In this document: positions 1 to 64,000 of the stretch, in pieces
Layout of the letters: the number at the start of each line of letters is the position of its first letter
How positions within the stretch are numbered: the stretch's first letter is position 1
DNA from: the human T2T-CHM13v2.0 reference genome, Homo sapiens
DNA length: 64,000 nucleotides
Direction: 5' to 3' (one strand)
NCBI RefSeq assembly: GCF_009914755.1
Contig: NC_060930.1
The notes under the pieces: model-generated
What the model was told of the DNA's origin: nothing
Databases searched by the model: none
Seen by the model: the letters and a program-made list of their open reading frames with translations, nothing else
Translations under genes and position numbers: made by a program

Positions 1-744
1 AGTGATTTAAAGGTAAACATCAGCCTTTCATCTTTCTGACTGGGCTGAAGGCAAATTCATGACCAATCCTCCATCCAGACCATAAAATGTAATGTTTAGT
101 CTCAGGACAGACACCATTAACACCAGAAATAATACCTCTCTCTGCATGTGTATTAAAGTTCTTCTTAACCTGGAGTTGCAACTCTGGGTGTGTGGAATTG
201 TTCTCCAGACTAATAACATTATGCACATCTGAAGAGTTTAAGTTGTAAGTTACCCCAAATAAAGATATCAAATAGGAATAGGTCTTAAACTACAAATTTA
301 TTGTTATATTCTATATCAACCTCACACAGTAAAATAATTAGAAGTCTCATGTCATATTAATTCATGAGCATTCCCTTGTCTTTCTTCTATAAGCCATAAA
401 TTCACACCCTAATATACTGGAGAAAAGTCAACAGAGTCTATAGTACCTCAAGCTCATAATTCTGACCCCTCTACTTTTCACAGTATGATATAAACTGAAT
501 AACAAAAAATCTAGGATACTAAGTTGGTATGTATAGAATTTAAAACAGACCACTGAAACTGTTTTGGTTTTTGTTTCTTTGTTCTTTCACTTAATAAATC
601 ACCCCCCAAAATACCCCCAAAAACTATGTACCCATTTTTGTTAAAGTACCCAAGTTTACATTTACATCTAAGATGGTATGGAACTTTTAAAAATTAGAAA
701 ACTAGTTTTTTATTTAATTTCAATTTTTTTTATTAAAAATTTGA

Positions 745-1056
<312 letters not shown>

Positions 1057-3769
1057 TGAAACCAATGTTTAAAAAATAAAATAGAAAAACCCAATTCATA
1101 TCTTCAATATCTCTTCTTCAAATTAGCAACTCTTCAAATTCATTCAAAAATTGTGTCAGTTAAAATTATTTGGTTAAAATGTCAGCACTGAAGTTTCTTG
1201 TCAGGTTCATAAGGGTACATGAGACATCAAATATCATTAGATTGTTGTTAGAAAAAAATTATAATTAGAAACCAATAACAAAAAGATAATCAGAAAATCT
1301 CAAAATACATGGACATTAAACAACACACTTCCAAATAACACCTGGGTCAAAGAAGAAATCCCAAGAAAATTTAAAAGTATTTTGAACTAAATTAAAACAA
1401 AAACACAACATATGAAAATTTCTGGAATGCAGCAAAGTCATGCTTAGGTGGAAATTTATAGCATTGAATGAATGTAATAGAATAGAACAAAGCCTAAAAT
1501 TAATAATTTAAGCTTCCAACTTAGAAATCTAGAAAAAATAGGGCAAATTAAATAGAAAGTAAGAAGAAGAAATAATAAACATTTGAACAGAAATCAATAA
1601 AATTGAAAATAGGAAACCAATAGGCAAAATCAAGGAAATCAAAAGCCAATTCTTTGAAAAGATAAGAAAAATCAATAAGCTTCTAGCAAGGCTAACTATA
1701 ATAAAAGAAAGAAGAAAGGACACAAATTGCTAATATCAGAAATGAAAAAGGGGACATCACTACAGCTCCCATGGACATTGATAATAAAGGAATACTATTA
1801 ACAACTTTATGCCCACAAGCTTGGTAACCTAGATGAAAGGGACCAACTCCTTGAAAGACAATCTGCCAAAACTCACACAAGAACAAATAAACAATCTTAA
1901 TAGGCCTAAATCTATCAAAAACATTGAATCAATAACTAATAACCTTCCAAAACAGAACGCATCATGTCCAAATGAATTCACTGCTAAATGTTACCAAATA
2001 TTTAAGGAAGAAATTAAAGCAATCTGTACAATCTCTTTTAGAGAATAGAAGCAGAGAGAATACTTTCTAACTTATTCTGAGACCAGCATCACTCTAATAC
2101 CAAAATCAGATGAAGACATTCAAAAAAAAGAAAACTATGTACCTGTATCTCTCATGAACATAGATGCAAATATTCTCAACAATTATTAGCAAATTGAATC
2201 CAACAATGTACAAACAGCATTATACACCACAACCAAGTGGGATTTATTTCAGGTATACAAAGCTGGTTCAACATTGCAAATCAATTACTGTAATTCATCA
2301 CATCAACAGGCTAAAAAAGAAAAGTCATATGATCATATAAATAGATGCAGAAAAAGCACCTGACGGTATCCAATATCCATTTAATTTAAAAAAATCTCAG
2401 GAAACTAGGAATAGAGGAAAACTTCCTCAGTTTAATAAAAAATATCTACAAAAACCTACAGCTAACTAGAAGTGTTCCTACTGAGATCAGGAAAAAGGTA
2501 AAGATGTCTCTTCTTACTACTGCTTTTCAAGATTACACTGGAAGTCCTAGCTAACGCAATAAGAAAAGGAATTAAAAGGTATACTGATAGGGAAGATGGA
2601 AATAAAAGTGTCTTTGTTTTTATATGACATGATTGTTTAGGTAAAAATCTGAAAGAATTGACCAAAAAATCCTCCAACTAATAAGCAATAGTAGCAAGGT
2701 TGCAGGATACAAGGTTAATGTACAAAAGGCAATTGCTTTTCTATATATCGGCAATGAACAAGTGAAATTTGACATTAAAAACACAATACCATTTACTTTG
2801 GCATCCCCCCAAAATGAAATACTTAGGTATAAATGTAACAAAATATGAACATGATCTATATGAGAACTACAAAACTCTGATGAAAGAAATCAAAAAAGAA
2901 CTAAATAAATGAAGAGGTATTCTATGTTCATGGATAGGAAGACTCAATATTGCCAAGACATCAATAATCCCCAACTTGATCTACAGATTCAATGCAATCT
3001 TAGTTAAATCTCAGCAAACTATTCTGTGGACATTGGCAAAGTTATATGGGGAGTCAAAAGACACAACATTGAAGAAGAAGAACAAAGTTGGAGGAATGAC
3101 AATACCCAACTTCAAGATTTAATATAAAGCTACAGTAACCACGACTGCATGGAATTGGCAAAAGAAGAGACAAAGAGATCAATAGAACAGGATAGAAAGC
3201 CCAGAAATAAACTCACATAAACATAATCATCTGACCTTTGACAAAGAAGCAAAGACAATACAGTGGAGCAAAGATAGTCTTTTTGGCAAATGATGCTGGA
3301 ACAACTGGAAATTCATAGCCAAAAAATGAATCTACATACAGACCTTACACTCTTTACAAAAATTAACTTAAAATAAATCACAAACACAAATGAAAAATGC
3401 AAAACTATAAGCTCTTAAAAGATAATATAAGAGAAAATCTAGATGCCTTGGCATGACAATGACTTTACAGACACAACACCAAAAGCATAATCCATGAAAA
3501 AAAGAATTGATAAGCTGTACTTCATTAAAATGAAAATTTTCTACTCTGTAAAAGACACTATCAAGAAAATGAGACGACAAGCCACAGACAGGGAGAAAAT
3601 ATTTGCCAAAGACACATCTGATAAAGATTGTTCTTCAAAATATACAAAGAATGCATAAAAGTCAACAATAAGAAAACAAACAACTTGATTATGAAATAAG
3701 CCAAAAACCTTAACAGACACCTGCTTCCCCAAAGAAGATACATAGATGGGAAATAAGCATACAAAAAGT

Positions 3770-3954
3770 CAGGACTAGCTACATAATCTTCAGCATCTAG
3801 TGTAAAATATAAATACGGAGTTACTTGTTCAAAACTTACTAAGAATTTTAAAACAAATTTCATTTGCCCCAACAGAGTATTAAACTGAGTGTGGGGTCGG
3901 TCCTTTGAAGTATGGCGCCCTGTGAAACTGCACTGGTGATACATCCATGAAGCT
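3770..3954 (-). mobile_element. MER45A-like hAT-Tip100 non-autonomous DNA transposon nested in the L1
   Basis: caggactagctacataat...gtgtaaaat...cttgttcaaaa...ccctgtgaaactgcac...ccatgaagc matches recalled MER45A reverse complement; L1 homology resumes on both sides. Confidence 0.8.
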
Positions 3955-4677
3955 CCACATTATATGTTATCAGGTAAATGCAAATTTAAACAGATAACAC
4001 TACACACCGGTTAGAATGGCCAAACTCTAGAACACTGACCACTCTAAATGCTGGCAAGGATGTGGAACGACAGGAACTCTCATTCATTGGTGCTGGGAAT
4101 GCAAAATGATGTAGCTACTTTGCAAGACAGTTTAGCAGTTTCCTACAAAACTAAATATACTCTTACCATACAATCCAGCAATTATGCTCTCTGGTATTTA
4201 CCCAAAAGAATTGAAACTTACATCCACAAACACACAAAAAAATCCTACACACAGTGATTTATAACAGCTTCACTTGTAATTACCAAAACTGAAAGTAAAC
4301 AAGATACCTTCAGTACTTCAGTAGCTGCATGGAAAAATAAAATGTAGTTCATCCAGTCAATGGAATATTACTCAGTGGTAAAAACAAACGAGCTATCAAG
4401 CCACGAAAAAAACATGAAAGAAACTTTATTATTACTAAGTGAAAGAAGCCAATCTGAAAGCCTGTATATTGCATGATTCCAATTATATGACATTCTGGAA
4501 AAGGTAAAACTAAGTAGATAGTAAAAATACTTTTTTTGGTCAGGGGTTATAGGTAAGAAAGGAATTAATAGGTAGAACACAGGATTTCTAGGGCAGTGAA
4601 ACTATTTTATATCATCTTATAATGGTGAGCACATCTCATGATACATTTCTCCAAACCCATAGAATATACAATACCAA

Positions 4678-4987
4678 TTTGAAGCAATTGTGAATGGGAG
4701 TTCACTCATAATTTCTCCGTTCTTGGTATATAAGAATGCATGTGATTTTTGCACATTGATTTTGCATCCTGAGACTTTGCTGAAGTTACTTATCAGTTTA
4801 AGGAGATTTTGGGCTAAGACGATGGGGTCTGAAATGGTAAGTTTCTTAAAGGAGGACTTGTGCTGTTTATATCCATATTTGACATACCACTCTGCAAAGT
4901 ATGCTTGGCGCACATTAGGCACTCAATTGAACTGAACTTTCCCAAGTACTATGACAGCTCCAGTCATGAGGCTAGTGGCCTCAGTTC
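4678..4987. other. 310-bp templated insertion (150 bp antisense L1PA + 20-bp TSD copy + ~140 bp L2-like/unique flank) bounded by a 10-bp duplication
   Basis: acaataccaa at 4668-4677 and 4988-4997; 4678-4872 matches the reverse complement of ~7677-7871. Confidence 0.9.
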
Positions 4988-5243
4988 ACAATACCAAGAG
5001 TGAACTCTAATGTAAACTATGGTGGATTTGGGGTGCTTATGTTATCTCAATGTAGGTTCATCAACGGTGACGAATGTGCCACTCTGATGGGGGATGTTAA
5101 TAATGGGAGAAGCTATGCATGTGTGGGGCAAACAGTATATGGGAAATATCTACACCTTTCTCTCAATTTTGCTGTGAATCTAAAACTGTTCTAAAAAAAT
5201 TAAGTCTAAAAATGTTCAGTGAAGTATGTATGTTAAAAAGTTA

Positions 5244-5616
<373 letters not shown>

Positions 5617-5619
5617 CTA

Positions 5620-5790
5620 GCCCTTTATCAGTTCTCATTCCCATTCAGTCTTTGTACAATATTTGATGCTATCAATCACTCTCTTTCCAATTATGTTTCC
5701 CTCTTAGCCTCCAAGATTCCTCCTTCTGCTGTGCAGCAAGTGATGGTTTTGTTTGTTGTGGTCACCTGTGTGCTGATTTCATCTCTCCTT
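5620..5790 (+). mobile_element. L2 fragment
   Basis: atatttgatgctatcaatcactctctttcc...ccctcttagcctcc resembles L2 body. Confidence 0.4.
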
Positions 5791-5809
5791 CTGAAATGGT
5801 AAATTTCTT

Positions 5810-7667
<1,858 letters not shown>

Positions 7668-7721
7668 CACGAAACAATATAAACAGCACAAGTCCTCCTT
7701 TAAGAAACTTACCATTTCATA

Positions 7722-9630
<1,909 letters not shown>

Positions 9631-11299
9631 ACAGTCAGCTCAATTACTTTATAATATAGACCAAAGGAACATCCAGATTCTTCAATTACACTGGAATGTC
9701 ATGTGTCCTCCTTTTTTTTTAAATAAAGAAACCATAAATTGCATGTTGGAAGTCTCCTTTTTCTTTCTTTTTTTGGGGTAACATGTTTTTTCATTGTAAT
9801 GTTTATTGAAACAGGACTTGGGTTTTCCCTGTAGCTTTTAAAGTAAAACTTGCCATTCCCCACCCAATTTTCCCACATACCTGCAAAAGTTTACAAAAGA
9901 TACTATCCAAAAGTTCCAAAGAAGGTTAGGAAGAGTTTCATATGGATAATTGAGACTGAACAACTAAACCCACTGAGGGTTAATGCAGACAGACTTTTGC
10001 AGCTTTAATAGTTAAAACAACTGGACCCTCACCTCTTTACATCTGTCGCCACTTTATGTAGGAGAAACTGAGAGAGCCTAACCAACCTCAGCGTTGGGAA
10101 GAACTGTCCTGGAATGCATGCCCGTAGTTCGCTAAGCTGCACCACAGGCAGCTTTTGACTTTTTGCCCTATTAGTTAGTTCTGCCCAGATTTCCCAAAGA
10201 AGGGCAAGACTGCATGCTTCCCTACTGCCCTGGTGCTCCCAGAATCACAAAGAAACTTGCGGGGCAGTTGCTGTGAGGTCTGGGATTCCCACCAGCACTG
10301 AAGCGGTTAACTTTTAGGAAGACCTAGAGAAAGAAAAACAGACTAAGAACTGCCTTGTGCTGGGAGGAGGGTTAGAAATTGAGGCCGTTGCTGTTGTTTT
10401 CATTGTGTGCGCTCTAATCAGGGAGAGTAAGAACAATAATGCATGTAATGCTGATTTTGGAACGTGTCCATGCAGCTTTTCCCAGGCTAGACAGCCTTGG
10501 GAACCACTGATAGAGTGGCACACCAGGGGCACAGCCTCAATCACCAAGCACAGGGCAGGGCAGCCTTTTCTGTGGATAAAATATGTGAGAGATGACAAGA
10601 ATCTTCCCAGCATGGGAAGTGGCAGTAACAAAAATATATATATACAATGGAGTGAAACTGAAGGCTTTGCATCTCGCAGCCCAGCCACGGGGACATGATA
10701 TTTGAAAGATAGGATATTTCTCCTTTTACCCACCCCCATTTTCCTTTTTTGTTTGTTTGTTTCCCTTCTTGTATTCAACTTGCCCTCCCTTTCTTCCCCA
10801 CTCCCATCCCCCAGATTCCCTCTGCCACACTTTGAAGCCCAGATGAAAGCCGTGTGTTGTGGCTGCTGGCACCAAGCAAGAGCAAAAGTGTGCTTTAGTT
10901 TAAGATGCTGTACTTTTCGCTCAAGGAAAAGGGGGAAAAATCAGCTTGAAACAATACATTGCATTTTGCTGGACAGCAGGCTTGTATGTATCTAGGATTC
11001 AAACGTGGTCCTAATTTTTTCAGAGCTTTTGTCTCCAAGGACAAGGCAATAGCTAAAATGTGGCATCCTTTTTCAAAGCAAATACATATAACTGCAAGGG
11101 TTTTGCAGTGGTATTGTTTAATAAAATAAACAAGAGACAAGAATCAGGCACATGAGCTTTTTGGTGTTGACACAACAGCAGATCGTAGCTATTTCAAGTG
11201 TTGTTGAAACAGCTCCCTTACTTTTAAATAGCACAATCTAGCTATGCTGTACTAAATGATTTTTGAAGGAATGACTTCTGTACATTTACTTAGTTATTT

Positions 11300-11468
11300 G
11301 GTTACCACATTTAGCAAATAAAAATTTAGGATACTCAGTTAAATCTGAGTTTCAACTAAACAATGATACAATTTTAGTATATCTCATGCAATGTTTAGGA
11401 TAAACTTATACTAAAAATTTGTTGTTGTTTATCTGACACATATTTAACTAGGCATCCTGTATTTTATG
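11300..11468. mobile_element. MER53 palindromic hAT-type MITE
   Basis: ggttaccacatttagcaaataaaaat...ttatactaaaaatt...tttaactaggcatcctgtatttt; internally self-complementary. Confidence 0.85.
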
Positions 11469-12587
11469 ACAGTTTTTAAATCAGCTCAGTTTTTAAAAAT
11501 AATTTACATTAAAACATTTTTTAAGAGCCTAAGGTTATAACATGAATTTATTTGAGACTCATAAAATTTGAACATAGGGATAATCAACACATCATCCTCA
11601 CAACAACAGAGACTGCCTGTAATAAAGTCCTTTTCTTGTCCCTGTCAACTCATCCCCTAAACATACACAAATTATATAGCCGTTCACGTTACACACACAC
11701 ACCCCACAGAGTGGTTTTTGACTGTTTGTATTTTTTCCATCAAAGAAAGGATTGGCTAATAGATCACTATTGAAAATCAACTCATACCATGGAAAGTGCA
11801 TATAGCTGCCAGTTGGCCATTACTTGAAACCACAGCTGCTTTGTCAAATAGCAATAGCTCATGAGCTCTGATGCATAATAATTTTGGTTAAAATTGTACC
11901 CATTTTATCTACTTAATACCCTGAAACCTGGCTTTGTTTTTTTAAAATTTACTTATAGACATGTGATCAGCCCAAAGGAACCGCTAGGGAAGCTCAGCTT
12001 ACTTTGTTCTGGATGCTTTCTCTGTAAACCTCTGGCCTTCACTCTTGTTCGTATGATCCTGTGTTCACTTGAACTTGGACCAAGATGAAGGCCTGAGACT
12101 TTCGTCCCTCATAGCTGTTATTCCTGAACATGACCTGTGAGAGTTGTGAGTTTCCAATTCATGGTGATTGAAAAGGGAGCTAAAATAAAGTCTAAGAATG
12201 TGAGGAGGATAGTGCTGGAGGAAAAGATTTAGAGTTGTTTTGAAATCTCAATGCATGTGAAATTCAGGTAGTGCTTACATAAGTGGTAAAGTTGCATTTA
12301 ACCTGTATCTGGAAGATGGGTAGGTGTCATTGGAGAGTCATGTCTTTTTGGACAACCATTTTTCCTCTACCACTACTAAATTTCTGATTAAGCAACAGAT
12401 TTCTTTGTTGGAAAAGCAGTTGCTATTAATCAGTTTGTCAGTGTAAGCTCACTTCTGCTTCCTCTTAAATCAACACCAGAAGAAGAATTAACAGAAAATT
12501 TATTTTGCTTGAATATACTTCCGAGGAAAACTAACACGGTTTCAACTTGAGTATCAAACCTAGATAGACTTATATGAACATAGTGTT

Positions 12588-12682
12588 TTTTTTTTTTTTT
12601 CAATTTTGCCCAGGTTGGCCTCGAACGCATAGCCTTTCCTCCTTGTGTGCCAGGACAACTGGCTGGAGCCACCGCAGCTCCC
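12588..12682 (-). pseudogene. Retrocopy of a snaR-related small Pol III RNA (ASR/CAS-like, Alu left-monomer derivative)
   Basis: Minus strand gggagctgcggtggctccagccagttgtcctggcacacaaggaggaaaggctatgcgttcgaggccaacctgggcaaaattg + A13-15; B-box gttcgaggcc; 10-bp TSD acatagtgtt at 12578-12587 and 12683-12692. Confidence 0.75.
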
Positions 12683-12790
12683 ACATAGTGTTACATGATC
12701 TTTTATCATTCAATTTCCTAAACACAGTCAAGATGACACCTAAAGTGAGTTCAGAAATCTACTTTATTCACAGAAAAAAAAAACGGAAGA

Positions 12791-13093
<303 letters not shown>

Positions 13094-13214
13094 TTATCTA
13101 CCTTCTTGCCCCACTATTCACACATCCACCTACAGTCATTTCCCTCTCCATTCCTCTGCTTATATAGAAAGATAACATGTTTGACTAATGAATTCATTGC
13201 CTGTTTCACTGTTG

Positions 13215-13420
13215 AGGTGGAATGCTGGACTGAGAGTCTGGAGGATTTGTTCTAGTTTCAGCTCTGATGCTAATGACTGTATAAACCTGGACAAGTCTAC
13301 CTTCATTCTTAACCAAAACACTGAGAAATAACAAGACAATTTATTTCCTATCAGTTTCCTCATTTGAAATATGAAAAACCAGCTGCTCAAAAATTCCTTC
13401 TTATTCTAAAATTCTGGTTC
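13215..13420 (+). mobile_element. MIR fragment
   Basis: ttctagtttcagctctgatgctaatgactg...cagtttcctcatttgaaatatg core. Confidence 0.55.
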
Positions 13421-16064
13421 TGTAACTGTTTCCATCAGTAAAACCTATTTTCTACTCCAAGTAACAAAAAGCAATGTTTGTGCCAAGTGATTGCACTTAT
13501 TAAATATTTTTGATGGTGATAGTTTTTTTTTAAAAATTTACTGCCAGACCAAACATACATTTAAACAGAAGCAAAAAGAAGTACCTGTAAAAAGTTGAAA
13601 TTGTCAATGATTCGGTCTATAAACCCTCTAGTTTGGGAAATTAGAATTTGTGAATATTGAATGTGGGCCACTGGATCTTCAAATAAGAATAATGCATGGA
13701 TAGAAATTATTATCTAATCATTCAGATGGTCTGCCCATTTATGGACACCACAAATTCAAGGATTTTAGCTGCACTGGAATACAAACACCCAAATAAAACA
13801 TACACTTTTTAAAAAGAGTGTAAATAACACTAGCATTGCTTTCAGTGGTGTAATCAAATATAAAAGAACTTGGGTCAATTATAGGATTGATATGGCATAT
13901 GGAAAATGCTGTTTTTTTAAAAAAATGCAAAATATGGAGACTGGGAACCAGGAACCAATCAAGGGAAAATCTGAAAAATGAAACAAACATCTAGTCTGCT
14001 GATCAGAACCAGGACCCAAGGATTATTGTGGAGAAATCATTGAAATCATCAATTGGGTCTAAGGAGAGTGAAAATGACAACCCGGATAAAGGGATACAGG
14101 GAGAAACTGAACAACAAAAGTACCATGAGGGAGCTGTTAGAGCCCTGGAGTCCTTCTTCAGAACTATGAGGCTCTGAGGTCAGCTTTCTTTTCTCTGTAG
14201 CTCTGTGGCAAGTGGAATCCACCATCTTCCTGTTCCCTCTTCCCAGACTCAAACTTCAGAGATCTGGAGACAGAGTGATGCCAAAAGAGGGAATTTGTTG
14301 CTTTCTCGGTTCCTGTAGATCTTTTCTTTCTCTGACACATTTTTTTGAAGTCCTTTTGTAATGAGATGGCTTAAAATAGCACTGCATGCCAAGTTATAAT
14401 GCATGACTTTACTGCTGCCAAAATGTATTAGTATTAAAGCCTTAACCTATCTGTATATTTTAACCAAATACTTATTTTGGGGGGGTGGATTTCTATTTAG
14501 CACATGTGTCATTTTTAATGTTTTGTTATTTTGTTCATCATCTTAATAATTAATCGCGTCTTCTAAAATACAGATACAGATCAAGAGCCTGTCTATAATA
14601 ATTTCTCCAATACAAAGTTTTCCACACTCAAAGCTAGAACTACTTTTTACATCTCCTTTAATTGGGCTGAATTCTTATTCGAATTGACTTTCTGTTGCCA
14701 ACCAATTGTCTTTAACTGCATTAAAAGTGTACTCAATATTTTCCCTAAGATGGCCATAAAAATCTCATAAATGGAGCCACACTTCCCCCTGATTTTCATG
14801 TTCAATTTAGCACTCTGTTTCCTATCTTTGAAAGGAAGTGAAAATAGGATCCCTAATAGCTTCTCAGGCCCCACCTTAGGTGGATAGGAGAAAGCTAAAG
14901 ACAGCTGGACTTGACAGGGTTTATTATAGAAGAAATTCACAGCCCCTCTCCTAAAGCATCTATGAAGACATTGAGCTTGGGACATTGACCCTCCAACTCA
15001 GATGAAAAAGTTGCCTTTTTCTCTGGGAAATTTAAAGCCATTTTATTCATTCTGACTATAACATGAACATTCTAGTTGCTTTATCCCACCCTCCTTCTTT
15101 AATCTTGCTGGCAAGAATTGGAAGGACATGGAGATCCTTGGAACACAGAGCTCTGCCACTGGCCTCTTCCCCACTGTGGGAGGCAGGTGGGTGTCATGTC
15201 TAGTTTGCCTCCTTCTCAGACCACAGTCCCAGGAGAACAAGTATTTGTTCTCAACGAATACTACATGAGTGGGGCTGGGAGGAAGGACTTAGGAACTTGA
15301 CTGCGTCATGCTCATCAACTAATTAAGAAAAGCTCCCCCAACGTTATGTCTTTCTTACGTACTAATTGTTTATAAACTTCTATTATAATCTAGTAACATA
15401 ATATTAATTTGTTTCATTTTTAACATGTAAGAAAAATCAGTAAATTTTGTGTGGTATCAATTTCTATCTAATTTGACCTTGCCAGCGCCCACAAGCAATG
15501 ACGTCTATATTATAACAGCTTTGTCTGTTCCAGAGTTCTGAAATACCCTTCACAGAAAGGTTATCTTCAGCTTTAGGAAGTTGCCCTCTTTGCTTGTGTC
15601 TGAATGGGATGACTGTAAGTCACCTAAATGGCTGTTTTTCAATACCTATACAGGCTATGATATTTGCTTATGAAATTTTAAAACTAGCAAAACATAACTT
15701 AAAAAAAAAAAAAAGAACACTCAGCCAATCCAGAAAATAAAAGATCCAAAGTAATAATTTTTGGGAGTTCATGTATGTAAGTAATCAAACATTTGATCTC
15801 TTTATCAAGTAGAAAAATGGGTGGTAATATATATCAAAATACTTGATTCTTCTGGGGGTGACCTTGAAGCCCTTAATCTGTATTTCATATCTTTTAGACC
15901 TGGAAATGAATACAGTTACACTATCTTCTCATGTGTACCATTAACTTTTTTCAAAATATGTTAATGCTAATGATGGTGGTACTTCCACCATTTATTTTTT
16001 TCAAAATTTTAGCACAGAGCTTTAACAAGTTAAAAAAATATTATTGCTGCTACTGATAACAAGA

Positions 16065-16215
16065 GAAAGCTCTGATACTGAATGGCTGTGTAATCTTTGG
16101 AGGTAACTTTAATGTTCTCATCTGTAAAATGAGTGAATTAAGACCCAGCTTACATAATTTTTATCAAAATTAAAGATCACATGTGAAGTGTCTGGAACTT
16201 CACATGAGCCCTCCA
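16065..16215 (+). mobile_element. MIR fragment
   Basis: ggctgtgtaatctttgg...ttctcatctgtaaaatgag core. Confidence 0.55.
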
Positions 16216-17589
16216 TAAATTTCTGTGAAATGGTGGTGACTAAAGGAGATTGTTACAAGATTTTGGTGATTTAATTTGTTGTCCAAATAACAGAGAAAAA
16301 AACCCTAGAGTCCCATATGTAAATTATAACATGAAAACAAGAAAATGTCAACAAAATAGTTTCATTTTATTAAGTGGGTAGAGCACTCAATCATGTAGAA
16401 TTTCCTAAATGAAGTTATGCCATTCAGGTAGGGTGACACAGTTGGGATCTAAGTATGAGACAAAAGAAAATAGATTTAAAATCGTAACCAGAATGATCCC
16501 TGGGTGTGAGACATCAGAGTGGGGGAATAAAACAAAACTGAGGCATCTCTTTGGGTGGTTCAGGGAAAGGAATTTTTGGGCTTGGTTAGCTGACAGCCCA
16601 CCAGGAGAGTGAGGAAGAACTGGGCAATCTATCAAGGTCCCAATGACCCACTGGAAATTGTCCATTATTGAGCTAAAAATGAAATTAAGCTCAAATTAAA
16701 ATAACTAGTACTATGTGCCAAAATTCTGCATGTGGTATCATTTTAAGCAATAGAATAATCTTTTCTCACAATTTACAGGAGATGCTGCTACCAACTTCCA
16801 TGTGATTGAGTAAAGTCAGCACCTGCAGAAGTACTATGACAAGTTTAACACAGTATTCTTATTCATTTTTCATGTGACATTTATTCCAAAGAACATTACA
16901 CTTTGTAAGATATCTCACAGTAGGGTTGCCAATTGGTCTAAACCTCTTAAAATTATTTTCAGAAACCATGATTCTTCCTTTTGACAATATACAGACACAT
17001 TTTGCATTTGAGTAAACAGGCACTTGCTCCTTTAAAATTGTATATTTTTACTTAAAATCACCTACAGAGATAGCTTACTGGAAATATTAAACTGCTGCTC
17101 TAAACAGATTGCTAATAATTTAGAAGTAAATACTTTCTGATTTAATTACTTGGGGAAAACTACTGATTTTTCTTTCTCTAAAATAACTTTAAAAGTACTT
17201 CTGTTGCAAATTGTGTAACATATGTTATCCATACAAAACTCTTTAAATAGGATTATGTTAATTCAGGGCCTTAACGTTAAAAAACATTTGACTCTGAGCA
17301 GCATGGTCTCCAAATGTGTGAGAAAGACATGTGGACTGGTCCCCACCACTATGAAATGCTTAAGAAGTATCCATCAAGTAATTGAATCTCAACTGGATGC
17401 CATAGATTTACATATTATAATGTATTCTGTTCTCAAGGAGCTCCTTTGTTCTGAAGAATTTATAAGCTGGCAAAGAGACATTATCAAAATTCAAAAGTAT
17501 ATTTTATGTATTATATACATAACACATAAGTATGCATATACATTATATGTTAGGGGTGTATGCACATGTGTGTGGGAAAATTAAATACT

Positions 17590-17880
17590 AAGTAAACAAA
17601 TAACCCAATTTTTTAAATGGGCAAAAAGATTGGAATAGACACCTCACCAAAGATTTACAAAGAGCAAAGAAGCACATGAAAAGATGCTCAACATCAGTAG
17701 TCATCAGGAAAATACAAATTAAAGCCCAATGAAATACTACTACACACCTACTAGAAGGGTTAAAATTAGAAAGATGGACCATGCCAAGTATTGGTGAGAA
17801 TGTAGAGGATCTGGAACTCTCATACATGTGTAATGGTGGGAATGTAAGATGATACAACTGCTTTGGAAAACAATGGGCTC
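17590..17880 (+). mobile_element. Old L1M ORF2 3' fragment
   Basis: aaatgggcaaaagattggaatagacac...catgaaaagatgctcaacatc...ggaactctcatac. Confidence 0.85.
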
Positions 17881-18204
17881 TTGATAAACTCATGAGAAAT
17901 AATTTGGTAGGAATATTACAGGCACACGGTTATACAGGGTGTACACTGCAAACTTCTAGGGGGAACCATCCACAACCTACTCTATGTGCATGGTCTATCA
18001 CTGATTATGTGCAGAGCATAATCTGGGAGGCCTTATGTGGCAAATCTTACTAAGAAAGTTGGTTTTGAAGTGAGGAATAGGATGCGGCAGGAGTTGGTGG
18101 GGAGGGGAAAGAACAATACATCTGAGAGCTGAAAAAAGAAGGCTGTTCTTGAGGCATAAGATACCAGTTTTGCCAACAATTGCTGTACAAAAGTTTACTA
18201 TTAA

Positions 18205-18238
18205 AAGTAACTGCAATAATTTTTGCACCAGCCTAATA
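18205..18238. mobile_element. MADE1 (Hsmar1 MITE) partial
   Basis: attaaaagtaa...gcaataatttttgcaccagcctaata resembles the MADE1 terminal inverted repeat. Confidence 0.5.
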
Positions 18239-18634
18239 GAAATGAAAAGGAGGACGTGTGTAATTCAGTGGGCAGGCCCCAGTGGCATATGCCTCCAAAG
18301 TTGGCAATGTGGAATGCAAACACTCACTCAACAATACAAACCAACATTGGGGTTTGAAATGGAGAAAAATGAGCTAAAATAAGTGAAATTGCTATAATGG
18401 GCAGTTTTTCTATTAAGCAACATTGACCATTGACCTTCAGAAAACACCGAGAGCCAATATAAGAAAATGGCAAAAATTTTATAGGGTTAGGGAGAGAGCT
18501 GGTGCACGTGGAGAGATACTGTTTCAGGTTTCTTAAGGAGAACTCAGGAAGGGAAGAAGACTAGGAGAAACTAAGATTCATTGAGCATTTGTCTGTTACA
18601 TGTCGATTTACTATAGTGGGAAAGCTAAGAATTA

Positions 18635-18840
18635 ATAATAACTTCACTAAATGCACCCAACTCAGTGTTAAACTCTTTATAGGTAGTCTAAGTGAATCTC
18701 TCTAACAACTAAATGACATAACTACTATTGTTGACATTTTATAGATGAGAATATTGAAGACTAAAGACTTAAGGAACTTGTCATTGACATACAGCACGGA
18801 AGGGGAAGAGTTGGGACTTTAACTCAGGTCTTAGTTACTC
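18635..18840 (-). mobile_element. MIR
   Basis: cattttatagatgagaatattgaagac...gggactttaactcaggtct. Confidence 0.7.
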
Positions 18841-19280
18841 TTTCACTTACCCAAAACTGAGACCAAGGGTATAAAACTTCATTTTACAAAAACATCAAAT
18901 AATATGATTACAAAAACTTTGATTTATCAGTCAGTGTCACCGGTTGATTAAAAGAGAAAAGGAGCAAGAGGGAGAGAGAGCAGAAAGAGTGAAAAATACA
19001 AACATTGGTTAGTAGTCTCCACTTTACAACTCTTGTCTCACCCTGCAGTTCTCCAAGGTCATTCCAAGAGAGCAGTGTAAATTATCACCTGTTTAATCTG
19101 TCCTGTAAAAGGATTTGTAGTCCTTTCTGAATCAGAAAGCAGCTCATTTTCCTTTTTAAACTTCAAATTGCAATTTTAAAATGAAGTTTGATTTTTTCCT
19201 AGAAATTCTGAAAATGTTGCATGGATAGAAAGAGTGATATAAATTTGACATTTTGCTTTACAAAAAAACCTGTAAATTTA

Positions 19281-19450
19281 TAATGGTTCTTGACCCAGGT
19301 CTCACATCAGAATCACCTGACACACCAATGCACAGGACCCCACTCCAGATCAATGAAATCTGAATCTGTGTAGGACAGGCACAGGTACCAGCATATTCTT
19401 ATAAATAGCTCCTCCCTCAGGTTTCTAATGTGCAGCTAAGTTTGAGTACA
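19281..19450. mobile_element. MER5A-like hAT-Charlie MITE
   Basis: tggttctt...catcagaatcacctg...caggtttctaatgtgcagctaagtttgag. Confidence 0.75.
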
Positions 19451-20099
19451 AAATTTGGAACCAAAGTTATGGTTTACAGTTAATTTATTTAACTAGTATC
19501 CTGCAAATCCATATGACACTGAAAAGCCATCTGATGGCCTCATCTTTGTCTTTGAAAACTTGGAATTGCCTAAATCCTTCTGCGCCTAATTGTCTTGTTC
19601 AAGAGGAGACTAACTTCTTCCAGTTCTTGTACTTAGCCTAAAGAAATGAAATGGAGCACTAGATCTCAATTCAAATTCCCTGTTGTGGGTGTAGCTAACA
19701 CTGGACCCAGGAAAGAAGTGGGAGTGGGGAGGCCCTGCCAAGAGAGGCCAGGAGATGATTTCTCTGCCAAGAGAGGCCAGGCGACGATTTCTCAGCTGTT
19801 TGGTTTTTACACTAGTGCCTTTGGAAAAAGCTTAGGAAGGAGAAACACGTATGTGTCATTTCTGCAGCAACATAATATCCAGAACTTTTCAAGTTTCCAA
19901 AGCTAAGTCAAAGGACTGGAAAGCCTTCCACTTACAGTTTATCAGGGAAGGAAAAATATATAAATCTGGAAAGATTTAACATCATTTAATTGTACAAATG
20001 ATCTGAGGCCTTGCTTTCTTCTTCTCTTGTATTCCCAAGCACCTACATTGCAGGTGGTTTATGAGCAATGTCTGGATGTGATGGGATTAGGTAACAATC

Positions 20100-20260
20100 A
20101 GATGACTCCAGTTCAAGTCCAGGATCAGGTGCTAGGAACTGTGTGACCAGAGGCAAGGTATTGACCACAATGACCTAGAGAATGGTGAGAGGTAATACAA
20201 GTCCTACCTATCTCTGGATGCCAAGTCAAAGAAGAGATAACACATATGAAAGCATTATAT
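20100..20260 (+). mobile_element. MIR fragment
   Basis: gttcaagtcc...ctgtgtgaccagaggcaag...gagataacacatatgaaagcat. Confidence 0.5.
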
Positions 20261-20822
20261 ACAGAAGTCTGGTGTATGTAAATTGTCTTCATTATTTTTT
20301 CATTTGTATTACACGGGTTTTAGAACCCTGCTTCTAGAGAGGAATGAGGCTAAACCTCTTGCTAACCTCAGACTAATTGGAACCAACCTTCCACAGCTTC
20401 CCATCGGCCTGCTTCCATGTGCTATGGAGCCTCAGAATTGCTTTCTCCGCCACCAGCCCAGTGGAATGGCTAAAATAAAGCACAGTCAGTCCTATCTTCC
20501 ACTTGGAACATTGGATTAATTCAGCATTCACAATTATTGGGAAACACCATGTTCTTAATGATGGGAGCCCCTGACTCTGTATTCATCAACATCATAATTT
20601 TTTTTTAAAGAAACTCTGTTTCTCTTTTGCATTCTGCAGGCAGACACAGGAGACCTTCAGCAGCCCTGCAGACCCTTTCATTATCATTGCATATTGCTAA
20701 GCCTTTGAGGAATACATTTGTAGCTACTAAAGAAAAATTGCAGAATTGAGAAAGTAAGAGAGAAATTATACTTTTGACTGAATGAATCAAATGTTAAATG
20801 ATTCTGACCAAAGCAAGCTATC

Positions 20823-21130
20823 TTCTGCACTGTCCAATGTGATACCCACCTGTGGTTACTGAGCTTTTGAAAAGTGGCTAGTCCAAATTGAGATGTGCTG
20901 TATATCTAATTTCCAAGAGCTATTCCAAAAATGAAGAACATAAAATATCTCAATAATTTTATATTGATTACATGTTGAAGTAGCAATATTTTGAATTATT
21001 AGATTAAATAAAATATATAATCAACTACTTTTACCTTTTTAAAAACTTTAGTTTTTTTTTAATATGTGCAATTTAACTGGAAAATTTAGAATTACATACA
21101 TGGCTTACATTGTATTTCAGTTGTTCAGGG
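20823..21130. mobile_element. MER33-like hAT-Charlie element
   Basis: ctgcactgtccaat...gtggctagtccaaattgagatgtgctgta...aaatatctcaataattttatattgattacatgttgaa. Confidence 0.8.
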
Positions 21131-21280
21131 GTGATTTCTATCTTGTTTTACCTTTGGGAAAACTGTTGATAATTTTCTAGTTGCTTCTACAGTGTTCACA
21201 TGGTTAGAGCTTGCAACATAAGGAACACAACCACAAACAGGTACCACTAAATAAGAAAGTCCACATTAAATTGCCACTGG

Positions 21281-21417
21281 TTCTCTCTCTCTCTCTCTCT
21301 CTCTGTCTCGTCTCTCTCTCTCTCTCTCTATATATATACATGCATAAAATCAGTAGATAATATATAAAGCAGGTAACTTGAATGCAAATATCTTCCATTA
21401 GTTTCCCTGGAAACACA

Positions 21418-21496
<79 letters not shown>

Positions 21497-21503
21497 CACA
21501 CAC

Positions 21504-21534
<31 letters not shown>

Positions 21535-21603
21535 TATATATATATACACACTATATATATATATACACACTATATATATATATATACACACTATATATAT
21601 ATA
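21281..21603. repeat. Compound (CT)n/(TA)n/(CA)n microsatellites in two blocks
   Basis: Directly visible at 21281-21340 and 21416-21603. Confidence 0.95.
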
Positions 21604-21643
21604 ATTAGTAGATAATATATAAAGCTGGTAACTTGGATGCAAA

Positions 21644-21870
21644 TGTCTTACATTAGTTTCCCCAGAAACAGATCCTGAGACAGAGATTCAGTTCTATGTG
21701 ATTCAATGTGGAAACATTCTCAAGAAACTCTTTTGTAAGAAAGGGAGTGAGGCAGGATGGGGAAGGGGATGAAGCCAAATAAGGATTGGCCAGATTGTGG
21801 GGAGAGTGAGCTTTGAAATTTAAATCTCACTGCAAAGTTGTCCCACCTTGAGGCCAGGAAGCAGGCAGCA
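21644..21870 (-). mobile_element. ERVL-class LTR fragment (LTR33-like)
   Basis: tgtctta...ccccagaaacagatcctgagacagagattc...ggggaaggggatgaagcc. Confidence 0.6.
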
Positions 21871-21879
21871 CTTGAACAG

Positions 21880-22325
21880 CTGAAGATACAGCAATAAATC
21901 AAACAGACAAGTATCCCTATTCCCACAGGGCTTACATTCTTTTGGGGGAGACAAGATAAACAAATATATAATATGTAAAGAAATAACACATGTTATGAAA
22001 AAACAAGCAAGAGAGGCTAGGGATTAGATGGGGAGGGAGAATTGTTTTGGTTAAAGTGATCAGGAAAGACCTCTCTGAATAAGTGATTGATCTGTAAATA
22101 GAGACCTGAATGAAGTACGGAATTGAGTCATGCAGGTATCTGGAGAGAAAGTATTTCTATGGAACACCAGAGGCAAAAATTCTGATCCAGAAGCACATTT
22201 GACCTATCCAAGGAAGGAGAGTGAAATCTGTGGGGCAGGAATGTGGGCAAAGGTAACAAGCTAGCAGGGAATCTGACCATGTAGGCTTACAGGTTATTGG
22301 AAGAACTTGGGGTTTTATTGTGAAA
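21880..22325 (-). mobile_element. L2 fragment
   Basis: gatacagcaataaatcaaacagacaag...gcttacattct...gagacctgaatgaag. Confidence 0.75.
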
Positions 22326-22339
22326 ACTGTCTTATAGGT

Positions 22340-22760
22340 CCCACCTCCCTGACATAGCAATTAGTGTAGGGCTGGCCTCAACCCTAACTGAACCGATCAT
22401 AGCCACCCAGTATCACTGGTCACATTAGAACCAATGGTGAGCACCTAACTGGGCTGTGCCAGAGCTCTCCCCTGAAATGTTTCCCATTAGAACTAAGAGA
22501 AGAGGAAGAGTTCTTCTTATGTGGCAACACTGTAAAAATATGAGCTGTCACCTTTTGCAGAATAGAACCCAAATGGTGAAGAGATGCAAAATGAGTGGTA
22601 GAGAAAGACAGTGTCATTTGTGGGGAAATACTAGATTCCAGTCTCTCAGGCAGCTCCGTCCACCCATGCCCTCTCCTCAGTTTTGCCAAATATACCAATA
22701 TTTAGTCTGAATTAATTAGATCTGGGTTCCAAGACTTAGAAGTCAGGATTTTTCTAATTC
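22340..22760 (+). mobile_element. Old MaLR LTR (MLT1J/K-like)
   Basis: Degenerate MLT1-type motifs (tggtcacatt, gagctgtcacc, ctagattccagtc). Confidence 0.45.
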
Positions 22761-22859
22761 ATAATGCTCCTCCAAACCTAAACCTTGTCCTCACTGGAGA
22801 AAAAAAATAGCCACCTGTTTATGACATCTATTTATAGTATGTATCTTTTTTTTTCTTAT

Positions 22860-24054
22860 TACTGTCATCAAGCAACCTCCTAATCACTCCTTTTCATTCC
22901 TGGAAAACTGGCATCTAGTTCAAAGTAGATTTCCCAGTCCCAACCCCGACATCATTGTGAATGTGTCCTTGTGACAGTTCCCTGACCCTGGCCTCACACT
23001 TCCTCGGATTCTTCAGTTCATACTACCTCTATCTCCACCTTACTTGAATTAACCATTTGCGTGGCCAGACCCTGCAACGTATTATCCCCCAGTTTTCCAC
23101 ATCAGAAATCTTAAACTCCAGCACTTCAAACTCAATCTTATCTTTCCAAAAGGATATATAAGTCTGGATCTGCTGCTACCACACAGAAGCACCTGTTTAC
23201 AAATTAAAGCAACTCAGAGGGAAGCGGAGGCTGAAGATTTCTGGGGACACTGTTTGATGGCTAACCATGTAGGCCAACACATATACTTTTGTTTTTCTTA
23301 ATCCTTGGTTGGCTTTTTGTTATTTGCAACTGTAAGAGTCACTGCAAATGATTAATTCAAGGCCAGTTGCCTCTTATTTCTCTGAGCAATTATTACATAT
23401 ATGTTTTACTTCACATCAATATACACTGACTATTCTCCATTTTGCTCTAACTTTTTAATATTTCAAGCCAGTTCATATTTCTAATTGCTGACAACCACAT
23501 TGACTACTACTTCTTGAAAAAATTAAAGCACATACACTCACACATACATACATTTGCATACATCTTAAAATTTTATCTCCTTCCTCTCCTTTGGTTTCAG
23601 AGAAAAGGTTCTTTCTCCTATCTGCCAAAACTCTACCTAATGCTGACCCAGTCCTCCACCTTGTTCCTACCATTTTTTCCCTGAGAAATCCCATCTCAAC
23701 CCTAACTCTTCAAACATTTCATTCTCTAAGTAGGCTCACTTTCCTCAGCCTAAAAGCATGCTCGTATCACTACCACCCAGAAAGGCTCCCTCCCTTTATG
23801 CTGTGCCCTCCCCTCAGCTCTCCTTCATCTCTATAAGTATAGATTTGGTCTATAAACCTTCACAATTGGGCTTACCCACCTCTCACCTATAAGTACCTAG
23901 CTATAAGCTGGTGACTGACAAATTGTTATCCAGCCTGATCTCTCCCCACAGCTTCGGAATCGTAAGTCGAATATCTCCTTACATCTCCGTTTACATGTAG
24001 GAGTTAGTATGTCTATAACTGAGATTATCATCTTTCTTTCTTTCCAAACCTACT
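22860..24054 (+). mobile_element. Degenerate L2 fragments
   Basis: Pyrimidine-rich L2-like motifs, e.g. atccagcctgatctctccccacagctt. Confidence 0.4.
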
Positions 24055-24471
24055 TGTAGTAGGCCATTCTTGCATTGCTATAAAGAAATACCTGAGACTG
24101 GGTAATTCATTTAAAAAAGAGGCTCAATTATCTCAGGGTTCAGCAGGCTATACAAGAAGCATGATGCTGGCATCTGGTCGGCTTCTGGGGAGGCCTCAGG
24201 AAACTTACAATCATGTCGGAAGGTGAAGTGGGAGCAGGCACTGTCACATGACCATAGCAGGAGCAAGACAGAGAGCCAGGGAGGAGATGCCACACACTTT
24301 AAACAACCAGATCTTGTGAGACATGAGGATGGCATCAAGGGGATGGTGCTAAACCATTCATGAGAGATCCACCCCCACGATCCAATCACCTCCCACCAGG
24401 CCCCACCTCCAACACTGGGAATTGCAATTTGACATAAGTTTTGGGTGGAAACACAGATCGAAACCATACCA
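24055..24471 (-). mobile_element. MSTB-like MaLR solo LTR
   Basis: tgtagtaggccattcttgcattgctataaagaaatacctgagactgg...cacagatcgaaaccatacca; 5-bp TSD ctact/ctgct. Confidence 0.9.
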
Positions 24472-27400
24472 CTGCTCTTTATCCTATATTCCAAGCCTAA
24501 CTTACTATCACTGCTATCCATTTACTCACCTAAGTTAGCCAATCTGTCATCATCCACTCCTACTAAATTACTTTCTAAATATTTCTCAGATCTGTGCCTG
24601 CCTGCCCACCTCAGCACCTGGACCACTGCAGTACGCATCTAAACCAGGCCTCCCTGGGATCCATCCTCCACTGCTGCAACAATCTCCTATCCAAAATGCA
24701 ACCACTACCATGTCCTCTCTGCCAGCAATTTGTCAATATTTTAAAAAATCTAACTGAAATTCAACAAATGCTTCTAGCATTTTGAGTTTCATAACTAATA
24801 GAGACATGAGTCATTCTCAAACAAAACAGAAATATTTTTCTTAGGGCCAGTGTGAACTGCCCATGGCACCTTTACCCTCCATTAGAACACCATCAGAGAT
24901 TGACTTTGTCCAGCTTTTGTCCATCAAAGGCTGACAGTGTTTTTGTTCCTTTCAAATTTCAATTATTTGTCTATTTCTCCATAAAGTTTAATAAACATCC
25001 ATTTAGAAATGGAGGAATGGGTTGATATGAAATATTTGAGGAGTGTGGGAAGAGGGTCCAGTATGCTTGGTCTTAGCCAAATAGAGATTTCCATGAAAAC
25101 TCCCAAAATGCTTCAAAAGATTCCATAAAAAAGATTGAAAAGGCTCTGCAAACTTCAAAATATTGTTTAAAATGTTTTGATGAGTTACGTGTAAATGAAC
25201 ATACAGATTAAATTTCCATCTAAGTCCACATGCTCTTAAAACATTGAGGGGAAACGGTTTTGCCAAACACGCTCTGGGTTTTTTTTTTTAACTCAAAGCA
25301 ATTTGCAATATTCAACAAACCTAAATGTGGCAGGGCTCACTCATCCCTTCACCCATCTTCTTCCTAATTCAAAGCATAGTCACTAACCAGCAAATATGAG
25401 GAAGAAAGAAAAATGTATGCAGAGGTTTAAAATAAATGGAGCCTGATTTTCTTGCTCACTTAAAGGAGGGGATGACTGTCTTAGAGCTATCGAAGTTAGT
25501 TTCTTTTCCTGCATTTTATTTGGTTTAATCAACAAATATATTTTTGGGCACCTACTATATGCCAAGCATCAAAAAGGAGTCTAAGAGATATGAACTTCCT
25601 CTTGACTTTCCTAGGACATAGAAAAAAGAATTTTGCAAGCTTAAATACAGCACCACTACCTGGAAAACAGTGTCAATAAGCTCTGTTGACTTCCCTAAAT
25701 GTAGCACTATCTGGCTCAGAAATCCAACTTACCAGCAAACAGCCTGGTGACAAAACTAAAAGAAGCTTAATTTGAGCTTTTCCAGATTTAAAAAAGAAGT
25801 TGCCAGCTCCCCTCATTGACCATGCTGGTCAAAATTCCCTGTTACCCAAGGTCTTGGTCCCAAAGCTGTATGAGATTCTACCTGATTCCTATGGTACAAT
25901 GAATTCATACGGTACTGGCTGCTACTAATTAACACTTTAAAAGTGTCTGAGCCTGTTCATATGTTCCTAATGAGAAATCAAATGTTATCATCTCACTGTC
26001 CCCTCAAGGCAGACTCAAGAAAGGGAGGAGGACAGTTGAGTGACTATGCTTAAAATCTTCAAAAGAGAAAGAGAAAAGATTACAGGATACAGAGCCTTTT
26101 GATTTTAGGCATTCTGAAAGCAAGGACCTCATATTCTATTTCTTTTTCATGCTACCTAAAATGCCTAATTCAAAGAAACACTCTCCATCAAGTCACAAAA
26201 CCTCTTAACATGAAAATCAAGCTTAAGGGACAGAAGGACAGGGGTTGTAGGGGAGATGGAGGGTAAGAGGGTGAGGGCGGGTCCCAGAGGGAGGAGGATT
26301 CCTTGGTGACAAACTACAACCTTTTTATCTTCTGCTCCTGGTTAATACTTCTAGTCATTTTTGGTGAGATGAAAAATGAGGACATTCACCACTTAAGTGA
26401 CAATACACACTCAACTCCAAATCTCTAACATATTCCCTGGACAGATTGAAAACAAACATGACAAGAGAATGAGTGAAAGGAAAGGGACTGTACTCCAGAA
26501 GTAAAAAAGCTTTTCCATGTGGGTCGTTGCTATCAGTTCTTTCTTCAGAAACTGTCGCACGGCGATTGAGTTACATAAGATATTGTGGGAATGAATTGTT
26601 ATGCTGGGAGCAGCCTCGTGTTAGAGAAACTCTCTTCCCTAGATCAAGGGTCGCAAAACTAAACCAGAAGAAAAAGGCACACACAAAAAATCTCCTCTGG
26701 AATGTGGAAGTTTTTTTATTTCCATACTGAGTGGTGTTGCATCTTTGCCACATATTCTGAGGTCATACACTGAATTCTCAATTTTTGACCTGCTTCTGAG
26801 TTTCACAGAACAAAGACTCACCAAATCAGATTTTCCCAGTACATAAATTACATTCAGGGAATACATCAGGCACCTCTGGAAGCAGCACTGACATTTTTAG
26901 GCCACCAGGACAACTATAACTGAATTACTTCTTCCATGGAATAAGTAGACTCTTGTCTTGATCTGGGAGAGTGAATTCAGTTTCTTAAAGGGCCAAATCT
27001 AGTATTTTTTGAATAAACTGAAAGACTAGGGGTTTAACAGAAGGCAGGTCACAAGCCAGAGGGACACACCTGGGATTATCACAAGTGCACGAGGCATCAA
27101 GGGAGGACGGTCTGGTGGCCAGAGAGTGCAATAAAGACCTGTAGCAGAGGGTCAGTGGCTTCACTGATGAGTACACCCCAAAGGCCAAAATCCTGTATTT
27201 TTTCTCATGCTCATTTACTTCTGAAAACTCAGTGGTCTTGGGTGGAAAGAGGGGGAGATGACCAACCAGGCAGGTACCAAAAAGCTTCAGCCTCATGTGG
27301 CAAGACTACAACCTGGGCTAAACAGTGTAAAGAGACTGCAGGGCTGTGGGCCGAGGGGTTAGAAGCTGTCTCTTTCCCTATCTGTGCCTCACCTTGATCA

Positions 27401-28149
27401 CAGGAATGTCGTGTGGTTAATTTGCTGGCTGAATAAAGATGATTAAATACCATTACTTGCACTTGGCTAGATATTAAACAAATCAAGAAAGAATTATTGT
27501 GTAAGTATACATTTAATTACTTATGAAGTTTCCAGAGAAAAATTTTAATTTCACTAATGCTTGCAAACCAATGAACATCAAAAATCTTAAAAATAAAAAA
27601 GAATACAAGAAGCAAGGATACATTAAAGGATCAAATTAAATTTTCGCATAGGAGTTACATATTTTAAGTGCTTAATATAGTCTAGAAATTATTTTAGGCA
27701 TTTTATATTTTAAAAATCTTATTTGCCTTTGACCTGGAAATACATATTCCAGAATAATAAAACTTGACAATATCTAAAGAACATTTAGCCTAATCCCTTC
27801 ATTTTTATCAGTTGGTTTCCTATTATGCTATATTTGTAAATATTTTAACTTGAAGAATATTTTTAAAAAGGGACATTCATGATTCTGCAACTTAACTACC
27901 TCCTTGGAAAATTATGTAAAGTAAGATTTAAAAGCACTACTCTCCCACTCCATCAGTGAGAAGCAGTCTGAAGACTTCCCATTCGACTTTTTTCTATGTT
28001 TATCAAGTTATTTCTACATTGAAAGAGAAACAGAGAGAGAAGGAGGGAGAGACTTTTAAAAATCATGTTCTACATTTTGATTCAGATGGTGCTTTTTCAA
28101 TTTATAATAAACTACTGACATTATTCAAGAAAAGCAAACATAGAGACTC

Positions 28150-28290
28150 TTAATTCTTTTTCATGGTTGCGTAGTACTTTATTGTATTATGAACCATAAT
28201 CTGTCTAATTTTTCCTCTATTGATAGATAGTTAAGTTCTTTTCTATCTTTTTCCATCACAACCTAAACTAAAATGAATAATCTTACATAC
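28150..28290 (-). mobile_element. L1ME-like fragment
   Basis: ttctttttcatggttgcgtagtactttattgt...cctctattgatagatagttaag. Confidence 0.5.
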
Positions 28291-28309
28291 GCATATATGT
28301 AAATTATAT

Positions 28310-28341
<32 letters not shown>

Positions 28342-28719
28342 CAATTTTTCTGGGCTCTGGTTTAGACTTGTAAAGAAAGATTCCAGATTAAAGATTTCTC
28401 ATTTTACATACAAAGGAACTGATGCCCTCAACATGGGTCTACAGAGATTAGCTTGATGTAAACCAGAAGGCTCAGTGACCCTCAGAATGGGGAAAGAAAA
28501 GTGAATAGAGGAAATGTCAAGTGAGGAATTAGAAGTCAAAGGCTCAAGTTTCACTCTGAAAGTTAGGAACCTGCTTGGGGTGATATGTATCACTATTAAA
28601 CCCTCACTACACAAAAGGGACTCTGAATGAGGTGAAGAGATTGATTGGAGGCCCCAAATGTAGTAGAAGATCAGCCACAAAGAAAGTCGGGACCCCAGAC
28701 CTGGTGCTTAATTGCAGCC

Positions 28720-29109
28720 TGCTGTGGTTTAAATGTATGTGTCCCTACACAATGTATATGTTGAAACCTAATTGCCAAGGTGATGGTATACTAGAAGATG
28801 GAGATTTGGACAGCTCACGAGGACTCTGCGCTTGTGAATGGGATTAACGCTTTTATAAAAGAAGCTTCAGGAAGCTGCCTTGCCCTTTTGTCCCTTTTGC
28901 CATGTGAGGACACAGTGTTTGTCCCCTCCTGAGGGCACAGAAACAAGGCACCATCTTGGAAGCAGACAGCAGCCTCACCAGACACCAAATCTGCCAGCTC
29001 TTTCACCTTGGACTTCCTAACTTCCAGAACTGTGAGAAATAAATTTCTATTATTTATTAATTACCCAATTTAAGGTATTTTGTTATAGCAGCCTACATGG
29101 ACTAAGACA
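28720..29109 (+). mobile_element. MSTD/MLT1A-like MaLR solo LTR
   Basis: tgctgtggtttaaatg...gccatgtgaggacacag...ccagaactgtgagaaataaatttc...ttgttatagcagcc...ggactaagaca. Confidence 0.9.
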
Positions 29110-30358
29110 TAGTCCTTGAGGATAGAGGAGTGGGGCAGGACTGGAATTCAGACAAGAAACAGGAAAAAGAGAACATCACCACAGGGCGAGTAAGAAGAGG
29201 CCATGTCTCACAGCAGCTGGTGAAGGCCACAGGCAAGAACACTCTCGGAGGGGTTTCCTGTTATTGCCTATTCTGTGACCCCTCTCCTCTGTCCCCAAAG
29301 CTTCAGTGAAAGCTGCTGCATGACAAACCCTTGTAGCAGCAATAACTTGGGGGAATAAAGGAAATAAAGCAAGAGAGGGATTGTCCCAAGTTTCAAGAGT
29401 GGCAAAGGCAGCAGAGGCCCAGGGTGAAGTGGGCAGATGAAGGCAAGAGCGGAAGCAAGCTGGGGCCTGGAGTGACCTGGAGCAGAAAAGACGCAGACCA
29501 TCCTATCCACATGAGCTAGAGGAAGGTGGCCTTGAAGAAGGAGGAGGAGTTCACGCCCTTAGTTTACGTAAATAGGGGCTGTCCATGAGCAGCCACATGG
29601 GTCACAAATGGATAGCCCTATCATCTTAATTTTTTTTCATTTCAGCAAATGTACCAGAAACACATTCACCTCAAAGCCCAATAGCAGCTTGAAGAGGAAT
29701 TTTTTTTTTTTTTTTTTTTTTGGTCATTCATTCCTTGCCACACAGATCTTAAACTTTAATTTCCAAATCTGTATGCTGGCTGCAACAATTTCCTTCTAGT
29801 ACTTCCCACTTCCACCTGCCCCTCACCCATGCTCAGTCTGCCACGCAGCCTGCCTCCCACTGGCCCCAAGCCACAGCTAGACTGCTGTCATTGTTGACTG
29901 CCAGTCTGGCCAAATGGTCCTAGCAGCAGCATATACCTACTTGGCACAGAGAAGGAGAAAACAAGGACTTATGTTTTCCCTCTACTGGATCTCTCTTTTC
30001 TTTTTCTCCTCTCCTTCTCTCTCTCTCTCTCTTTCTCTTTTCTCTCTGCAGTTCTTTGCATATTATAAGTCACAAATCAAAACAGATGTCTCTCTACATC
30101 CTCCAATACCTCTCTAGGCACATGTCACTCAGGAAAATATTGCCCATCAGACTCTGATGTCGTGAAAAGACAGAGAAATAAACTGTAGTGAATTCTCCAG
30201 GGAAGATCATGTCTGAAACTGATTCTTGCAGTTAATCCTTCCATATGTCCTTGATCACAATGTCCCAATAAGTAGTCACACTATTTCTGTTCAGCCAGAG
30301 TACCCTGTGACACATTAACTCTACCTCCACCCCCGACCTCGAAAAAGTTTAATTTTCT

Positions 30359-30716
30359 TTTCATCAATAATTTTTTATTTTTAATTTATGTGGGCTCCTA
30401 GTAGGTGTACATATTTATGGGTTATGTGAGATATTTTGCTACAGGCATACAATGTGTAATAATCACATCAAGGTAAATGGGGTCTCCATCACCTGAAGCG
30501 TTTATCCTTTGTGTTACAAACAACCCAATTATAATCTTTTAGTTATTGTTAAAATGTATAATTACTTTTGACTATCATCACACTGTTTTGCTAACAAATA
30601 CTAGGTCTAATTCATTCTTTACATTTCTTGTACCCCTTAAAAAGTCACACTATTGTGCTAGCAAACACTAGCTAGCACTAGGTCTTATTCATCCTTTCTA
30701 TTTTTTGTACCACTTT
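30359..30716 (-). mobile_element. L1MA2-like 3' end with a ~67-bp internal tandem duplication
   Basis: gtaggtgtacatatttatgggt...aatcacatcaaggtaaatgggg...caaatactaggtct. Confidence 0.85.
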
Positions 30717-30733
30717 AAAATGTCTGATTTTCT

Positions 30734-31076
<343 letters not shown>

Positions 31077-34000
31077 TTAGGAGGGAAAGCTCACTCTCTC
31101 GCTTGTCCTTCAGCATTTAGAGCACAGTTTCAGGGTGTAGTAGTGCATTCCTGCTTTTCTGAGATCACTGCGCACTATAGAGCAGGATATCTGCGCTGCT
31201 TCCTGCAATCCATGGGTTACTTGGCAATGACGAGCTGCCAGGAAAATCAAACCATTTGTGAAGTAAGAAGGCTTCGAGGAAGCAGTATGGCACGCTAGAG
31301 AGTGGGCAGTTTCTCTCCTTTTCTGTGGCAGTTTCTTTGTCAAATGGAAGAATCATACCCACCTCTGAGTGTAAAATTGGCAGTGTACACAACATGCATG
31401 GTAAAATACCTGCCATGTCACGTGCTCAGGCTTTAGTTCATTGTTTCATCCTGTGATGCTTTGGGGTTTGTGCCTCCTGACAGCTTACCATGTCCTACAT
31501 CCTCATCCTTCCCTCTTACCAGGATCAATTATATTATGACTGTTTGGTAAATATTCATGAGATTACAGACAACGGCTGTGGTTTCCAGTAAGGAATAAGA
31601 GAGGGAAAGAGACAGACCTGACACTTACTGGGTGTCTTCTGTGCTAGGAACTTTATACATTGTCTTCATTCAAGTTCCTGGGAAACACATGTTGAGATGG
31701 AGAATTGCATGCAGAAGTCTGATTACAGAATATTTTCAGAGATACACCCACAAGAAAGTAAGCAGGCTAGGATCACACCAAGAGTGATGCTGACCTGCAA
31801 TGAAGTAACAGTAGAGTTACTTATAAGAGTTTCTAGCTTATCATCTGGAAAGCTTTTGAGCGGAAATGCCCTTCAGAGATACTCCAGATTGAGGCAAGGG
31901 GTTGGATTTTGCATGTCTACATAAAGCAGTTATTGGCCAGAGACCACCTCTGAGAGGGAATGTAACATTGGATGTGGCATTCCATGCTGTCAAGCACAAC
32001 TCTTGCAAGGGCACAGCTATGAGTCCTCAGCAGCCAACATCACCAGTGAGGGACTATACCAGGAAACTGCGGTGGGGGAGAGAATCCCGATACATAAACT
32101 GAAAAGGGGATCCAGGCAGAGCACCATAGTGTCCACTACGGTTTATCCCCTGCACCATTCAGACCCACTTGCTTCTTATCATAAATTTTCCTCATCTAGT
32201 TACAGCTTCTCCACATTCTATCTGATCTGTTCTCCCAGGGACTTTTCAGAAAGAACAGGAAATGAACTAAAATACTGCTACTGAAGCTGACCTCCAAGTC
32301 ATAACTGATGGTCATCATTCCTCCTCCACATTCCATTCTAGGTTCCCCTCACTGTCAGCTAGAACCTCTGCTGGTTTAGACAACTCCTGGTATGGTGACC
32401 CAAACCCTTATCACTGGTCACCATGTATTCCATAGGCCATGGCTGTTATAATTGCTTATTTACTGTTACGACTGGGTATTATATGTGAGCAATAATCATA
32501 TTCTTTCCTGTGCTCTTTCTGTAGCAGCAGCCATGCTTCCTCCCGATGATCAAGAAGAATTCCTCCTGCCAGTACAGTGACTCCTTTCCTGTTGTCCTCT
32601 TGGCACAAGGAACCTGAAGGGACCAGACAGCAGCCATACTTTCAAGCTCATGGTGCTTTTACTGTTTCCTGGTGAAAGCATTCTTCTCTGGAAGCCAGAA
32701 TGCATAGGGCCTAATGCTGATGGTGAATACCACATTTTGGAGGATGGTGCCCCATCCCTAGAGGGAATCTCACTTTTATTTTAAAATCCATCATACCACT
32801 CCATCAGGCCAGCAGTCTCCTGTGGGGTGGGACCAGGTTCCCAAGTCATGGACCCAATGCCACACAACCTTTGCTGTAAAGTGGGTGCATTGGCCAAAGG
32901 CAATATTGTGCAGTATCCCACACTGATGAATCAAATCTTCTGTAAGCCTGAGATAATGGTGCTGGGCAGAGGCTCTGTGCGCAGGAAAGGCAAATTCACA
33001 CCCAGAATATGTGTACATAATGGTAAAGATGAATTGCTGTCTTTTCCAGTGTGCAAGAGCTCCAAAGTAATCAACTTTCCACCAAGTGGCTGGTTTTCCC
33101 CTCCAGAAATAGTGCTGTTAGAGGCTCTGCTTGTAGAGGAAGGTTGGGTATTTGGTAGCAGCAGTAGCTAGATCAGTCTTGATGAGTACGAGAGGCAGTC
33201 CATACTGTTAGGGCCATCATAGCCCCTATCCCTGCCACCATGACTACTCTATTCATGTTCCCATTGTCCTTGTACTGTCAGAGACTGATCAGCCAGTCTC
33301 TGATGTCAACTAATGAGTGATTTGGTTTACATGGTTGTTTAATCCCTGTCCCATGGTGAATGCATCTAGGTAGGCTTTAATACAAAGATCTTAAAACTTT
33401 GTGCCCATTCTCATAGGTCTATCCATGGTCACTTTCCCAGACCCCCTTGTCCATAATCTTTCAAACTGCTTGGGTGCATGTACATTCTTATTTCAAGCTA
33501 CTTCTCTTCCCACATAAAATGGATGCACCGCCCAGAACTTTGCCCAGTGGGAAGATTTTTCCCTTAACGCTATCTTTCAGGGGCTCCTAAGTGGGGTTGT
33601 AGTGTAGCAGCATTTTCAGTTTGCATCAGTACACACAAGCTGATCCATAACTACATTCAGACTTTTCCTCCTCTACCAACTGGCCACAGGCTTCTCCCTA
33701 CCCCCATGCAGCCATAGGGAGAGCTGTGGGAGAGGTGCTGGTACAACAGTGACAATGTCAGAACCCAGCTTAAGATGAACAGTACTGGCCACATGGTTAC
33801 TTGATGTCTGATGATCAGCTGCTTCATCTTTATCAAGGCATAGTAGCAAGCCAGGAGTTGTTTTTTGTGAATGTTGTATGACAGGCCTTGCTCTAAAACC
33901 CTATGAGCCTACACTGTGATTCTCCTGTTGGCCTTTGCCATCAACACTACATGGCATCCTCTTCCACCACAGATAGATGTTTGACACCATGGAGCCTGCT

Positions 34001-34259
34001 GAATGATCTGAGCATTCTGCAGAGCTCTTTTCTGCTCTAGGCCCCACTCAAATCTGGCAACCTCTCATATTACCATGCAGCAAATCGGTCTGAGACATAT
34101 TCCAAATATGGAATATGCTGCTCCCACAACTTGAAGAAACCTTGTAAGTATTATGCTTTTTTTATAAAGGTGAGAGGTGTAAGATGCAACAATTTGTTCT
34201 TAATTTGGAGACGATGCCCCAACATAACCCAGAACACTGAATTTCTAAAAAATATTATT

Positions 34260-35154
<895 letters not shown>

Positions 35155-38100
35155 AAAATTGATCCAGTAGGCCCCTGAATCTTCATAGGGATTATCACCC
35201 ACTCTCTGGTGTGGCCGTCTTATCAAAGCCTCTAACATACTTGCCATTTCTTGCTAATCTGTTCCAATTATCAGAATGTCATCAGTATAGAGAACCAACA
35301 TGATGTTCTGAGGAATGCCCAGATAGCCCCAGTTCTTTCAGACAGAGTGGAGGAATTAACAAAGCCCTGAGGCAGGACTGTAAATGCATATTGTTGTTTA
35401 TTTCACACAAATGGGAACTGCATACAATAATCCTTTTGATAACTAGAAAAGAATGTATTTGCCAGATCAGTGGCTGCATACCATGTTATTTTGCTCCAGC
35501 AAAGATTCTACATGAGATTGCTGCAAGAGGGTACAACTTGGTCAAGCTATCCAATTTTTATAAAGGCCAGAATGATTAATTAAATTAAGAAATGACAGAG
35601 ACCACTGCCTGTGCATTCTTAATATCTTTAAAGGTGTCATTAATGTCTACTATTTTCCCTAGAATGTATTATTGATGTTGATTTATTATCTTTGCTAAGG
35701 GATTAAAAAGGCTGTTTTGATGGCTTCCAGTTGGCATTTCACACTCTGATACCTCTTAACCACAGGCCAATAAACCAGTGTGAGGGTTCTACTAACTATC
35801 AAACATGTTCATTACAGTTATAAACTCAGGGGCCAGGGAAGTAACCATTATGTAGGTCCACTGACTGAATGGATTCACTGTGAATGGATCTGAGTCAAAA
35901 TGCCACTTATTACGAGACAACCATGTGTCTTCATTCTAATGGTGAGTCATAATGGCATTTTGGGTCAGGCATCAATGCCAGTTCAGATCTTGTGACCAAC
36001 AATTTTGAAAGGTCTAGGTATTCTCTTTTTCCTAATGCACACAAGTAAATAGGCATAGGCCTCTTTGGGTAAAGAATGGGGCAATTACTGCTAAAGATAC
36101 CTGTGACACTGTTGCAGACCGTGTGGCAGAGTCCCTTCTCATAAAGACCTAACCTCTCCATCAGTTAGTGGGTTCCAGATCTGAGAACTGCATAAGGTCT
36201 CGAAACTTTTAGTAAGACAGCTATCAGCCCCTGACCATCCATCTCCACAGCTCTCTGCAGGTTGGGCCACAAGACTGCCTCTTCAACATTGCAATTCCTT
36301 GTAATAACTGCCTACCTACTTCTGATTGTTAGGCGCTGCCACCTATCCTCTATTATGTTGAGATCTTATCAGCTCCACTGTGCTCAGAGAGCCCAGTATT
36401 CTCACAGCATCTCCTGTCATCAGTCCTGGCCAACAGAGGTCAGGCACTACTGGTCTTCCCAGCATTGCTGCTGTTCCTCTCTCAGGCACATTCCTTATTG
36501 TCAAACACAGGGTCCTCCAGACCCTCCAATGGAGCAGAGCCAGCTGAGGGGTTTTTGGCCTTACATTATATATCCACTCTAGCACATCTGATACTCTGAG
36601 ACTTTTGATTCCTTCCTCCACCATGTGGCAGGAAAGTTCTGTCTCAACTTGACTTAATATGGACCATCACATTTTCCAAGCTTAAAGAGCCATCCTAGCA
36701 GCATATAAGCACTGTACCCAGAGTCCTTGCCAGGGTGTTTAATCCTGTATTATGGGAGAGTGCTCCTGTATGAATAACTCCCCCTTATCCAACTGTATAC
36801 TCCACTGCTCCCTAAGCCAGAACCCTCAAGAACAAGACCCATGCATACTTTTCCACCCTTGCTGATCTCTATAATCCAGATCCTGCAACTCCTTTGATGT
36901 ATAGTCTGTCTCCTCCCTTGGCTGGCCCAACCTATCCTCACTCAGGCTGTGCTGAGGATTTACCAGCATCATTTGAATGCCAGGAATAAAAAGAGGGTAG
37001 ATCTTGGGGGTGGGGGTAGGTGTAACTATTTCCCTCATTGTCAAGACTTCTGCATATTATTTAAGCTAAGTAGAGCCACTATTTTCTCACAAGGGAAGGT
37101 AGGTCACTTTGCAAGTCCAGCAGATTTAAGAAAATTGAGGATTTCAAAGTTTACAACCTCATCTACCCAGGTATCCACAGCTCAAGTCTCAGGATTCCAT
37201 TTTTCTTCTATCTGGGCCCTAACACTGTCTCAGGAGAATTGCCAGAATGTGAGTTTAACATTCTCTGAAGCTCCACTCTTCTTATGATTAAATCCTGAGC
37301 CTGGTCCTCCGCTCTGTCTGCCCTCCAGCTGCAAGAGATTAGGATTTCCTTAAATATTGCCAAGGAGGCCCTCCAGTTTCCACATTTTGTCTTGAATTGG
37401 TAATCACCTGAGCCCATCATTATCCCTCTTTGATGAATGTGTTGCTCAGTAACACCGCCCAATTCCAAAGTCACTGCAATTACAATTCCCTCTACTTCTT
37501 AAGAACCAGAGATATTGCACCAGCCAGTCTGTCTCCTTCCACCAATATCCCAACCCAATTTACCACTAGTAAAAGTTTTAACAATTACACCAGTAAGATA
37601 CAGCAAGGAATGTCCATATTTCACTTAGAAATAGTCATGGGGTCCTCATTGTCATTCAGCTGGCAAAAGATTTTTCTCTTAGAATCTATTTCCTATGACC
37701 ACTCCTGGTTCCAACTGTCTTCAACTGGCTTCCTTGGAAATAGACTCTGAAAATGAACCATTGCATGCAGAAGATATTTTTAGAAATGTTTTTGGAAGAC
37801 ACACCTGTTAGGAAGTGAAAAAGGTAGGATTGGGCAGGGTGAGAAGCTGGCCCACATGAGGTTACAACAGAACTCCAGAGGCTTCACAGTGAACTCTGGA
37901 ACTCAGAAGGCCTTTCAGAATTGTCCCATAATGAACCACGGAGGACAGGCTTATGACAACCTACAGAAGCAAATCATTGGTTGCAAGTGACCCTTGGAAG
38001 GAAATGTAACATTGAGTGAGACAGTTTTCTGCTGCTGAGGGCAATTTCCAGCAAAGGGAGCTGCTTTGAGCCATCAGCAGCTGTTAATCCCAAAAGCAGG

Positions 38101-39639
38101 GCATTGGGTATGTCAGCCTTAAGGAGGGAATCTGGGCAGAGCACCGCAATACACACTACATATATCTTGTTTTATTTATATTCCAGCTGTGTTCAGCCAA
38201 GAGTTTCAATCCAGATTGGTTTCCTGCTTCCAGAAGAACTACACAGAAGGAACTGAACCTCGCAGAGATTAAGCCTTGCCCTGAGGTCAAATGAGTTGGT
38301 GAGTGACAGAGACAGCAGGATCAGGCAGGCAAGTAGGGTAGCTCATTATTGAGGAAATGGTGAAGTCATAGTCTTCTGTCACAGGATCCAAGCTACGTAC
38401 AGGAAGTCTCTAGAAGAGCCTCAGCATTTAGAATTCAAAAGACTTAGGAAGCTCATTGTCACAGCAGCAATGGAAGGACTTTGGCACAATTTCTCAAGCA
38501 CCTGCAAGAGGGTTTCAGCTTGTTTTTAAAGAGAAACAGCTCAAGCCAAATTGCCCAATCCATCCTTCAAGAAGAGACTGATTGTCATTAAAAGGCTACT
38601 GCTAGTCTCTGTCTAGAACACTCCAATGTCTGCCTTCTGAGAGCATTCATGTTGCCTCGTGTCCTACAGGGCACCCAATGGGTGTTAAATATCTAGAAAT
38701 CTCCAGTCTCAGGCCCTGCTTAATTTTTTCTTCATTTTCTCAGTGTTAGGCAGACATCAGGATCACTCTCAAGTGGGTGACATGAGCCACTGTTCTTACT
38801 CCAGGAAAAGGTGCATGCAACATTTTTCTTTGACTACAGCGTACTGAGATGTCTTTGGAAGAAGATCCACATATATTACCACAACTGCTACCAGATATTC
38901 CTTCAAAGCATGTAAAAATGGAATTAGTCCCAGAGTTTGCCAGAGATCGAGTTTCAATGGCCAGGCTTCACCTCCAAATCATTGTGGTCCATTCATCCAT
39001 TCACTTAATTGGTGCTAATGAAGCTCAGAACTACTGATTTGGTTGAAATGTGGACCAGTTAGCCCTGTTCTCATCTCTGATTATATGGGCTCTAATCCCA
39101 AACCCAGGCATCTTGATCCCAGATGCAGACTGGGTTGTGGTGGAACAGATGGGGCATGTGAATGGACCACAAATGAAAATCATAGGCCAAGTCACCCTTC
39201 TGATAGCAAGCCAACTATCTTAACCTCCACAGGGAGATACAATCACTATGAGGGAATATGAGTACTTAATAATCACTTGTGAAATTAATGGACAAACTCC
39301 TTAAATGGAGTAATTATACTCTGCATTTCACAGGTCTACCCACGGCTTCTCTGTTTCCGTGTTAAACTAGAAATTGATGCTGAGCAGAGCTTTCCCTCCT
39401 CCTCATCCACTGGCAGGAAACATATCATGTCTCAGCACACCAGGGGATACCCGGTGACTTGCTGGGGAGCGTGAGCTGGAGCAGGTCCTATGACAGCATG
39501 CGCCACTTTGCCTTAATAAAAATTACCAAACTTAAAACAGATGACAGCTGCAGATGCTGAGAAACTGAAACATATAAACTATCTCTTTTTCTTGGAATTT
39601 TTTTCTCATTGGGTGGGTCTTTTTTTTTTTTGCCCAACT

Positions 39640-39640
<1 letters not shown>

Positions 39641-39672
<32 letters not shown>
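39641..39672. repeat. (GT)n microsatellite
   Basis: Directly visible. Confidence 0.95.
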
Positions 39673-39674
<2 letters not shown>

Positions 39675-41089
39675 ACGTGTCGTCCATGTGTTAATGAAGA
39701 CGGTGGGAGGCCTTTGGCCGGGTGTGCACCAGCTGTAGCCTGAAGAAACAGCTCCCCGGACACTGACCAGACTTGATTAAATGGTGGGGTGGTCTGTTCT
39801 AGAAGAATCCACCTCACACAGGGGGTCTCCTTTGATTATTTCTACTTTTGTCATCAGAAAGACACTTGGGAACCATGTCTATTTTCCTGAATCTTCCTGT
39901 GTTGCATCACTTCCCCGTTTGGCACTTTCTTTTTCCCCAGGTCACTCTATCAGTCAACTATATTTATTAAAACCCTACCATAGTTAGAATACCTCCATTA
40001 GATTCCGCAAAATAAGCAAGACGCTCCCTGCCTATGAGAAGCACACAGACTGCTTTAGGAGAAATCACGCACAAGCATGAGGCCACTTGACACTGTGTGA
40101 AAGTAGCGACGTACCGCAGTGTAAAACATCATTATAAAGCGAACGGAGGGCAACGAAGCACAGGCCAAAACAGAGCTGAGCAACATTCACGAAAACAGGC
40201 CTCCTAGGAGAGGCAAACTGTGAAGAAATTATTGTTAACGCCTCCACGTACTATATCCCATGCTGAAAATAATACATCCAATGATTAAGCTCCTTTGATT
40301 CTACCTTCAAATTTCCTTTTGTGATATTTCTCAAACCTGTTTTTCCTCTCCCACCAGCAGGCCATAAATTGCTTTGCTTCTGTCACATATTTTAACTGGC
40401 CTGCAGGTGTCCAGCCTCTCTTCCATTTCACCTTGGCAATGTATGATTGTCACATTTTCTTTGTAAAGTGGAATTACTTCAAATAAATCATTGGCCTGTT
40501 CAAGAACCAATAACAACTTCATGGTGATTCTTAGGAGAAGGCAGAAGGACTGCACTCATAGACCCCAGATGTAACCTACATATAAGTAATCTTTTAACAG
40601 CCAAACAGTATTTAACACTCTTATTAAATTATTGTTATTACAATTTAGTGAATCGTTTAGTAAATTGTATGTATTTGCTTTTATAGAGTTGGTTTAATCA
40701 CTTACAGATAATTATTTGAGTTCTGAATTAATACCTTTAAACCATGAACCTGATTTGGATAGAGGTAAAAATTGGAATCATTAGCCTAGTGCTCTAAGTA
40801 GAGGAAAGATAGGATATGTTGTTCAAATCTACATGTTTAGCCTTTACCCACATCCCTGCCAACTAGCTCAATGGTAAATAGATGAGGCAACAATCAGGAA
40901 AGATCTCAGGCTAAAGGAACTATGATTTAAATTAACATCATATTCCATAACTTCCACAGCAAAGCAAGTAACATCATCTTCCTTCACTCTGTAAATTTTT
41001 TCTTACTTGCTTTTTGAGAGATAGAAGTGAATCTCCCCAAGGACTACTAGTGGCAAATAAACTACATCAATAAGAGTGGACAAACAAGC

Positions 41090-41430
41090 AAGAAGAGTTG
41101 GAAACCTTTTTGAAAAAGCAAATAATGAGGGAGAACTAATCCTGTCAGAAATTATACTAGAAAAATAAAATAATGAAAACAGTGTGGTACTGGTTCATAA
41201 ATAAAAATCCATAATAATGAAACAAAAAAGGTCAAAAATAGATCTAATTACCTATGGAAATTTAGTATATGTAAAGGTGACATTTTAAACTAGTAATAAA
41301 AAGATGTTGCTCAGATGAATAAACAGCCCTTTCAGAAAAAAATATGACTTATTTTCCTACCTCACCTCTAATTTCAAAACAAAGTTCAGATAAATATAAG
41401 ATTTAAATATATTTTAAAATGGAGTGAAAA
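41090..41430 (+). mobile_element. Old L1M ORF2 fragment
   Basis: aaaacagtgtggtactggttcataaat...ggaaatttagtatatg. Confidence 0.6.
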
Positions 41431-41441
41431 TACAAATATAT

Positions 41442-41741
<300 letters not shown>

Positions 41742-41794
41742 ACAGATATATTTTTTAAAGTTCAAGAAGAAAATATGCAATCATTTTTTTTAAA

Positions 41795-42348
41795 CAGAAT
41801 GTAGGGGCAGCTGTTTTGGACAACAGTTTGTTAGGTAAAGATAGCTGTGTGACTCAACAATTTCACTCTTAGGAATATAGCCAAGGAAACTGTAAATGTA
41901 AGTTCACACAAAAGCATTCATGTATGTGAATGTTTATAGCAACATTATTCAAAATAGGCAAAGAGTGTAAACAACTCTAACGTCCATGAGCTGATGAATC
42001 CATAAACAGAATGTGTTATATCCACACAATGATATTATTCAGTCATGAAGAACTGTGAAGTACTGATGTATGCTACAGCATGGATGGACCTTGAAAACTC
42101 TACGCTAAGTAAAAGGAGTCAGACACAAAAGGCTACATATTGTATGATTCTATTTATATGAAACATCCAGAATAGGCAAATTGTAGAGACAGAGAATAGA
42201 TTAGTGGTTGCCAGGGACTGGAAGCAGGGATGAATGCTCTGTGACTGCTATTGGGTACATGGTTTCTTTAGGGGCTGATGAAAATATTCTGGAATTAGTG
42301 GTGATGGTTGTATAGCCTTGGGAATACCCCAAAAACCACTTTAAAAAA
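41795..42348 (+). mobile_element. L1MB-like 3' region
   Basis: gctacagcatggatggaccttgaaaac...ttagtggttgccaggg...gatgaaaatattctggaattag. Confidence 0.85.
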
Positions 42349-42778
42349 TATAATTGACATAGTTTAAACAGGACATCTTAATAGAAAATTTTTAAATGCA
42401 CTTGACTGAATGAAAATAAAAATGCACATAACAAAATTCACTGGACAGAGCTAAAACAATGCTAAAACATTTATAGCACTAAACTGTAGCATTAAAAACA
42501 GCAAGAGTCTCAAATCAATAATCTAATCCCCCACCTAAAGAATCTAGAAAAGACCAAGATGAACTCAAAGGTATAAAAGAAAAATAATAAAGATAAGTGT
42601 AGAAATCAATAAAATTGAAAACAGAAAAAATAATGGGGAAAATCAATCAAACAAAAAGCTAATTATTTGAAAAGAATAATAAAATTGACAAAACACCAGC
42701 AAAACTGACAATTAAAAAAAAAGAGAAGATATGAATTACCAATGTCAGGAATGAAACAGGAAAGCACTACAGACCCTG

Positions 42779-44207
42779 TGAGAGGTGACAGCGTGCTGGC
42801 AGTCCTCACAGCCGTCGCTCGCTCTCGGCGCCTCCTCTGCCTGGGCTCCCACTTTGGCGGCACTTGAGGAGCCCTTCAGCCCACCGCTGCACTATGGGAG
42901 CCCCTTTCTGGGCTGGCCAAGGCCAGAGCCTACTCCCTCAGCTTGCCGGGAGGTGTGGAGGGAGAGGCGTGAGCGGGAACCAGGGCTGCGGGCGGCGCTT
43001 GCGGGCCAGCGGGAGTTCCGGGTGGGCGTGGCCTTGGCGAGCTCTGCACTCTGAGCAGCCCGCCGGCCCTGCCGGCCCCAGGCAATGAGGGGCTTAGCAC
43101 CCGGGCCAGCGGCTGTGGAGGGTGTACTGGGTCCCCCAGCAGTGCCAGCCCACTGGCGCTGCGCTCGATTTCTCGCCGGGCCTTAGCTGCCTTCCCGTGG
43201 GGCACGGCTTGGGACCTGCAGCCCGCCATGCCTGAGCCTCCCACCCGCTCCGTGGGCTCCTGTGCGGCCCGAGCCTCCTCCACGAGGGCCACCCCCTGCT
43301 CCACTGGTGCCCGGTCCCATTGACCACCCAAGGGCTGAGGAGTGCAGGCGCATGGCATGGGACTGGCAGGCAGCTCCACCTGCAGCCCCGGTGCAGGATC
43401 CACTGGGTGAAGCCAGCTGGGCTCGTGAGTCTGGTGGGGCCTTGGAGAACCTTTATGTCTAGCTCAGGGATTGTAAATACACCAATGGGCACTCTGTATC
43501 TAGCTCAAGGTTTGTAAACACACCAATCAGCACCCTGTGTTTAGCTCAGGGTTTGTGAGTGCACCAATCCACACTCTGTATCTAGCTGCTCTGGTGGGGC
43601 CTTGGAGAACCTTTGTGTCCATACTCTGTATCTAATCTGATGGGGACGTGGAGAACCTTTGTATCTAGCTCAGGGATTGTAAAGGCACCAATCAGTGCCC
43701 TGTCAAAACAGACCACTGGGCTCTACCAATCAGCAGGACGTGGGTGGGGCCAGATAAGAGAATAAAAGCAGGCTGCCGGAGCCAGCAGTGGCAACCCGCT
43801 CGGGTCCCCTTCCACACTGTGGAAGGTTTGTTCTTTTGCTCTTTGCAATAAATCTTGCTACTGCTCACTCTTTGGGTCCACACTGCTTTTATGAGCTGTA
43901 ACACTCACCGGGAAGGTCTGCAGCTTCACTCCTGAAGCCAGAGAGACCACGAGCCCACCGGGAGGAAGGAACAACTCCAGACGCCCCGCCTTAAGAGCTG
44001 TAACACTGACGGAGAACGTCTGCAGCTTCACTCCTGAGCCAGTGAGACCACGAACCCACCAGAAGGAAGAAACTCCGAACACATCGGAACATCAGAAGGC
44101 ACAAACTCCAGACACGCCACCTTAAGAGCTGTAACACTCACCGCAAGGGTCCGCGGCTTCATTCTTGAAGTCAGTGAGACCAAGAACCCACCAATTCCGG
44201 ACACACA
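42779..44207 (+). mobile_element. LTR12C (ERV9) solo LTR
   Basis: Starts tgagaggtgacagcgtgctggcagtcc and ends ccaattccggacaca; GC/CpG-rich U3; tandem CCAAT repeats; ~80-bp gagctgtaacact U5 repeats; 4-bp TSD cctg. Confidence 0.97.
43420..43800 (+). promoter_or_regulatory. LTR12C U3 enhancer/promoter (CCAAT/NF-Y cluster, GATA, TATA-like aataaaa)
   Basis: ccaat at ~43482, 43523, 43564, 43688, 43726; agataagagaataaaagc at ~43752-43769. Confidence 0.7.
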
Positions 44208-46000
44208 CCTGGAGACATAAAAAGATAAGAATACTATGAACAACTTTACACACATAAATTTGAAAACTTAAAAAAATGAATAAATTCTTGGAAAAGCACA
44301 AACTTCCTTAATTTATCCAATATGAAATACGTAATTTGAATAGTCCTATCATAATAAGGAAATTGAATTCAAAATTTTAAAATTCAAAAAAGAAATCTCC
44401 AGGCCCAGATAGTTTCACTGAATATTCTATTAAACATTTAAAGAATTAACAAAGTTTCTTTCCATCTATTTCAGAAAGTAGAAGAGGAGGAACTTTCCTA
44501 GGTGTTTTGTGAACTAGTATTACCTTGATCCCAAAGCCAGACAGCATAAACAAAGGAAACTACAGACCACTATACCTCAAGAATACAAACACAAAAATTC
44601 TTAATAAAATATTATGAAATAGAATTCAGCAATATGTAAAAAGAATTGTAGATCATGACCAAGTGGGTTAATTCCAGAGATGTAAGGCTTGCTCAATATT
44701 TGAAAACCAATCTATTTAATCCACTATACTGAGAGGCAAAGGAATAAAAATGACACAATGATATCTACTGATGGCAGAAAAAGCAGTTGATAAAATTCAA
44801 TACCCCTTTATGATAAAAACTCTCCGAAAGTTAGGAATAAGGGAAACTTCCTAAACATGATAAGATCATTGACAAAGCCTACAGCTAATACCGTATACTC
44901 AGCGAGGACAAATTGAACTCTTTTTCTTTAAGATCCAGAACAAGGAAATAATATCTACTTTTATTCAACGCAGTACTGGAAGTTCTAGCCACTGGATAAG
45001 GCAAGAAAGGTAAGTGAAAACAATACTGATTGGAATGGACAAATAAAAATGTCTCTATTTGCAGATTACATAATTGTCTATGTACAAAATCCCAATAAAT
45101 CTATCCCCCAAAATTCTAAAGCTGATAAGGATATAAGATAAACATCAAATTAAATTAAAACCACAGTGAGATATCACTACGCACCTATCAAAATGACTAA
45201 AATAAAAAGTAGTGACATCAAACGGATGCAGAGAAACTGAATCACTCATAAAATGGTACAGCCACCCTGGAAAACAGTTGGGCAGTTTCTAAAAAAAGTT
45301 AAACATACACTTACAGACAACTTACATTTCTTTCTTCACTTTAACATGACTGGTACATTTCTATATTTCATTTCATATAAGCACAGTCTACATAGAATGG
45401 CAAGATTTAAAAGACGATATACACTATTTAGAGAAAGGTTTCAAGAAATACAGAAAATATCCTTTCATTGCTCTCAACTACTGCTTAATCTCTTCTGCTC
45501 TGGTTGCCAGCTTTAAATAATTTAATTGACCCTACATCTTCCTTAGCTTGCCTTAGACTAGTCAAGTCGCTACTATACCTTGAGAATCTCCTAGCACATT
45601 TCTCAGGTACTGAAACCTCTCAGGCTTTGTTCTACTGTGCTTCTAATGGCTCTGAAAAAGTAACTATATGTGTTTGTTTTCTGTCTATTTCAAGAAAAGA
45701 TTCATCCCATTTCTATGCCCTTAACACCCATCTATTTTGCTTTTCTTCAGTTTTCCTTTTTATGGTTGGAGGCCCTAAAAGAAAGAACATAATTAGCCTT
45801 ATTTAATGTTTGCCCAGTGACCTACCTTTGCTAGCCCTTCCACCACACTACACATGTCCCTTCCTGTTCCCACCCTTCCAGCATTTTGAGCTCTGTGCCC
45901 TGGAAAAATCCCCTGTGAGCCTTGTAGAATACTCATTCAGCACTTCCCTGGGCAGCACGTCTCATTTTCAAGTTCATGATAAAAACATTTGACTTTTCTA

Positions 46001-46483
46001 TTCTTTGAGGAATCGCCACACTTCTTCAAATTAGTTGAACTAATTTACACTCCCACCAACAGTGTAAAAGCCTCCATGGAATACTATGCAGCCATAAAAA
46101 GGAACAAGATCATGTCTTTGCAGGGACATGGATGAGTTTGAAGCCATTATCCTCAGCAAACTAACGCAGGAACAGAAAACCAAACACTGTATGTTCTCAC
46201 TTATTAGTGGGAGCTGAACAATGAGAACACATGGACACGAATGGGGAACAACACACACTGAGGCCTGTTGGCAAGGAGGAGTTGGGGAAGGGAGAGCATC
46301 AGGATAAATAGTTAATGTATGCTGGGCTTAATACCAAGGTTGGGTTGATAGGTGCAGCAAACCACCATGGCACAGGTTTACCTATGTAACAAACCCGCAC
46401 GTCCTGCACATGTATCCTGGAACTTATAATAAAATTAAATTCAATTTAAAATTTTTAAAAAGACAGATCCCAAAGGAAAAAAA
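46001..46483 (+). mobile_element. L1PA12/13-like 3' end with a 5' inversion (twin priming)
   Basis: Antisense L1 at 46001-46070, sense L1 at 46073-46437; TSD ttgacttttcta at 45989-46000 and 46484-46495. Confidence 0.88.
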
Positions 46484-47242
46484 TTGACTTTTCTAAAATC
46501 CTAGACAATATCAGCACTTTATTTCTTAGTTAACCAGGACATAATAACCTTTTTAAATTGAAATATGGAAAAATAGATTGTAAGTCTATAGGATTTAAAT
46601 CTGGAAAGAGATTAAATATAATCTATCATTATAAAGAGAGAAAAGTAGCCTGGTTAAGGGCACTCAGAAAGTTTGCAGCAGGGTCAAAAGAAAGTATTTT
46701 ATCTACACTGTTTTCTGTTGCAAGCTACTAAACACTTTATATTTCAAATGTATATCTTCACTTTGGAATAATAACAGAAATATCCAGGCAAAGCTTCTCA
46801 AGGCAATAACCAATCTCTTTCTTATGTGAGCTGAGTCCCAAAGGGTAAACTTTTAGATTTGGAGAAATATATTCATATACTTCAGATTTTTCAATTTATT
46901 TTGATTAATATTATAATATTAACTTCCCCTTTTAATTACATGATTTTATAATTATGTTACTTTAAGTTATTTTTATTATAAAACCCAACCTGTTTCATTT
47001 ATAGTCATAGGTATTCTGTATTAGTAGTATCTATGGGCTTCTGGTATCTTTGGGATCTAAGGCAATCCATGGGAAAATATGAGTCACATTGAAATATTCA
47101 CTTTATAGTCAACTCTTCAGGAAGGTGAAAGAGGCAAAGGAAGGAATATCTATAAATAAAAACAAACCTACAGCATTAATGATTTAAAAAACAAATCCAT
47201 ATAAATGGAGGATTCAATGTCAGCTCAACTAAATTCAAATAT

Positions 47243-47597
47243 TATAGTCCATAATTCCTTATCTGAAATCTGTGTAGCCATATATACTTCAAAATTCAGA
47301 AATTTTTGAATTTTAGAAAGATAATACAGTACATCAGCTGCATATAACATATCACATCAGCAGAGTCTGGCATAGTCTTATATAATTAAGACCATTAATA
47401 TTTCTGTAGAGAAAATCACAAATATTCACCCTACATATAGTAAATAAGACTATAAAAAGACATCAGATTAAATGAGGTTTCCTACCAAATTTGTTCAGGT
47501 CAGCTCAAGTTTTGCTATCAAATAAAGAGGGGAGAAAAAAAATAGTGTTCCAAGTTTTTTTGTACTTCAGAATTGTTTCTAAGAGATTACAGACCTA
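47243..47597. mobile_element. Tigger-type (TcMar) non-autonomous DNA element
   Basis: Degenerate terminal inverted repeats agtccataattccttatctgaaat ... aattgtttctaagagattacagacct; subfamily not assigned. Confidence 0.65.
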
Positions 47598-48679
47598 ACG
47601 TATTGCCAATGAAAATAATTTTGTCTTGAGACTCTTCATATAATAAATTTACTAAATAATTCTGTATTTTATCATCTTTAAGTTTTGAAGAGGTTCTTTT
47701 GGTGTCTGTTTTTTGCTTGTTTGCTTGATTTGGAGAATCTCCAAAAAGAGGTTGTTACTATAGTCTCAGTTTTAATAGTGAATTTGCTTGGCAAATCAAA
47801 TTATACTTTATATGTGCGTAGAAGTAACATATGGCTGCCTCTATGGCTGTTTAAAGTAACCTTGCCAAGGAAGGTTATTTTATACCTAAGTAACCTATGG
47901 CTACTTTGATGGCTGTGTAAAGTAACCTTGCCAAGGAAATGATCATTCCAGAACTGATGTGTTGTGTAAGTGGGGATTTTTGGAGATCAGAATTTCTTAA
48001 AGCACTCCCATCTGTACAGTAAAAATCAGCAAAAAGGCAGACCAAAGTTTATGATCTGTAACATAAAGAAAGAAGTAACCATAATTCAGGCATGATTTGC
48101 CGACTCTTTTGTTGTAGTCGTTTTGTTGTATTTTTGTTTGTTTGTTTGGAGAGGAAGGATTCCGCATACCACCCACCCTTTCCCCAGCACCAGCATTCTC
48201 AGATTGTCAGGATGTAACTACTGTAATTATTGTCAGCGCTCATGGGAGCTTTTGACTCTTCCAATATAATTGAATTTTTTAATTCCCTTCCTTTCTCCAG
48301 GGTTGTAATAACATGCACCTTGTTTTATTTGTGTTAGCATTATATTAATAGCTTATTCAATCATTGTAGATATGTGTTATAAATATTTCATATTCTGACA
48401 TTTAAAAACCAATGTGTTTTTCAAATAGAATGACTCAGGGCTTAAATGCCAGAATGAGCTAAAATTATAAATCCAAAGAGTTTCTCATCTTCTAAAGCAA
48501 AGATTACCTAAAATATTTGGAGATTGGCCTTCTGTCACTTAGAAAATCTCAGAAATAATTATTTATATTGTATAAGACTAGATCTTTGAACAATTATTTC
48601 ACATATATAACGCATTTCTAACAATGTTACTACCACTTGAGAAGTTGAATTTTATGTTGTAATTATAGAAAATACAATT

Positions 48680-48830
48680 TAGCATTAGAAGAGAATCTGG
48701 AGCTCAACCCCTCATTGCACAGGTAAGAGAACTGCAAACAAGTGGGGGTAGAGAGCTGTGTTGAGGTCAGTTAATCAGAGACCAAGCTGAGATCACCAAC
48801 TCCAGGACTGGTGTTCTCATCAATGCACCA
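48680..48830 (-). mobile_element. MIR fragment
   Basis: caacccctcattgcacaggtaagagaactg core. Confidence 0.5.
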
Positions 48831-49321
48831 TACTTGGTCTTCTATTGCCTTGAGGATGTTCATCTTATATCCCCATTAGAATCACGGCAACTTGATCTTA
48901 AGAACTATGTATTAATATTATTCTTCCTTTTCATTTCTCCTATAGCACATTTTATGCCACATATTCTTAGTTTTATGTGTGGAGCTATCATTATTTCAAT
49001 AAATGCTTGAAATTATCACTAATCAGTCTTTCACTGGGATTTTAACCTACAACGTCCAAGACTTTGTTGTAATTTTTCCAGTTATTTGCATGTATTTTCA
49101 AAGAATTCCAGCCTTGACATAGACCACCAGTTGCATATCCCTTTGCACAATGATATGAAAATAAGAACTCAATGCATAAGTAGAAGTCCTTATGTCAAGT
49201 GGAAATCATTGATTTTACTCTAACCATGTATCTTTCCAAAGATGAAAAAGTCAGGTAATTAGACAATTTGGAGAAACCCTCTCAATTTGTAGCCTCAGAT
49301 ATGGGTTGAAATTTACTCTAA

Positions 49322-49624
<303 letters not shown>

Positions 49625-50049
49625 TAACTTTAAGTGAAGAATATGGTTTGTTGTTGTCAGATTCATTATCACAACATTGTATTCTGTGGGAGAATCACAA
49701 GAATGATTCATTTAAGCTTTCTAACTCTGTAATATATGAATGAGGACTATCTTTGTTCCTGGTTTGCGATGATCATGGTTTCATCATTAAGAGTTCACTG
49801 TGCCTTGAAATGCCAGAAAGGTGACATATTCTGCATCCTTTTTCATGTTCCATTTCTAAGTTAAGCTTAATATTGTATGCCAGAATATACAAGTGTTTCT
49901 AGGCATTTTCCCCTGCCTATGGACGGAGAAGCAGATCTTCTTTTCTTTGTAGCAGTGATGACAAATCAGGGAGGAAAAAATATCTTCTAGACTGAAACAT
50001 CACTCCCAAAAATATCTCACTATTTTAAGTAAAGAATTCTTTCATTACC

Positions 50050-50330
50050 TTTTAAACCTTTTTATATCGATGTAATTTCAAATATATGGAAATGTTACAA
50101 AATAGGTAGGAAAAGGAATTTCCATATATCCTTTACCCAGATTAACAAATTGTTTATATATTTTTTCCCATTTGTTGTCCTTCATTCTCTCAACCATTTG
50201 TAAGTTGCAGACATCATGTCCCTTTACTCCTAAACTCTTCAGTATGCCTTTCCTAAGAGCAAGGTCTTTCTCTTATGTAACCACAGTAGACTTACCAAAA
50301 TCAGGAAAATTAACATTAATATCATGGATT
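50050..50330 (-). mobile_element. L1MC4/5-like 3' end
   Basis: ccatttgtaagttgcagacatcatgtccc...taaccacagt...aaaatcaggaaattaacatt; flanked by cattaccttttaaa at 50043 and 50341. Confidence 0.75.
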
Positions 50331-50810
50331 AACAAATTGGCATTACCTTTTAAAAAATAGAATACTGATTTTATAGACTTTGTTGAAGTCTGCTAATTTT
50401 AAAATAATGATGGCTTTTAAATGTGATTTCTTTCCCAATTGATTGGGCCTTAATATAAACCCACCACTTTTCTAAATAACATGCTGAACAAGTTATAATT
50501 TAAGGCTGATCTAGGGTCTGGTGCCTGTACAGACTCACACATTACTGTGCACTCTGAGAATGCCTTATCAGGCCCACACCAACCACTACAGCTAATATCT
50601 ATCAACAGATCCCAGAACAGCGGGAAAAGTTGTACAATAACAGGTGGGTCAAACCTTATTAAGTCACTGAAGATCTGTTGGCATAATAACACACTTGATT
50701 TCCCTGCTCACATTTTTTTAAGTAGGTAAAATTAAATAAGAAGAATAGAAATTAACTAAATGTGAAAGATATGAAGAGGGTGATTTATGGCAGGGAATTT
50801 GAGTACCAGC

Positions 50811-51333
50811 TGTGACCAAATATGAACCTGAACAAGCCAATCCTTTAAGACAGATCCTGAGTTGTTATCTGGGCCCAAATTTTAAACTGAGACAAGCAGT
50901 CATTTGCTGACTTAGGTCACACAGGTTCTCTGAGTTCCCCAAAAACCCACACCTCTATTTAACTTTGGGATTTTCAGAGCTCACCTGAACCAACCCAATC
51001 AGTGCTCACCTACCGCAACGATCAGGGCTCAGCTGTATCAATCAATAAGGGCTCAGTAGTATCAACCAATCAGAACTCAGCTATACAGACAAATCAGAAC
51101 CCAGCTATAGAGACCGATCAGAACTACACAAGTTTGCCAAACCTTAATTTGTATAAATATACCTGATTGGGAACCCTGATGGGAATTTTTGATATAAAAC
51201 CCAAACCCTCCCATTGTTCTCTGAAACGCACCTTTGTTTTACACCAAAGGCTTCATCTCCTTGGTTTGCAAACTGTTCACTGAAATAAAGTCTCTTTCCT
51301 CCAAATTCGCTTTTCAGATAACTTTCGTTCACA
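50811..51333 (+). mobile_element. ERV1-class solo LTR (MER31-like) with ~21-bp ccaatcag subrepeats
   Basis: TG...CA ends; TSD cagc/caac; TATA-like gatataaaa; aataaa at ~51284; tandem units 50990-51125. Confidence 0.75.
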
Positions 51334-51345
51334 CAACTAAAAGGG

Positions 51346-51659
<314 letters not shown>

Positions 51660-52129
51660 TAATTTCAATTTAGAAACTTAGAAAGTCTCTCTCAAATTTC
51701 AGCGTTCACTGACTTCAGATTTTGGTTATCTCACTACTGTGTTTTTGAATTTTAAATCATGCAGCTCTCAGGGGGTAATTAGTTTATCAAATACTTTATC
51801 TTTCAGATTATTACTTTAAATATGCCTAGAATTAGGCATGAACATAATCCTAAAAACAACATTTTTATTTATATCCTACCTTATTCTTAAAATAATGCAT
51901 AAATGCTTATATAAATACATAAAACAAGAAAAGATGAATTTAAATAATGTTGAACTCGAAGAAAAGGTGACAGAGTTAAGATATAATCCAAAATGAAATT
52001 AGGGGACACTGTGGAAATCTCCCTCTCCAGTCTCCTGCTTAGCATATAGTGGTATTAAATAATTATTTGTTGATAATATTAATAAAAGCAAAAATTGATG
52101 GAGTGCTTCCCATATACTCAACCCTGATT

Positions 52130-52972
52130 CTTTTCTTTTTGTTCTTTTTTTTTAATACTTTAAGTTCTGGGATACATGTGCAGAACATGCAGGTTTGTTA
52201 CATAGGTATACACGTGCCATGGTGGTTTGCTGCACCCATCAACCCGTCATCTATGTTAGGTATTTCTTCTAATGCTATACCTCCCCACAACAGGCCCCAG
52301 TGTGCAATGTTCCCTTCCCTGTGTCCATGTGTTCTCATTGTTCAACCCCTACTTATGAGTGAGAATATGTGGTATTTGTTTTTCTGCTCTTGTGTTAGTT
52401 TGCTGAGAATTATGGTTTCCAGCTTCATCCATGTCCCTGCAAAGGACATGAATTCATCATTTTTTATGGCTGCATAGTATTCCATGGTGTATATGTGCCA
52501 CATTTTCTTTATCCAGTCTATCATTGATGGGCATTTGGGTTGGTTCCAAGTCTTTGCTATTGTGACCAGTGCTGCATGTGTCTTTATAGTAGAATGATTT
52601 ATAATCCTTTGGATATATACCCAGTAATGGGATTGCTGGGTCAAATGGTGTTTCTGGTTTTAGATCCTTAAGGAATCGCCACACTGTCTTCCACAATGGT
52701 TGTACTAATTTACACTCTCACCAACAGTGTAAAAGCATTCCTATTTCTCCACAACCTCTCCAGCATCTGTTGTTGCCTGATTTTTAATGATTGCCATTCT
52801 AACTGGAGTGAGATGGTATCTCATTGTGGTTTTGATTTGCATTTCTCTAATGACCAGTGATGATGAGCATTTTTTCCATATGTTCGTTGGCCGCATAAAT
52901 GTCTTCTTTTGAAAAGTGTCTGTTCATATACTTCACCCACTTTTTGATGGGTTTTTTTTTTCTTATAAATTG
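52130..52972 (-). mobile_element. 5'-truncated L1PA8/10-like element
   Basis: Poly(T), 3' UTR and ORF2 C-terminus ([19 protein letters not shown]). Confidence 0.93.
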
Positions 52973-53481
52973 TTTCTAAGGGCAAAAAAAGTATTGTTTC
53001 ATTTAATTCTCACATTTATTATTGAGGTAAGTTCTATCATTATCTCCATTGTACAATGCTTACCCTGAGTTTCAGAGGCAAGTTTGTCAATTATGGCAAA
53101 GGTGAGCTACCAGCTCAAACAGTCTAATCCTGGGACTTAAACCATGGCACCATGCACCCTCCAACATTAACTGTCTAGAATCCCTGCTTGTGAAAAACTA
53201 GGTAGAGGACAAATAAGTCCATCTTAGCATCACTTCAGTTCAGTTGAATAAATAAAAGAATAAATGAATGTGATTTGCCACAAATTTTGTCCTAAGTTTT
53301 CTAACATCCAAAACAAAAAGGAGGATAAGTTTAATTTTATGATTCAGAAAAAAGCAAACCAATTTCTTGGGAGAAGAATAAACAATAATTTATCGCTTCC
53401 TTGTGCATACAAGATCAGAAGACAAATGAAAAGCCTAACAGTGGAAACACCAAGTACACACAGAAATATAACTGGTCATGT

Positions 53482-53862
53482 ATTTTTCTTTATTAATGGA
53501 GAATTTCAAACACACATTAAAATAGAACAGCATAATGAACCCCCATATACTCATCACCCGACTCAAACATTACCAGTTCAAGGCAAATCTGGTTTCTTCT
53601 GTACCCACCTCCAGTATATGATTTGAAGCAAATCCAAAATATATCATTTCATTAATTAATATTTCACTATGGATCTCTTAACAATAATTCTACATTTTTC
53701 TTAACGTAACCACAATCCCATGACCACATCTAAAAACAAAATAATAATTCCTTAATATCTGCTCAGTGTTTTCATTTGCAATCATCTCTTGAATTTCATC
53801 ATTTTTAAAACTTGTTTGTTTGTTTGGATCAGCATCCAGATAAGGTCCACACATTGCCATTT
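53482..53862 (-). mobile_element. L1MC5-like 3' end
   Basis: ataatgaacccccatatactcatcaccc...tttgaagcaaatcc...gataaggtccacacattg. Confidence 0.75.
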
Positions 53863-56800
53863 ATAACAACTTCATTTTAACTTATCAAAATGAGTTTATT
53901 TTAATTACAAAATATAATGGAAAGTGTATTAATCCAAGGGTTAAGAAGTCATGTGGCAAAAAGAAGAACTGTGTTCAGGTCCAGTTTCATCTGCTTGACC
54001 TTGAACAAGTCACGTTACCTCTGTAAAATGAAAGGGGTGGCAAGATGATTTTCAGTATTTTTTTCAAAGTCATAGTGACTGCTTAGATCCTTCCACTTTA
54101 CAAGTGAAAGGCTCAAGATCAGAGATTTGAGTGGATCACAGATTTAAATTTATAATAGGATAAGTATGATTCATCAACTCATTCCTAAGTAATATGTCAA
54201 AAATCTAAAGCAACATCCCTCAAATTATTTGGAGCCTGCATTTTGCTTCTCTTCAATGACTAATTTCACCCTTAAGCTTTACAGGCCCAATTCTATACAA
54301 CCCTGATTATCAACAGAAGCAAGTCTAAAGAATTCATTCCTTTGATTATTCGATATACAAATAATGCTTAGCTTCAGTCTCATGATCACTTTCCCTGTAG
54401 TTAATCTATCTAGCTGGTAAAGATGGGATGGAAGGAAAAGGGCAAAAAAAATTTTCGTTGAGCCCCTAAACACTTTTCAAAAGTTGTCTCATTTAATCCC
54501 TAGGTGGGGTAAAGTGAGATAGTAGAACAGGAATCTGAACGCAACATCACTCTTTCAAAACCTGCGCTCTCTTCTTATTTAGAAAAGAAAAATAGTGGTC
54601 TCAACTTCATAGCAATGTTATGAGGATTAAATGAATGTTAAAAAAAAAAAAAACCAACGGCGCCTTGTAAACCATAAAGTGTTATGCCCACATAGAGCAG
54701 AGTACATGCTGTCCGAAAGAATATTTTACGTGTAACTTTTAAGATGTCCAGACTCAACATTAGTATATAAGACATATCTGGTTGCTTCTGTGGACTCCCA
54801 AATAGAGTTCTAAACCACACACTGGGATATTCTTAAATTCCAGTTTTTTCTCCCTTCCACGCATATCTCCTCCAGCAAACAATGGTTCTGAACCACAACT
54901 GTCTTCTCCCTACTTTCCCCAGGACTGCCCAGTGCTATAGAAAAAGAGAAGACATGTCAATTGTTACACACAGCCAGCTGAGCATAGAGCATGAGACATC
55001 CAGGGAGTACTTTTCAGGACATTTGATTGCATTAAAATGATCACCCTCTATTTCCATATAAATTGGATTCCTACACAAACAGAAAGCTAGCAGTCATAAA
55101 CGTTCAGACTCCATCTGGCAAAACCAGCATTATGCATGGACTTCTATACAATAAGGTAAGGGTATTGTCAGATTTGAACCTTCCCCAGAGAAACTGGGAC
55201 ACCAAGCACAATTGGAGGGAAAAGCAGCACACGATAACCTGTAGTGTTCATTTTAAATGGATGACACATGAACTTCAAAGAGCATTTTACAATGCACTGC
55301 ATAGTCAAGGGTGACTGGAATTCAAAGACAAAACAAACATTTCTATTTTCTAGGTAGGGAGTAAAACAATCGCAGCGACACCCCTCCCTTTGTTAAAGTC
55401 AGGATCTGGTATAAAACGTGTAGTGAACATGCAGAGCTCATTATTGTGCTTCCTAGTAAAGTGAACAAAAAGCCTGTTTCTGAAATGATGTTTATTACCA
55501 TATCGTGTATTCGCTTAAGAGGCTCAACAGCTGCCGTCTAACCACTGTCTTAATGGAAAGCAAATTTAGAACTTTGGAAGTTTTTGGTGGTGTTGAGGAT
55601 TGGGGGACCAACTGGGAAAGAGGTGTCCTTTCTTTCTTCTTTTCCTTCTTTCTTTCATTATTTTTTTCTTCTATAATTTTGCAAAGATTTTAATGTAGAT
55701 TTACAGGGTTATTTAACTAAAGCTGTGTAAACCTCAGGCACACCAAGTTTTTTTTTTTTTAAAGACTAGAGTTTATGCATAGATGAGGAATCTCACTTTT
55801 TCCAAATAACTAAATCACTAATTGCTCTGATGTATTATCCTCAAGAGAAACACCAGAAAAAAAGGGTAATTCAATTTATTTTTACAAAACTTTCCAATTT
55901 CCCTGAATTCAATGAACACTTAGTTGAAGACTTACTTTTTGAGATGTCTTGGCAGAGTAGTCTTCCAGATTCTCTACAGGAAGCAAAAACAACCTGCTCA
56001 GAGTAGGCAACAAAGGTTCAGAAACCCAATCCAAAAATAGACACACAAATGCAAAGTCCAATAATGTCACATCATACAACAGAAGAATGGCCAGGTAGCA
56101 GGTGTGGGAGCCAAGTGATACTGGGCCACCTTGGGGAAATAGCACAAACTCTCTGAACAGATGACAGGCAGGTATGGACAGAATAAAGAAGCAGCAGCCT
56201 GGGAGTCCCAAAATTGTTATTTGAGGCCCAGAATTTCAATATACACTCCCAAGGTTAAACTTGCAGTTTTTCAATACTGATTCTATAAACCTGTCAAGTT
56301 AGATGAAAAGACAAACAGAACAAGGAATGTGCAAGCTGAGTGCAATATTACCAAAAGAAGCCTCTCATGGAAAATCAGCAATTTAATGCATAAGAATTCT
56401 TCATATTCCTACAAATGATTGTAGTGGTAACTATCAAAATGACAGTGTGTTTGAGACTAATTGGGTATTATTACATACTTTTGGGAAAACTGATTGAGGC
56501 TCCCACATTATGGAACTTTTGAATTTATCCTATTTCCTGATTGCTCATGATTTGTTCTCATGGTCCGACTAAAGTTCTGGATCATCCCAATTACATTTTG
56601 TAGTTGGGCACATGTGCAGCACAGCAGTGAACACTGCAGACCTCAAAGGAAAGTCATCCACACGAGATCCATGAAGTGTGCTTCCAGTGTCAAATGCAAT
56701 TCCTTTTTCAATGGAGACTGGGGTTTTAGAGGTAGTCACTCAAGGCTTTCACTAGCGATTGCCTGAGTGATGATTTCAGTTCTGCTCATCAAGGGCAGAC

Positions 56801-57899
56801 GTGCTTCTAGCCACTCACTCCTGGCACAACCTGACACCCATCCTAATCCGCTCAGCCATATGGATAAGGGTATCAAGTTTATGCTTGTTCATGACCACCT
56901 CCCAAAATAGGAGGTCACTGAGAGGGAAAGACGATGTTTGTGAGAAACATCCTCCATTACTCTACACCATGATTAATAATTTCTTAATTGTCTTTTGACA
57001 TTTTCAGACTTAAGGTAAAGATAGATAACAGGCTACAAGGTTTAGACTTCTCTATTTCCTGTATAATTGTTCATCTGCTTTAAGAATATGCAGTATTTCA
57101 CTGGGGTTTTTGTTAAGTAGAAGTCTCACTTGTATTGAATGCAGAATTGTCCATTTTTCTACTATTATTATTTAATCATCCTGAAATTCAGAGAAGTTTT
57201 AGTCCCTTTCATTTCTCTGCCCCCACTGAGGCGTCATTTAATTCACATGTGAAAGTTTTTAGATCACTGCTATTATAGTTAAACAGGTTTTTTCTAAAAA
57301 GCAGTTAAAAACAGTTTATCTTCCACTGGGGAATATGCAGTAAAGATTGGAGCTTGAGTCTAAGTGGGATTCATATATATTTGGGTCTGTGTGGCCAAGT
57401 GGTAGGGAAGGACTCTGAAGCCATCTGTCTGTGGCCTGAGGCACCTCCTGGGAGGTCTCACAACCTCAGAGTGTAGCCAAGAGCGTTGGTTGAAGGGGAG
57501 GGATAGTGCTGACATTTGTGTTACTGCAGTTTGCCTACCAGCCCAGTATCCACCCTTTTCAACCACGAAAGCAAGAGGATTATGAGTAGAGAAGGGAGGC
57601 TTCTTTCTTTGAAAACTCTGCAAAATGTTGGACCACAGAAAGGGTTCTTTTAAGATTCCTGTAGCCAACTATAGGACAGCACTCTCCCACATCACCATAC
57701 GTCACTGCATAGCTGGGCACCTCAGGAATTCATAACAATGCCAGGCAGAACAGGCATGGTGCCTGGAAGAGTGGGGGTGGAGGTTATGCTAAGCACATGC
57801 ACAAAACCCACAGGGACTCATAGGAGCATCTGAGAAGAGAGGGGCATACATCACCAAGTAAAGGAAAGAGCCAGCAAAATCTGAGCTTTGATGATATTA

Positions 57900-58345
<446 letters not shown>

Positions 58346-58542
58346 AAAGAAAAAATATGCTACTTATTTTCCACTGATTTTGAAGCTTAGAATTCAGGAT
58401 TAGGATTCAACACAATCGTAAAAAATTAGTGGTGGGCCCACTACACTTACCTGGAATTCAGTGCTACTGTATGGTAAGTAGGTGGATTGGTAACAGGTTT
58501 TCAAAAAGTTCTACAGAAAAGCCCAGCTAAAGAAATATAAAT

Positions 58543-58581
58543 ATGAATGAATGAATGAATGAATGAATGAATGAATGAATG
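58543..58581. repeat. (GAAT)n tetranucleotide repeat
   Basis: Directly visible. Confidence 0.95.
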
Positions 58582-59489
58582 ATGAAGCAGTCCTATTCTC
58601 CTGATGATCCTATGGTAGGATTTTGGTTCTTAAGGGTTTTTAAAGTTCACCCTATAGTTTATCTGTGGGCTCTTGAGTCCCCTCCTACTTCTTCATGTAT
58701 TGGACAAACCTACACCTTTATGAGTGGTTGCTCCAGACCCTGCTGCCCAGGATATAAGGAAGAAAGTACAGGTTCAGACAGGGAACAAGTCTATCTGAAA
58801 TTCCTGGCAAAAGTACCTGATATTAAGTACATCAGGTATGTGACTGGTGCTGAATTTCAGATATAAATTAAAAATGGTAAAATAAATAAATAGCACCCAA
58901 AAAAGAAATGGCTGGAATTTAGAATTCATTTACTGAAAGAAAGGAGAACAAATCTGGATGAAATAGGCTTCTTCAAGTACTGTATATAAATGATTATCTT
59001 ATGAGAAGACATCAGTTGATTCTTAATTCCAGTTATTTTAGACTGTAAAATAATTTAATTCAGTTTAACACATACTGAGTGTCAATGTAAAAGCCTCATG
59101 TTAGCCAGTGACTGCCTGAGTTAATGTTAGATATTTATGTTGCACACAGAAAGTGTACTTCTGTGCATGCATGTTACTAGTGAATCTGGTTGTGAGGCAA
59201 AAAAAATGATTTTAGAGTATTTTTTTGATGATTTTAACAGTAAACATCCACCTGTCTATAGAACAGATCTATGTGGAAATAGCGGAATCTACCATTTCAC
59301 CTCTCAATGAATCTGTTTCTTATTTACTTCTTTTTATAAAAAATTTCCTATTTGGGCCTCTCTGAATAAATTATAATCTAAGAATTTAGATTTGCCTAAC
59401 GTATATGGTATACTACAGTCACTTCCACCCCTTCATCAAGGAAAGGAAGGGTGACACTGGAATGAAGAAGCTCTCTTGCTACAGACAAT

Positions 59490-59665
59490 AACAGCAGCAG
59501 CCCTGGACTTGGTGGCAAAGGGTCTGAATTAGCATCCTGGCCCTGCAGCTTAGCAGCCAGGTGACTGCAGGCAAATTATATATCTCTCCAAGTCACATTT
59601 TATTCACATGTAAAATACTAATATGGATAATTTTCAACATATTATACTATTCTGAAGATTAAAGA
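59490..59665 (+). mobile_element. MIR
   Basis: gggtctgaattagcatcctggcc...attcacatgtaaaat...gaagattaaa. Confidence 0.6.
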
Positions 59666-59713
59666 TTAGCTCCTAGAATGTAAGTTTCCAGCATCTAGAT
59701 CCACATCTGACAC

Positions 59714-59949
59714 ATTTTATATATATAGTGTGTGTATATATATATATATACACATATATATGTGTGTGTGTATATATATACATATATATATACATATATA
59801 TATGTATATATATATTTTTTTTTTTTAGCTAGAGACAGGGCTATGTTGCCCAGGCTAGTCTCAAACTCCTGATTCCTGGGCTCAAGAAATTCTCCTGCCT
59901 CAGCCTCCCAAAGTACTGGGATTATAGTCATAAACCACCATGCCCGGCC
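59714..59949 (-). mobile_element. FLAM (Alu left monomer) with (TA)n/(TG)n-expanded tail
   Basis: Monomer 59815-59949; ctgacac direct repeat at 59707-59713 and 59950-59956 brackets both the microsatellite and the monomer. Confidence 0.85.
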
Positions 59950-60189
59950 CTGACACGCAATATATTCTTAGGAAATATTCATTGTTGAATAAATACATGA
60001 TCTAATTAAGACACATTTTTAATTTTATAATCGCTAGCAAAAAAATGGAAACTGACATAACCTCCTTGGTTTCACTGCACATCTGTGGGATATTTTTCTC
60101 GAGGATCTTGTAAGAGTGTCCAGTAGGTGAGCTTCATACTGTAGCTATAATCATATGAATGATTTTCATAATCATTCTTGTTATTCCTC

Positions 60190-60420
60190 TCACAGAGAGC
60201 ATTTGTTGAGATGTTTCTATGTGCCAGGCACTGTGCTAAATTCTCCACATGCATAGCTCCTATAATCCTGACAATAACCCTAGAAAGTAACCAGAATGAT
60301 GTCCCTCATCTTACAGATGGGGAGGCAGAAGCTAAGAGTCTAAGTAATGATTGCAGTCTCCCAACTATGTAGCATTGGAGATCAGAATGAGATGCAGGTG
60401 TCTGAGTCCAGAGTCCACGC
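60190..60420 (-). mobile_element. MIR
   Basis: ctatgtgccaggcactgtgctaaa...catcttacagatggggaggcagaagct. Confidence 0.8.
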
Positions 60421-60429
60421 TCATGGGAA

Positions 60430-60620
60430 AGAGCAAGACTTTGGAGCACGGGGTCCTGGGTTTGAGGACCAGCTCTGACCTATACATGTGTGAAAATACT
60501 GACATCAATTTCACTGTTCCCAGAAATCAATTGCTCCCACCCTAAATAATCATATCTCAGAGAAATAAATCCTGCCTCACACAGTTATCATGAGGACCAA
60601 AGAAATTATTATAGTTTCCT
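60430..60620 (+). mobile_element. MIR fragment
   Basis: gactttggagc...cctgggtttgaggaccagctctgacc...cctgcctcacacagttatcatgagga. Confidence 0.6.
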
Positions 60621-61974
60621 TACCTATGAATTTTCTGAGAATAGACCATGTAGCAGATCCTTAGGAAATTCTGGTGGATGAATTGCTGGTTTCATGAGTT
60701 GCTTTTTAACTATACGTCACTTTACGAATTTCAATTGTCTTCATTATCGACAACTTTGCCATGTATTGACCAAAAGCTTCCAGACTGTAGAATCACAGTG
60801 ATTCCAAAACTCTCCCAATGAACCTGCACTCCTTTGCAATACAAAGTTGACTTTGAATGCCACTGCCCATGAAATTCTGATCTAGGCCTTATAATAGAAG
60901 GCAAGTAGCTGGTCACCCTAATTACCAACAGATGATTTCAAAAATGAACTTTTTTTTCAGGGAAGTAGTTGAAAAATTATTAGAAAAACATTCAAAATGT
61001 GGTCAACAGCAGGGACTCAGCGTGAGGCTTGAAGCAAACAGTGGAATCTTTAGAAGCCTGCTTTGTGTGCCCACGGTCAGGGGAGCAGACACAGAGCAGA
61101 TTGCAGCCCTGAGCCACTGCGGGAGCTAGAGGTACTCCTTCAGCCATCGGGTTTGGCAGGAAAAAAAAAAAAAGATTATAATAAAAAGTAAGGAAAATGA
61201 TATTGCTCATAATGTAAATATCACAACCATGGGCCATATCAGATAGGGCATCTCCGCTATTTAAAATAACTCATTTGCAAAATATAATTTGTGAAATGTC
61301 TCCTATTCTGAGATGAAGTGAAACTACAGCTAACTGTACCCCTTGATGGGTTGCCCCCAGAACTGCTGATCATTCACTTTGATGCCGCAGTAAGTACCTC
61401 ACTGGCATTGGCAAAATGTAGAGAAGACCCAGCTCCTGGCCCTTCTGCTATCAGATCTAAATATTTCAAACAAGACAAAGGCTGAGAGAACATCAGCGGG
61501 AGTTTATTTCTTAGCTCTTGAGAGGCAATTTGGCATATGGTTTCACTTTTAAAATCATCAACATCAGTCAATTCTTTCACTTAGAGATATCTTTCATGGT
61601 ATGACACTGAACACAAAATAGGGTAAACTAGGGATGTAAATGTTTTATCAGGATCAAGAAATCCTTTTGACCTGAACATAAAACAGGAACAATGCATTTA
61701 CTTCTAATTGTTTTTTTCATGGAAATAATTACAGTATGTATCAGAGTGTGTATATTGGTAGAGAGACTATCCACCTAGAAATCAGAACCCTGAAGTTCTG
61801 TTCCCAGCTTTAGGTAAGCCCCTTTTGGTTTCTTCATCCAAGACCTTTATCACGCGGTTGCAAGATGGACATGTATCATGTTCCATGCACTTCCAAATAG
61901 GCTACCTCATTTAATCCCCTTATTATTCCCACTTTGCAGACAAGAAAACCAATTCACACCAGGCCAACTGTTAG

Positions 61975-62385
<411 letters not shown>

Positions 62386-63179
62386 TAACTTTTATGTAAA
62401 GTGTATCCCAGCACACCCCTTATAAATATGGATTCTGCTTCCTTCTTTCTTCATGCTCAAAGACATAAAACTCTTGAGCAACAAGGCTAGGAATGTATCT
62501 GAATTCAAATTCAGATACATTTATTTTAAAGACCGTAAGCAATTTTTATTTCTGCAGAGGGGATGACAAGGTCACTCTGAGAGCTTACCAAGAACAGAAA
62601 GTGGAGAGAGCTCAGAGGCAGGAAATCTGCCGTGGGTCGGCCTGCCTACCTCCAATGAGTTGTGTTGTAACAGCCTGCAAGATACTACTTATCAAGGAAA
62701 TCATTTTTTACACCTCTTTTTTGCTGATTATAAAAATATGTCTAGGTGCTGAATGCAGGGAAGCAGGGCTTTGCAGAGGCTTAGGCTGAGGAGATTTCTC
62801 ATTCTAAATGACACAAATTCCTAAACAGAAATTAGGCATATTATTTCACAGAGATTGAGATTATAAAACATGCCATTTCTGGAAAAAAAAATAAAGTAAT
62901 GCCTGCTAATGACGGGGAAAGGGAGAATAAGCAAAATGTTAAAATTTTGGTGCATTCACATCCAGTATCTATCAACACATGTATGTTGTGTATTTGCATG
63001 GAACTCTACTCTTCTAAAGTAACTTAAATTGTTTGTTAACAAATTTTTTTAGACTCTTAGCCTGTATTCCTGGATATGTTTGTTATTTCCAATTTTTTAC
63101 CACTATAATATTGCAATGAGTAACCTCGTACATAAATTTGGCAAAGCCATTTCAGAAATATTTTCTAGGCACACTTAGG

Positions 63180-63395
63180 GCATGTTGTGAGTGTTTACAA
63201 CGTGCCAGTGTGCACTATTTTATTAGCATTATCAGCTCAATCCTTGCCCACATCCCATGGTGTATCTTTGATTACTATTGCCTTTTACAGATAGGAAAAC
63301 TGAGCAGAAGAAAGATTAATCCACTTGCCTTAATTCCTACAAAATTTACAGAGCCAGGGTTTGAATAGTCTATCTCCAGAGCCTAGACTTTTACT
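63180..63395 (-). mobile_element. MIR
   Basis: ccttttacagataggaaaactgag...cagagccagggtttgaa. Confidence 0.75.
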
Positions 63396-64000
63396 AAGAA
63401 CATTGCCACAATTGCCTTGTCTCCTGATATTCAGATGAAAGGGGATTTCCCTTCACATCAGATGTAGCGTATAGAAGCCTCCCAATTAGAGAGTCCAGCT
63501 GGGATAACCTGGAAACACTCTGGAATCTGGAGTTATCCTTGGGTTGCCCTAGGTCCACAATGACCACAAAGCCTATGATGTGCACCAAAGTCCACCCCCG
63601 AGTCCAGCTCCTGAGTCCATCATGCACAATAGAAAGGACATTTATTTCAAGATCCCTAACAACACACAACCTGATAAAGCCACACTGCAGACAATTCTGC
63701 AAGCCTTTCCTCTGAAGTTGATTTTTCATCTTGTTGCTTCAGAGCATGTGTCATTCTTGACTAAATTTCTCTTCCTCCCATTTTTGCACAGGCTGATTTG
63801 TAATCCTCAAAGTTAACACAAAGTTACCCTGTGAAGAGTAAACCTATTGGGAAAACACACTAAAGCTTCATAGTCAGATTATAATTAGTTTCTGTGGAGG
63901 AAAAAAGAATGACAAAAGCTACAAAAACAAGTTGTTAGTAACACCCAACTTTATGTTGAAGATGAGACAGTACATTCTGTGCTCACATATGCAGAAAGAG

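What the first reader, a model, noticed from the sequence alone, without database searches (positions are those of the whole stretch)
4668..4997. TSD-flanked 310-bp fossil copy of the original L1 junction that preserves otherwise deleted DNA
Seen: the old L1MC 3' UTR (...agaatatacaataccaa|gagtgaactctaatgtaaac...) is split by an insert with a perfect 10-bp duplication, acaataccaa. The insert is 150 bp of the palindrome's L1 (with the same ~11-bp deletion), the 20-bp TSD (4828-4847), 25 bp also present in the spacer, and ~115 bp of L2-like flank (gcttggcgcacattaggcactcaatt...) that I see nowhere else in the window. There is no poly(A) and the site is not TTTT/AA. The target's gagtgaactc (4998-5007) is the exact reverse complement of gagttcactc (4698-4707) inside the insert. 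Inference: a locally templated insertion made during break repair, recording the locus as it was before the palindrome formed. It may come from the same complex event that deleted the flank.
Basis: partly seen in the sequence, partly recalled or inferred. Interest (0 to 1): 0.78.

Follow-up and report, generated by a model that had tools for sequence, protein, structure and literature searches.

The report
Local DNA patch preserving a lost junction
A 310-base piece of neighbouring DNA was copied into an old repeat 2.9 kb away, and it is now the only record in this human genome of sequence later lost when the neighbouring L1 element became an inverted duplication.

Summary
Bases 4678-4987 (310 bp) sit inside an old L1M 3' end between two copies of ACAATACCAA. 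Among 27 other genomic copies of that L1M matching both flanks, all show the 10-mer's position once, and 20 place the flanks exactly 10 nt overlapping.

The insert comprises:
- 150 bp of the neighbouring L1PA, sharing a 12-bp deletion with both arms
- that L1's 20-bp target-site duplication
- 25 bp also found inverted in the palindrome spacer
- 115 bp found nowhere else in T2T-CHM13

Flank, duplication and insert flank map colinearly onto a profile of L2 3' ends. So the 115 bp is most likely the true ancestral neighbour of the L1 integration site.

There is no poly(A), no L1 endonuclease-type site and no junction microhomology. My best reading (0.6) is a DNA-templated repair or template-switch patch, made before or during the fold-back-type rearrangement that produced the L1 inverted duplication and removed the flank. 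An RNA/cDNA patch is the main rival.

Timing and one-event versus two-event origin need ape and monkey genomes, which these tools do not hold. It is a clear example of a known kind of event, of moderate interest.

The parts
4540..4667 (+). Left part of the old L1M 3' end that received the insert (range tested)
   Evidence: Matches 27 of 29 other genomic copies of the family, contiguous with the right part
4668..4677 (+). Left copy of the 10-bp duplication ACAATACCAA
   Evidence: the position occurs once in the other family copies shown
4678..4827 (-). 150 bp of the neighbouring L1PA (its 5'-truncated end; L1 sense is on the - strand), with the shared 12-bp deletion
   Evidence: 10 differences from the right arm, 7 of 105 from the left arm; 8 of the differences are private to the insert
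4828..4847 (+). Third copy of the L1's 20-bp target-site duplication, in the apparent ancestral state
   Evidence: agrees with one or the other of the two remaining copies at both variable sites
4848..4872 (+). 25 bp of the original right flank of the L1, also kept inverted at 7677-7701
   Evidence: identical, within the 195-nt ungapped match
4873..4987 (+). 115 bp of the original right flank that exists nowhere else in the assembly; L2 3' end up to about 4928, then unassigned sequence
   Evidence: unique; colinear with an L2 3'-end profile
4988..4997 (+). Right copy of the 10-bp duplication
4998..5215 (+). Right part of the old L1M 3' end. 4998-5007 is the reverse complement of 4698-4707
5730..5809 (+). 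Original left flank (L2 3' end) ending in the left copy of the L1's 20-bp duplication (5790-5809)
   Evidence: profile fit z 2.75, ends at profile position 125, as does the insert's copy
5810..7667 (-). Left arm: L1PA in antisense orientation, from the poly(T) to a point 45 bp short of the element's 5' end
7668..7676 (.). 9-nt filler cacgaaaca at the inversion junction, origin not found
   Evidence: no source in the window at up to 3 mismatches other than chance-level hits
7677..7721 (-). Inverted 25-bp flank and inverted 20-bp duplication, single copy within the palindrome
7722..9632 (+). Right arm: the same L1PA in sense orientation, complete to its 5'-truncation point and ending in a degenerate A-rich tail
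9633..9720 (+). New right-hand neighbour (flank C). No copy of the 20-bp duplication and no detectable L2 similarity
   Evidence: profile fit z -0.6 and -2.0

Best explanation
The 310 bp at 4678-4987 is a copy-and-paste patch. A break or stalled synthesis inside the old L1M 3' end was mended using the DNA 2.9 kb downstream as template. That template was the intact 5' junction of the neighbouring L1PA: 150 bp of L1, its 20-bp target-site duplication and 140 bp of flank.

Synthesis then resumed on the original template 10 nt behind the point of departure, or else a 10-nt staggered break was filled in. Either route left the ACAATACCAA duplication.

The copy was made while the L1 still had its original right flank, so before or during the rearrangement that did three things. 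It joined an inverted copy of the L1 plus 45 bp of junction to the left arm through a 9-nt filler. It ended that copy at the A-tail. It joined it to a new neighbour with loss of the flank.

Shown:
- local origin of the insert
- duplication of the target
- uniqueness of the 115 bp
- their ancestral nature

Inferred: a DNA template, the repair pathway, and the order of events.
For: - **Target duplication.** The target was continuous and its 10-mer single: 27 of 29 family copies match both flanks, all 27 printed junctions show the 10-mer's position once, and 20 of 27 show exactly 10 nt of overlap.
- **Local origin.** The insert carries the neighbouring L1's own 20-bp duplication and 25 bp of flank, 184 of 195 identical to 7677-7871 with no gaps, plus the 12-bp deletion shared with both arms.
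- **Not copied from today's palindrome.** After the 25 bp the palindrome continues with a filler and the left arm. The insert instead continues with 115 bp unique in the assembly.
- **Ancestral colinearity.** Pieces were fitted independently to a 233-position profile of L2 3' ends built from 22 other genomic copies. They end in order at profile positions 109 (5730-5789), 125 (both copies of the 20-mer), 151 (4848-4872) and 189 (4873-4915), just before the conserved tail motif. For 4828-4915 the fit gives z 5.0, with 0 of 200 shuffles reaching it. For 5730-5809 it gives z 2.75, with 2 of 200 shuffles reaching it. Three controls give z below 0.
- **Not a retrotransposition signature.** There is no A-tail, and the site reads AT|ACAATA. 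By contrast the L1's own integration site reads ...TTTCTT|AAAGG on the nicked strand and has a 16-nt tail.
- **Adjacent rearrangement.** The neighbouring locus shows an inverted duplication with a short single-copy spacer and an inserted filler. This is the layout described for fold-back inverted duplications, where 5 of 18 junctions without repeat homology carried insertions (PMC3907307, passages read).
Against: - **No microhomology.** Neither junction shows any as the sequences read today. On the left...ACCAA joins TTTGAAG where the donor's upstream bases are ...ATTCTC. On the right...CAGTTC joins ACAATA where the acceptor's upstream bases are ...GAATAT. Microhomology-mediated template switching usually leaves some. 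Blunt joins fit capture of a free fragment by end joining, and such a fragment could equally be cDNA.
- **Transcription.** The whole window lies within a lncRNA gene transcribed from the - strand (hub annotation). Local nascent RNA containing this junction would therefore have existed.
- **Excess private changes.** The insert has 8 private derived substitutions in 150 bp of L1, while 29 sister L1 copies differ from their majority state by 1.4-4.0% (median 2.5%) over their lifetime. This is only marginally above expectation and fits any error-prone synthesis, reverse transcription included.
- **Weak local profile hits.** Local profile searches (nhmmer) gave no hit to the flank pieces once the anchoring 12-mer was removed. 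An independently anchored profile gave only weak hits, E 0.018 and 0.083. The colinearity therefore rests on my own fitting alignment with shuffle controls.
- **No outgroup.** No outgroup genome was examined.
Confidence: 0.6

Rival explanations
1. RNA-templated patch. A fragment of a local transcript running across the L1's 5' junction was reverse-transcribed and used to fill a staggered break. The enzyme could be L1 ORF2p priming without a poly(A), or another reverse transcriptase supplying a cDNA that end joining captured. The transcript could be intronic RNA of the - strand lncRNA gene, or a + strand read-through.
For: - The 10-bp duplication lies within the range left by L1-type integration. 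Templated sequence insertions derived from RNA are described in human germline and cell lines, in two classes (PMC5110952, abstract and passages read).
- Both junctions are blunt.
- The window is inside a transcribed lncRNA gene (hub annotation).
- If the + strand was the RNA sense, the nick site would read TTGT/AT, a 4-of-6 match to TTTT/AA (my reading).
- Of the 8 private changes in the insert, 4 are C-to-T and 2 are A-to-G on the L1 sense strand, with none of the complementary types. This is a strand asymmetry of the kind editing or error-prone copying could give.
Against: - The insert fits neither described class. Class 1 has a duplication, a poly(A) and a TTTT/A site; here there is no poly(A) and no such site. 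Class 2 has no duplication; here there is one.
- The donor lies 2.9 kb away on the same strand of the same locus, whereas described cases come from distant regions.
- The fragment ends inside the L1 body and inside unique flank, not at a polyadenylation signal.
- Eight substitutions are too few to establish an editing signature.
Confidence: 0.22
2. Two ordinary steps rather than an insertion. First, a tandem duplication of the segment running from the 10-mer to the end of the 115-bp flank. Second, a deletion in the first copy that removed everything from just after the 10-mer to L1 position 7563.
For: The right junction...ggcctcagttc|ACAATACCAA gagtgaactc, is exactly what a tandem-duplication junction would look like.
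Against: The later deletion would have to start at precisely the base after the 10-mer, the very point where the duplicated unit begins. That coincidence has no mechanistic reason behind it. A templated patch explains both junctions at once.
Confidence: 0.06
3. One complex event. The insert, the inverted duplication and the deletion were all written in a single run of template switches on an intact sister or homologue. The path was:
1. L1M left part
2. jump 2.9 kb ahead and copy 310 bp
3. return 10 nt behind the point of departure and copy 3 kb, up to 7667
4. 9-nt filler, then switch strands and copy back from the 25-bp flank through the whole L1 to its A-tail
5. jump to the new right-hand neighbour

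This is a special case of the best explanation and is scored separately for timing.
For: - All five stretches are contiguous pieces of the inferred ancestral locus.
- All breakpoints lie within about 5 kb.
- The flank is lost only because the path never copies it in place.
- Arm-to-arm divergence rises from 31 mismatches in the first 1700 columns to 9 in columns 1701-1800. That matches or exceeds the insert-to-arm divergence of 11 in 195, as expected if the inner arms were homogenised by conversion and all copies are the same age.
Against: - Over 1399 polarised sites the arms have only 10 and 8 private changes against 25 shared. Without conversion, that makes the palindrome much younger than the insert.
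- The excess at the outer end is one-sided. Eight sites are derived in the left arm with all 4 outgroups agreeing with the right arm, and none are clearly derived in the right arm within 9453-9596. Equal age with escape from conversion does not predict that asymmetry.
- No breakpoint is shared between the insert's donor segment (7563 to the end of the 115 bp) and the inversion junctions (7667 and the end of the 25 bp).
Confidence: 0.35

Closest known systems
Templated insertions at breakpoints of replication-based complex rearrangements (template switching of the FoSTeS/MMBIR type)
   Same: A few hundred bases are copied from a nearby stretch of the same locus. The donor is retained. Another rearrangement lies adjacent (inverted duplication plus deletion). 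A small duplication marks the point of return. General description is from the abstract of PMC8421209 (search listing) and from my own knowledge of the field.
   Different: No microhomology is visible at either junction. The event is old and fixed rather than somatic or pathogenic. The insert lies 2.9 kb from the other breakpoints rather than at one of them.
Templated sequence insertion polymorphisms, classes 1 and 2 (PMC5110952; abstract and passages read)
   Same: A stretch of non-repeat genomic sequence is inserted elsewhere with the donor left intact. It shares a target duplication of at least 5 bp with class 1. It shares the absence of a poly(A) and of a polyadenylation signal with class 2.
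   Different: Class 1 also requires a poly(A) tract and a TTTT/A site, both absent here. Class 2 has no duplication and shows microdeletion, microhomology or untemplated bases, none of which are seen here. Both classes were defined for donors in distant regions, whereas this donor is 2.9 kb away.
Fold-back inverted duplications with a single-copy spacer (PMC3907307; abstract and passages read). This comparison is for the neighbouring palindrome, not the insert.
   Same: Two inverted copies are separated by a short stretch present once (7668-7766). There is an inserted filler at the junction, as in 5 of that study's 18 junctions without repeat homology. Sequence beyond is deleted.
   Different: The scale is very different: 1.9-kb arms and a 99-nt spacer, against megabase duplications with 0.8-70 kb spacers. 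The event is interstitial and the chromosome continues normally on both sides. The outer end of the inverted copy stops exactly at the L1's A-tail.
L1 twin priming and L1 5' transduction
   Same: Both give inverted L1 pieces or L1 copies that carry upstream flank, and both are common causes of small inversions. About 85% of inversions under 2 kb form by twin priming, according to the abstract of bioRxiv 10.1101/2021.12.20.472354 (search listing).
   Different: Twin priming inverts different parts of one RNA. It cannot contain the finished target-site duplication between the arms. A 5'-transduced daughter would need to land within 100 bp of its parent, and no flanking duplication is seen around 7668-9632.

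Membership tests
L1 ORF2p-mediated retro-insertion (class 1 templated insertion / retrocopy) | Target-site duplication of 5 bp or more | tested here: met
   A 10-bp duplication, confirmed as a duplication of a single ancestral 10-mer by 27 other family copies
L1 ORF2p-mediated retro-insertion (class 1 templated insertion / retrocopy) | Untemplated poly(A) tract at one end, downstream of a polyadenylation signal | tested here: not met
   The ends read TTTGAAGC... and ...GGCCTCAGTTC, with no A- or T-run at either end
L1 ORF2p-mediated retro-insertion (class 1 templated insertion / retrocopy) | Integration at a TTTT/A-type nick site | tested here: not met
   The possible nick sites read TTGT/AT (+ sense) or CCAA/GA (- sense). 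The neighbouring L1's own site reads TTCTT/AAA.
Class 2 templated insertion (double-strand-break patch joined by end joining) | No target duplication; microdeletion, microhomology or untemplated bases at junctions | tested here: not met
   A 10-bp duplication is present. No bases are lost from the target, there is no filler, and there is no microhomology at the left junction. The donor sequence beyond the right junction no longer exists, so that side is open.
Class 2 templated insertion (double-strand-break patch joined by end joining) | Template is RNA (donor transcribed, donor site intact) | not testable with these tools
   The donor lies in a lncRNA gene (hub annotation). No expression data are available, and sequence alone cannot tell RNA from DNA here.
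Replicative template-switch insertion (FoSTeS/MMBIR type) | Template lies close by in the same locus and is retained | tested here: met
   The donor starts 2885 bp downstream. 195 of the 310 bp are still present there.
Replicative template-switch insertion (FoSTeS/MMBIR type) | Microhomology of a few bases at the switch points | tested here: not met
   0 nt at the left junction and 0 nt at the return junction, as read today. Later substitutions could hide 1-2 nt.
Replicative template-switch insertion (FoSTeS/MMBIR type) | Part of a cluster of breakpoints formed together | tested here: inconclusive
   An inverted duplication and a deletion lie within 5 kb. However, the divergence data do not settle whether they are the same age.
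Mobile element in its own right (DNA transposon or similar) | Own termini (inverted repeats) and other copies in the genome | tested here: not met
   The insert is a composite of L1, a target-site duplication and L2 or unique flank. 4848-4987 has no other copy in the assembly, and no terminal inverted repeat is reported.

The most novel reading that the evidence does not exclude
The L1 integration itself set off the whole cluster. An unrepaired intermediate of this L1's insertion collapsed a replication fork in the germline. One error-prone run of template switches then wrote the 310-bp patch, the inverted second L1 copy and the deletion. Under this reading the locus would be a fixed, roughly hominoid-age germline counterpart of the L1-triggered fold-back rearrangements and deletions so far catalogued in tumours. 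The two stretches with excess private substitutions (4678-4827, and 5839-5980 at the outer end of the left arm) would be the mutational scar of that synthesis.
Probability: 0.15. Interest if true: 0.6.

Novelty: new member of a known kind. Interest (0 to 1): 0.4.

Why it matters
The insert is an internal witness. It lets the ancestral L1 junction and at least 115 bp of since-deleted sequence be read from the human genome alone. It also fixes the relative order of two rearrangements: the copy came no later than the loss of the flank.

Such fossil patches could be searched for systematically, to reconstruct pre-rearrangement states and to measure how often germline repair copies nearby DNA.

The combination of features here does not fit either published class of templated insertion. 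It has a clean 10-bp duplication, blunt joins, no poly(A) and a donor only 2.9 kb away. That makes it a useful test case for whether staggered breaks patched from local templates form a class of their own.

It has no evident effect on a gene, since it lies in an intron of a lncRNA.

Tried and rejected
- **Pairwise blastn with L2 copies.** Comparing the flank pieces with 30 genomic loci carrying the L2-tail 12-mer gave only short hits around the motif. All-against-all blastn of those loci did not cluster L2 copies; it found only Alu-type clusters.
- **MAFFT-based profile.** It aligned 4849-4928 in one piece (E 8e-8), and an iterated profile aligned 4837-4928 (E 1e-7). Both profiles were built from copies chosen for a 12-mer taken from the insert. 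With that 12-mer removed, no local hit remained, so I do not rely on those E-values.
- **Independently anchored profile.** Built from 20 loci, it gave only weak colinear hits (E 0.018 and 0.083). A stricter combined profile reported only the conserved tail.
- **What the colinearity claim rests on.** It rests on the fitting alignment with shuffles.
- **More L2 and L1 copies.** The outer 170 bp of the arms could therefore be polarised with only 4 outgroup copies.
- **Right arm as a 5'-transduced daughter L1.** Rejected. There is no flanking duplication, and it would require landing within 100 bp of the parent.
- **Twin priming.** Rejected, because the finished target-site duplication lies between the arms.
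- **The 10-nt inverted match as a junction microhomology.** Rejected. Priming from it would give an inverted insert joined at that 10-mer, which is not what is seen.
- **Source of the 9-nt filler.** None was found in the window.
Full report
**What is there**

The window is human chr6 (T2T-CHM13), inside the lncRNA gene HEY2-AS1 according to the hub annotation. Reading 4200-5700 shows an old L1M-type 3' end in + orientation. It is interrupted at 4677/4678 and resumes at 4988. The ten bases ACAATACCAA stand on both sides of the interruption, at 4668-4677 and 4988-4997.

**Is the 10-mer a true duplication?**

I fetched 29 other copies of this L1M 3' end from the same assembly (2946 candidates, 40 scored, 30 loci kept including the window's own). 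I then aligned the left flank (4540-4677) and the right flank (4988-5215) to each.
- 27 of the 29 match both flanks.
- In 20 of those 27 the two flanks project onto the other copy with exactly 10 nt of overlap.
- In the other 7 the projection is off (26, 6, -71, 12, 12, 15, 13 nt), because the left alignment stopped early or the copy has indels.
- All 27 printed junctions show the 10-mer's position once, in most followed directly by gagtgaa....

The target was therefore continuous, nothing was lost from it, and ten bases were duplicated.

**What the insert is made of**

A blastn of 4668-4997 against the window (word size 7) and the repeat finder agree.
- 4678-4872 is the reverse complement of 7677-7871: 184 of 195 bases, no gaps.
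- 4678-4782 also matches 7563-7667 in direct orientation, 98 of 105.
- 4873-4987 matches nothing in the window beyond chance-level words.

The surrounding sequence gives the neighbouring structure:

| Coordinates | Content |
|---|---|
| 5790-5809 | tctgaaatggtaaatttctt (left copy of the L1's target-site duplication) |
| 5810-7667 | poly(T) followed by an L1PA in antisense orientation (left arm) |
| 7668-7676 | 9 nt of filler |
| 7677-7701 | 25 nt |
| 7702-7721 | reverse complement of the 20-mer |
| 7722-9632 | the same L1PA in sense orientation, ending in a degenerate A-rich tail (right arm) |
| 9633 onward | unrelated sequence |

So the L1 inserted once, in antisense orientation, with a 20-bp target-site duplication. 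The nicked strand reads ...TTTCTT|AAAGG, an ordinary endonuclease-type site, and the left arm keeps a 16-nt tail.

The insert at 4678-4987 is that element's 5' junction in its original orientation:
- the last 150 bp of L1
- the 20-mer
- 140 bp of what lay to the right of it

The insert's 20-mer agrees with one or the other of the two remaining copies at both variable positions. It therefore keeps the apparent ancestral state.

Among 29 other L1PA copies, 18 have no gap at that site, 9 lack 4 bp, 1 lacks 8 bp and 1 lacks the same 12 bp. The site is slippage-prone, so the deletion supports common origin but does not prove it. The 20-mer and the 25 bp do prove it.

**Is the 115 bp really the lost flank?**

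4848-4987 matches only itself in the 3.1-Gb assembly. That search skips very common words and is weak for old repeats.

The 12-mer at 4916-4927 occurs 1786 times in the genome, against 41 for the reversed control. It is the conserved tail of the L2/MIR 3' end; that family name is my recollection and no repeat library was available.

I collected 30 loci with that motif and 20 with an independent L2 motif that the window lacks. From these I built an iterated profile of 233 positions from 22 copies. I then fitted pieces of the window to it one at a time, each forced to align over its full length, with 200 shuffles each.

| Piece | Profile end position | z |
|---|---|---|
| 5730-5789 | 109 | 1.25 |
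| 20-mer, left copy | 125 | 1.07 |
| 20-mer, insert copy | 125 | 2.27 |
| 4848-4872 | 151 | 0.25 |
| 4873-4915 | 189 (just before the tail motif) | 1.76 |
| 4828-4915 as a whole | 189 | 5.0 (0 of 200 shuffles reach it) |
| 5730-5809 as a whole | 125 | 2.75 (2 of 200 shuffles reach it) |
| Flank C, forward | 116 | -0.6 |
| Flank C, reverse complement | 218 | -2.0 |
| Unrelated control stretch | 167 | -1.2 |

The pieces fall in order and nearly abut. This is what is expected if left flank, 20-mer, 25 bp and the unique 115 bp were once one L2 3' end.

The caveats are real.
- Single pieces are individually weak.
- Local nhmmer searches found nothing once the selected 12-mer was removed.
- The independently anchored profile gave only E 0.018 and 0.083.

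Taken with the exact continuity of the first 45 bp, I regard the ancestral nature of the 115 bp as well supported but not proven.

**What the insert is not**

- It has no A- or T-run at either end.
- The possible nick sites read TTGT/AT or CCAA/GA.
- It is a composite of three unrelated sequences, so it is not an element of its own.
- It cannot have been copied from the present palindrome. There the 25 bp are followed by the filler and the left arm, not by the 115 bp.

**Junctions**

As read today there is no microhomology at either junction. In a fixed-position test it recurs in 27 of 20000 dinucleotide shuffles. If any offset within 30 nt of either junction is allowed, matches of 10 nt or more occur in 103 of 3000 shuffles. 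It is not used at a junction. Priming from it would give an inverted insert, so I leave it unexplained.

**Ages**

I polarised differences with the 29 other L1PA copies. These were chosen as the best matches to the right arm, which biases them slightly towards its states.
- 8 of the 10 differences between insert and right arm in the L1 part are private to the insert. At those sites at least 28 of 29 other copies agree with the arms.
- One difference is private to the left arm, and one or two are private to the right arm.
- Two substitutions are shared by all local copies against the others.

Over 1399 sites where both arms and a clear majority exist:
- 25 are derived in both arms
- 10 are derived in the left arm only
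- 8 are derived in the right arm only
- 33 further sites without a clear majority were set aside

The 29 sister copies differ from their own majority state by 1.4-4.0%, median 2.5%.

The insert's 8 private changes in 150 bp, or 8 in the 195 comparable bp, are thus at or above a whole L1 lifetime. That places the copy early after the L1's arrival, or means its synthesis was inaccurate.

The arms differ by 31 mismatches in the first 1700 aligned columns but by 9 in columns 1701-1800. With only 4 outgroup copies available for that end, 8 sites there are derived in the left arm with all four outgroups agreeing with the right arm. None within 9453-9596 is clearly derived in the right arm.

This one-sided cluster and the insert's excess bracket the segment 4988-5809. 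Each is only marginally beyond expectation, by my own Poisson estimates of about 0.03-0.04, which were not computed by a tool. I record them as unexplained.

The data allow two readings. Either the palindrome is younger than the insert, or it is equally old with its inner arms homogenised by conversion.

**Mechanism**

The simplest account of both junctions is a templated patch. Synthesis left the L1M at 4677, copied 310 nt of the intact L1 junction 2.9 kb ahead, and returned 10 nt behind its point of departure. Equivalently, a break with 10-nt stagger was filled in and a locally copied fragment was joined in.

The neighbouring inverted duplication has the layout described for fold-back inverted duplications at much larger scale: a single-copy spacer and a filler at the junction (PMC3907307, abstract and passages). 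It is equally described by two template switches, one from 7667 to the end of the 25-bp flank on the opposite strand, and one from the A-tail to flank C.

All five stretches of the present locus are contiguous pieces of the inferred ancestral one, so a single run of four switches on an intact sister is possible. I give that 0.35.

The main rival for the insert is an RNA-derived patch. Published templated sequence insertions fall into two classes. Class 1 has a duplication, a poly(A) and a TTTT/A site. Class 2 has none of these and shows end-joining marks (PMC5110952, abstract and passages). This insert fits neither class, and its donor is local rather than distant.

**Verdict**

The reading that the insert is a local templated copy preserving the pre-rearrangement junction is supported. 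The pathway and the timing remain inferred.

I searched the paper library three times: for templated sequence insertions with target duplications, for templated insertions with MMBIR and inverted duplication, and for L1 with fold-back inversions. The listings showed no description of this locus. I did not search for the locus by name.

It is a neat, instructive member of a known kind of event rather than a new kind.

Noticed in passing
window 5839-5980 (outer end of the left L1 arm), compared with 9453-9596: This is a one-sided cluster. Eight substitutions are derived in the left arm, with all 4 available outgroup L1 3' ends agreeing with the right arm, and there is also a 5-nt complex difference at 9470-9474. 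The inner 1399 polarised sites have only 10 and 8 private changes per arm.
   Followed up: partly
window 7833/7834 and the matching sites in the left arm and in the insert (about 4765): The 12-bp deletion lies in a short internally repetitive stretch of L1 ORF2. Eleven of 29 other L1PA copies carry 4-, 8- or 12-bp gaps at the same place, so it is a recurrent slippage site.
   Followed up: yes
window 4939-4971: The far end of the unique flank gives a weak second match to the start of the L2 3'-end profile (E 0.33 in a tiny search space). It may be a second fragment of the same family, or it may be chance.
   Followed up: no
window 7668-7676: A 9-nt filler, cacgaaaca, sits at the junction between the left arm and the inverted flank. 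No source was found in the window at up to 3 mismatches.
   Followed up: partly
window 752-990 and 5281-5519: Two Alu-like elements lie in inverted orientation, 84% complementary over 239 nt and 4.3 kb apart. They bracket the old L1M and the insert.
   Followed up: no
window 9601-9632 versus 5810-5825: The two arms end in different tails. The right arm has a degenerate ATAAAAAATAAATAAATAAAAAT, and the left arm has a pure 16-nt run. Either the tail evolved quickly after copying, or part of the right tail belongs to the new neighbour and served as the landing site.
   Followed up: no
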